A DNA stretch of 61,467 nucleotides, counting the filler, from Basidiobolus ranarum (taxonomy: Eukaryota): the NCBI GenBank assembly GCA_040143965.1. It is 14 parts of 14 records of this genome, joined end to end, with 100 filler letters (N's around TTAATTAATTAA, not from the genome) between each part and the next. Parts side by side here need not be neighbours in the genome. Positions count along the whole stretch, not along the records: positions 13,229 to 17,533 come from JASJQH010002021.1; 13 more parts are not named here. One strand, written 5' to 3'. The notes under the pieces were generated by a model. That model was given only the letters and a program-made list of their open reading frames with translations, had not been told where the DNA came from and searched no databases. Below are positions 1 through 61,467 of the stretch, one piece after another (positions within the stretch are counted from its first letter, which is position 1; every line of letters starts with the position of its first letter). The position numbers and the translations under genes are program-made.

Positions 1-3000
1 GTTCAGAATTTAAATTGAATTTTCAATTGTATTTCATCCAAACTCTTGTTTCTCTTAACTTGCTTACATAAAGCATGTTGAGTGTTAAAAAATGAAACTA
101 AAAAACTTGATGAATGTTAGTTTGATGTACATTGCATTGGAATTAGTTAGTGATGAAATTAACAGGTTTCCATGATAGGTAGTTATGGAAGTTGAGGCTG
201 TCCTTATATCAAAGCAGTATGGAGAATTGGCTTATATAACTTGCCAAAGTAGCTTAGCAAGTATAAAGTTACTTCAGCCATACAAATTATCAAAAATAAA
301 TTGAATTGTCTGATTTTGCTTCTTTTTTAGTGTTTCAGATTGATTTTGGGTTTTATTCAATCAGATGAATATAGTTTTAATTGGTGTTAAGTTACAAAAT
401 GGTGGTTTCCTGATTTGTATATGCTGGAAATTACTTGAATCAAGGTACTACAATTTTGGGCATTTGTTAGTGGCTACCAATGGTGCTGTTACACACTTAT
501 TTCCCTTTTGACTGCTTACTTGATTTAAATGCTTTATTCTCAGCCTTTTATTTACATTTTCCTTTGTAATCATGATCAAATAGCTGAAATTTCTTAACAA
601 ACCTAAATTACATATATCATTTGAGCAACACCATTATACTAGACTACAGGCCATTAGATTTCCTCTCCTAGAATCAAGTTTGATAAATATTGAAAAATAT
701 TGAATCTACCACTTTATTGCCAGAAAGCCGTTAAATATCATGTTAAAGTTTTGTACCTTGGATTCTTAGTCTGAGGCAATAATTAAGCACCTAGATTTCT
801 ACAGTAAGGCCCTGATTGATTCTTTAACTCTGTTGGCTTAGGCTTGGTCTCATATTTTATAACTACTATTGAATAATCCAATTTTATATAAATTGAAAGC
901 ATTCTTTGCTAATGTAAACATTATAGCAAGACTCTGAGCCATATGGTGACCATCAAGTTGTATCAAAGTATTGTGGTTACTTCATCTAGCCCTATGTGCC
1001 TTAGTTATAATCACTAAGTAGGTTATCTGATTTTAGAGTATTGCTCCCAGGCACCAATCAAATAGTGCCACAATGTAAATTAGCCTTCAGCCACACTCTG
1101 ATTTATTCTGCTTTAAAATATTAGGCTTGCTAACAATATAAATATTGAAACATAGTTCAATGCTGATTATGTTATGCGAAGTAAGTTGGTGTTTTTGAGT
1201 AAAGCTTAGCTCAATACCAATAGTCTGGCATGCCCACTTTTTCTATGCATATGTCAATATTTCTGGAATATCTGCAGGGCTTGTTGAGTGAGCTGCTTTT
1301 CTGCAAAGAGTTTTACACTTCAAATATAATGGATACATAGAGAGAAGTGGCTACAAGGACCAAAGAGTTTTTCTTTCATCTGCTAACACAATCCTTTTCA
1401 AAGATGGTAATATTCAATTTTTGTTACACACTACATTTTGACAACTCTTAATGATGTGGAGGAAGATAAATCTCCAATTCAATGTGTTAAGAGTATTACT
1501 TGCTATAGTTTTAATAATGAATTGGTTGAATCAGATCTGGGAGTGATATTATATGTTTTATAAGAATCTATTTGTGAAAACATCAAGATTCCATGAGTAG
1601 TGATATTCTTGAAGTAAAGTGATTCTAACTAACAGTTTTGTGCTACCTGACCCTGTGTGTATAGGATAGATCAGGTGCTCCAAACAGCTTTTCTCTTGTA
1701 GTAATAATGTATGAATTCAGTTGGAACTTTTAGAGATATGAGCTATTAATGAATGTAGGTTATTACATGAGCAACACAATTATTTTCACTTGTTATACTT
1801 CTGAAGTAAATATGTTGTATCTATATAAGATGTGAGAAAGAATGGTAACTGTTGCAATCCAGCTTCATCAAATAATTCCAGTATCTCCGCAGATTGTGTA
1901 CATATTGAGAGTTTGATCTTGTAACCTTTCTGTCATAATCTAATGCCCAATATGAGTGGACTTGTATCTTTTGGACATATTCAATATGGTTCTATCATCA
2001 GCTATTTGAACTTTACCAGTAAACAGTAACAGTGCTTCTTAATGCTACTAATTAAGAAGTTCCCAATGTTTATGCTTTAACATAGGCTTGAATGCTTTAG
2101 ATACTATGAACACTATTGTCAGGCAAAAAATGAAGGGAAATCAGTAACATATCAATTTGAAATCACTGGTTTGGTCAAGTTGAATAATACTATCTGCTTT
2201 TTTATCTACACTATCATGGATTGTACAATTTAACCATACAAGCTATTGTATTTTAACTTTGGATGTATCACCTTGCAAACTCTTAATGAATAAATGGACT
2301 GGTGCCATGTTATCATATATAGCTAACTCTCTTTGATGGTAGAAAGGATGAGTAGGATAGCTAGTTCAGGTCAAGTAATAAGTGATCATTAGAAGTTGGT
2401 AGCGACACCAGGCATGTCATAGTCCATGTTTGTTGGCTAAATAATTAATATTCCAAATCTCATTCAACTTTAGTCAAGATAAAGCTATTAGAAACAGAAA
2501 GTGATGTATCAATGGCCCCTGTATCCTAGTTGGGAAGAAGCCTATATTAATCACCTTTATGTTGTATCACTCATATATACTTGTTTTGTTTTTGTATAGA
2601 ATTATTTCCCTAACTCATATTTGTAGATTGCTATTGCAAGAAACCTGTCACAATTTTAATCCATTTTGGATTGACAACATACTTACCACCATAAAATCAT
2701 CAAGTTGGATTTGATTTTAACCAATTTTTTTAGTTTCAGGAGTGATGTAACACATGATTGGCTATAATCTTAGAAAACTATGGATCAACACATATGCAAG
2801 AAATGTAACTCTTATTTTACACATTTACCACTTGAATGCTAATTGGTCATCTTTGAAATCTCTAATTTCTTTGATATCTTTGCCTGAATACTTTAATAGA
2901 GTTCTCCATATCCAAGGTTCAGCTCTTATTCAACACAAGTTTGTATCAATATCTCCATCATTGCATTAACATTGCTGTATCAACATTCTTCCAGCTATCT

Positions 3001-4311
3001 GGTAGATACCCTGCAATATTGTACCAGTCTCTTTTAAGTTCTTTCCGGATATCTGCATGGTCAACACCAGACTGAATGTCAAGTTGAATATTCTTCTTCT
3101 GAAGCCACTTGCTGTATGCTTGCACTGCATTTTTCCCTTCATGCTTTTGAAAATACTCTTTAAGCACTTTGACTATTGTGATACATCCTTGTAGTGTGAC
3201 ACTTTTTAATCTGTTTTTGCAGTGTTTGAGTGGCTTTTTGCTTGCCTTTAAATTTAGGGCTGACTTTGACACTTTCAAATGATCCAGTGGAGGTTGGAGA
3301 GCTGTTGGTTTTATTTACTGGTGTTTTAGATTGTTGAGAGGTGCTAGGTGCTGAATAAACATCCAACATTTGCACTCTTCCAACAGGTGCACTTTGCTGC
3401 ACAGTAAAGTCAATCTTTTTTCCAGTGTATGTGCTGGTTTATCTAACACAGAAATATGGATATTTGTGATAAAGCAAAGAATTTGGTAGGTGGGACATTA
3501 GAGCCAACAATCACTAGCTGCATTGTTTTTCCTTTGGGCATACTTACTTCCTGCTGCTTTAGTACAGATTTAGTTGCTTTTCTTTCTTTTCCATGTTGAT
3601 GATTGCATACAGTTTGAAATGTTTCATGAGTAGACCAGTGTTAGCCCAGTTGACATTTGCTTACAAAAACTCAGGATAAGCCACATGAATTAAGTCAAGA
3701 ACATTTCAAATAATTTTTGATATTTGGTTTTTCCATGATGCTCAAAAAACAAAGTTCTTTTTGGCAAATTTCACACCATTTCCTGACTGTTAAATCATTC
3801 ATCATGAAAGCAGGTCAGAGCAGCTCTGACATTCAGAGTCTTTTGGTTTGCTGGCTTTCCTAGGAGATTTCTACTTTCTTGGGCCCAAGCAATTATGGGC
3901 TGTTGTATAGGCTTAATGGTCCAACAAATACTCTGGGCTGCTCAATTGTCATGGTAACATCAATAAGCATGGTGTGGTGTGGGATTGCTTGATATCCCAA
4001 ATAAGAATGGACAGAGGGAGCCGCATGTAGTTTTAGCTCAAGTACAACATTGCAATGATCTTGCATCAATGTTGAATGACTCTCTCACTGTTGTATAGTT
4101 GCTTCAGAATATGGCATTGATTGCAATATTGCCACATTATTGCCTGTCATAGCCTCTATAACAGCTTCATAGCTTTTACTTAGGATCACATACATATCAC
4201 TATGGTGTTGAGCCTGAGATCCCTTGTTGTAATGATTCTATCCAAATTGTCTACAGAGGGTTGTTAAACAGTTGGCAAAGCAGGCATTTTGGAAGTTATT
4301 GGTCTTGATGG
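1..4311 (-). mobile_element. Degenerate, unclassified repeat element with long stop-interrupted minus-strand reading frames
   Basis: Only a handful of CpG in 4.3 kb. 2950-3170 and 3490-3720 match 48780-49295, and 3490-4311 matches 26930-27740 on other contigs. No recognisable catalytic motif. Confidence 0.55.
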
Positions 4312-4411
4312 NNNNNNNNNNNNNNNNNNNNNNNNNNNNNNNNNNNNNNNNNNNNTTAATTAATTAANNNNNNNNNNNNNNNNNNNNNNNNNNNNNNNNN
4401 NNNNNNNNNNN
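4312..4411. other. Artificial contig linker (first of 13)
   Basis: 44 N + TTAATTAATTAA (stops in all six frames) + 44 N. Identical linkers start at 8722, 13129, 17534, 21937, 26339, 30736, 35132, 39527, 43921, 48310, 52697 and 57083. Contig lengths fall monotonically from 4311 to 4285 bp. Confidence 0.98.
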
Positions 4412-4979
4412 CTCCGCTGCTTTTTTGATCAAGACCGTAGGCAATGGCAGCGGCGGTAGGTTCATAAATGATAATGAGAACATACATGAAAGCGAAAGCA
4501 CCGGCATCATTAGTGGCTTGACGTTGAGAGTCATTAAAGTATGCTGGAACAGTGACAACAGTGTTCTTGACTTCAGCACCGAGGTAAGCTTCGGCAGTCT
4601 CCTTCATCTTTAACAAAATCATGGAAGAGATTTCTTCAGGAGTGAAAGTTTTAGTTTCTCCCTTGTACTCGACTTGGATTAAAGGTTTGGTATCTTTATC
4701 GACAACCTTGAAGGGCCAGTGTTTCATATCGGACTGGACTTCAGAATCGTTGAAACGGCGGCCGATGAGACGTTTGGCATCGAAGACACTGTTGGTGGGG
4801 TTCATAGCGACTTGATTTTTGGCAGCGTCACCGATGAGACGCTCCGAGTCATTGAAGGCAACGTAGGATGGGGTGGTTCTATTGCCTTGGTCGTTGGCGA
4901 TGATCTCAACACGATCGTTTTGCCATACTCCGACACAAGAGTAAGTGGTACCCAAATCAATTCCAACTGCTTTAGACAT
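4412..4979 (-). CDS. HSP70: Cytosolic Hsp70 (SSA-type), N-terminal part, truncated by contig end
   Basis: [62 protein letters not shown]. No signal or targeting peptide. Confidence 0.97.
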
Positions 4980-5091
4980 TTATTACAGACTGTACGGTAT
5001 ATGTGATATAGTATATAGGATATATATAGGCGTACTCAAGCGTATTCTAGGAAATGAATTAATTAAATTCCTGAGATCATAAATTCCCTCA

Positions 5092-5168
5092 TTTTATAGC
5101 TTATTTGATCGATAGGGTGGTGATTGCCACCATGATCCCGAAAGTTCTCCAAAATTCTAGCATATTCT
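5092..5168 (-). promoter_or_regulatory. Hsp70 promoter: TATA box and heat-shock element
   Basis: TATAAAA on the minus strand at 5092-5098. GAA at 5140, then TTC at 5145, 5155 and 5165, giving in-phase pentamers of a gap/step-type HSE. Confidence 0.7.
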
Positions 5169-5475
5169 TGCTAAATTCAGTGTTACTATTTCTACATTTC
5201 CTTTTATAGCCAGTACGTTCTTAATAGTTTACTGATTTGGTCATCCCGTAAATTACGTCGTTTATAGTGAGTTTATGTGATTGGAAATCAGGCAAGGATA
5301 GTTTTTAATTCTCTTTCATATTTATATAATAAATCTTTTTCATATTTTATTAAGGTTCTTTGACATATAGGTATCTGTGCATAGTATGTGCTGTAGCCAT
5401 TTAACTAATCCTTTCTGAATGCTTGCTTAAACTCGAGATTTACTGTATGTTGTCAGTTGGAGTTAACCCAGTGCT

Positions 5476-5535
5476 GCTAACTGTACCTATGCTAACTGTA
5501 CCTATACTAACTGTACCTATGCTAACTATACCTAT
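5476..5535. repeat. 15-bp tandem repeat x4 (GCTAACTGTACCTAT)
   Basis: Four contiguous units; units 3 and 4 carry one mismatch each. Confidence 0.95.
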
Positions 5536-6047
5536 TGTTACAAAGGTTAGAAGCTTATCGACATTTTAGGTAGCGTACTAAGTATATATTGTGTTGTTGA
5601 TTCCCTAACACCCACTTGCAGTCAATTCCTTGCTTACCAATCAATCACCGATATTGCTCTATTACACTATTGCGCTATTGCATTAGAAACCAATCATGGA
5701 GTTGGGAGTTATTTCTCACTATTTAGAAGAGGGTACATTATGCTTCTCTTTCGCATACAAAACGAGTCCATCACAAGTAGTAGTTGCTTACCTAAACAAC
5801 GATTCAAAGTAAGAACATGAAATACAGCAGTGATTAATAAAACAGTTACAGTTATCTGGAGCCTATCAGCACTTGTAATGTTTATTTATCCAAGAATCTG
5901 GTGACGGATTAACATGTCTAAAATTAGAAAACTGATAATAGCCTTAATTAGGGTGATTTTTCCATGCTTGGAAAGGTATAAAACGTATTGGATCAAACAA
6001 ATTCTGTCAATTGAATTTATCAACTTTTATACATCCTTTAATACATT

Positions 6048-6755
6048 ATGACAGTTCAAAGATATGTTACGAGTAGGTCCCAGGTTCAAATCCTGGCCAG
6101 ACCAATATTTCTCCCTAAATAATTTCAATAAGTTGAAGCTGTTCCTCAATCTGAGGGGGACGGGGCACGAGTAAGAAGAAGCATTGGAACTAGTGCACTC
6201 AAAAATTTCGATCCTTTCCTAATGCTGGACGAATTTATGGTCGAGCCTCCTGCTGGGTTTCCAGATCACCCACATCGTGGGTTCGAGACGGTTACGTATA
6301 TGCTTGACGGAATAGTGGCTCATGAAGATTTTGCTGGTCATCAAGATAAAATTGGACCTGGGGATCTTCAATGGATGACTGCTGGTTGTGGTATTGTGCA
6401 TGCGGAGATGCCGTAAACTAAGTGTCACGGTCTTCAATTATGGGTTAACCTGAGCGCTGTTGATAAAATGTGTGAGCCACGTTACCAGGAGCTCCTGGAC
6501 AAGGAAATCCCAAGAATATCCCCACCAGGGGTCAATGCAGTGATTAAAGTGATTGCTGGTCATTCCTTTGGAGTCAGTAGTCCTGTAGTCACCAAGACAC
6601 CTACCATGTATCTAGACTTTAAAGTTGAGAAAAATTCTAAACTTGAACAAGTCATCCCAGAGAGTCATCTAGGCTTCTTGTATATACTGGAAGGGGAGGG
6701 CTACTTTGGTTCAAAGAATACATGAGGGAGAGCACACTACACATTGACGCTCAGA
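6048..6755 (+). pseudogene. Pirin pseudogene, truncated at the 3' end by a copia remnant
   Basis: QSEGDGARVRRSIG, DPFLMLDEF, GFPDHPHRGFETVTY, HEDF, LQWMTAG, HAEMP, HGLQLWVNL, TPTMYLDF. In-frame stops at 6414-6416 and 6723-6725. TATAAAA at 5977. Confidence 0.9.
6069..6104 (+). other. tRNA 3'-half fragment (Val/Ile-like), no 5' half
   Basis: Variable loop AGGTC, T-stem CCAGG/CCTGG around loop TTCAAAT, 7-nt acceptor 3' strand CCAGACC, discriminator A. The matching 5' strand GGTCTGG is absent upstream. Confidence 0.7.
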
Positions 6756-6769
6756 AATATGATTATAAC

Positions 6770-8215
6770 AGATGATCACTTGTTCATATCTGCTCTATCT
6801 ATGACTACCAACAAGGATTCTCAAACATGGTATATTGATTCTAGAGCTTCCTAACATTTCACAAATGAAAAACATTGGTTTGTGGAATATGAAGAAATCC
6901 CAATTAGAAAGGTTTTCATGGGAGATGACTGCACATTGGATGCTATTGGAATAGGAACAATTAAAGTCAATTTAATTGGAGCTTCTGAAGAGAAAGTATA
7001 TACTTTTAAGGATGTATTACATGTTCCAGATATTGCCAAGAATTTAATATCTGTATGCAAGGCCACCTCAGAATGGCTAAAATTCAATTTTGATAAGTTA
7101 GGATGCACCATCACTGATCAAAATGGAAATTATTTAGCTTTGGGAGAAAAGGATCAAAACTTATGCAAACTTACATATAATACAAGAGGTTTGTGTGTAA
7201 ATATAAGTTATTCCAATCAAGAAACTATTCCAATATGGCGTAAGAGATTTGGCTATATTGGATTTGATTATTTGAGCAAAATAATCAAAATTGCCTAATT
7301 TCTGGAATTAAAGTTAACCACCCAACTAAAATGGAAACTTGTGAGGGTTATATATATGGAAAACAAGCCATGAAACCATTCTAGAGGTTTGGTTTAATCA
7401 AATCTGTCAAAAAATTGGATCTAATTCATTCAGACTTGTGTGGACCTATGCAAAATTTATCTTAAGGTGGAAAAAGATATTTATTCACTTTTATTGAAGA
7501 TTATACAAGACACACTTGGTCTACTTTATGGAAAGAAAAGAAGAAGCTCTCTCTATCTTCAGAGTTTTTAAAACACTTGTGGAGACTGCAACTGGAACTT
7601 AAACCAAGTAAATACTTACTGATAATGGTGGAGAATATAATTCAACACTGCTTGAGCACTTTTGAAAAGTAATGGAATTAAGCAAGAAACTACTGCCCCC
7701 TATTCACCTCAACAAATGGAGTTGATCAAAGAGCTAACAGGACTATAATAAAAATGGCAAGATCTATAATAAATGCCCAAAATTTATCTCATTACTCTTG
7801 GCCGGAATCTGTTGCTACAGCTATATATGTGAAGAATAGGAGTTTTACTAGCAGTCTGTCTAACTCTACATCATATAAAGCTTGGTTTGGAGTTAAACCT
7901 GATGTAAAACATTTGAGGATCTTTGGATGCATTGCATATGTCAAAATTATGACCAAAAATTGGTCCATATTTGATCCAAAAAGTAAAAAATGCATATTTC
8001 TGGGTTATTGTACTCAAACCAAGACCTACAGACTCTATGATACCAAAGTTTACAAGATAATCAAGTCCAGGGATCTTTTGTTTTATAAAAATGAAAAAAT
8101 ATATACCCAAAATGATCTCAGATGATGACAAAAACCAATTTTCTCCTGATCCAATCATTCAAATTGAATCAAACCAAAACAATGAGGAAAACAGCATTCC
8201 TGTGGACCCTTCAAC
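6770..8215 (+). mobile_element. Ty1/copia pol remnant (protease, gag-pre-integrase, integrase)
   Basis: WYIDSRAS*HFT, VLHVPDIAKNLISV, LIHSDLCGPM, DNGGEY, HLRIFGCIAY, KCIFLGY. Multiple stops and frameshifts. Confidence 0.92.
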
Positions 8216-8221
8216 TAAGAA

Positions 8222-8721
8222 TTTGCTGGTATCTTGACTTTTGGCAGTGTTACCAAAGCTTTGAGGCAAACTACAGTCAGTGGACTCAATGGGCAAAACT
8301 AAAGTTGATTCAGTGCACTTATTACTGTTGTTATATGCCAGGCTTTGTGCAGCTGGTTGCTTTGTACAGTGACCATGCTTGTGATTATTTTTTCTATGAA
8401 GCCTCTGGCTTTCATAGCACAAGAATTTGTGACAATAATAGCAGGGCTTCTTTAAATGTTTCAGTTGTGGCATGAGAAGGATTTTGCAGAAAAAGAACAC
8501 CTCCTATGTAAGTGTGGTATTTTAGGTATAGCCCATCAATATCATCAGCTAATTCTGAGATGATGTCACAGATGTGTCATCAGGGGACTTACAAGATATT
8601 TCCAGTAATGGATGGCATTTTGGTTTATTATAAGCTGTTTCTAAGCAATTTTGTTACACCAAGTTTACGATCTGGAAATTTCAATGCCATTCAAAAAGCA
8701 TTCAAAATCTAAATCAAAATT
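8222..8721 (-). mobile_element. 5' region of a CACTA-like element
   Basis: 8222-8632 is a reverse-complement homologue of 49296-49700, which leads into CACTA transposase motifs. Confidence 0.65.
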
Positions 8722-8821
8722 NNNNNNNNNNNNNNNNNNNNNNNNNNNNNNNNNNNNNNNNNNNNTTAATTAATTAANNNNNNNNNNNNNNNNNNNNNNN
8801 NNNNNNNNNNNNNNNNNNNNN

Positions 8822-9281
8822 GTGAACTTTATTTATTGTAATACTGAAAACATGCTTGCAGATATACTAACAAAACCACTCAAAACTTCAAGCTTTGAGA
8901 AGTTAAGAGCAGGAATAGGCATTAGTGAATATCAGTACAATGCTGAATAAAAATTAAGGGAAGGTGTTGGATAATTAATCTTTATTCAACATCATAGTTA
9001 ACTTTAGTTATGATACATATATCAGAAACAGAAAGCAACATATCTATAGCCCCTATATTCCAAATAGGGATATCTCTATATCAATATAACAAGTATGTTT
9101 TATTACCCCCACTTATCTATTATATCTTATTATACAAACTCCTGAATATCTCAAACAATTGGTTTACTTTTCTACTATATAAGTCACCATATACTGTTGA
9201 GAATAAACTAACTAAAACACACTATCATAAGTTGTTTCTAATACTCAAAGTCTACCCCCATTATGTCAAGATCCTCCAACA
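8822..9281 (+). mobile_element. Ty1/copia 3' end: RNase H C-terminus, PPT and 3' LTR (family A, 8965-9281)
   Basis: YCNTENMLADILTKPL...FEKLRAGIGI, stop at 8948-8950. PPT AAGGGAAGG. LTR bounded by TGTTGG...CCAACA. Further partial copies end near 9492, 9697 and 44922. Confidence 0.9.
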
Positions 9282-9729
9282 AGAATATATCTATATCTAT
9301 AGAACTGTTTGTCTTATTAACCTCACTAGTCTATTATATTATATATATAATCTCCTGAATATCTTAAACAATTAACTTACCTCTTCACTATATCTGTCAC
9401 CATATTCTCTTAGGAATAAAGTAACTGAAACACTATGATAAGTGGCCTCTAATTTACAATGTCTACCTCCATTATGTCAAGATCCTCTAATAAAAAAAAC
9501 CTTATGGATGCTGAATACAAGTATATCAACAATATGCTTGCTAAAGGCTAAAATGATATTGCCAGAAAGAGGTGGAATCCAGACAAGGTATTGTGTAAAT
9601 GGGATTATATTGCTGTTAAAAAGTTTCTTTCAAGAAATACAGTGGGAATCCCATCCAAAGACCATAGGGTAATCCATTATGTGAACATCCTCCAACAACT
9701 TTCAACTCTATATATCAATAAGTGAAAAA

Positions 9730-10060
9730 TGTTAAAGTATTTGGGAGCCTGTTGGAAGTGGTTTGGAGAATTAGAGGAATTGGTGGTTTTCACTTATTGA
9801 TTTATTGAGTAGAAAGTTGACAGTTATAGTTTTGTTGAGAAAACAAAAAAACATGTAGAATGTGTTAAGGAAGGTCCCAGGAACATGTGTGCCGAGTTTA
9901 GGGCTTCTAGCACAAGTTTGAAAATTTATATATCTGAGAACTTCTAAGTTGGTGTCAATATTCTAAGTAAATTCCTTGAGAATAATGGATAATATCTTAG
10001 TGAATTAATTCTTCTAGTTCTCCAAACCACTTACAAAAAACTACCAAAATATTTCAACAG
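9730..10060 (-). mobile_element. LTR family B, partial copy plus short inverted fragment
   Basis: TGTTAAAGTATTTGGGAGCCTGTTGGAAGTGG matches the copies at 30340, 38755, 44166 and 57183. Confidence 0.85.
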
Positions 10061-10539
10061 TACCTTCCTTGCCCCAAAGGCAATATCCCAGTGCTCTCTT
10101 TATGCAAGCAGTATTCATATTTCAAATTTCCAGAAATTACTAATGAAATGAATATTACAGGAGCATCTTGCCCAACATGAAAATTAGATTTTCAGGTCAT
10201 CGGACACCTTATATTCGGATTACTCAACTAAACTGAAATAGAACTTTACAGGTAAAATGTTTCGGAATACTTTCCACCAAAGAAAACATCGCCAAATCAT
10301 GATATTGAGATTCAAATCAATATCAAATTAGGTATTTACCATTGTAAATATCGAATTTTGAGGTTACATACAGGGAACACTCAATTAGTCTAACATTGTG
10401 TGACACGCACAGATTGAATCGTGCTAGGTATACATTAGTCAAAAAGAACATGATGTGGGAAGATTTTGCAAAGTGAGACAATAGAAAATGATAAAAAAGT
10501 GGAGCCACTTCAAGGGAATTGTCACTTCCCTTGACCACC

Positions 10540-11334
10540 ATGAGGGTCTTTTTCTTCTCATATTTCGTGTTTGCCGCAATCTACTTGGCGTATTTGTGGA
10601 CTTTCCCAGAATATGTTTCTCAAATTAAGGAAACCGTGCTTCCAGTGGAATTGAGTGCATTATTGAAAGCACTTCCTATTTTATCTTTAGCATGTTTCTG
10701 CCAAACATCTTATGCTTCACCTTGCATCGTTTCACTTCGTAATTTTGTTACTTTCGGTCTAATTTTCTCAGCAGCTGGAGATGTCTTTCTTGAGTTAGAT
10801 AACGACAAATATTTTGTCAATGGATTGGGTTCCTTCCTCATTGCTCATGTTCTGTATATCGGAGCTTTCTTAGTTAAGGAAGTACCTGGTTGTAAGCCAG
10901 TTTCTCGTGGAAAGAAAATTATCACTGGCATGGTTCTATTTTCTTTCTACGTTTCCATTCTCTTTAACATTTTGTTACCAAGTCTTCGGGCGCTTAACAA
11001 GGAGGATTTCATAATACCAGTATCTATCTACGCTTTCGCAATTGTAGTCATGACTTGGTGTGCTTATGTACGCGGAGAAAGTCGTGGCTTTGTTGGTGCC
11101 GGTTTCTTTGTTATATCGGACTTCCTTTTAGCCTGGAACAAGTTCGTTGAGCCTATTGCCTATGGTCATAGATATGTTATGGCAACATACTATATGGCTC
11201 AACTTTTGATCACTTTATCTTCCACCATTTCCCCCGGGGAACATGTACAAAAAAATGCTGAACAAGTCCCAATTAAGCCAAAGCTATCCAAGAAACCTGA
11301 GGATGGAGCACGAAGACGCACAAGAAAAATATAA
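10540..11334 (+). CDS. YhhN/TMEM86 family membrane protein (lysoplasmalogenase-like)
   Basis: LLKALPILSL, GLIFSAAGDVFL, FVNGLGSFLIAHVLY, GAGFFVISDFLLAWNKF, VMATYYMAQLLI. Intronless and polytopic. Confidence 0.92.
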   Translation: MRVFFFSYFVFAAIYLAYLWTFPEYVSQIKETVLPVELSALLKALPILSLACFCQTSYASPCIVSLRNFVTFGLIFSAAGDVFLELDNDKYFVNGLGSFLIAHVLYIGAFLVKEVPGCKPVSRGKKIITGMVLFSFYVSILFNILLPSLRALNKEDFIIPVSIYAFAIVVMTWCAYVRGESRGFVGAGFFVISDFLLAWNKFVEPIAYGHRYVMATYYMAQLLITLSSTISPGEHVQKNAEQVPIKPKLSKKPEDGARRRTRKI

Positions 11335-11995
11335 ATTATACAACCCATTGAACTGAATCTAATAATAAACAATCATTATTATACCCGAGGGTTAGCATGT
11401 TTGTTTCGTGTAATGAATGTCGATTGAGAAGGGCGAAACAATCCTCGTAGTGACTGTTTCAGGGCGTTTAACGAATATTAAGAATAGTAGCATCTTCAAC
11501 CCTAACCCAATCACCTCTACTGCGCCGATGGCACTGTTCGATGTGCTACCGAAAAGCAATCCTCGGAGCAAGCATACAAGTAATACTTGGCCAGCCACAT
11601 CAGGTGTGACTTGTATCAATCTCCAATAAGCTCCGAACGACGAACTGTGAATGAGAGCTAGTTAATAAGAGCCCGTTGATCCGCGGAATATGAATCATTA
11701 TTATTGGATAAATGCTCATAACTTCAATTCTTTTCTAATAGAAAGCACATATCCAAATTAGTACGCCCGTTTTTTTTCATGTTTAATTAACCAATCATGG
11801 AACCTGTCAACATTGGCTTCTTATCGGTTTTAATGGCCACCCATTTCTCAGCCACCTTTTAGTTTACTCTTTTTTTCGTTCGCAGTATCATTCCTTTCCC
11901 ACCTATCTTTGCTAACTTAATGCTGATACGCAAACGCCCCCAGCTTCGGTTTTCCGTTTTATTGCTGAATATTCAAGGGTTGTAACATCCACTAG

Positions 11996-13128
11996 ATGGA
12001 ATACACATACGAACAACCTATCATGTCGCCAACAAAAGCCATCGACGCTCCTTCAATTCTTATAAATTTAGCCACCGTTCCCAACGCCTTTCCTAGTCCC
12101 AAAATGGATACAGTCAAGACGACCCTCGTAAAGCCCAACCATAGTTTTACGAAGGAAACTTCCTGGACTTATTCACAAACACGTATAATTGATGAGGGAT
12201 TTTTCGATAAGACGAAAGTTGAACGAGGAATAAAAACTTACACTGAACCAGAATATTCATTAAAACCTCAACTTAACCTCGATAGATTCGCCAGTAATTA
12301 TAAGTCCTGTTTATCGACAAACCTTCCAAAAATTCTTAAAAGAGACGCCACTGAGGACCTTTCTACTTTTACCCCTGTCGCGAAAAAACCTCTTCGTTCC
12401 AAATCGGATAGCCGCTTACTAGATGATTCATTACTTGATACACCATTGAGCGATTGCTCGGATATGGATCAACTCCCGCTACCGGCAGGATTTGGTGAGG
12501 TAGAACTCGAGGCAATTCGGATTTTGGGATCATTTAGTCAACCTCGTGATTCTAATGGATTATCCACCTTGGAAGGAACTAGCACCATTAATTCACCTCG
12601 GACAACTCCTGTAGAATGCACACTTCCACAACAACAACAGTTAGTTCAACTACAATTGAAGTCCGACTCACCCATCATGGCACCAAGGCTCATGTATGAT
12701 ACTTCAAATCAAAGCTCACCAATCTCTAGTAGGGCTAGCTCTCCAAAACCATTGGATAGAAGAACAGCGCGTCGAAGTCAGACTGGCACGGCAATGAATC
12801 AACACTCAGAACCAGTAAGTCCAGCAAGCAGTGGAATGGAGGAATCACGTAGTGATGAAGAAGGACGCTCACCAGGGATATTCCGGTGTGAGCATCCTAG
12901 CTGTGGGAAGACATTTGGCAGACTGTACAACCTCAAATCACACACACGGACACACACAGATGACCGACCATTCAAGTGTGGTCAATGTGAGCAAGCATTC
13001 AGTCGTAATCATGATTTGAAGAGACACCAGAAGATCCACACTGGGATCAAACCTTTCGAGTGTGCGGCATGTGGGAAGAAGTTCTCTAGGATGGACGCAC
13101 TCGGTAGACATCGGGCCAAGAAGCCAGA
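11996..13128 (+). CDS. C2H2 zinc-finger transcription factor (Crz1-like fingers), truncated by contig end
   Basis: Ser/Pro-rich N-terminus, then CEHPSCGKTFGRLYNLKSHTRTH, RPFKCGQCEQAFSRNHDLKRHQKIH and KPFECAACGKKFSRMDALGRH. Confidence 0.9.
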
Positions 13129-13738
13129 NNNNNNNNNNNNNNNNNNNNNNNNNNNNNNNNNNNNNNNNNNNNTTAATTAATTAANNNNNNNNNNNNNNNN
13201 NNNNNNNNNNNNNNNNNNNNNNNNNNNNACATGATCAAAGTATTTCATCATCCGAGAAAGATATACCCACGAATACTGATATCCAAGGCTCTATTGTGGC
13301 CCATTTAGATTTCTGTAACAATCCAAACAGCACCGTTACTTTGATTTCCAAACTTTGTAGCTGTATGTAAAATAATGTCAGCTTTGGCATGCTTTTGTAC
13401 AAGCAATAAACTCCCCGCTAAATGTCCAATTTACTGTAGTGGTTATTGAAAGCAATTTGTGATGGCCCACTTTCAATGCAATTTTGTGGTTCTCTGCATA
13501 GTTATGTTACTATTTATAGTAATAACATGTTCAAGGTTAAAAAGATTCCATACATTGTTCCGAATGGTTTGATCCTTATTATCACCTAGCTAGTGAACGT
13601 AAATCTGATTTATTTCTTGATTACATTTACATCTGTCTTTGTGGATGATCTATTTAATTTGCTCTTTCTGCAACCAATTATGCAAGTACAGCAAGCCTGC
13701 AATGGACAATAATGTCCGGGTTGTTCATTTGACCTTTC

Positions 13739-15048
13739 TCAAACTTCTAAAGCCTTCTGACTCTGTTGGCACCAAGTAAGTCGCTTATGTAGGAACAGCG
13801 CCACATACACAAGTATTAGTAGAATTGGTACTTCGATCAGCGGCCCAATGGTGGCAGCTAAGGCTTCTTCTGAGCTTATTCCATACACTCCCACCGCAAC
13901 AGCAATGGCCAACTCAAAATTATTACTTCCAGCAGTAAAAGACTGCGTAACTACAATATTGTACGGATAATGAAGCGCCCGTAGTAGCAGAAAAGTGGTG
14001 AAAAACATGATAATAAAGTACAGCAGCATAGGGACGGCAACACGGCATACAGAACCAATATTCTCAATGATACTATGTCCTTGATTTGCAAACATCACAA
14101 TAATCGTATACAAGAGACCAATCAAAGCAAGTGGGCCAATGCGCGGTAAAAACTTTCTGTTATACCATTCATCCCCCTTTACAAAGCGAAGGCTGTATCG
14201 CGTGATAGCACCGGCAACTAGTGGAATACCAAGGTAGATGAGAACAGATTTTGATACAACCCATATACTGAGATTCGCCTTCTGATGATTCTCTGCGCCA
14301 AACCATGCTGGAATGATATCAATAAACAATATACTATAGGGAGAATAGAGAGCTATTTGAAGTATTGAGTTAATTGCCACTAGAATTGCGCAGTAATCTG
14401 GGTCGCCTCCTGCCAGTTGATTCCAGATCAGGACCATGGCAATGCAGCTAAGGTGTACATTTGTTAATCATTGCTTATCATTCAGAATATTGAATAGAAG
14501 CACTTACCGAGCAAGTCCAACCATGATAACGCCTGAGCGATAGCCTGGAAGGTCTGGTAATGTAGCCCAGGCCAGTGCGGTCATGATAATGGGACCTATG
14601 ATCCAGTTTAAAATTATTGAGATTCCCATTTGTATCCAGATCTGACGATGCTTGAAAATTCTGTGCATCTTCTCGTATTGAACTTTACAAAGAACTGGAT
14701 ACATCATGACAAGAAGGCCAATGGCAATAGGTACGGAAACAGTATCAAATTGGATGGTTGCAAAAGCCTCTTCTACTCCGGGAACAAAATATCCTATCAG
14801 TACCCCCGTAATCATTGCAGCAATAATCCATACTGCAAGGTACTTGTCTAGGAACCCTAAGTTTTCAATAAACGCTGAAAGGAGAACGTATTAATTGAGA
14901 TGAGGTGGGTGCAAATCAAGTAATAAATTCAAAGCTTACACGACAATTCATCACCAGTTGCCGTTTTATCAACACCTGAGTCGTAGTTATGGTTGCCAGA
15001 TTGAGCACTATTGCTCACTTCTGATTTTTCACAATGTTTGTCGGCCAT
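13739..15048 (-). CDS. ACR3: ACR3 arsenite/antimonite efflux permease, 3 exons (15048-14940, 14874-14508, 14447-13739)
   Basis: LGFLDKYLAVWI, PIAIGLLVMMYPVLCKVQYE, LNWIIGP, GLARCIAMVLIW across an intron, GSNNFELAIAVA, IGPLIEVP. Both GT-AG introns splice in frame. Confidence 0.96.
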
Positions 15049-15583
15049 TCTTTGAAGTATCTGTTGATTCCAATTCCACTTATATACCGTGCTACTCATC
15101 CTGAATCACGTGCTCTTGCCAATCACCTTTCGTGTATTTCAAATACTACTTAATCAACTTGACCCGCCCAAATCAAATAGCATAAATCAAATAGGAGGCG
15201 TGACCTTAATAGTGTGTACTAGATGGGAGTGGAACAAACTCATTTGAAATGGGCCAATGAGTTTTTATTGAGTCCTAGCTTAGCTCATGTGACATGACCA
15301 ATGGTTGCTCGTGGATCTGATATTGCTTGAAATTGATACTCGCCTGATTGTCATGGTTTGTTGATTGGCCTGACTATCTTGGCTTATTGAAATGTTACTG
15401 CAATTCCAATATAGAAATGATTTAGAATGAATGCAGCCAAATACAGGCCAACAAATGATCTGATGATACTTCCTATCACCTGATCATCCCAATAGATTTC
15501 TTTGTTTTTCAAATACCACACTAGTATAAACAGTATTAATTTCAAGATGAATGCTATCGAATATTATCAAATCTATCTTCAAT

Positions 15584-16057
15584 ATGTCAAAGGTATTGTT
15601 TGTTTGCCGCCACAATTCATGTCGCTCGCAAATGGCTGAAGGACTTGCTATTTTCCTAGGCGGAGTCAACGGAGTTACCCCAGTCTTTGACCTTGTTTCT
15701 AGTGCCGCTCTGGAGGGATTAGCTGATATAAACCCTGATGCAAAGTTAGTTATGAGCAACATTGGTGTGGATATTTCAAGCCACTACTCAAAAATGATTG
15801 ACTCTTTTTCACCGCAAGACTTTGATATTGTTATCTCCATGTGTGGCTGCGGTGGTTCAGTAATAGCGGAGTGGAGGGAGGGAAAACGCTTCGAGGATTG
15901 GAATGTGTTGGATCCCACAGGATACGACGTTGATACATTTATTACCGTACGAAACGAAATTGAGAGTAGAGTGAAGGAGTTAATTCGTTCCATTATAGAG
16001 CAGAGACCACCAACCTACTCCCTTTATACCGCTGACAGGTGTTCACTTTCTTTGTAA
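15584..16057 (+). CDS. arsC: Arsenate reductase ArsC, LMW-PTP fold, cyanobacterial glutaredoxin-type signature; intronless (alternative ATG at 15551)
   Basis: KVLFVCRHNSCRSQMAEG (CX5R loop), GVDISSHYSK, DFDIVISMCGCG, FEDWNVLDPTG, VRNEIESRVKEL. Divergent from ACR3. Confidence 0.9.
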   Translation: MSKVLFVCRHNSCRSQMAEGLAIFLGGVNGVTPVFDLVSSAALEGLADINPDAKLVMSNIGVDISSHYSKMIDSFSPQDFDIVISMCGCGGSVIAEWREGKRFEDWNVLDPTGYDVDTFITVRNEIESRVKELIRSIIEQRPPTYSLYTADRCSLSL

Positions 16058-16439
16058 CCAGTTACTTACAAGTAAAATATTACTATGCCGTTCCATATGT
16101 ATGGTTGTATACAAAGTGTATGAGATAGTTGTTTCATTTTGGGTACCGAAACATACCAAGTGATATGAAAGGTTTTAGCTTATAAAGTCATACACTCTAT
16201 TGCCCAAAAATTATTCATTTTTTTGCATGATTCTGTCAACTGACAATATTTCATCTTTGACTTCATTCTTTAATGTGCTATTTGTCACATTGCTTAAGCA
16301 GTGTTTGAATGATAGTTCTTTACGTCACGAAGGTGATTCCATCATTCTTGGGGATATTATGTACATTTATACTCTGTGAAGTGAGTGAATCAGTTGTGAG
16401 TGCAACATGGTTTTAATACTAAGATTTCACATAATATAG

Positions 16440-17533
16440 GTGCAATGAAAAGCTCCTAGTGGTGTGAACCTTATTTAGCTTATATACTAATCGCTACAAA
16501 TGGACAATTAGGGAGGGATGAAAAGTACCAGAAGGTCTAATCTTTATTTATCTCAAGTCAGGTTATTGATGTCCTTGTAAGGGCAAGGATGAAAAGAGGG
16601 GGTCTGGGGATGCAGTCCTTCCAATATAAAAAGAACGCAGGGGGTATAGGGGATGTAATCCCTCATGTAAAGAAGAGAGCAGGGGGTTTAGGGGGATGAA
16701 AAGCTCTGGTTGGTGTGGACTTTGTTTAGCTTATATACTAATCTAAAAACAGTGACAATCAAGACATCAATCTTCAAAGTTATTGTAACAAAAGTGGAAC
16801 ATTTCCATACTTATTGTGATGACCAATGTAATTAAGTTCTGAGGATTTATATATAGTGATAAGGGGCACAATTCAGGGGGATAAAAAGCACCAGATTGTG
16901 TGGACTTCATTTAGCTTAAGTATTGATCTAAACAAAGTGACAATAAAGACATCAATCTTTTAAGTTAATATAACAATACTGCATCATATCCATACTTAAC
17001 TCAATGACCAATGTAATCAAGCTCAGAGGATGTAAATGTCAAAGTATTTGGGAGCCTGTTGGAAGTGGTTTGGAGAATTAGATGGTTAGGGGGGATAATA
17101 GGCACCAGAAGATGCAATATTTTCTTATCAATTCAAACAAAGTAAATAAATAAATAAGCCAGGTTAGAATGTAATATTCGAACATAAAGTCAAGATGTTG
17201 ACAGACCTAAATTTCCTAGTAAGCTAGGCCTTAGAGTATTCTAGAAGGGATGGGGCCTGAGCAGAGTTTTCCAGAAGGGATGGAGCCAAAGGTAGGGTAT
17301 AGATGTTCTGGTAAGGGTAAGGGAGGGTAAGGATGAAAAGAGGGGGTCTGGGGGATGCAGTCCTCCCAGTATAAAAAGAAAGCAGAGGGTATGAGTTAGG
17401 GGGGATAGGGGGGATGAAAAGCACCAGATGGTGTAGACTTTATTTAGCTTAAATACTAATCTAAACAAAGTGACAATCAAGACATCAATCTTTTGAGATA
17501 TTGTGATAATACTGAATCATATCCATACTTAAC
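16440..17533. repeat. Unclassified G-rich compound repeat with internal degenerate tandem units
   Basis: Unit GGGGGATGAAAAGCACCAG...TTATTTAGCTTA.ATACTAATCT near 16444, 16695, 16880 and 17413. Block GGATGAAAAGAGGGGGTCTGGGG(G)ATGCAGTCC near 16587 and 17331. Short LTR-B piece at about 17037-17085. Confidence 0.75.
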
Positions 17534-17653
17534 NNNNNNNNNNNNNNNNNNNNNNNNNNNNNNNNNNNNNNNNNNNNTTAATTAATTAANNNNNNNNNNN
17601 NNNNNNNNNNNNNNNNNNNNNNNNNNNNNNNNNTGATAAGAACGAATGTACCA

Positions 17654-19377
17654 TCAAACTGAATCATGATCACTTGAACCAGTAACTGACTGACTGTGAT
17701 GTCGGGTGTTGTGAACTTTCTCATCCGCTTCAGATCCACATTCCGTATCCGAAGCGTAGTTGGTAATTCTGATATTAGGAATGCGGTCTTGATCCTGTAC
17801 TTTATTACCACCACGTCTTTCTTTCTCCAAGTCAATCCAGCGTTGCATCACGTATTTAGAGCACTTATCTGCACCAGGTAACTCCTTCATTATAGCTGTT
17901 AGAAATATACCCAACAAATGTCTCTAGAGACTTAACATACTTGGATGTGCTTAGTAATTCCCAGGTTATTAATTCCATATAGTTGCGGTCCACTTGCGTG
18001 GGTTTTAGCACCAAACCCTTTGGCCATAATCTCGTCAAGTACTTGTTTCCAAACTCCGCTAGCCGAATTTGCTACAAATTTGCGACCAGGTTGATCTTCA
18101 GCTGTGACCTGAAACTGGAGAAAACTTTTAATATATATGTTGCAGAAAAGAAGAGATTTTGTACTGACTATTGGAGCTTCTCCGCCATCTAAAATCTCGG
18201 AAACATAGGTAGCTTTTTTGTTCCCATCCAGCATACTAGTATAAACTTTTTCACTCTGGAATCCAACTGGCCATATGAAACGAGGAGTATGGTACGCTTC
18301 TTTGTCCCATATAACTCTTCCTGCATGATACAGTTTGGTTATACTATAAAAAAATGTATCCCCCTAAGAATCAGAATTTACATACCGATATTAGCAATAG
18401 TAACCTCATCACCACCTTTACCTACCGTAACAGGTAGAATCAATTTGCCTTCTTTGTCTTTTGGGAGGTGCTAGATCCAATAAAAATAACGTTGTGAGTT
18501 ATCAAATAAAAGATGAAAGGTAATACATTAATATAGCATATATCTTTAGGTTACCTCAATGGGCTTGGCATCTGTACGATCATCGCGTTTCTAGTGTACA
18601 ATAAACTGAATATCACAAAATACTATACTTAAAGAATATAATCTACATACACCAGTGCGTCGTCTACGCTTAACTTTGGCCTCTACAGCCAATTGGGCCT
18701 ACACAAAATGTGTTGAGAAAATTTCATTCAAAACAAGAAACTAACAACGATCTCTTACCCGACTCTTTTCTCTCTCACGATGAGTTTTTGATGGCCGAGC
18801 CTTACTTTTTGCATCTATACATTAAAGCACCTTCAATGTCAAATACTTCCTCTAAAATAAACACCAAACTATCAACCAACCTAAGGAAGGAAATATAGCC
18901 TCTTCATCACTTTCGGGATCACTCTCAACTCGTTTATCAGAAGTGCTAGAATTCTCCGACGCATCGCTTAACAGTTCGTCATCAGAGGTGGATCTAAGTA
19001 GCAATATTTCAACTCAGTATTAAAGAATACTATTTTCATGAATATATCACAATCTGCTTACAAGAGATCTTCAACACTTGGTCTCAGCTCCATGGCAAGA
19101 TCAAGTAAATGTCTAAAATAGTGCGTACAAAATAAGCAAAGTTATTCTGTCATCCAACATAATATCATTCTAACCCATTTTCACGAGAGAGTTTCTTTAC
19201 TTTCTTCTCGATTTTCTCATAAGTCGCTATCAACTTTTCATTTTCCTGAGTAGTAGGAAAGGCAACATGTGTTTAAATGGAGTTCGTTGATACACAAGAA
19301 TATTCGAAATAGATAGCTACCTCGGCTGCATCGTAGAACCGATTCTTAATTTTGTGATATTTTTCTTTGTATGCCAT
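17654..19377 (-). CDS. TBRG1/NIAM-like protein: INO80E-like N-terminal coiled coil plus FYR-N/FYR-C domain, multi-exon
   Basis: MAYKEKYHKIKNRF|ENEKL...LSRENG|HLLDL, then IWPVGFQSEKVYTSM, YVSEILDGGEAP|FQVTAEDQP, SASGVWKQVL, SGPQLYGI, ELPGADKCSKY. Several GT-AG introns. Confidence 0.82.
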
Positions 19378-21696
19378 GGTGTGAAGCGTTCGAAATAATA
19401 ACCTTTAATGGTGCAAAAGACTATTATTACCTCGTGTCAAATCACATTGTAAACGTCATTTGCTCAGCATTTAAGAATTTGAATCGATCAATGGCGCTTC
19501 GATCAATTTTCAATATATACTTCTCGCGATAATTTTTAATAATCCGAGGGATAATATTTGGGCTACTCTGAATATACAATTTTGAGCGGCAGCCTCTTCT
19601 TGATATGGCATTCAAAGTATTGGTTGGTTGCAAACTGCACAAAAATAGCCGCCATGAATCGCAAAAAATTCCGTAATAATCAACGAACACCTTCATAAGT
19701 GTTCAGGCTATTGAAGATATTTAACCGTTATCGTTGGTTACTTAATGTCGACATCAATCCACGATTGACGCGGGGTGAAAAGTACAAGAACATATGTTCA
19801 CGATGACAATATCCAGGTGGGATGCGTTTTTGACTCCTTGGATTGGGATAACAATCATGAGCTAGAGTTGGAAAGTCTAGACATCTAGTTATTGAAGGTT
19901 TGAAAGATAAAAATGATCACGTTTCGGAAAAGATTGGGTTGCTTGTGGAACTCTGAATGCTTCTTGAGTAACATTACCTCTGCTCACCTTGCGCTACTAA
20001 CCATCTGTTACTAGCTGGTGAGAAAAAGCTATTAATACTCTCTGGTCACACCTTCTAAGACTGCGAGAGCTACGGTGCTAAGTCAGAACTCAAGCATCGA
20101 TTAAATGAAATGCATAAGGAAAGTTGCTCATGGGGCTGCCTGTTAGTGTCGGTTCAAAGCAATTCCATCAACAACTGGTCATGTTATAGCCTTGTTCGCG
20201 CAGTGTTTTTCGAATTCAGATCAAACTTGAGAAGCAGCCAATGATGTAACGAAGAGCCAAGAGATTTCAAATTGTTGCTCAAAGTAAGGTTAAGCGATTC
20301 TAGATTATCGACCTTTTGAAAAGAAAATAGAATGCACTAATTAAGTAAAAACAATTATACGTGACTCATCAATCAACCAAAGAAGCCTTAATTCAAATAC
20401 TGACCTGGTTCTAAAAAGAACATACTCCGCGATTCTCCATTGCCATTTGATATCTGGCAGACTCTGGCAGTCCACACCCTGCGAACGCTGTAGCTATCAT
20501 CATATCGGTCACGTAGCATTTTAACCGTTAAGAGATCTCCGTGACACAATCCCACTTGAAAATGAAGTAATACACCAGTTGCTGGAAGATACGACCGGGT
20601 TTACAGTTGATACTTGTGCTTAATTGTCTAATTTCATAGGCGTGCGAACTATCAGGTTGTTAGTTTCCAATCGCAATGTTGATTCGTAAGTTATTAGAAA
20701 CATCAGGAACAAACTAATCGCGATTTGTGTGAGGCATCATCTTAAAGAGACTATTTGACCACTCGTTGAGCCTGCTGGAAACTAGTCAAGTCGATCAGAA
20801 GATGGCCAAAGCACTGTCATGTCATTGTAGATGAGACTTGATATGTGGCTATCTTACTGGCCGTTTATTTCTGTAGGGAGGATACGCTCGTGCTGTCTCT
20901 TGAACTAATTTGTCCTGAAAACTCCAACTTGTGGCTCTTTAACGGTCCAATCAACGTGGCAGCATACTAATTTGGCTTACATGATAAAAGGAACTGATGT
21001 AATGATATGCACTGTACCCACCTATGCGTGGAGCGAAGGCATCTCTTTTTTGCAACTCTGCAGTTCATAAGTCAATGAAAAATTTGTAAATTGTTCTTCG
21101 AATTTGCATGACCTTCCATTGGTTGTGAGTCATTGGATAAAGTTAAAGTTTGTGTAATATATTGGTAATCAATTCACTTGTATTAGCATTAGAATCATTC
21201 CAAAAACAGCGTTTGCTCGAGAATTGAGCCCAAAGAATAGCAATTAATGAACCTTATTATCGATTACCTTCCATCTCTGGACACGGCAAAAAAATGTCAC
21301 TTCTATATTTATTCATGTTATCATTTTAAGCCAATCTCCTTGTATGATCGGTTGGTTCTTGGCTGTGGAAGATTGTAATTACCTCAAGAGATTCCTTTCT
21401 CTTCTAGGTTTGGCCTCTCATTTGTTACCCATGCTCATTTGCTTAGCCAATGACTGGTCTCAACATAATACTATAAAGCCTGACATGCATCTTTTCATTA
21501 TGGTATTCTTCGTTTTGGTTCAAGTCGCATTCCACTCAGTCCCTACACACATTCTTCGAGTCCATTGATTCTTCTCTTTGTTTTATTTTTGCATAGTTGT
21601 AATTTTATCGAAGAAACATAGCCAGTAACTCCCCTAGGAGTCATCCACCATTCCATTTCACTATATTAAAGACTTTTCACTTGAACCAAGGACGAT

Positions 21697-21936
21697 ATGA
21701 ATAACGTCGAACTCAGCTCATTAGATTCTGGGACTAGGACTTTCTATTCCGAGGAACCTAAGATCAATGATATAGAAAAGACTATCGTTGACAAGAAGGA
21801 GAGTGAGCCAGGCCTCCAAAGAACTTTGAAGGCTCGCCATCTTTCCATGATTTCAATCGGTGGTACTATTGGTACTGGGTTATTCCTTGCCAGTGGTAAT
21901 TCCATCTCCCAAGCTGGTCCAGGTGGTGCACTTGTT
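21697..21936 (+). CDS. APC-superfamily amino-acid permease, N-terminus, truncated by contig end
   Basis: LQRTLKARHLSMISIGGTIGTGLFLASG...AGPGGAL. Confidence 0.93.
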
Positions 21937-22036
21937 NNNNNNNNNNNNNNNNNNNNNNNNNNNNNNNNNNNNNNNNNNNNTTAATTAATTAANNNNNNNN
22001 NNNNNNNNNNNNNNNNNNNNNNNNNNNNNNNNNNNN

Positions 22037-22440
22037 ACTGAGCGACAGTAGAAGCATGTAGATACCTGTTGCTTTCTTAATCTTCACTCTCTTGGACATT
22101 CCTACACAGTTTAGGGAGCCGTGGCAAGGGAAATGCAACTTTATATAGTGAATTCCCAAACCATTTATAGATCGAAGGTCCTTCACGCTTTCGAAATAGA
22201 AACCAATCTGGTCTATCCTTGAGTTGAAATTTTCCTTTTTCAGAGCATCCTGAATATTACTCGCCAACTCTTGCTGTATATCAATATATAGCCATGGATT
22301 GGTTCGATTTTCATCCAGTTCCTAAAGAAGAATCCGTACTTAGCTCATTTCCCTCAATAAATCTTCGATTCCAGTTAAAATTAACCTTTGTCTTGATTGG
22401 AGAGCTTAAGAATAAAAGACTTCTGATAGAGCTTGGGGCT
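22037..22440 (-). CDS. Exons of an unidentified gene running off the contig start
   Basis: Open frame ELDENRTNPWLYIDIQQELASNIQ... follows a CTTTAG acceptor near 22322, preceded by a GT-AG intron and a short exon. No family recognised. Confidence 0.35.
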
Positions 22441-23163
22441 ATTTAAAAATTTCGTTGAGATAGCTTTTGGATTGGCCATTTTAAGGAGTGGCACTAGTTA
22501 ATCTCAGCAGAGGCCTAATTTGGTCCTAGAAATAAGTGTGTAAATTTTACTATGCAAGCACTCTCTCATCTTACTAGTATTCACTCTTACGACCGAAGGC
22601 ACGTTGTCGAACATATATAGCAACGTACACAGATGGGCTGGTTATGACTCAGTTACTCAACAGCATTTAGGGCACCCCTTGGGCTGGTATAAACGAAGCA
22701 AAGTAATCTAGTCAATTCTAGGTTGCCTTGCTAGCAATAGAACTGATGCAAACTCGGCCAAACATATCTCAAGAAATGCTGTTACAAGTAACTTTGTATT
22801 AGCTATGATGTACGTGGTACTTCATACGATCGCTTAGTGATCACTCTATAATGAATCAGTTCAAGAATCCTTGAGAATGCAACCAGAGTATTTGATAGTG
22901 TATGCTAGAGCCACACTGGCCAATGCGTGATCTTTGTTTGCATCTATACACTACTTATGTACCAGGTATCCATGGAGCTCACGGTTCTTTTAAGATGTAA
23001 GCTTAAAAATAGCATCGAGTGGTACCAAGATAGCCTAATATAGCCAGCTGAATACTCTCAAACATTGGTCTACGAGATTGTAGATGTTTAGATGCTTTTG
23101 ACCATTATAAACGATCTCTCCTGCCTAGAATTTAATCTAGAAATGCGAATAATCATCCTATTT

Positions 23164-23238
23164 ATACATGTTCTACAATAGTCTGCATATGCATGCTCTA
23201 TGGTAATCTAGATATACATGCTCTATAATAAGGTACAT
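23164..23238. repeat. Degenerate 25-bp tandem repeat x3
   Basis: ATACATGTTCTACAATAGTCTGCAT / ATGCATGCTCTATGGTAATCTAGAT / ATACATGCTCTATAATAAGGTACAT. Confidence 0.65.
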
Positions 23239-24994
23239 ATACACTACCATGGCAAATGGGTCGAGAGTTCACCATCCATTTCATTAAAGTCTAGTCAACC
23301 TTCCTATGACTACACCACAATAACTCTAATTGATCCACCGTTGAGCTTATTTGAGTCGCAAATTTAGATACTGGAATTCATTTATTGAATAAAATTCGGT
23401 CCTGGCAATCTTTGGCCAGTAGCTACCGGTATATACAAAACCACACTTTAAAACTTGAAATCTACTGAATATATCAGGTTAACATGAACTTGAACGGGAT
23501 TTGTCTTATTAGTCATCCACCCATGAAACTCAGCCGACATTTGAATATTTCTTTATCTATGAAGGAGCCATGCACTGCGTATTCAAGTGACGATTCTTTG
23601 GGCTCGTTTTGGCCCCCAAATAGATCAACAATAAGGTTAATTCTTTTCTGGATGTCTCGTTCATATTAAGACGGATCTAGGGGATATGATTGCCTACCCT
23701 TGAAACCTTCCTAGTCAAGATTTACCATACATATACTGTTACCGGATATTACCCTTTAGAGTGTTAATTACTATGGGGCACCTGCCTTGAGAGGTAGATC
23801 CCATGAAATTCCTTTTATTGGTGTGTTGAGTATGGTTAATCCATTCTACCTTAACCGCGGTGCTAGCCAGTAGAAGTAGTTCAAATGTTGACCATAGATT
23901 TGATCAATGGTTAAGTGATATCATAGAGCTAGTTCTCACTCATCTCAAAAATAAAATAAGTCTAAGAATAAAATACGTACTCACCCGTGTTGTTGCTTAA
24001 TATATGAATAACTCTTACTAGAAATCATCTTTATCAAAACTCTATTTTCTTTTGTTGCAAGAGGCACTCAATGTTTAGGCCCCCAAGCTCTTCATCCAAT
24101 TAATGTCGCCTCATTCCCTTGTAGATAACCATTGCATTGATAAATGTGAATACGGTATAGTATGTATATTGCAATATGAAGAGTATCATCTCCATTATAA
24201 CTACACTAAGATGGGGAATTTCCAGCTTACAAAGGGGATGTGTTTCGGATCTCATAAATATCAGGGATATTATAAGAGGCGACTATCATGTTTTTTCTAG
24301 CGGGGCTTTTTGAGGAGGAGCCATGAGTATCATTCTAATGATAAGCAAAAGGAGGATTTTCTTGTAAAGAGTTATAAAGAGAAGGGAGCTGAACTTCATG
24401 CATATCAACAAGATAAGGATTCGAATGCCGAGGAAATAGATCAACATGTGTGTGTCACCTCTGTTCAGAAATTAAACAGCCAGGCCTTCGGGATTTAACC
24501 TGGTTCGATTCCCACCAAGAGATATTACTTATGGGCATCATTTTCTTACTGAAAATCCATTTGAAGAGACCTACATCAACATGGATCAATATACTAGCAC
24601 AGGAAACTGATCAAATACTCGGGGGATACTATTCTCAAATCTTGAACTCAAGGATACACTACTTCAGCCAAGGAGAAGAAATCTATCCTTCAAGTGAGCA
24701 TATCATATTGGTTTGAACTATCTGAGATTGATGCTACCATTCAAGCCTATTTGTGGCCCAACAAACAGGACGGATCTATTGCTGCGTCTAGTAAGAGTTA
24801 TGATATGTCAGACTACAAAACGCATTCATGACTTCTGATCTCCAGAGTCAGTTAGAATCCCATTCAATTGAACTAATAGATATGGTGAGGTCATATGAAT
24901 ATATGTGCAGGTTTATAGCCAACTGTTACTACGTTTCAAATATTATAATAAAGATCGCTTTGCATAAAGGGCTCAGGATTGCGCAGTGATAAGA

Positions 24995-25414
24995 TCAAGG
25001 GATGTCAAGTGAGGGTGTAGACGTTGAGTTCGGTAGACTTTCTAACGCATCTGAGTAAGAAGGATCAGAGTCGTCACTTTCATCCAAAGGCGTAGATTCT
25101 TCCGATAGCTTCCAGCAATCTTTGCATCTAGCCATCTCGCGATACCTTCGTTGATTCTTATAGAACTCCTCAAGTGATTTCTCTTTTCCGCAAACGATAC
25201 AATGCATGTTCAAGTTCACTTTTGCGGTACACTCCTTACAACTAGGACGCTTCCGTTTGGCTTTGTATCCGAGACTAGAGTATCGGGATTTTGCCAATTG
25301 AGAATTTGAAAACTCCGCTCGAGCCTTACTCAATTTACAGCAGAAGCAGTATATCTGATTGGTTATTGATACGTCTGCAATCAATCTTTTGGGTACTGAC
25401 TTCTGTTTTCCCAT
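24995..25414 (-). CDS. Stc1-domain tandem zinc-finger protein (alternative ATG at 25474)
   Basis: CFCCKLSK...FSNSQL...CKEC, then CIVCGKEKSLEEFYKNQRR...ARCKDC, followed by an acidic Ser/Asp tail. Confidence 0.8.
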   Translation of the reverse strand: MGKQKSVPKRLIADVSITNQIYCFCCKLSKARAEFSNSQLAKSRYSSLGYKAKRKRPSCKECTAKVNLNMHCIVCGKEKSLEEFYKNQRRYREMARCKDCWKLSEESTPLDESDDSDPSYSDALESLPNSTSTPSLDIP

Positions 25415-26018
25415 ATTACGAATTATCTTTATTGTGGAGAAATGAGGCTTGCATTTATAACAGCTTGACCACATAAAGCTCTTCGCTTACAGATAAGCCG
25501 CTTGATTTCAATGAGATCTAAGAGTGTAACACACGAGCTTAATTAAGCATTGAATTTGACAGTCATCAGTGCAGGTGTGAATCACTGATGGTTAACATTT
25601 CCATTACGTGATACTTGTTAAAGGCGGGTGTGTTCAGAGCGGACACGTATGATTTCGCCTAAACATTATGGCCAAGTTAGCTTTACTCTCTGATGAAATA
25701 GTATAAAAAACGATCACGTGATATTGGCCATATGCAAGTTAATTGTTGATATCGTTTATTGATTCCATCACCATAACTCAAGCTTGAAGAGAGCGGAATG
25801 CCAAAGTCAGCCCAAGTCGAGAAGAGACTATGAACAAAATGAAGGGCAGCTTTGGTGCGATATTTTGGCTATCTATTGGGTGTCAATTAACGATTACGAG
25901 GTTCACCAATTATTGCCATACGTTTTCATAATGTTTGTTTGACTAGAAGTTGGGACAAGTCGGACAACACTAAAACGTAGTAGTGGGCCTTAAACATCGT
26001 TGCTAAGTAAAGCTCGCA

Positions 26019-26297
26019 TTAAAACAAGTATTCATTAACGTATTCAGTAGATTCGCAAAGGTCGTCCAAGTCCACTATTCTTTTGGAGAATACGTTTTGA
26101 GGTTTGTCGCAGTTGAGTCTATGCCAATCAAAGTGGTCATCGCAGGCAACAGAGCCAGGGATGTTTTTCAGACCTTGGCGTGACCATGTAGCATTGATAA
26201 TGTCATAGTGTCGATTGAAGAATTTTTCAACACATCCGGCACATTGCCTTAGCTCATGAACCTCCATTTCCTCGCAGGCTGGATTGCTACACTTAAT
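26019..26297 (-). CDS. Terminal exon of an unknown Cys/His-rich protein
   Basis: CTCAG acceptor, then IKCSNPAC...CAGC...CDDH..WHRLNC. CpG content is gene-like. Confidence 0.5.
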   Translation of the reverse strand: MKCSNPACEEMEVHELRQCAGCVEKFFNRHYDIINATWSRQGLKNIPGSVACDDHFDWHRLNCDKPQNVFSKRIVDLDDLCESTEYVNEYLF

Positions 26298-26929
26298 CTG
26301 AGACAATATTATAGCACAAATTCTATCGTATATCGTACNNNNNNNNNNNNNNNNNNNNNNNNNNNNNNNNNNNNNNNNNNNNTTAATTAATTAANNNNNN
26401 NNNNNNNNNNNNNNNNNNNNNNNNNNNNNNNNNNNNNNATGGGCTGTTTGGAGGAACTTTAGAAAAGTGGAGTTGTGAATAGCTTTGTGAGATAATAATT
26501 TATTATCCAGAAATAAAGTATTTATACATTTTGATAGTAATGAAGAAAACAAACACTGGGGTTATGTTCAGAACATCTGTGGGAGTAAAATGAGCTATTT
26601 TAGGGCAATTTGGATGAGTTTGAAATTTCCAATATGGAACTGCTAATTCTCACATTATTCATATATATATACATATATATTCTAATTTTCAGTTTAGTGA
26701 TGTTTGACTAAGTAATGATAGATAACTTATATGTGATATATGAAATAGTTGGGTGTATAAAGATAGCAATAACAAATATGATAAAGACAATAAACTTTAA
26801 CATAAACTTCCAAATTTAGCATTCTTCCAAATGGTGTACTTGTTTCATGGTAAAATTAAGCCCTTTTGCCAGTATCTTTGCTGGCAGATTAGACTCTGGA
26901 GATACAGATATTTGTAATGGTGAAGAACC

Positions 26930-27740
26930 AGACAAGTGGGACAGTAGAGCCTAAGCTCACTGGCTCCTTTGCTTTTCCCTTGAGCTTACTAACTTCCTGC
27001 TCATGATGTACTTCTTTAGCTGCTTTACATTTGTTTGCAAGTTGATAGTTGCACATATTTTTTAGATGTTTCATGAGTAGGCCTAAACTGGCCAGAATAT
27101 GTCACACAAAATAAGTTAGAAACTTCAGATTAATGCCTGATTGTTGTCTTTTCCACAATTGGCCTAAATTGAGGTGATTTTAGGCATGATTCAGTACAGT
27201 ACAGCTACAATGTTAAACCATTCACCATCTAAGCAAGTGATAGCAACTCCAGCATTTAGATTCTTTTGGATTGCTAGTCTTCCTATGATACTTTTACTTA
27301 CATGTGCCCAAGCAATTTTGGGTTCTTGAAAAGGCTTAATGGTTCATCAAATATTCTGCTTTGCTAAATTACCAAGATGAGGTTCATATATATGGCATTG
27401 GATTGATTGGAATCACATATGAGAAAGTACAGAGAGAGCTGCATGTAGCTGAAGCTCAAGTATAGCATTCTGAAGGTCTTATAGCTATGTTGAGGGACTC
27501 TTCAGCTGATGACTAGTTGCTTCAAATTGCTGCATTAATTGCAGTATTGCACCATTATTTCTTGCCATTGCTTGTATAGCAACTTGGTGAGTTTTCACTT
27601 ATGAATGCATACAAATTATTAATATGTTCTGCATTAGATTCCCTTGTTGTAATAATTCTAACCATATTGTCTAAGAAGAACTGTATAATTGTTGACAAAG
27701 TAGGCCTTTTGGAAGTTAATAGTCTTGTTGGTGTTTCTGT
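26930..27740 (-). mobile_element. Second copy of the unclassified repeated ORF element
   Basis: Colinear with 3490-4311, e.g. GATCCCTTGTTGTAATGATTCTA versus GATTCCCTTGTTGTAATAATTCTA. Confidence 0.75.
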
Positions 27741-28149
27741 TGAACTTTGATCAACTATTGCTTTTCCACATAATTGGGGGATTAGAATCTGTTCATTTGC
27801 CCTATTGCTAAAAAGGAAAACACCAGGTAAATTGATTAATCCTTCATCATTGCTTGAGGAGCAGACTTCTTGATGAAATGGGCTTGAATTAGGCTAAGTT
27901 GGTGGGGTTGCAGTGGGAAGTATTTTATTGGCCAAAGGCCTCATCCCCTTCTTTAGGCTGATATTCTGCTCTACACAATAAGGTATCAGGCTTTACTTGC
28001 TGGCTACCTGGTTGATATGTACCAACAAAATCAAAATTTGGAAGAAATAATGGTCATCTTGCTTGATGGTGGCCAAGAACTTGGGTTGTACTAAAGCACT
28101 GAAGATTCTTTTGATCACAATAGATAGTTATTGCATGATATGCTCCATC

Positions 28150-30180
28150 AAAGTATTGAATTAAATTGGACCAATTTAAATTTCTGAAGTTGAACATAGA
28201 GACCAGAGGATTTTCAACTTTTTCAGGACTTGGGAAAGAAAAAGATCATGTTCTTCATGAGAGTTTGAGAAGATCAAGATATCATCAAGGTTGAGTATCA
28301 CAAACTGGTTAAGATACTCTCTGAAGATAGCATTCATCACATGTTGAAAGACTGCAAGAGCATAGATAAGTCCAAATGGCATGACATTGTATTCAAAGTG
28401 TCCATAGTGAGTTCAAAAGGCAGTTTTCCATTGGTCTCCAGGTCTGATTTTTACAAGATTTTAAGCATCTATTAGGTGGATGTTTCTAAATACCTTAGCT
28501 TCAGCAAGCTGATCCAACAGAGAATCAACTAATGGCAAGAGGTACTGATTTTGACAGTGATGCTATTTGGGCCTTGATAATCAACATAGAGATGGAGGGA
28601 TCAATACTTGTTCTTATTGAATAAAATTAAGAGCCTGCTGGATACTTAAGATGTTGAATAAATGCTTTGTCCAGATTTTCTTCGGATATACTCTTTCTGA
28701 ATGCTTGGTTCTGGCTGGGGCAGCCCATAGATAAGCCTAAATATTGGTTGTTTTTGTTCATGTAGATATATGGAGCAATTACAAAGGTGGTGAGTTGGGA
28801 GTATATCAGATTTCTTGTTTTAAAGATATCAGCAATGGCTGAATTCTTTGGTGGAGCACAGAGACCATAGGTTTTGTTGATTTCAACTCCTCAGCATCAC
28901 TGTCTTTAGCTATTGGCTTCATAGAGGTTTTAAGCATTTGTGCTATGATGAGTTGAATACTTTGCATATGGCAAATATGGGTTAGGAGGAGGAACTTGCT
29001 TGAACATGATAGTTTTCTTCTTCCAGTTGATGACTGGGTCAGGCTGCATGAGCCATGATATACCAAGGATAGGTGATTTGCCCAATGGCATGCCCATTAT
29101 TGCAGCTGGGCATTGAAGTTCTCCAATGGTTTGGGAGAGTAGGTGAGAGTTCTCTTCAACTTCCATATGGTTGATCTTAAATCCAAGGTTCTGTTTGGAC
29201 AGTTTCAGGCTGCATGTTCAGGGGCTCTACAATAGAGGCATAGTTTCTCTTGTTGTTGTTAATATTTCTCCTGAGCACTAAGCTTTCTGAATCAAGTTCC
29301 ATAAACTTGCTTTGGGTCATCTGCTTGAACTGCATTTTGGACCTGTTCCAATGTGCCAGGATTTATTGGGCCTTGGATCAGCATTTTAGAGTAACTGTAT
29401 TTGAAATTAAGCCGGCCTATGGGTGCTGGATAGTGCCAAATTGTCCTGCATGAATTTTAGAATACTTTATCTAATATGATATATACAGCACAATCTGGCC
29501 CTATCACAGGAAATAAGTCTTTTGTATTTGATGAGAGGGAGAGTACAAAGGAGCAAATTTCTTTGTTGTTGTCTTTCCAACAACTAGTTGTCACATTTTA
29601 CCACCTGATGGATAAAATCAGGCAAGGTCATTGGGTTGGCCAAAGTGAGTATTGGATCCTTAATATTTTCTTGAAATCCAAATTGGAACTGGCTGATAAA
29701 GGCTGATTCTACCCAATTGAGATCACAGGGAAGTAGGCAGAATTCTGCAGCAAAAGTTGCGGTAGGCTTTGAACCTTGTTTAAGTGCACTGAGCTTGATA
29801 GCTGAAGTCCTTTCCTTTTGTGCATTTCCAAATGTAGCTTCCAGTTCATCAAGGAAGGCAAGGTAGTTGGAAAGAAGCAGAGTTTGACTTTCTTTCAAAG
29901 CAGCAAACTAAGACAGAGTGGTTCCTGATCAATGTGTTCCCACTGGGCCTACTTTTGTTTGGTCAGAGGGGTATTGATGATGATATAGCTGGACCATCAG
30001 TTTTACTAGCTTGATAAAACCATGATAGTTTTGGCAAGTGCCATCAAAATGATTTGGTAAGGAGATCTTTGGCTAAGGAGTTAGATTTGAGTGATAGTTG
30101 GATGGAATAGAACTCTGTACTTGAGCAAAAGAAGCTTGAAGTTCTTGATTTCTATGTCAAGGCTGGGGATGGGCTTGCAT
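28150..30180 (-). mobile_element. Ty3/gypsy (Tf2/chromovirus-like) gag-pol remnant
   Basis: Gag LPNHFDG and LKQGSKPTATFAAEF, zinc knuckle CLYCRAPEH..NCP, protease end ILGISWL..PDPVINW, RT WKTAF*THYGHFEYNVMPFGL...NLDDILIFS. Confidence 0.92.
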
Positions 30181-30339
30181 GATATTTTCAATGGTGGGGG
30201 CTGGTGTAGAAATAATACTTACAATGTTTGGGGGAAGTTTTAAAGCCACAAGTTTCTCTAGCAATGATAATCACAATGCAATGTCCAATATTTGGTTGAA
30301 AAAATGATTGGCATATTAACAAAGGCATATGCTGGTAAC

Positions 30340-30698
30340 TGTTAAAGTATTTGAGAGCCTGTTGGAAGTGGTTTGGGGAATTAGAGGAATTGGTGGTTTT
30401 CACTTATTGGTTGATTGAGTAGAGAGTTGACATTTGTAGTTTTGTCAAGATGTAAACAAGCTAATGTGTAGAATTTGTTAAGGAAGGTCCCAGGAACATG
30501 TGTGCAAAGTTTGGGGCTTCTAGCACAAGTTTAAAAAATCTATATATCTGAGAACTTCCAAGCTGGTAAAAATATTCTAAGTAAATTCCAATTGAGAATA
30601 ATTGATAATATCTTAGTGAATTGTAAAATAACTAATTACTAAGTTATATATGACTATAAAGGTGTTTGGGCAATGGTAATTTCAACACTCTCCCTCAA
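30340..30698 (-). mobile_element. Full 3' LTR of family B (30340-30687) with upstream PPT
   Basis: Minus strand reads TTGAGGGAGAG then TGTTGAAATT...CTTTAACA. Confidence 0.9.
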
Positions 30699-30923
30699 CT
30701 AAATAGTCATATAAACTAATCCTAATAAAGGTCTANNNNNNNNNNNNNNNNNNNNNNNNNNNNNNNNNNNNNNNNNNNNTTAATTAATTAANNNNNNNNN
30801 NNNNNNNNNNNNNNNNNNNNNNNNNNNNNNNNNNNTCCCAGTTACTACCTGGTGTCTGTGTTACATTATTATATTTTCACTTCCAAAATTTATAATTAAC
30901 ACGGCCCTAAATGGGGGAAAAGT

Positions 30924-33900
30924 GAATATTCCCTGGAAACAGAATCAATTGAAGATAAGGATGAAGTATCCACTCAAAGGAAGAGGTGGCTATACTGTAC
31001 TTGGGGACTTACTTGGTGGGTGCCCACATTTTGTCTGAAGGCATGTGGAAAAATGAAAAGACCGGACATACAAATCGCTTGGAGAGAGAAAACTGCTCTG
31101 TGTATCATTATATTCTTCCTATGTCTTTTTGTCCTTTTCTTTTTGATATTCTTCGGTCAAATTATTTGTCCCAGGCAGTACGTATTTTCCGAAAACGAGC
31201 TAGGTGCATACAATACCAGAGATAATCCATTCGTTTCAATCAGAGGTGAAGTTTTTACGCTCAAGGATTTCAACCATCGTGGCGTAACTGGCGATGAGAT
31301 TATCAAGACATATGCTGGCAGAGATGTTGGACAACTTCTTTTTCCAGTCCAGGTGAGTTTTATGTGCGACGGCCGCGGAGAATATGGAATCAATCCAGCA
31401 GTTGTTTTGGAAAATTACACCGACTTGAATGCTCAATATCACGATTATCGATATTCCAAACTTGGCGAGAATATGAAGAATTTTTATCAAGATAATGTAA
31501 TGGCACTGCTGAGAGTCAAACGGTTGAAAGGCCAGATGGCACATGCTCCTGAAACTATAATGGATACTGCCAAGGGTCAAGACCGGAGATGGGCAATTAT
31601 TAATAATATGGTTTACGATTTGAACTCATATTCCCGTGGACAACGCTACGCTGTTTACCCACCGAATACGATACCCTCAGGGCCGATTGATTTGGATTTT
31701 ATGGACCCAGATCTGGTTACTTTATTTATTGTTAACAAAGGTGAAGACATCACTGAAAAGTTCAACAGGCTTTACTCCGACAACCCTATGCTCAAAGATA
31801 AGATGAAGGTGTGTCTACAAAATCTATTTTATGTTGGGGTAGTTGACAGCCGAAATTCTGCTCAGTGTAAATTCTCCAACTACATATTGCTGGCTTGCTC
31901 TATTTTCCTTGGATCAGTACTGTTCTTCAAATTCCTGGCCGCATTGCAATTGGGCACTGTTAGAGAGCCTGAAGATCAAGACAAGTTTGTGGTTTGCCAA
32001 GTACCGTGTTATACCGAAGATGAAGACTCATTGAGAAGGACAATTGATTCATTGGCTGTTTTGAAATACGATGACAAAAGAAAGCTGCTATTTATCGTTG
32101 CAGATGGAATGATTGTGGGCGGTGGGAATGACCGACCTACGCCACGAATCGTTCTAGATATTTTGGGCGTCGATCCAAGTATTGACCCGGAGCCTCTGGC
32201 GTACAAGGCCCTGGGAGAAGGTAATAATCAATTAAACATGGCTAAGGTATATACAGGGCTGTATGAATGTTCTGGACATGTAGTTCCTTTTCTAGTGGTA
32301 GCAAAAGTAGGAAAGCTCACGGAACGTTCAAGACCTGGAAATCGAGGGAAACGGGATTCACAACTCATCTTGATGCATTTCTTTAATAAGGTGCATTTCA
32401 ACAAGGAAATGTGTCCGTTGGAGTTGGAGATGTATCATCAAATCAAAAATGTGATCGGCGTGGACCCATTCTTCTACGAATTTGCATTGATGGTGGATGC
32501 CGATACCATCGTGATGAAGGATTCGTTGAAGCATATGATTGCATGCATGATACACGATACCAAGGTAATGGGGATTTGCGGAGAGACACAGTTAATGAAT
32601 GAAAAAGCAACTTTCATCACAATGATTCAAGTCTACGAATACTTCATCTCGCATCACCTCAACAAAGCTTTTGAGTCTTTATTCGGGTCCGTTACTTGCT
32701 TGCCCGGATGCTTTTGTATGTATAGATTCCGCACACCAACTAAAAACCAACCTTTACTAGTGGCCAACGAAATTGTTGATGACTATTCAGAAAATAAAGT
32801 AGATACCCTACACAAGAAGAACCTGCTGTCTTTGGGAGAGGATCGCTACTTGACTACTCTAATGTTGAAACACTTCAACTATAACAAGATGACATTTACA
32901 CCTGATGCGATATGTCAAACGAACGCGCCGGATACTTGGTCAGTTTTACTATCTCAGCGGCGTCGTTGGATCAATTCCACAGTCCACAATCTAGCCGAGC
33001 TTCTATATCTTGAAAGACTCTGTGGATTCTGCTGCTTCTCGATGCGCTTCGTAGTCTTCCTAGACTTACTTTCAACAATCATCATGCCGATTCAGTGTAT
33101 ATATCTGGGCTATCTTATTTACAAAGTAGTTTCCGAACCATCAACAGTTCCTTTGGTGTCTTTGCTTTTGCTCGCGTGTATTTACGGGTTTCAAGTTTTC
33201 ATATTTTTGATCAAACGACAATGGCAGCACATTGGTTGGATGATCGTCTACTTGCTCTCTTTACCTGTATTTAGTATGTTTCTACCGATATATTCATTCT
33301 GGCATTTTGACGATTTTAGCTGGGGTAATACTAGAGTAGTGTTAGGAGAAAAGGGACAAGTAGCACACGTATCGAATGAAGAGAAGTTTGATCCCGATTC
33401 CATTCCTTTAAAGAGATGGTCTGACCATGAGCAAGAGATATGGGAGGCAGGAACTGTAGCCTCCTACGAATCTAAAGAAAGTAGAGTTACCGCGAAAACT
33501 CATGACAGTCGAGCCACCTATACTTCCAAACTCTCTCGTGGCCCTGGTGAGTCACCTGTCACTTATACTAGTCCATCTATGTATACGGTGGGATATAGTT
33601 CCATCTATCCTTCTGGAGTTCCTTCAGCTAGCCCTTCAGTATATAGTGGGATACCTCTAGAGGGGTATATGACCGCAAAACCCAGAATATATGATTACGA
33701 ACGCTCATTATCTCCAGTACCTTCAGTATACCCAGGTCCTCCTGGAGGTTTACTTGCACATCGTGATTCACGTTCACGGGAGCGAATATCTGGAAGCTCC
33801 GGAATAGCGGAGCTAAAGCGTGGTGGATCTGCAGTGGATCTTCAGAGGAACTATCGTGGTAGTCAGCTTAGCTCTACTCCTTCGCTTTCACATCAAATGC

Positions 33901-34088
33901 AGAAAGGATATCCTAGTGATGAAGAAATCGCTGATGAAATTCGAGCTATTCTATCTAGCGCTGACCTGATGACAATTACGAAGAAACAAGTCCGCGATGA
34001 TCTCTCGGTGTACTTTAATGTAGATATTAATTTAAGAAAAGACTATGTGAATTCGTGTATCGGTTTGATATTGCAAGGGAAACTATAA
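30924..34088 (+). CDS. Division-2 chitin synthase (class V/VII-like: cyt-b5-like region, CS2 domain, DEK_C); 5' end unresolved
   Basis: AWREK, VPCYTE, ADGMIVG, NRGKRDSQ, MVDADT, LPGCF, LGEDRYLT, QRRRW, SWGNTR, C-terminal ADLMTITKKQVR. The frame is open upstream of the listed GTG (RKRWLYCTWGLTWW). Confidence 0.96.
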   Translation, partial: EYSLETESIEDKDEVSTQRKRWLYCTWGLTWWVPTFCLKACGKMKRPDIQIAWREKTALCIIIFFLCLFVLFFLIFFGQIICPRQYVFSENELGAYNTRDNPFVSIRGEVFTLKDFNHRGVTGDEIIKTYAGRDVGQLLFPVQVSFMCDGRGEYGINPAVVLENYTDLNAQYHDYRYSKLGENMKNFYQDNVMALLRVKRLKGQMAHAPETIMDTAKGQDRRWAIINNMVYDLNSYSRGQRYAVYPPNTIPSGPIDLDFMDPDLVTLFIVNKGEDITEKFNRLYSDNPMLKDKMKVCLQNLFYVGVVDSRNSAQCKFSNYILLACSIFLGSVLFFKFLAALQLGTVREPEDQDKFVVCQVPCYTEDEDSLRRTIDSLAVLKYDDKRKLLFIVADGMIVGGGNDRPTPRIVLDILGVDPSIDPEPLAYKALGEGNNQLNMAKVYTGLYECSGHVVPFLVVAKVGKLTERSRPGNRGKRDSQLILMHFFNKVHFNKEMCPLELEMYHQIKNVIGVDPFFYEFALMVDADTIVMKDSLKHMIACMIHDTKVMGICGETQLMNEKATFITMIQVYEYFISHHLNKAFESLFGSVTCLPGCFCMYRFRTPTKNQPLLVANEIVDDYSENKVDTLHKKNLLSLGEDRYLTTLMLKHFNYNKMTFTPDAICQTNAPDTWSVLLSQRRRWINSTVHNLAELLYLERLCGFCCFSMRFVVFLDLLSTIIMPIQCIYLGYLIYKVVSEPSTVPLVSLLLLACIYGFQVFIFLIKRQWQHIGWMIVYLLSLPVFSMFLPIYSFWHFDDFSWGNTRVVLGEKGQVAHVSNEEKFDPDSIPLKRWSDHEQEIWEAGTVASYESKESRVTAKTHDSRATYTSKLSRGPGESPVTYTSPSMYTVGYSSIYPSGVPSASPSVYSGIPLEGYMTAKPRIYDYERSLSPVPSVYPGPPGGLLAHRDSRSRERISGSSGIAELKRGGSAVDLQRNYRGSQLSSTPSLSHQMQKGYPSDEEIADEIRAILSSADLMTITKKQVRDDLSVYFNVDINLRKDYVNSCIGLILQGKL

Positions 34089-35231
34089 GCACAAGATACT
34101 TTCCTACCATAGACCTTCCCCTCTCATTACAGTGCTTTCCTTTATAGTAACTGTGACATTATGTCCACACTAATATAATTTGATTTTTATTACAAGTTGA
34201 ACAGAATGATTAAACTGTACAAATGAAGAACTCTCTGTACATAAACATGTACACTTTTATTGCAGAATTCAGATTAATGTAGCGATCGCAGCTAGAGCTT
34301 GGCGGCAGTGGCATGCCTATAATATATTGGCCACGTATAGCAATCGAGACGCAGAATGAGAGCTTATCTATTTCAAGAACCATTGCTCACATTGAAAGTA
34401 TACAAGTTGCCATGGGTTCAGGTCAGCGCACTCTCATACATTGGACAAGTCAGTAAAAAGCGGCTAGCTGATGTTGAGGTCACTGCCCAATCTTGGAATG
34501 CTTCCACAGACATTCATGGGTTATGGTGGGCTAAAAGATTTTTCCGCAATGCCATTATTGGAAGACCAATAACGATCAACCATTGATTCAGTTCTACAGG
34601 AATTAACTCCTTGAAATCCAAACACCCTTAGTCATGTTAAGCACTCCCATGGATTTATTATCCACGTTGACGAAACCAACTAATCGTATTACGCTATTCA
34701 GAGTTTTTGGAACACAGTAGGTATATTTAGCCAATGCTAGTGTAGATCAATGATTGAATAGCAACCAGACAGGCAACCAATACGAGAATAATCAAGCCTA
34801 CATGACTGAGACAGACGTATGTGAGGCCATCAATACCCTTTCCCTGAATCCATGATATTGCTAATAAGCAGATTTCTGTTGATAATCTGCAAGTCCAATA
34901 TGGGCAGCGTCAAGGGGATTTAAGAGGAGATCAACGACTCCTAACATTAGGTGAAAGGGGAACTTCGGTGATAAGCTGAGGACTAGATTGCAACGATTTG
35001 TCTGATTTTCAGTCCAATCTCGTTTGCAGTAATTCAGCGTCCATAACGACATTGATTTTGTGATTCATTGGGGCCTTCTCCTGGTAATCTACAGTGCATA
35101 CGAATCGGGGGCATCATCAGCATTTTGTATGNNNNNNNNNNNNNNNNNNNNNNNNNNNNNNNNNNNNNNNNNNNNTTAATTAATTAANNNNNNNNNNNNN
35201 NNNNNNNNNNNNNNNNNNNNNNNNNNNNNNN

Positions 35232-37106
35232 CAGGTCTTTAACTAAGGTTTGATCTATAAGTAATGATTAAGCTAATCGAGAAGGTGTACTCACTCGTTA
35301 CTTGTAGAGGAAATACCCAGATGCCACAGATATGAGTATCTGCTCTCTAATCGGTGGATTTTTCTTCCTGCGCTTTTTAAATCCTGCCATTGTCACCCCT
35401 CAAGCTTACATGCTAATTGAAAAAAATCCATCTAAGCACCCTCGTCGAACTCTAACTTTGGTAAGATCTGTATAACATAGATACCCAGCGACGGTTTCTC
35501 ACATTTTTTTAGGTTGCAAAAATGCTACAAAATCTGGCCAACAAGCCATCCTATGCTAAAGAAGCCTACATGATGATACTCAACCCTTTTATTGAGGGAA
35601 ACAAAACTCGAATCAACAATTTCTTGAACGAGTTATGCGAAGTTGGAGACTTCTATGAATCCCTTGAGGTTTGGCTACCTATTCACAATGATTGTAAGAA
35701 TTCAATTAACGAGTCTCCTTACACTTTCCTATAGATGGACCAGTACATGGCCCTATCGAAGAAAGATTTGTCTCTCAATATCACTCTTAATGAAGTCTAC
35801 AGTACTCATGCTTTGTTGTTAAAGCATCAAGCAGTATTGGTATGTATATATCACCAACCCTTTCCAATGCATCGCTATGGATACTCAACATTTCTCTATT
35901 CTTAGTGTCCAAATGACAAACAGTATTTGAAGATGTCGCTTGATGAACTTGGACCGGCTCCAGCTCAAGTCCCGCGTAATGAGAACTGCTCGATTGAATT
36001 ACCATTATTCAGTCGTTGGGAGAATCCCATCAATGGTAAGTTTCGATTAATTTTGAATCAAAAGTGTTTCATAAGGTGACTGACGCTGGGATTTGTTATA
36101 GATACAGAAGGGGCATCTGGAGCTGGTGCTATCACCCAAAATGATATTCTATATATGGAGGCGAAATCTCTGTTGGTTCAGTTAATTCGAAGTCTACCTC
36201 GTCTTGCTGATAAGTCCGTCACTTCCTTAGTGGCGATTGCCGAAACCGCAGCGACAAGTAAGGATGGCGGCCTGGTTCGTAAAGGAATTAAAGTCAAAGA
36301 AATGCTCAACGAGTTGATTGCGCTGGGAGCTATAGACCCAAAAGACAACTTTGCACTCATGACGCAGGAAGTTAATCAAGTAGGTTTTTTGTTATGGAAA
36401 TTGTAACAGTGATAGGTTTACTGACTTCTTCCAAAGGAATTAGTCCACCTCGGAAATATTCGTGAAAAGGTGTTACAGGAGGCCAAATCCCTGGATAACG
36501 TCTATAAAACCATTTGTGACCATAACAATTATCTTCGCATGCAGCTTGAATCGTACAAAGCTTACCTTCAAAACGTACGTATGCAGTCTGGTGGTAAAAA
36601 GGAAAAATCGAAAGTTCATATCCCAGGCCCTATCAAATTCAGTCATAGCCATCTAGAGAGAGATGGTGTTATTGTGGAATGCAATGTTCCAGAAAACAGG
36701 TAGATGCTTGCTTCATGTTAATTCTATCGAAGTTTTCTAACCGTACCTCTCCATGTGAAGACGAAACAATATTTTCTTCAATATCCAATCCCCAGTGCCT
36801 GGTACCTTTATAATTGCACTGCATTACAAAGGTAATAATCCCTGTGATAGTTTACTTCCAATTTGCAATGCTAAACCGGATATTTAGGACGTGAAAAGCC
36901 TATCTTAGAAATGGATCTCAAACTTGATGACTTGCTAGAAAAGGTAGGTTGGGATAGTGCCACCCAGTGCTAACTGATGTAGCTAATCTCAGTATTTTTC
37001 ACCCAAATAGCAACAAGATAACATCCATACGTTGGACCTTGAGTATGTCCAACTGAACGTAGGGAAGCTACTTAATCTGTTGAACAAGAACTTCAACAAA
37101 CGATAA
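35232..37106 (+). CDS. RasGAP of the gap1/sar1 type with RasGAP_C domain, 5'-partial, about 9 introns
   Basis: GGFFFLRFLNPAIVTP, AKMLQNLANKPSYAKE, ELCEVGDFYESLE|MDQYMALSKK, DHNNYLR, LKLDDLLEK. GT-AG introns, stop at 37104-37106. Confidence 0.93.
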
Positions 37107-38229
37107 ATACAACAATCAGCCCAAGGGAGCTTTTATTTCACGAGTATACCTCGTGGATTCACTGATAGGTCCTAGTCGTATACTTTAGTAGCTACGCTTT
37201 TAATCTTGATTTCATTAACTTTCAATAATTTAACTTTGATGCCGACATTAAACATATCTGGCAACTTAAACCCTTGTCTCACTAAATACGCTCCTGATGC
37301 CTCTGTAGATGAAAGTCAATATCGATAGATAAGCTCCCAACTTACCCTAGGATTCACTCCACTCCACCCCACTCCACCACACCCCCTCCACACATACATG
37401 TTTTGTCTTTTGTAAGTGATTCTATGTCGCGAACGGATCTTTAATACTTCCCTACTCCTCGCGAATTGTTCTTTATTTTCCAGTTCATTTATGCTTGCTT
37501 TACTTTTTCACTTTCCCTTTCCCCTTCTCTCTCCCCCAATAATTATTTTGTTTTGCATGGCCATCATATATTCTCCCCCCATCCCGTATTCACTTTCAAC
37601 GACTGAATGATTAGGGATCCCTTTTAATCCATGAAATTTCTTTTTTTTACTTTGATTTGTATCCCTTTGATATTTCGAAACTTTTCTTTCATTTGTATGA
37701 AATAAAATTCCACTTCACTTTGCTGATTATCAGGTGGTCATTAACATGAGTTCCAGCCACGATTTCATGTAAGTGAATTTGAAATATTCATGTGAATTTT
37801 GATGTTGCATAGGGTCAGTTGATAATTTCTAAGATGGCTGGCTGAGATTAAGATTGTGATATATATGGATTTCAAAAATCCATCGAAATTTACTATGATA
37901 TCCAACTATTTCATTATTCTTGATATATATACATCCGATGCATTGGCTGCTACTCTATATTAATCAAGTCTTTTAGGAAGTTATCTACTTGACTTCAATT
38001 ATGAAATTACTATATGCTTTTAAATGTTCATACAAAATGTTTTCCATATTTCTCAATCCATTAGTAATGTATGCTGTCCATGCTAAGAAATTTTGGAGTT
38101 TATCAGAAGCAGTTTGGGGAACTAGAAAAATTGATGGTTTTCACTTGTTGATTTATTGAGTAGAAAGTTAATATATATGGTTTTGTCAAGATGAAGACTA
38201 ACAAATGTGTAGAATGTACTACAGAAAGT

Positions 38230-38745
38230 AACAATTACCATCACCACTGGTTGTGAAAGGTCCAGCTAGATCAATAGCAATGTGATACATAGTGAGTTCA
38301 GCATATATTGCAGTCAAAGGGTGAAATCCATGACATGTGATATGGTGAAGTTGATATTCTCCCCAAGACTTTACATATTCCAGAGAGTTAGCTTGATGTT
38401 AGGCCAGTGGTATTCATTGGAGTATAACTTCTTCATAAGTGTATCAGCCCCAAAGTGTCCTAGCAGATGACATTGCTAAATGAGATTCTTCCTTTCCTTT
38501 AGAGGTGGGCAAAATCTGGAGTCTGAGTCTTGGTGAGGAATTGAATGGGCGGTAGTTGTGAGTTTGCTGATTACATCAGTAATCACATGTCCCTCCTGGG
38601 AGGAAGTTGGAAGCAGTCTGGAAAGGGGATTGGCTAGAGTATTGAGAATTCCAGGGTGGTGAATTAATGTCTAGTCATAATCCAGTAGAGGATTCAGCCA
38701 GTTGGTTAGCATAGGTATCAGTGTCTTCTGAGTGTGAATATAGAC
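38230..38745 (-). mobile_element. Ty3/gypsy RNase H-integrase remnant
   Basis: LLDYD*TLIHHPGILNTLANPLSR and HLLGHFGADTLMKKL...YHWPNIK (integrase zinc-binding region). Confidence 0.75.
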
Positions 38746-38754
38746 AGGTGTCAT

Positions 38755-39138
38755 TGTTGAAATTAGCATTGCCTAAGCACCTATATAGTCATATATAACT
38801 CAGTACTTAGTTATCTTATAACTCACTAAGATATTATCAATTATTCTCAATCAGAATTTACTTGAAATATTTTTACCAACTTAGAAACTCTCAGATATAT
38901 AGATTTTTCAAACTTGTGCTAGAAGCCCCATACTTTGCACACATGTTCCTGGGACCTTTCTTAGCATATTCTACATGTTAGTTTGCTTACATCTTGACAA
39001 AACTATAAATGTCAACTTTCTACTCAATAAATCAATGTTGACAAAATTATAAATGTCAACTGAATAATCAATAAGTGAAAACCACCAATTCCTCTAATTC
39101 TCCAAACCACTTCCAACAGGCTCCCAAATACTTTAACA
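38755..39138 (+). mobile_element. Solo LTR family B with 5-bp target-site duplication GTCAT
   Basis: GTCAT-TGTTGAAATT...CTTTAACA-GTCAT. Small internal duplication near 39035-39075. Confidence 0.93.
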
Positions 39139-39526
39139 GTCATGATTCTGATCTTGGCATACTCATCCACTGCAAATGGAACTTTTCTATTATTAGATTA
39201 TTATATCATATCTGCAGTGCCATCCTTTCATGGCAATCTTGTGCTAGTTCATCCAGGTTACCTTATATGGATGTCATGTTCTTTGGTACATTCTATGAAA
39301 CTTATCAATGTTGAAATTAGCATTGCCTAAGCACCTATATAGTCATATATAGCTTAGTACTTAGTTATCTTATAACTCACTAAGATATTATCAATTATTC
39401 TCAATCGGAATTTACTTAGAATATTTTTACCAACTTAGAAGTTCTCAGATATATAGATTTTTCAAACTTGTGCTAGAAGCCCCAAACTTTGCACACATGT
39501 TCCTGGGACCTTCCTTAACATATTCT
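39139..39526 (+). mobile_element. LTR family C fragment (begins TGTCAT at 38749) interrupted by another LTR-B at 39309
   Basis: GTCATGATTCTGATCTTGGCATACT matches the minus-strand copies ending at 48750 and 53308. TGTTGAAATTAGC resumes at 39309. Confidence 0.85.
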
Positions 39527-39626
39527 NNNNNNNNNNNNNNNNNNNNNNNNNNNNNNNNNNNNNNNNNNNNTTAATTAATTAANNNNNNNNNNNNNNNNNN
39601 NNNNNNNNNNNNNNNNNNNNNNNNNN

Positions 39627-40127
39627 TTAAGGAAGGTCCCAGGAACATGTGTGCAAAGTTTGGGGCTTCTAGCACAAGTTTGAAAAATATATATATCTGA
39701 GAACTTCTAAGTTGGTAAAAATATTCTAAGTAAATTCTGATTGAGAATAATTGATATTATCTTAGTGAATTACAAGATAACTAAGTACTAAGCTATATAT
39801 GACTATATAGGTGCTTAGGCAATGCTAATTTCAACAAGAAGTTCTCAGATATATAGATTTTTCAAACTTGTGCTAGAAGCCCCAAACTTTGCACACATGT
39901 TCCTGGGATCTTCCTTAATACATTCTGCATGCTAGTTTGCTTACTTCTTGACAAAACTATGAATGCCAATTTTCTACCTAATAAATCAATAAGTGAAAAC
40001 CACCAATTCCTCTGATTCTCCAAACCACTTCCAACAGGCTTCCAAATACTCTAACAAGCCTAATATGGAGTAACTAAATACTAAGCTATATGTGACTATA
40101 TAGGTGCTTAGGCAATGCTAATTTCAA
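39627..40127. mobile_element. Cluster of three LTR-B pieces in alternating orientation
   Basis: 39627-39836 (minus), 39837-40055 (plus), about 40068-40127 (minus). Confidence 0.88.
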
Positions 40128-41438
40128 CTGGGTGTAAACCTCTGAACCTAGCACTACACTTGAAGAAATCTACACACCATAGATGATAAGTAGGACGAAA
40201 ATATTTAGTTGGAAATATTCTTCAGACATATTCTAGTCCAACAGAGCAAAAGTATACTAGAGGGTGTTTCTTGTACTTTCCAAACTGAGGGTATTACACA
40301 CAATATCAGCAGATATTTTGAGAGGAACCCATCTTCAGCTTCTTCAAGCTCAACCATGCTATTAATTGGAGTATTCTCCAAATATATGAAAAAGAGAAAA
40401 TTAGTTTGTTAATGTGAGTTCAAAATATTCCCTATTGTATGCTAAAAGAAATTTGTCAGCCTTGATTTTTATTAAATTTTGGATTCATAAATTGGTTTCA
40501 TATCTTATGGAATTTCATCTATGGACATAGTAAATTCATAGCCATTATTACTTGATCAATATTTTCATTGATGGAGATTCAAGTTTGATATATTCATAAA
40601 ACCATATTTATGCACTGTTGCTATACATTGATTACACTGAATGAACAAAAATTGCATTTGAAAATTTCAAATGATCAATAATTATGGAGATTGTTCAAAC
40701 TACAACTGTGAACTCGAGGATTCCCATGATAGGTTAGAGGAAGGTAATATAAAATATTGAAGACCAAATCTATTCATGATGGATATACAGATTTAAGGTT
40801 TGGGTTTGGCAATGATTTCACAATGTTGAATTTTATTAGCTAAGTCTATTGGTGATCTGATCAGAAAATTGCTTGGGGTTTACTCAAAGCGAACACTACT
40901 TCTCATTGCAGATGAAAGTCTTTATTGGGTGGATACCCACTTCTTAATCCCAGATGAAATTTAGAAATACTCTTAGATATCAGAGTTGGAGAGACTAGGA
41001 CAAGTTACATACGTTGCTGTTAGTTGCCTTGGTTTTAGAAATACATTGGATGGAACGTGTTAAATTTGTCAAACTGGACAACAGGTAGCATTAGATACCT
41101 CCAACAAATCACTATTCACAAGTTAAAATTTCCATTTGACGAAAGTGCCATTAAATCACTGAAGAGGTTGAAGGGCTAGGCAGTTTATACTCTTTCTTAG
41201 GACTCATTTTGTATTTGTAGAAGTTCTGATTAGTGAGACAACAGCCATGATAAACCGAGGCTTATCTGTACCTGGATGACGTAGCTTTCATGCTGCTGTC
41301 AGACCACATGTTGAAAGTACCTAATATGGCAGGATCAATCAGATATAGATGGGTAATCTTAAATCCAATGGTATCAGTTCAATATTTGCTATTTAAGCCT
41401 TCTGATTAATTTCGTAAATCCAAATCTGCTCCACTGCA

Positions 41439-42931
41439 ATGACGATTCTGTTCAGTATTATCACATTGCTATCAGCTAACTTGCTCCTTGGCACTTATGG
41501 CAGTTCGGTTGGCAATATCCTAGATCCTGACATTCAAGTAGATTATGATAGCTCTACTAACTACTTTCCTGATCAAATTAAGTGTAAATAATCACTCGCA
41601 TATGCTCATTATTTGCTTTAACTGACATTCTTCTTTATTTATAGTTGATACAAAAGCAGTGTTCACTGTTGAATATCAGTTGAGTTACAAGTACATTTAT
41701 AACAAAGTAACTAACCAAACCTTCGTACTCTATCAACGTGGTACTCCAAAGCCTATGCCCCGGAGTCTACATGCAACCTTCTTTGAAGTTCCACTCAACA
41801 AAGTAGGCATTATCACTTCAACCGCTATTCCTTATATGGAGGTAAGTGTTCTGATGATTTCTGGTTTTCTCTGGATATCAGCTAACATACTTTGCTATTC
41901 AGATGCTTGGGCTTCGTGAGCGTATTGCGTATACTACATTGACAGACTCCCCTTGTATTCGAAAACTCCAACGAGAAGAAAAGATCGCCTCATTTCCAAG
42001 TGATTTCTTGAATTCAATGAACAAAATTTTACAATTACCTAATTTCTGCAATGAAAGGATATCCAGCAACACAATTCAAAATGTTCATGAAGTATCAGAT
42101 ATTCTGGAATCGACAGGGTGGGTAGGATTCTACGCAACTTTTTTTAATATGGAGAAAACTGCCAATACAGTTGTCGAAGCCATCATCAACAACTATAATT
42201 GCATCAAGAAAAGCGCTATGAAAAAAACCAAGAAACACAGGCCGGTGGTTGCTTGGGCCGGTCTCTTCTCATACCAGAATGTTACTTATTATGGAGTCTC
42301 TTCGGCCATCAACAAATTCAATCTGACTATTGATGCTGGCGCTACTATGATCGATATGAAGTCTATTGACGTTCCTGAACTGAAACGAGACAACGATAGG
42401 CATACATTAAAGCAAGGTGATGAAAGGAAGATATTTGCTTATAAAACCGCTGCTGATATTCAAAAAGTCCTCAAGGATGTGGACGTCTTGATTGATGAAA
42501 CCTATACCCATACCTATACCAATCGATCCATCTATGCTCCGACCTTCAAGGATGTTTTAAAGCAGTATGGGTTGACTGAGTCAGACACACAATTCAAATT
42601 CATCAAAAACAAAGCAATATTTCGTACAGATCGGATTCAATCCTGGTGGAGTAATAGTGGATGGAAATTTGGGAGTGTTAATATGCCCGATGCTGCTCTA
42701 GAGGATGTTATAAACGCAATTCACCCTGGCTTTCATAGACAGTATGTTTTCCACTGGATGCGCAATGTTTACAGTGACAATAAGGTGAGCCGCGCTTGGG
42801 CTGGGGAGTGTAAAAATCCTAAGAGTCAACAGCCAAGTCTTGCACGCACTTGTAACCTCCATGGTTCTAGAGATACCACTAGTCTTCGTTCCCTAGGAGC
42901 TTTAGCACGTTTAATCACCCAATGGTATTGA
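41439..42931 (+). CDS. Secreted periplasmic-binding-fold protein, CBA1-like; 3 exons (41439-41583, 41645-41841, 41903-42931)
   Basis: Signal-peptide-like N-terminus; YDSSTNYFPDQI, FTVEYQLSYK, FVLYQRGT, FEVPLNKVG..STAIPYMEMLG, WVGFYATFFNME, PVVAW, DVDVLIDETY, PDAALEDVI, HWMRN. Both introns splice in frame. Confidence 0.75.
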
Positions 42932-43840
42932 GGTGCTATTGTATTTATTTCATTCAAAATATCTTTATTATTTGCTCTTTAGAATTGCACAATGTGTTTG
43001 AAATAAATCTTCTGAATGCATAGTTGGAGTTGAGTGTTTCTGGTATGATACTGTTCTGGCACATTGCCATATATTTCTAACCTATTGTTTTGCTGTAGTG
43101 ATTTACCTTCACTCTCTAAGCAATTAATAGGAGTTTGAATACCTTTGATATTCGTCATGTTGTAGGAAATCAGTTGTGTACTAGCTTATTGTATACTTTT
43201 ATATGCAGCAATCATTCAAGGAATTATAATTCAATACACTTTGGATATATAAGAAATACTTAAGTAACACCACTGTTGTGTTAAGATTACACTTCAAGTA
43301 TTACATCTGACAAGTATCAAATTGACTTGATAATTTGGAATAGCTTTGAATTGAAGTAATAGGAAAATTTTATATTTACTGTGGTGGCTGTTCAAGTAGT
43401 ATACTCTCGATTGACTCCTGCTTCAGATGACTGTATATGAATGTCATTGAAAACCTTGCATGGCAATAACTAGATCTCCTTGTGCGCAATATAAGTCATC
43501 TTAGAGAATGACATATAATGTGTGGTAATTTTCAAGATACGTGACAAGAAATTGGAATCTAATACTAGACTATGTAGTACTTTTCAAATGATTACATATT
43601 GCTTTGTCCGGTAGTACCAATACTAAACAAATCAACTGCTAATTAAATATCTTCAATATAGCACTACTTTTATAACATGTTAACATGTAAATTATGATGA
43701 GAGTTTTTTCATTTTAAAGGTCAAAAAATATCCCCTCATTTTATTGCTTATCTGATAGATAAAATAACCAAATTGTATTGATAGTTTGATGATGAAGACT
43801 AGCAACCCAACTTGTATATAAAAACAAGATTGAATTCGTG

Positions 43841-43920
43841 AAAAAATTTCCTCCGAAGAGGTGTCCACTCAAGATTTACGTGTCATCCTTGTGCAGGTGC
43901 GATGCTAATCTTCTCTGTAT
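43841..43920 (-). ncRNA. U6: U6 spliceosomal snRNA, 5'-truncated by contig end
   Basis: Minus strand ATACAGAGAAGATTAGCATCGCACCTGCACAAGGATGACACG... contains the ACAGAGA box, AGC triad and ISL, and ends in a T6 Pol III terminator. Confidence 0.93.
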
Positions 43921-44020
43921 NNNNNNNNNNNNNNNNNNNNNNNNNNNNNNNNNNNNNNNNNNNNTTAATTAATTAANNNNNNNNNNNNNNNNNNNNNNNN
44001 NNNNNNNNNNNNNNNNNNNN

Positions 44021-44463
44021 CCAAAGTCCTTTTTCTTGCAGCAGCATTTTCATTTTAATTTTCCAAACTTGATAATTGGTTCCATCCAATTTTTCTGAAG
44101 AGGGAAAAGTTCCATAAATTTGAGAAGTAGAAATTACAGAGAGTGCAAGCTCAGGGCTCATAACCTGTTAAGGTATTTGGGAGCCTGTTGGAAGTGGTTT
44201 GGAGAATTAGAGGAATTGGTGGTTTTCACTTATTGATTTATTGAGTTGAAAGTTGGCATTTATAGTTTTGTCAAGATGTAAGCAAACAAACATGTAGAAT
44301 GTGTTAAGGAAGATCCCAGGAGCATGTGTGCAACGTTTGGTGCTTCTAGCACAAGTTTGAAAAATCTATATATCTGAGAACTTCTAAGTTGGTAAAAATA
44401 TTTTATGTAAATTCCAATTGAGAATAATGGATGATAGGTGTTTAGGCAATGCTAATCTCAACA
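44021..44463 (-). mobile_element. Ty1/copia 5' end: LTR-B (44463-44166), PBS (44165-44152), gag start (ATG 44161)
   Basis: LTR end TTAACA is directly followed by GGTTATGAGCCCTG. Gag reads KLDGTNYQVWKIKMKMLLQEKGLW. Confidence 0.93.
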
Positions 44464-44922
44464 CACATGTTCCTGGGACCTTCCTTAACAAATACTAGAC
44501 ACATGTTTGTCTACATCTTGACAAAACTATAAATGTCAACTTTCTACTCAATAAATCATCAAGTGAAAACCACCAATTTCTCCAATTCTTCAAATCACTT
44601 CCAACCGGCTTGCAGAAATTTTAACATATTCAACATCTTAGTTAACTCAAGTTATGAGACATATATCAAAAACAGAAAGCAATGTATCTATAGCCTCTAT
44701 ATTCTAATTAGCAATATCTTTATATCTATATAACTGGTAAGTCTTTTTACCCCCACTTATCTTTTATTCTTGTTACACAAACTCCTGCATATCTTAAACA
44801 ATTGATTTGCTTCTCTACTATGTAAGTCACCAGATTCTCTTAAGAGTAAGGTTACTGAAATATTATCATAAGTTACCTCTAATCTACAAATTCTATCCCC
44901 ATTATGTCAAGATCCTCCAACA
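44464..44922 (+). mobile_element. Older LTR-B half (44464-44626) abutting an LTR-A copy (to 44922)
   Basis: Homologous to 38936-39138 and to 8985-9281. Ends GATCCTCCAACA. Confidence 0.85.
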
Positions 44923-46536
44923 GGAACCAAGTACATGGTACTCCTATTTTCAGCTCAACAATTGTAATATCCCTGGCAATATATTTTCTGTAGAAGAGCT
45001 TGATGCCCTAGGGTCAATTACATTCCGCAGACATTTCTTTGCACTCCAATGCCATTAGAAAGGCAATATTTTATCATCTCCAAGATTGATAACAGAGCCT
45101 TGTTGCCTCCTACTTGCACACCAAGGCAACTCTGTGCTGATGCTTCACATACAGGCTTAGGAAGATGAGCTACTTAATAGGAACTATTAAATAGCAGAAG
45201 CACAAGTGGTGTCTTGTGGTTATAACGGTTCATATCCTTTGTTTTCAAAACACACACTGAAAAGATTGAGAATGGATGTATTAGAGAAGAAACATTGCAT
45301 TAGTCTGCTAAGTTCAGCACTCTCTCAAACCAATGTTGAATCTACATGTGCGTTTGTATTGTAGAGACTAATTCTGAGATACTCAGCAGAAAGGACCCAT
45401 TTCCTCCTTAGAGTTGGATATTCATTCCCAAGTGCTCTGAATGCCGAGAAAGCTAAATCTATTGCAGTGATGTATATGAATAAGCGAGACTTTGCACATG
45501 GATTCCTTTTGTGCATTTACAACTCAAAAAGATAATAGTGAAACATTCAGATAAGGCAGGCTAATTTCATATATAGACTTAGGCTCCAGAATGGCCCGAA
45601 AGACACCCACTATTCAATCATATTTAGTCATCAATCTGACTCATTAACACATTTCTCCAATTACACGAGGTGCCCTACAGTGTGGAATTGCCAGTTGGCT
45701 TGATTGACGGTCATCAAATTTGGGATCGCTCTTTTATTGACGTTATCGTCCGCGGTAGCGTTTATTCTTCCCAAATAGACCAATTGTGGAGGGTGTGAGC
45801 TTAAACGTGACCATGTTAGTTGAAACTAGACAGCTTGACTTGGATTGTGGCGAGTGGAGCATATTGGATGCAAAGTTCGTGTTACATGTTAGGCAACGAT
45901 CATGAACAAACAGGGCGAGAATCACGACCCTTGTTACAATGTATGGAGCTCCATATACTCGTTGCATCCAAATGGGCTTCGAGGCGCTTGTAGCTAAGCT
46001 TTTCGACGTGTTTTACAGTGTTGTCTGATGCCATCGGCCAATTAGTTCGATCCCTGTCTGTTTCAACAAGGGCAAAAAGGAGGCTTTAAACACTTGAAAC
46101 CACGACTCAATCGCAGATCCCTTTGCTCTACATAACTATAACATATATGCGGGCCTTGTTACAGTGATCTTGCGTGTTGCATCACTGGCTATTCTGTGTT
46201 TCTCCGAGTAAAAGATAAGAGCCAGTAACTTTAATGATTCTTTAATCCAGGCTGATTACAATTGATCGATCATCATTTTGACGCACTGTTTGATTGTCTT
46301 TTTTTTCAGATGGTAATTCAAAAATTTACAAACCAACCGAATTTCTTGTATTTATACTCAATTGGCTCATCTGGTTAACTCATTCTGTGGTGTTTATACT
46401 CTTCCTAAGGATTGTTATATTTAAGAGCCTTTCTACCTTTACCTATCTCAACTTTCGTTTGCCTCATTTACTACTGGCACTTGTTGTTTTCTTCGTGCTT
46501 TCATAGATCTTGTTGAGTTCTCTTATTCACCTGTAG

Positions 46537-48309
46537 ATGTCCCATAACGCTATGGAGAACAACGTAACGAATGTGATTCCACCTCAAAATGAGTCACAAA
46601 TCCAAATATCACCGAGACCGAAGCAATCTTGGTACAGTTGGTTGATTCTATTCCTCGCTTGCTCCTTCATGCTTGGTCAATATTTTTGGTAAATTGCTCT
46701 AGTCTTTCTACACTACTTTTCTTTCCAATCATATTAATTGATTTCTATCCAAATCCCAGCTATGAAATCCCTGGGGTAAGCTAATCTTGGATACACGACC
46801 GTTACTAACATATATATTTTCATTGATAGCTTACTATCTTACCCCACATAGGTCTTGAGCTCACAATTGCGGGAACACTTAAACGCTAACCCTGAAACCT
46901 GGCAATATCAAGTTAGTGTGTTGTTCATGGTTACTTCTCTGCCTAATGTCATATTTCCAATCTTCGGCGGAATACTTTTGGACAAATACGGATCTTCTGT
47001 TGCGTTGATTTTATTTTCGATTCTTATGTGTATTGGCCAAGCTGTGTTTTCTATTGGTGTTACTACTCGTGCGTTTTGGCTTATGTGTGTAGGTCGATGC
47101 TTCCTCGGGATTGGTTGCGGTAGTTTAGAGATTGTTCAAGGGAAAGTCACTACCGACTGGTTCCGTGGATCTTTACTTGCCTTTGCCCTGGCTTTGAATC
47201 TCACTGTCGGACGATGGGGTTCAGCAGCTGATGCTCTGCTCTCTCCTTGGATCTGCAAACTCACTGATGTTATAACAGTGAGTTGGATTGGATTCCTCGT
47301 TTGCTTATTTTCTGGCTTATGTGCGTTGATGTTGATCCGACTCGATACTCCTCTGGCTCGACAGAAAGCTGGTGTTCCCTTGGAAGCCTGTAGTGGAGGA
47401 GAGGAGGAAGTTTCCGTAAAGGATATTCTTAAACTTCGACTTTCTTTCTGGCTGATATGTTTACTTATTATCGCTCTCTATGGTTAGTAATTATTTATTA
47501 AATTAATCCAGATTTGAATCCTATTCTAATAGCGGTTTTTTGATAATCAGGTTCTGTACAGCCTTTCCTGTATGTCTCATCTGATTTCCTACAATACAAG
47601 TGGTATCCTGGGGATTCTCAGAGAGCTGGTGCCAGTAAGTGGAATATGTTTTATTATGTAGAAGCTTCTAATGGTGATATTAATTTTGAGCTTCATTCTA
47701 GTCATGTCCATTCCAAACATTATCTCGTCTATTGGTTCACCACTTTGCGGTTTGCTTGTAGATCGTATCGGCTACCACGGTCCTATTATGACTCTTAGCG
47801 CAGCAATGATCGTGGGTGTACATACTCTTCTGGGACTCACCGATATCACGCCAGTTCTCGGATACACAGTTCTGGGAATTGCTTACTCTTTATTTGCATC
47901 TGCGGTTTGGCCTTGCATTCCATGCATCGTTAATGAGAAGCAGCTGGGCACGGCATCGGGTATCGCAGGAATATTCTTTAATCTTTCTATATCCGGTGGT
48001 CCTCTCATTGTGGGCCAGATTCAAGTCATCACACATAGCTACACAGCTATGGAGATGTTTTTCCTTACACTAGCACTTGTCGGATTTATTGGTGGATTGA
48101 CGCTTAATCTTTTATCGTACAGCCAATCTAACAAGTCTGAGGATGAGGATATACTTGACAACAACTCGACACTTAATGAAGTAGCGAGCGCCAGAGCTTG
48201 CTCAATCGAGATGCTTTGGATAAAAGCTATTCGAAGTAGACAGCCGTACGCTTCCTCCCCCCCTGGCCGGAGGAGGAAGCACGGGGAGAGGGGGAGGCCG
48301 AGATTTGGG
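46537..48309 (+). CDS. MFSD1-like major facilitator transporter; exons 46537-46688, 46760-46775, 46852-47482, 47551-47634, 47702-end; 3' end uncertain
   Basis: GQYFC|YEIPG|VL, SLPNVIFPIFGGILLDKYG, GRCFLGIG, WFRGSLLAFA, GLLVDRIG, YSLFASAVWPCIP...LGTA. Includes a 16-nt microexon. Confidence 0.9.
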
Positions 48310-48409
48310 NNNNNNNNNNNNNNNNNNNNNNNNNNNNNNNNNNNNNNNNNNNNTTAATTAATTAANNNNNNNNNNNNNNNNNNNNNNNNNNNNNNNNNNN
48401 NNNNNNNNN

Positions 48410-48750
48410 TATTGCAAGGTGAAACATAATATACTGTATAGGGAATATACTGTGGCAAGCTCAAGAGTTGGGGTGTTAGGGACCCAACAACCAATACAAA
48501 GAGGGATGATGTAAGGATGATCAGGTGACCTTCCATGGAAGGTCTTGGCAGAAATACACTATGTGTGGGATGACACAATTGGTTAGGTTTCATCAAATGT
48601 TCCAAAGAACATGACTTCCATATAAGTTAATCTGGACAAACTAACAGAAGATTGCCAAGAACAGATGGCACAGCAGATATGATGCCATAATCTAATAATA
48701 GAGGATTTCAATTTGTAGCGGATCAGTATGCCAAGATCAGAATCATGACA
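48410..48750 (-). mobile_element. LTR-like family C (about 340 bp)
   Basis: Minus strand TGTCATGATTCTG...TGCAATA. Near-colinear with 52968-53308. Confidence 0.8.
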
Positions 48751-48779
48751 GTTTAACTTGTAGCCAACACAAGTATGTA

Positions 48780-49295
48780 TCACTATCTCCATCAAAACCC
48801 ACCATTGTATTAACATTGCTGAATCAATATTTTTCCAGCTATCTGACAGATACCCTGCAATATTGTGCTACTCTGTACTTATTTCTTCCTAGATATCTGC
48901 ATTGTCAAGACCACACTGAATGTCAATTTCAATATTGATCTTCTGAAACCACTTTTTGCATACTTGCACTGTGTTTTTCCCTTCATACTTTTGAAACTAC
49001 TCCTCAAGTACTACTACTCTGGACAGATAGATCTTCATAATAGTCTGAAGAATTTGCTAAGTGGGGCAGTAGAGCCTAAACTAACTGGCTCCTTTGCTTT
49101 TCCCATGGGTATACTAACTTACTGCTCATTGAGTACTTCTTTAGCTGCTTTTCTTTTGTTTCCAAGTCAATAATTACATACATTTTTGAGATGTTTCATG
49201 AATGGGCCTACACTAGCCCAATTGCTATTTGCTGGCAAAAGCATAGGATAAGCCACATGAAATAAGTCAAGTACCTTCAGAGTAATGCCTGATTT
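48780..49295 (-). mobile_element. Third, internally deleted copy of the unclassified repeated ORF element
   Basis: Matches 2950-3170, then jumps to 3490-3720. Confidence 0.75.
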
Positions 49296-50780
49296 TTAAT
49301 AAACCAAAATGGCCTTCCATTACCAGAAACAACTGCTAAATCATCTGATGACTCATCTGTGATACCAACTCACAATCAGCCAATGATATTGATGATATAT
49401 ACCTAAATTTACACCCTTGCTTAGGAGATGTTCTATTTTCTACAATATCCTTCCCATGCCGCATCACCAACATTTAAAGATGTCTTGCTTTTATTGCACA
49501 GGTTCTTGTGCTATCAAAGCTTGAGGCTTCATAGAAAAAAATCACAAGCACAGTCACTGTAAAAAGTCAATGGCTGCACAAAGCCTGGTCAATATCAACA
49601 GTAATATGTGCACAAAATCTACTTTGGTTTTGCCCACTGAGTCTATTAGCTGTGCTTTGCCTCAAACTTTTGATAACACTGCCAAAAGTCATGAGACTGA
49701 GAAATGACCACAGTTATATGACAAGAATGATGTATGCTGAAATCCAATTTTGGTTGAACCAGTAAGTCTAGACAACTTTGAGGACTTGTTGCAAAATATT
49801 CACCTTGGTTATTCCAGTACTGATGGTAGTATATCAGTAATTGAAGAAGAACATGATGGTTTTGTTAAAGACTCTTTGTTATTGGCAGGCTTTTATCCAC
49901 TCATAACACCTACAGTAAAGGTAGCATGTTTGATTATTGAGGAGAGGAGAGTTCAAGCCAATCTTAGCAACCAGGCATTTATTGGTTTTCTTACACTTCT
50001 ACCACATTTGATAGGCCACTCTTGGTTGCCACAGACCTGGTACAAGTGGAAAACACTTGTCAATCATATGACTTATAATACTTCAGTAATTGAACTAACT
50101 ATATGTCCTAAAGGTTATTTGGCTTTCAATGGTGATCTGAAAAACCTGAAGTCATGTACTGTTTGCACACAACTGGCAATCACTGAGTCCTGTAGATATT
50201 GCTCCTGTTAGGCTTATGTACCATTGATTTCCAGTCTCAAAGTTTTGATGAAAACACTAAAATATAGATTGTTAATCCAATACCAAAGTACTCACTGTAA
50301 AGCTGATGGTATTGCCAACTTACTTGATGGATATCACTACCAGAATCTGAAAAGTCAAGGTTTCTTTGAGAACACCTACAGTCATGAATGGCATAGGCAC
50401 TAGATGGCTTCTCACCAAGCAAATATACTGTTGGAAAGGCTTGCTGGCCAATACTTTTAAATACTTTACAACTTCCTTTTTCTGAATGGTATAAGAGTCA
50501 TAATACATTGATACTGTCCATCATTTCTGGTTCTAAATGACCAGTGCTTATAGATAGCTTATTGGAGCCTTTGAATGTTGAATATGGATGATTATCTGAT
50601 AGGGTACAGAGGGGTGAATAATTTTTTAAAGCTAATATCATTATATGTGTTGGTGACACTCCTGCCATCAGTAAACTTGGAGTTTTACATGGACACAATG
50701 GACTCTCTGGCTGTATATTTTGTCAAATCAATGGAGTTTTCTCTGTTAGGTATTTACATTTGCATGTATCCAAAGTCTGT
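49296..50780 (+). mobile_element. CACTA/EnSpm (Tnp2-like) transposase remnant
   Basis: ICPKGYLAFNGDLKNLKSCTVC, YVPLISSL, GDTPAISKLGVLHGHNGLSGCIFC. Stops and frameshifts. Confidence 0.82.
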
Positions 50781-50789
50781 AAACTAATT

Positions 50790-52590
50790 CCTTGACCATA
50801 TAGCTTCTTGTGTAGTAGCAGAGGCAGCCATATACTCTACTTCTGTAGTGGTAATTGCAGTGGTTAGTTGCTTGTTACAATTCCAAGTTAATGCTCCATT
50901 ACCATAGACAAAGGTGTGCCCAGTTATCAATCTTCTATCATCAAGGTTTCTTTCCTAGCCTATGTCACTATAGCCTTCAATATTTTGTGCATCAGGAGTG
51001 GCAGAGTATTCCAGAACTAGATCCACAGTTCCTGTCAAATACCTGAATATTTGTTTAACCGCAGTTCTGTGCTCAGATCATGGAATTTTGAGATATTGGC
51101 TGACAGTTCGCACCACCACAGCAATATCTAGACATGTTCCAAAAATTGTATACATTCAACTACACACCATGGATTGATAAGGGAGCTTCTAGCTTTGATT
51201 TGAGTCATTTCAAGCCAAATTGGATGAAATTTGGATTAATTTCATATTGAGATCTATTGATGTTGATACTGGCTTGTTATTCTCCACATTGAAGTATTTT
51301 AGGATATCTAGGATGTATTTGGACTGATTCAGCATGATTGTCTGATTGTGTTTATCTCTCTTGATTTGGATTCCAAGAAAATAACTTAATCACCCATAGC
51401 AGTCATATGAAATTGGTTTGATAAGCTGCTTTTTCTCAAACTAATTGTTTCTAGATTATTTGTAACTATGATCAAGTCATCCACATATAGTGCCAAGATA
51501 AGGATCCTATTTCCAGCTAAAAGAGCGCCCCCACTGATTAGTTAGTGGGGGTTTGGGGAGAAGTGGGGGCGGGGGGGATGGAGGAGGAAAAAGAATTGAT
51601 AACTTGGGTAAACTTATCTTTATCTAGGCCCCGAAGGGGGATAGTTTTCAATTCATTTTGCCGCCCGTAGGGATCAGGATAATTTCCTGTTGATCCCCCC
51701 ACTTTCAATTTGCGGGGGGGCCAAAGTTTTTAAGATTTCAGAATTAAACTCCTTATTTAAGGGGCGCTCGTTGAATGAATCAGTGACTCCCCCATCTTTT
51801 AATGGCCCCCCACCTGTTTCTCCTAGGTTAGAAAGGCTTTTTTACATCAATTTAATGTAAATCAAAGTTATGAGCAGTGGAGAGTGCCTGGATTGATTTC
51901 ATCAAGCCAAACTTAGCTATTGGACTAAAAGTTTCATCAGAATAAACTCCAGGTGTCTGGTAATAATCTTTTGCAGCTAATCTTGCTTTGTACCTTTCTA
52001 TGGTTCCATCAGCTTGGTTTTTGACTTTTTAACACATTAGAACCTATTGGGTTTCTCCCAGATGGTAGAGGACTTAAAACCCACATTTCATTGTCCTGGG
52101 GTAGAGTAAACTCATCAGACATTGCTTTTTCCCATAATTTGGATTCTGCACACTCCACAGCTAGATCTAGAGTCAGTGGCTCATCACAGAATGTTGCATT
52201 AACATGTAAATCCTCACTGGAAGAGTTCCACCTGTTTCCTGGCTTTTTTCTCCTACTGGATGAACTTCTGGGTCCTGAATCTTTTTGATCCATATAGGGC
52301 TTCAAATGGAGTACAATGTTTGGCAATCTTGTTAGGCATCTGTTTAAAATCCAGACTACAGTCAAGACAGACACAGCCCAATAGTTGTGATCTAACTTTT
52401 GATGATGTAACATTGATCTTGCCATATCCACTATGGTCCTATTAGCATGTCCTGCAACTCCATTTTGCTATGGAGTATAAGATACAGTATATTGTAGCTG
52501 AACCTGAAGTTTAGAGCCAGAATGAGCCAAGTCTTTAGAGCAGTATTCTCCACCATCATCACACCTTAGCACCCTTTTTTTTTGCTGATT
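50790..52590 (-). mobile_element. Ty1/copia integrase-RT-RNase H remnant with internal deletions
   Basis: LRCDDGGEY, P*QNGVA, WEKAMSDE, YKARLAAK, LALYVDD, KQLTTAITTTEVEYMA. Confidence 0.92.
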
Positions 52591-52967
52591 CGTCCCCAAG
52601 AACCCATAAAAAATTGGGAACTAGAGTAACTGTCTTCTCTGACAAGAGAATTCTGTCTATTTTGTAGTTGACTAGACTGACGTAACGAACCATAAGNNNN
52701 NNNNNNNNNNNNNNNNNNNNNNNNNNNNNNNNNNNNNNNNTTAATTAATTAANNNNNNNNNNNNNNNNNNNNNNNNNNNNNNNNNNNNNNNNNNNNTAAA
52801 ATTATGATGGTTTTCCTACAATAACAAGTCTCAAATTTCTGTTAGGGACTTGGGTGTAGACCACTAGACAAGACTGGATAGGGAAGATACTATGGCAGGA
52901 ATCTTTATTGATAACTGGCATTGATCAGACTGAGGTCTAATTAAGGAATACATGGGGCTTATATAAA

Positions 52968-53308
52968 TATTGCAGGGTGGAACATAGTATACTGAATAAG
53001 GAATATACTGTGGCAACTTCAAGTGTTGGGGTTTGGGGACTACAAGGACCAATACAAAGAGGGATGATGTAAGGATGATCAGGTGACCTTTCATGGAAGG
53101 TCTTGGTGGAAATACACTTTGTATGGGATGACATGATTGGTTAGGTTTCATGGAATGTTCCAAAGAACATGACTTCCATATATGGTAACATAGATGAACT
53201 AACACAAGATTGCCAAGAAGGGATGGCACAGAAGATATGATGTTGTAATCTAAGAACAGAAGAGTTCTATTTGGAGTGGATCAGTATGCCAAGATCATAA
53301 TCATGACA
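52968..53308 (-). mobile_element. LTR-like family C copy
   Basis: Homologous to 48410-48750 and 39139-39308. Confidence 0.8.
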
Positions 53309-53539
53309 CACTGCTAGTTTAGTTTTTCTTGAAAGTTTTCTTCATTGGCTATTTGAGATGGAAGTATTACAAGTTTCCACAAAAATGCAAAACCGGCTAG
53401 TTCTGCTTGCCAACTTATTGTAGAAGTGAAAAAATTCTAATCAGCTTTGGAATACTTATTGTTATTTCAAAGCCAAGACTATTGATAGTTGCTTTTGATT
53501 TACTTGTGGTTGCACTATTTGTGTTGGCAGTACAGTAAA

Positions 53540-55800
53540 AATCTATATTTCACAAATGCCAAGAGTGCTTGATCCTAACCGGCAAGTGTGACTTAGCATG
53601 TAAACTTCCTTGGGCTGACTGGCAGGGTTGAATTCTCTTTTTTGACCAAGGTATTGTATATTGTTTCTTTAGCTCTCTGGTTGGAGTATTTATGATTGCA
53701 GGAATAGGATTCTTGGCAGAGGTAGTGTAGCTTCCCATATAGGCTGAGGAGCTATTACCTGTTGTGACTCACTTGAAGGACAGGTTTAAAGCTCTGTCTC
53801 ACCTTGGATTAGACTGCTACTACTCTTGCAAACCAGTTATAGGCTTCTTACAGCAACCAATTACTGCCCATCCACCATTGGTACTGAAAAACTTTGATAA
53901 AGAAAACAAAAATGACATATGTAACTCCTGGCCTCAGCTCTTGCCAGCTTTTTTGGCATTCAATTCTACCACTGGCAATTGCTGCCTTGATATCTGCAAT
54001 GCTACCTCTGGCAAGACTCTGTATTACTTCCTTGATATCTGCATATTTGTGACCTAAACATTCAACCTTATCCTCTGTTTTTGGCATTTTAGATTTATTT
54101 TTTTTTGAATGAGTTGTCTTCCTTTGTTTCTGCATGCTTTTGCTGTTTATTTCAGTGGTTAGATATATCCATTGTTGTTTTCTTCAGTCAAATGTTTCAA
54201 ATGTACCAGAATCAATGGAAGTGGTAATGGCTCAAAGTTTGTCAAAAACTCTACAAATGGTCCCATGTAATCTGTTACTACTGCCAATGTATTAGCCTTA
54301 TATATCACTCTGGCATGTTCAGTATTTAATCCATCTACTGTAAATCTGTTATAGTGTGGATAACCTATACATATATGCAGATATTGCTGACAGCCGTGAG
54401 GCTGACTAACTCCTGTAAGTCCTACTGGTCCTGGAGCAAGTGAGAGTGTTTAAGACATTCAATTAGCAATCAAAGGGTGAAAGCTTACATCCAACATAGG
54501 CAGTTGAAATTTTGATTGGTTTCTGCCAATTCAACAAAAGCCTGTCACAAGGTGTCAATTACTACAGTTTTTGATCAAGCAAAAGGTCTTAGCATGGTAT
54601 TCCATGTATAAGCAGCCATTATTAATAAACCATGCTGTCCTAACAGCTGCATGGCTTTCACCTATTATATGAAGCACATGGACTAGTTTTGCAGTTGTAA
54701 CAAGGTTGCAATCTTACCCTCTTATAAGCATCCCTTATATTCTGCTTGCATACAAGTGATACCCCATTCAAAGATCCCACTGAAGTTGCTCAAATATTTT
54801 CTGACATAGACTGATATCAAATAATGGATGGTGGTTCTGATATAATTTATATGCTTCACTATGAGGAACTCTGTAGCAATGGTTTTAGCCAGATATACCT
54901 TAATCAAGCATTTGCCATCGCACTTGATGGTTTTATTTTGAATAAATGTATTGCAGGCAAAGCCTGTTGGCTAATAATTCTGCTCAATTTCAATCTTCTG
55001 CCAACTCAGTGCCTTAAGAAGTCAAAATAGCATTTTGCTCTCAGTTATTGTTCCAGTGCTATATCTAAGAGATACTCTCCAAATATACTCTGGGGCATTG
55101 GGAACTTGTTGAAGATATTGCCAATATCTCTTTCAGAAATTCTTTAACCTTTGTTGACTTTGTGATGAAAGTACAGGTTGTGTAATAGCTACTGCATTCA
55201 TTAAACTTCCAACAGCTGCAATATATGGCAAATCATTATTTATTGTATTTGCTTGGTAATTTAGGGATGTATTTAGTAAGAGAGCTTAACATTCATATTT
55301 ATAGAGGCAGGTGGAGTTTTGAAATCTAGTATGCTAAATTAACCAAGGATAATCCATATGTAAGTTCTCAAGTTATCAAGCCAGTCTTTGTGGCCCTGTT
55401 TTAAGTAACTTGAACTCCCAAAAATGTTGAGGTGCCATGCAATCTGTGATCTTAAGTTGGACAAAGAGCTCCTTAGTGATGGCTTCTATGATCTGCAGTT
55501 TTCTTGATAGCAGTATGTATTCACCTTTCTACACGGAGAAGATTAGACTATACTCTTGCATGTATCATTCATATGTTCTTTCAAAAGCTTTGCTACCAGT
55601 GTAATTTTGACTTATCCAGAATAAATCAATCTTATGCTTAGTCTAAGAGTGGAAAGCAGGATTCAGTAATAGTTTTCAGTTTTTTCAGATAGCATAAGAT
55701 TCTATTAACAGCAGTCTAGTGTGTTGTTCCAAGATAAGACATATCTTGATTCTCATCACTCACCACACAACTGAGTTCAAGTCTGGTTACAAGCAGCACA
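53540..55800 (-). mobile_element. CpG-depleted degenerate coding-like sequence, unclassified element
   Basis: Stop-interrupted minus-strand frames, including SWQEL...FQYQWWMGSNWLL. Very few CpG. Confidence 0.4.
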
Positions 55801-55875
55801 ATGAAAGTTTTCATGTTCTGTTTTGAGTGAGTTCATATCAATGACACGATCTAATTTTAATGAAATCTATCATCC

Positions 55876-57082
55876 TGTTGAAATTAGATAAATAGTAACT
55901 AATTATCTGGTAGTTAGTTTAGTCATATTCTGATTATTTAGCACTAAATTCTGCCATTAAAAAACATCTGTTTATTGATCTATTTAATAGACATATCAAT
56001 TAGATCACTTCTCCAATTTTCACTATCTGCTCAAAACCTCTCCAAATCATCCCAAATTTTCACCCATGCTTGACAGGCATGTTTTTGATGATCTAAGGAC
56101 ATCCAATAGTCCTATTTCATAGTAAACTATATATAGGATATATTTAATTCAAAAAAACTTAAGTGTCTAATTCACAATTTCAAACCTTATCCAAAACAGT
56201 TCCAAAGTCCCTAAGTACCTTTATCACATCCCACATTGCTCAAGGAGCTCCTTCCCAATAGCTTAAAATCATAGTTGATTGCTCAATGCATAATTTGATC
56301 ATCTATATGCAGGCAAATGCTCATGCTTTAGTTTTGCATGCTGAATGTATAGTTTCCTTGTGATGTTTTGCTAGACCAAAATGCTATGTTGATATTAATA
56401 AGTGAATCTTCTTATTTCAGCTTCTTTTTGCTAGCTTCAATCCATGTAGAGATATCTTCAAGAACCGGACTAGTTCAGATGGCTTCTCATGCTCAGGAGG
56501 CTGATCTCTTCTTCCAAGTCACTATTCAGGAGTGCTTACTTTGCATCCTGTGATGTATATATTGGACTTCTTGGCTTGAGAATGTTAGTGCTGACGTTAA
56601 CAACATATTTGTTGCAGTCATGGCATAGATTTCATTGGATACTATGGCCATAACTTATGAAGATATTTGAGCAACAAGTCTTCCATTGTATTGGTTTGGT
56701 ACACCATTAGCATTTTTCTTTATATCAGAAACCCATCCTCATCTAACAGCTTTTTACCCAGCTAGAAATTTCCCTAAGTCCCATTTTCCATTTATCGTCA
56801 TTGATTTGTATTCTTCATTGGTGGCCCTCTTCCAGAGTTACTTATCTTCATTTTCAGGGGCTTGAAGTATTGATTCAGGTTCACTAGTAGGCACATTCAC
56901 TTGGCCATTTATATTCTGCTATCAATTAGTACAAGGTTTCTAAAAGTAATGAGACTATCTTGAGGTATTGGTATTTTCATGGACTTCACCCAATACTTGT
57001 TGAAATTAGGTAAATAGCAACTCATTATTTAGTAGTTAGTTTATTCATATTCTGATTATTTAGCACTCAATTCTGTTATTCA
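55876..57082. mobile_element. Two starts of another LTR family (55876, 56998) flanking a minus-strand copia RT fragment (about 56560-56830)
   Basis: TGTTGAAATTAG.TAAATAG.AACT.ATTAT occurs twice. RT fragment reads NGKWDL..GWVSDIKKNANG..YNGRLVAQ. Confidence 0.7.
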
Positions 57083-57182
57083 NNNNNNNNNNNNNNNNNN
57101 NNNNNNNNNNNNNNNNNNNNNNNNNNTTAATTAATTAANNNNNNNNNNNNNNNNNNNNNNNNNNNNNNNNNNNNNNNNNNNN

Positions 57183-57282
57183 CTATAAATGTCAACTTTT
57201 TACTCAATAAATCAATAAGTGAAAGCCACCAATTCCTCTAATTCTCCAAACCACTTCCAACAGGCTCCCAAATACTTTAACA
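57183..57282 (+). mobile_element. LTR-B 3' end
   Basis: ...CCACTTCCAACAGGCTCCCAAATACTTTAACA. Confidence 0.9.
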
Positions 57283-57365
57283 CCTACTTGAGCTATAACT
57301 ACACAAAAAACTAATCGATATGTATTGGGTTCAAATGTAAAGATTTAATAAATGTTTAACGCGAC

Positions 57366-57887
57366 TTAAAGTTTGTTATCTCCGTCTTGGAACTTCAAAC
57401 TAACACTATTTACACAGTGACGCTCATCAGTAGGAGTGGGAAATCCTTCCCCCTTAAATACGTGACCAAGATGGCCTCCACAAGCTTTGCAAACAATCTC
57501 AATACGAGTTCTACCAAAGGAGAGATCTTCGTGTCTCTCAATTGCTCCTGTAAATGAGCTATGTTAGTAACTGTTCACCTAATACAGGAGGTGTCCATAT
57601 ATGTTTTACCTGGGATTGCGTCAAAGAAAGCTGGCCAACCACATCCTGATTTGAACTTGGTGTCGGACTTGTAGAGAGGAGCATTACAGCCAGCACAACA
57701 GTAAACACCTATTTAGATAAATAGTTAATGTAAAGGAAGCTGATGAGAGAACAGTTGGTAATGGTATACCTGACTCGGTGTGTTTATCATATTCCCCGGT
57801 AAAAGGAGGTTCAGTACCCTTTTCTCTTAGGACACGGAATTGTTCTGGTGACAAAACGGCTCTCCATTCTTCTTCTGACTGTGACAT
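57366..57887 (-). CDS. msrB: Methionine-R-sulfoxide reductase MsrB; exons 57887-57770, 57708-57610, 57547-57366
   Basis: [51 protein letters not shown]. Both introns splice in frame. Confidence 0.96.
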
Positions 57888-59030
57888 GTTGTTAAGCTGA
57901 TTAACAATTAATAGGCTTCGATTAGGGCCATCTACATCTCTTTATAAACACAACTCCTCGTATACCAAGATGGCGTCACTCTCGGGGCTTGGTAATTACC
58001 AAATAAAGTGATTTTCGATTTCTAATCAAACCTCCTCTTTATTGGTCAGAAATATGCTAGTATTTGTCATGAGAGGCGATTGTGATAAATCTTGGGACAA
58101 AAGTGGCATTAATCAACCATTGATTAGGTACATTTGCTACAAAAATATGATGTGTATTACTCGGCTTCGTGTTGGGTAATGCGATTGAATGTCGCAATCG
58201 AGGAATTTATTATCCAAAGCTTCGATATCCGATACATATGTATTATTCATTATAATGGCCATTGTATTGTAAAGTTCACGAGAATAAGCCGGGATCAAAA
58301 TGCAAAGGTCCATGCAGCTGCTGTACTAATTGAGTCCAGTGTAAACCTTTTAGAAGAAGGCTGCTAGGCTTCTCCGTGGGCATTGTCGCTGTCTTGAAGA
58401 GTAATGCATTCACTCCATAGCACTCAACATATATCATCCAGTTGTGCTGTTATTGTTTTGATAGAAGAAAGTAAAAAATACAACAACACATAGCGTATCA
58501 GTAGGCTACGATGATTATGATTAACTACTTGCATAACACATCTTACTACGGTTGGAAATTAAATTCGATATCACTTTTTAAGATAATAATTTACTGAAAA
58601 AGCGAAACATCTCGCTCATGAGGGACGTCCAAAGAACGACAAGTGAGATGTATTATAATTCAGCGAAAATTCTCGGTCCGCGCCATTTACAAGCAAATCA
58701 TAGATGCAAAGGTCAGCTTATGGTAAGCGGATCTTTAATGTAAGTAAGGTACCAAATTGAAATCGTTTGCAGTTTTGTTGATTTCGGAGTGATTTTGAAA
58801 CTTATGGGATTAAAATAGTTTCGCAGGCCAAAGAGAAATTTGTAAAAATGAAAGGTAGATTTTTATGAAACGCTTTGATGAAAGAAACTTACATATATTG
58901 CTGTGCTTTAGAGAAAATTAAAACAGTGGATTAATATTACAATGTATGTTTACCAGCAAGTATTGATGTTGGCAATACAAATCACTCAATTATATTTATC
59001 AAGAGTTGAGGATTGCCAGGCTTTCGTTAA

Positions 59031-60071
59031 TTAGACATCATCCTCAACTGCAGATATCAAGTTTACCTCTTCCTCCTCATCTAACTCTTTCGAGAATTTG
59101 ACAGTGAGTCTTCCCAACCAGGTCACAAATCCGATAGTAGAGGCCAATCCAATTGCCAGAATCAACCATTGCCACCAGGCCTGTCCTTCACCTGAGGTTA
59201 AGTCAGCCCAACTGCGAGCAGAGGCACCAATCATTACATACAAAAGACAGTATGGAATGTTGGATAGGATGGTCATGATCTCGTATTGATAGAACGGGAT
59301 GGTTGTAAAAGAAAGAATATAGGAAGTCAATGAGACAGGGAAAGCAGGACTGATATTTGCAAAAAGAACAAGTTTCCATCCCCCAACACGTTCGTACAAC
59401 CTGCTTAGAACTCGGAGTCTCTTGCCTGCTTTGCCTAAGAAGCTCTGTCCCACTATTAACTCATTATTTGGGATTCGCTGGCTACTTGCAGCTGTGCCTT
59501 CCATCGGATCTTCTTCTATCAACATTTCATCTTCCGAACCGAGTGAGAAAGCTGATAAATTGGATGTTTGACTAGCATACGAAGTATCCGAATTGTGTCT
59601 CTCCATGGATGGCTTAAAGTGAGTTAATCGTACCGAATCTGTATCTGTATCCGTATCTTCCTCTTCGTCCTTTACTTCTCTAGCGTTTTCACTCGTATTA
59701 TCAACGTTGATGATGCGTTTGAGTCCTTGGCAGACTACCCAGATAGATATGGTAGCAAGAGTGAATCCGAAAATATCGATGGCGAATCCTAAAGTAGGTC
59801 CAAAGACAAAGCCAACACCACCACCAACCAAAGATCTCGGCGCGAAGACCATGAGCAGAGGTATATACGCCAAAGCAACCCATAACCAACCCAAAGGGAC
59901 TAGTTGCATCCTATGCAAAAAGGGTTGCAAGTAAGGCGGAACATATATTCCGACGGGAATTAATACCCCCAACAGTGAAACTATCAATAATCCTCTAAAT
60001 AACCACTTGAAGAACTGATTGTGATTATTTATGTAGGTTCGAACAGTTGAATGCTTTCCGATGAATCTCAT
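59031..60071 (-). CDS. VTT/DedA (TVP38/TMEM64-like) membrane protein
   Basis: FAPRSLVGGGVGFVFG...G, KLVLFANISPAFPVSLTSYILSFTTIPF, PYCLLYVMIGAS, and a C-terminal TM helix. Confidence 0.82.
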   Translation of the reverse strand: MRFIGKHSTVRTYINNHNQFFKWLFRGLLIVSLLGVLIPVGIYVPPYLQPFLHRMQLVPLGWLWVALAYIPLLMVFAPRSLVGGGVGFVFGPTLGFAIDIFGFTLATISIWVVCQGLKRIINVDNTSENAREVKDEEEDTDTDTDSVRLTHFKPSMERHNSDTSYASQTSNLSAFSLGSEDEMLIEEDPMEGTAASSQRIPNNELIVGQSFLGKAGKRLRVLSRLYERVGGWKLVLFANISPAFPVSLTSYILSFTTIPFYQYEIMTILSNIPYCLLYVMIGASARSWADLTSGEGQAWWQWLILAIGLASTIGFVTWLGRLTVKFSKELDEEEEVNLISAVEDDV

Positions 60072-61467
60072 GCTTACAATACTCTGCGAATCGACGGAGA
60101 AATTTACACCAAAGTAGAAAGATAAGGATATGACAGTAGGTTGATCAGTTTCGCTAAGGGGCTCTTCTTCCTGTGAGAGTCTGGAGCAACCACGTATGTT
60201 AATTATCCAGATATGAAGTTGAGAACCTGGTAGGTCTTAAAAACAATGTTTTATCGGAGTATTTGTAAAAACTAGTCACAGTGTGGCACTAGAACTCAAG
60301 GAAAATCAATTATGGCGTGTGTAAAGTGGGGATTGTTCAGTTAGGGAACTATTCCAAAGGATAACCCAATCAGTCTCCTGAGTTCATTAAAAGAACTTCT
60401 CAAGGAGGCCCCCAATCCAGATACTGCTGGATCGAGCCAATCACAATTTAGGCTCATACATCCGCAAGTGTAGTGATTGCACATTGCCCGTGGTATGAAG
60501 AAGACATTTCTAAACAAGATACAGAGGCGTGTATCGGTGCTTATGTTGGTAGTGTCGTGCGAGCCTTTCTTCAAGTAGCTTAGGAAGATCGACTGATACG
60601 CGACGTAAATAACAAGATATGAGGCCAAGAACGCAGTGCAACTCTGCGTCTAGATCCAGTTTGTCCTCTTGGTAGCCTTATTTTCCAGATGCATCTAGTA
60701 TGGTCGTTAGTCAGCACAACAGCTTACTATACCAATCAATTTTTTCAAAAGATATTTAATTTTGTATGGATGATATCATTTGGTTGGACTCAGAGCAATG
60801 CAGCAATTATGAATCACATTTGCACCACATAGGTCATCGCCTTAGCCCTATGGCAATTGAAGTAATAGATTGCATTAGAAAAATGGTCTAAATAGGTGAC
60901 TCGCCACACTCAGCGCCAACACAATGCTGGACGTAGAGGGGCTTCACAAGTACTCGCCTGCGTTGCCTGCATGGCTATCGAGAATGTAGAAGGTGGTCAA
61001 CACTTAATATAAGCCAGGTGAAGGCAGCATACAACGGCGACTTGCACAACAACCGACATATTCACCCTTTCAGCCCACCATCAATAATGCTTCCGGGTGA
61101 GTTTCAATAGATTGAAGAAAAAGGAATATATATTACACTTTGATTTATTAGCGAAACTGACTTACACGTACTGGTTAGAAAAGCCTGATTCCTTCAAATC
61201 ATAGGACTGGAAATTTACCCACAATGGCCGATTCCAAAACTGCACCACTTATATTTTGACCTAACCCTACTGGCATTCACACGGAGTTGCTTTCCAGAGA
61301 TCCGCTTGTAGGCAGCATCCACACTATCTCGCACCATCCAGTATCCCACTGCCATGTTATTGTTTATTACTGATTAAGATAGATGATATCGATAGTCGAG
61401 GGAATTGCTATGCTGCTAAATGCCCCTAATGCTGGGCGGGTGCACAAGATTCTGTAAGAAGATCTAC

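What the first reader, a model, noticed from the sequence alone, without database searches (positions are those of the whole stretch)
13739..16057. Fungal arsenic-resistance gene pair: spliced ACR3 head-to-head with an intronless cyanobacterial-type ArsC
Seen: on one contig, ACR3 (two spliceosomal introns) and an intronless LMW-PTP-fold arsC diverge from a spacer of about 535 bp. The ArsC has C8-x4-C13-R14, a CGC motif (VISMCGCG) and FEDWxxxDPxG. Established: this C8/C13 plus CxC arrangement is the signature of the Synechocystis-type glutathione/glutaredoxin-dependent ArsC. It differs from the Cdc25/rhodanese Acr2 of yeast and from the wider-spaced cysteines of thioredoxin-type Firmicute ArsC. 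Yeast ACR2/ACR3 is also a divergent pair. Inference: a horizontally acquired bacterial reductase has been recruited next to a eukaryotic exporter, convergently rebuilding a reduce-and-export module with a non-homologous enzyme. Linkage to an intron-containing gene argues against contamination. Bacterial-type arsenate reductases are known in some fungi, so the novelty would be the subtype and the pairing.
Basis: partly seen in the sequence, partly recalled or inferred. Interest (0 to 1): 0.82.

Follow-up and report, generated by a model that had tools for sequence, protein, structure and literature searches.

The report
Fungal arsenate reductase–arsenite pump gene pair
A Basidiobolus fungus carries, back to back, a normal fungal arsenite pump gene and a cyanobacteria-like arsenate reductase gene, a pairing that is also kept in some distant soil fungi and probably detoxifies arsenate.

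Summary
On the minus strand lies a three-exon ACR3 gene. Its spliced translation equals, letter for letter, a deposited Basidiobolus ranarum protein of 394 aa. After 535 bp, an intronless 157-aa ORF diverges on the plus strand. It has the LMW-PTP fold with C8, C13, R14, a CGC motif (C87/C89) and FEDW…DP.G. Its best matches are the glutathione/glutaredoxin arsenate reductase of Synechocystis, by sequence and by fold.

Three points are new. (1) The reductase belongs to a tight fungal clade (99/96 support): Basidiobolus, Endogonales (Jimgerdemannia, Bifiguratus) and Umbelopsis. (2) This clade is a divergent sister of the cyanobacterial/algal enzymes, not nested in cyanobacteria. It scores below the NCBIfam cut-off and carries its own tail, PTY[ST]LY…C, in 15 of 15 members. 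(3) The ACR3–ArsC pairing is conserved: the genes are adjacent in Bifiguratus and U. nana and share a contig in other Umbelopsis.

That rules out contamination. Horizontal acquisition is plausible, but the donor is unresolved: a single eukaryotic clade is not rejected (p-AU 0.33).

Verdict: a real and tidy locus, a new variant of a known kind, of moderate interest.

The parts
13739..14447 (-). ACR3 exon 3 (stop codon included). Holds the RCIAMV cysteine right after intron 2 and the ELAI glutamate.
   Evidence: The spliced model is identical to P0411. RCIAMV starts at residue 159 and ELAI at residue 337 of P0411.
14448..14507 (-). ACR3 intron 2, 60 nt, GTAAGT...TAG
14508..14874 (-). ACR3 exon 2
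14875..14939 (-). ACR3 intron 1, 65 nt, GTAAGC...CAG
14940..15048 (-). ACR3 exon 1, starting at the ATG at 15048. An upstream in-frame ATG at 15099 would add 17 residues.
   Evidence: The model starting at 15048 gives 394 aa, identical to the deposited protein. The model starting at 15099 gives 411 aa and is not identical.
15049..15583 (.). 535-bp divergent intergenic spacer, presumed shared promoter. It holds a 45-nt imperfect direct repeat (15105-15149 and 15475-15519, 71%) and a tandem AAATCAAATAG x2 (15170-15194).
   Evidence: There is no Yap8-element signal: in the whole window 58 matches against 62.5 expected, with one 3-mismatch match in the spacer.
15584..16057 (+). Intronless arsC (157 aa plus stop), LMW-PTP fold, CGC (Synechocystis-like) type. 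An alternative ATG lies at 15551.
15605..15628 (+). P-loop C8-R-H-N-S-C13-R14-S15
15842..15850 (+). C87-G88-C89 motif, aligned to the CGC of Synechocystis ArsC
   Evidence: alignment. The three columns are invariant in the 44 sequences of alignment A1.
16004..16054 (+). Tail specific to the fungal clade: R141-PPTYSLY-TADR-C153-SLSL
   Evidence: PTY[ST]LY followed by x3-5 and C is present in 15 of 15 fungal-clade proteins. Outside that clade it is found only in their own cluster members. pLDDT is 77 for residues 141-150 and 52 for 151-157.

Best explanation
The locus is a two-gene arsenate detoxification module in the nuclear genome of Basidiobolus ranarum. The reductase ArsC has the LMW-PTP fold. 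It most likely attacks arsenate with Cys8 in the CX5R loop, resolves the intermediate through the C87-G-C89 pair, and is recycled by glutathione/glutaredoxin, as in Synechocystis ArsC. The arsenite it makes is exported by the neighbouring Acr3 antiporter. Both genes are probably driven from the shared 535-bp spacer.

ArsC belongs to a fungus-specific, divergent sister subfamily of the cyanobacterial/algal enzymes. That subfamily is found in Basidiobolus, Endogonales and Umbelopsidales. Its patchy distribution points to an ancient horizontal acquisition from an unresolved donor. The gene then became linked to the resident fungal ACR3, and the pair was inherited or passed on as a unit.

Shown: the gene structures, family placement, fold, motifs, conserved linkage and eukaryotic context. 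Inferred: the enzyme activity, the electron donor, co-regulation, and the direction and time of transfer.
For: Gene models and identity of ACR3: (420 bits against a cut-off of 282.8).

ArsC family:
- TIGR02689 scores 128.4 bits against 67 bits for the Trx type.
- PDB best hit is 2l17 'Glutaredoxin arsenate reductase', E 4.5e-31, with C8, C87 and C89 aligned to its cysteines.
- The AlphaFold2 model has pLDDT 92.2. Its best Foldseek hits are 2myu and 2l17, TMt 0.91 and 0.87, 41-42% identity.
- The CGC-type clade has 100/86 support and the fungal clade of 14 rows has 99/96.

Conserved linkage:
- Bifiguratus: BZG36_01598 (ACR3) and BZG36_01599 (ArsC), accessions OZJ05479 and OZJ05478.
- U. nana: GAB5588846 (ACR3) and GAB5588847 (ArsC).
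- U. ramanniana: CAO3666726 and CAO3666730 on one contig.
- Umbelopsis AD052 and PMI_123: both genes on contigs of the same length.
- Three unnamed contigs of 24995, 33964 and 58639 bp are listed for both an ACR3 and an ArsC.

Eukaryotic setting: the window also holds HSP70, pirin, copia fragments, a C2H2 factor, chitin synthase and more. ArsC GC3 is 0.42 against 0.36-0.41 for neighbouring genes.

ACR3 lies in the eukaryote clade (100/100), with the two Basidiobolus copies sister to Mucorales (96/82).

The Synechocystis arsBHC operon joins an Acr3-type pump with this type of reductase (PMC4284471, passages read).
Against: - All 4 fungal-clade proteins tested score 122-134 bits, below the TIGR02689 equivalog cut-off of 157.6. 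Two algal proteins (173, 193) and one cyanobacterial protein (236) pass. Transfer of function and of reductant from Synechocystis is therefore less safe.
- The clade has a 6-8 residue insertion after helix 1 and an extra conserved Cys in a tail. Either could change the redox relay.
- The fungal clade is not nested in cyanobacteria.
- One clade of all named eukaryotic sequences is not rejected (p-AU 0.329). Basidiobolus lying outside the named Mucoromycotina is not rejected either (p-AU 0.564). Neither the donor nor the mode of spread is settled.
- In U. isabellina the two genes are 41 locus tags apart. In Jimgerdemannia they are on different short contigs.
- No expression or read data could be obtained.
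- No shared regulatory element was identified.
Confidence: 0.7

Rival explanations
1. Same module, different chemistry. The fungal subfamily has altered the redox relay. The invariant tail cysteine (C153 here) would act as an extra resolving cysteine, or the PTYSLY tail would fold into the active site as a regulator. The enzyme might then couple to thioredoxin, or to glutathione alone, and not behave like Synechocystis ArsC.
For: The tail PTY[ST]LY-x3-5-C is present in 15 of 15 clade members and in no protein outside the clade among those examined. All 4 members tested score below the equivalog cut-off. Residues 141-150 are modelled with moderate confidence, pLDDT 77. Three stramenopile homologues also end in a C-terminal cysteine.
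Against: C8, C87 and C89, the cysteines shared with Synechocystis ArsC, are all kept. The last seven residues, including C153, are poorly ordered in the model (pLDDT 52). No biochemical data exist.
Confidence: 0.2
2. There was no transfer into fungi as such. The CGC-type ArsC is old in eukaryotes, from one early acquisition, perhaps tied to plastid or other endosymbiosis or to an early eukaryote. It was lost from most fungi, and the fungal clade is a vertical remnant.
For: CGC-type ArsC occurs in Symbiodiniaceae, brown algae, Tribonema, Chrysoparadoxa and Diphylleia. A single clade of the 19 named eukaryotic rows is not rejected (p-AU 0.329). The fungal clade branches outside the cyanobacteria+algae clade. 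ArsC composition matches the host genome.
Against: The unconstrained tree needs 3 changes for the algal label and keeps fungi apart from the algae. The constrained tree is 12 log-likelihood units worse. No Dikarya, Mucorales, Mortierella, Glomeromycotina or chytrid member appeared among the best 120 hits. Among 50%-identity representatives only 2 proteins reached E<=1e-30. Vertical descent would therefore need many losses.
Confidence: 0.2
3. The ORF encodes a protein phosphatase (Ltp1/LMW-PTP or arginine-phosphatase type) and not an arsenate reductase. Its position next to ACR3 would be coincidental.
For: The Pfam hit is to the general LMWPc family only. Several relatives are annotated 'phosphotyrosine protein phosphatase I'.
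Against: LMW-PTP and YwlE chains match at E 1e-4 to 1e-5, against 4.5e-31 for Synechocystis ArsC. Yeast LTP1 is Foldseek rank 48 at 20% identity. The CGC motif is invariant. Adjacency to ACR3 recurs in Bifiguratus and U. nana.
Confidence: 0.04
4. Assembly chimera or bacterial contamination joined to a fungal contig at the spacer.
For: The reductase gene has no intron, and its nearest non-fungal relatives are bacterial.
Against: There is no N or composition break in 13229-17533. Fungal genes lie on both sides. GC3 matches the neighbours. The closest relatives are fungal at 53-65% identity. The same pairing is seen in independent assemblies.
Confidence: 0.01

Closest known systems
Synechocystis sp. 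PCC 6803 ArsC (PDB 2l17/2myu) and its arsBHC operon
   Same: LMW-PTP fold, P-loop CxxNSCRS, the CGC pair and FEDW...DP.G. It is the best hit by sequence and by fold. The operon also links this reductase type to an Acr3-type pump (PMC4284471, passages read).
   Different: Identity is only 41-42%. The window protein scores below the TIGR02689 cut-off. It has an insertion after helix 1 and a 17-residue Cys-bearing tail. It lacks the counterpart of the Synechocystis cysteine in VTSCGLES, which reads VSSAALEG here. The genes are divergent eukaryotic genes, one of them spliced, and not an operon. No arsH was found in the window among ORFs of 90 aa or more, nor among 63 smaller ORFs at 15999-24495.
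Saccharomyces cerevisiae ACR2-ACR3 (with Yap8/ACR1) cluster
   Same: A fungal reductase gene next to ACR3. Yap8 activates just ACR2 and ACR3 (PMC7261193, passages read). That the yeast pair is divergent is recalled, not checked here.
   Different: Yeast Acr2 is a Cdc25/rhodanese-fold enzyme (recalled) and is not homologous to this LMW-PTP-fold protein. There is no Yap8-element signal in the spacer. The neighbouring regulator-like gene here is a C2H2 zinc finger and not a bZIP.
Green-algal ArsB(ACR3)-ArsH-ArsC neighbourhoods (Foflonker & Blaby-Haas 2020, PMC7826186, section 7 read)
   Same: Eukaryotic nuclear clusters that join ACR3 with a bacterial-like ArsC.
   Different: Those clusters include ArsH. 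Their ArsCs are reported to be closer to various bacteria than to each other. The fungal ArsCs form one tight clade. I did not compare sequences with those algal ArsCs.
Thioredoxin-coupled ArsC of S. aureus pI258 / B. subtilis
   Same: The same fold and the same P-loop nucleophile (Foldseek ranks 3-13).
   Different: Identity is 28-32%. TIGR02691 scores only 67 bits. There is a CGC motif in place of the widely spaced second and third cysteines; that spacing is recalled.

Membership tests
Glutathione/glutaredoxin-type LMW-PTP-fold arsenate reductase (Synechocystis ArsC, TIGR02689) | LMW-PTP fold | tested here: met
   Pfam LMWPc 2.3e-18. AlphaFold2 model pLDDT 92.2. Foldseek TMt 0.91 to 2myu.
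Glutathione/glutaredoxin-type LMW-PTP-fold arsenate reductase (Synechocystis ArsC, TIGR02689) | P-loop C-X5-R-S with the nucleophilic Cys8 | tested here: met
   CRHNSCRS at residues 8-15, aligned to the Synechocystis loop.
Glutathione/glutaredoxin-type LMW-PTP-fold arsenate reductase (Synechocystis ArsC, TIGR02689) | C-G-C pair (Synechocystis C80/C82; numbering recalled) | tested here: met
   C87-G88-C89, invariant in the 44-sequence alignment A1, aligned to the CGC of 2l17.
Glutathione/glutaredoxin-type LMW-PTP-fold arsenate reductase (Synechocystis ArsC, TIGR02689) | Score at or above the curated equivalog cut-off (157.6 bits) | tested here: not met
   The window protein scores 128.4 bits. 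Jimgerdemannia scores 134.2, U. isabellina 122.3 and Bifiguratus 122.5. A cyanobacterium scores 236 and two algae 193 and 173. I therefore file it as a divergent sister subfamily, not as an equivalog.
Glutathione/glutaredoxin-type LMW-PTP-fold arsenate reductase (Synechocystis ArsC, TIGR02689) | Phylogenetic placement with CGC-type enzymes and apart from Trx or mycoredoxin types | tested here: met
   The CGC clade has 100/86 support. The fungal clade lies inside it but outside the cyanobacteria+algae subclade, which has 96/80.
Glutathione/glutaredoxin-type LMW-PTP-fold arsenate reductase (Synechocystis ArsC, TIGR02689) | Arsenate reduction that depends on GSH and glutaredoxin | not testable with these tools
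   Needs an enzyme assay.
ACR3 arsenite efflux permease (TIGR00832) | Full-length match above the curated cut-off | tested here: met
   P0411, identical to the spliced window model, scores 420.1 bits against 282.8 and covers profile positions 1-327 of 327.
ACR3 arsenite efflux permease (TIGR00832) | Conserved membrane Cys (RCIAMV) and Glu (ELAI) needed for transport (their roles are recalled) | tested here: met
   RCIAMV at residue 159 and ELAI at residue 337 of P0411.
Thioredoxin-type ArsC (pI258 family, TIGR02691) | Score above the cut-off of 174.3 bits | tested here: not met
   67 bits.
Housekeeping LMW-PTP (yeast Ltp1 type) | Closest similarity to LMW-PTPs | tested here: not met
   YwlE and LMW-PTP chains match at E 8e-6 to 1e-3, against 4.5e-31 for ArsC. 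Yeast LTP1 is Foldseek rank 48 at 20% identity.

The most novel reading that the evidence does not exclude
Early-diverging fungi own a distinct arsenate reductase subfamily. Its invariant C-terminal PTY[ST]LY...Cys tail would add a fourth redox-active cysteine, or an autoinhibitory pseudo-substrate, to the Synechocystis-type relay. This reductase and ACR3 would form a two-gene cassette that moved between fungal phyla (Mucoromycota and Basidiobolomycota) as a unit.
Probability: 0.15. Interest if true: 0.6.

Novelty: new variant of a known kind. Interest (0 to 1): 0.42.

Why it matters
A 2014 review described the Synechocystis-type 'hybrid' arsenate reductase as exclusive to cyanobacteria (PMC4284471, passages read). 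Here it has a fungal sister subfamily, held next to the arsenite pump in at least three fungal lineages, and further relatives in algae, dinoflagellates and Diphylleia.

So fungi have solved 'reduce, then export' at least twice with unrelated enzymes: Cdc25-type Acr2 in yeast and LMW-PTP-type ArsC here, both linked to ACR3. This gives a clean case for studying how gene clusters for toxic intermediates arise in eukaryotes.

The clade-specific cysteine tail gives a concrete, cheap biochemical question.

My full-text searches found no paper on this fungal gene or pair. Databases already label some relatives 'arsenate reductase'.

Tried and rejected
- Whole-genome search of the window's assembly: no genome is held. 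I could not ask whether a second ArsC sits beside the ACR3 paralogue P0412, or whether Acr2, ArsH or ArsM exist elsewhere.
Contiguity rests on sequence, composition and synteny only.
- Metagenome scan for related loci: of 80 loci kept, all were 36-44% identical. The only one I inspected, L001, is a non-CGC type. No fungal locus came back, so gene orientation and spacer in relatives remain unseen.
- Earlier findings of this scan: nothing near, nothing by sequence, and one unrelated bacterial arsC'-'acr3 scar by words.
- Yap8 response element in the spacer: no enrichment. Repeats in the spacer are recorded but not interpreted.
- ACR3-LMWP fusion proteins (P0147, P0206 from Heterostelium, P0241): their reductase domains lack the CGC motif, so they are a different subtype and not relatives of this pair.
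- Literature search 'glutaredoxin arsenate reductase' / Symbiodinium was badly framed, requiring only one of the two terms, and gave nothing useful.
- In the first tree sets I dropped near-duplicates: CGC-type rows at 80% identity or more and other rows at 42-48% or more. I also dropped domains under 115-120 residues and P0002, which is the window's own truncated call. The tree has 91 rows taken from 268 domains.
- Supplements of PMC7826186 (its ArsC tree, supplementary fig. 6) and of PMC11370035 were not seen. They may list fungal ArsC homologues.
Full report
**What is there**

On the minus strand, 15048-13739 holds a three-exon gene. The exons are 15048-14940, 14874-14508 and 14447-13739. 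The introns are 65 and 60 nt, with GTAAG donors and CAG/TAG acceptors. The exon ORFs hit Pfam SBF and NCBIfam acr3. A script spliced the three exons, and the translation was identical to P0411. That protein is a 394-aa entry a source names 'arsenicals resistance [Basidiobolus ranarum]'. The full protein scores 420 bits on TIGR00832 against a cut-off of 282.8. It carries RCIAMV and ELAI.

On the plus strand, 15584-16057 is one open frame of 157 aa. It hits Pfam LMWPc at 2.3e-18. The spacer between the two ATGs is 535 bp.

**Setting**

The window is ordinary fungal nuclear DNA. It holds HSP70, pirin, copia-type fragments, a YhhN protein, a C2H2 zinc-finger gene just beyond the 3' end of ACR3, FYRN/FYRC, a chitin synthase with cytochrome-b5 and DEK_C domains, RasGAP_C, MFS and VTT genes.

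N runs recur about every 4.4 kb, and none lies in 13229-17533. GC3 of arsC is 0.42. That is close to the chitin synthase (0.41) and to ACR3 exon 3 (0.36).

No further arsenic gene turned up. I scanned ORFs of 90 aa or more across the window, and 63 of the 94 smaller ORFs I had listed, namely those at 15999-24495.

**Which reductase**

- NCBIfam gives 128.4 bits on TIGR02689 (glutathione/glutaredoxin type) and 67 bits on the thioredoxin-type model.
- Among solved structures the best sequence match is Synechocystis ArsC, 2l17, 'Glutaredoxin arsenate reductase', E 4.5e-31. C8, C87 and C89 align to its cysteines. pI258 ArsC follows at 1e-13 and LMW-PTPs at about 1e-5.
- An AlphaFold2 model built on a 44-sequence alignment has pLDDT 92.2. 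Its best Foldseek hits are 2myu and 2l17 (TMt 0.91 and 0.87). Yeast LTP1 is rank 48 at 20% identity.

The roles of the Synechocystis cysteines are recalled from the literature and were not read here. A review states that this enzyme is related to the Trx-dependent ones but uses glutathione/glutaredoxin. It also states that it lies in the arsBHC operon with an Acr3-type pump (PMC4284471, passages).

**Relatives**

The nearest proteins are fungal: Jimgerdemannia flammicorona (65%), five Umbelopsis species (56-62%) and Bifiguratus adelaidae (53%). Some unnamed metagenome proteins also fall here. Cyanobacterial enzymes follow at 45-50% and stramenopile ones at 41-47%.

In an exhaustive search of 50%-identity representatives, only two proteins reached E<=1e-30. 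One is the Jimgerdemannia representative. The other is a Symbiodiniaceae protein with three tandem ArsC domains. Other CGC-type members come from brown algae, Tribonema, Chrysoparadoxa and Diphylleia.

NCBI taxonomy places Basidiobolus in Basidiobolomycota. The other named fungi fall in two classes of Mucoromycotina.

**ArsC tree**

The tree has 91 rows and 135 columns, built with IQ-TREE under LG+C20.
- The 14 fungal rows form one clade (99/96).
- They lie inside the CGC-type clade (100/86).
- They lie outside the clade of cyanobacteria plus algae (96/80).

So 'cyanobacterial-type' is right as a family label, but a cyanobacterial donor is not shown.

Two AU tests were run:
- Basidiobolus outside the named Mucoromycotina is not rejected (p 0.564).
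- All 19 named eukaryotic rows as one clade is not rejected (p 0.329, 12 log-likelihood units worse).

With 135 columns the data cannot tell transfer from a bacterium, transfer from another eukaryote, or old inheritance with many losses.

Consistent with its position as a sister group, all 4 fungal members tested fall below the TIGR02689 cut-off (122-134 bits against 157.6). Two algal proteins and one cyanobacterial protein pass.

The fungal clade also has an insertion after helix 1 and a tail, R-x-P-T-Y-[ST]-L-Y-x3-5-C. The tail is present in 15 of 15 members and absent elsewhere except in their own cluster members.

**ACR3 tree**

The tree has 50 rows and 421 columns. Eukaryotic ACR3s form one clade against the nearest bacterial hits (100/100). 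The two Basidiobolus paralogues (100/99) are sister to Mucorales (96/82). The pump is thus a resident fungal-type gene.

**The pairing is conserved**

- Bifiguratus: the ACR3 and ArsC proteins carry adjacent locus tags (BZG36_01598 and 01599) and adjacent accessions on one contig.
- U. nana: consecutive accessions (GAB5588846 and 47).
- U. ramanniana: accessions four apart on one contig.
- Umbelopsis AD052 and PMI_123: both genes are on contigs of identical length.
- Three unnamed contigs (24995, 33964 and 58639 bp) are listed for both proteins.
- Against: in U. isabellina the genes are 41 tags apart, and in Jimgerdemannia they are on different short contigs.

Orientation and spacers in these genomes could not be seen. 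This synteny, together with the intron-bearing neighbour, rules out contamination or a chimeric contig.

**Mechanism**

The mechanism is inferred. ArsC reduces arsenate through Cys8, with C87/C89 and a thiol donor, most likely GSH/glutaredoxin. Acr3 exports the arsenite. The divergent spacer probably co-regulates both genes.

I found no Yap8-type element: 58 matches in the window against 62.5 expected. The spacer has a 45-nt imperfect direct repeat near each gene start and a short tandem repeat, both of unknown meaning.

**Comparison with what is known**

The pair resembles three known arrangements.
- The cyanobacterial arsBHC operon has the same two families.
- The green-algal ArsB-ArsH-ArsC neighbourhoods are also eukaryotic clusters (PMC7826186, section 7 read).
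- The yeast ACR2-ACR3 cluster has the same logic but a non-homologous reductase (PMC7261193 passages; the fold of Acr2 is recalled).

ACR3-reductase fusions in other eukaryotes use a non-CGC reductase.

Full-text searches found no paper on this fungal subfamily or pair. One survey reports LMW-PTP-type arsC2 homologues as widespread in fungi, without subtype or linkage (PMC11370035, passages). Its supplements were not seen.

**Verdict**

This is a real, well-formed locus. Its claim of transfer from bacteria is plausible but not demonstrated. The pairing is a shared trait of several early-diverging fungi and not a peculiarity of this genome. It is a new variant of a known kind, of moderate interest. 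The most testable novelty is the clade-specific cysteine tail.

Noticed in passing
window 11996-13180 (+): A C2H2 zinc-finger gene ends just beyond the 3' end of ACR3 (the ORF runs into an N mask at 13129). In a Rhizopus arrhizus entry the ACR3 model is named 'BZIP domain-containing' (P0131). Regulators next to ACR3 may therefore differ between lineages.
   Followed up: no
window, N runs at 4312-4411, 8722-8821, 13129-13228, 17534-17633 and onward about every 4.4 kb: Paired 44-base N runs recur at a regular spacing across the whole window. They look like deliberate masks and not assembly gaps. They cut several ORFs, for example the C2H2 gene and HSP70.
   Followed up: partly
window 15105-15149 and 15475-15519; 15170-15194: A 45-nt imperfect direct repeat (71%) has one copy close to each gene start. 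It contains CACGTG/CACCTG-like and CCAAT-like words. There is also a perfect tandem AAATCAAATAG x2. These are possible regulatory elements.
   Followed up: no
P0242 and its cluster (Symbiodiniaceae): Dinoflagellate proteins of 456 aa hold three tandem CGC-type ArsC domains. Related members are 308-541 aa long.
   Followed up: partly
P0041, P0049, P0243, P0252 (stramenopiles): Algal CGC-type ArsCs carry 40-65-residue N-terminal extensions, which may be targeting peptides. Three stramenopile homologues, P0041, P0049 and P0078, end in a C-terminal cysteine. The fungal proteins have no N-terminal extension.
   Followed up: no
P0412 (B. ranarum, another contig): A second ACR3 paralogue, 76-77% identical to the window's copy, exists in the same species. 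Whether it also has an ArsC neighbour is unknown.
   Followed up: no
window 6855-8122 (+), 29587-29907 (-): Fragments of copia-type and gag retrotransposon ORFs (Pol_BBD, SH3_retrovirus, Retrotrans_gag).
   Followed up: no
window 4683-5003 (+), opposite HSP70 at 4412-4979 (-): The antisense frame of HSP70 hits Pfam NAD-GH (PF10712) at 3.4e-14. I recall this family being modelled on the reverse strand of HSP70 genes, so I take the hit as an artefact of that model and not as a gene.
   Followed up: no
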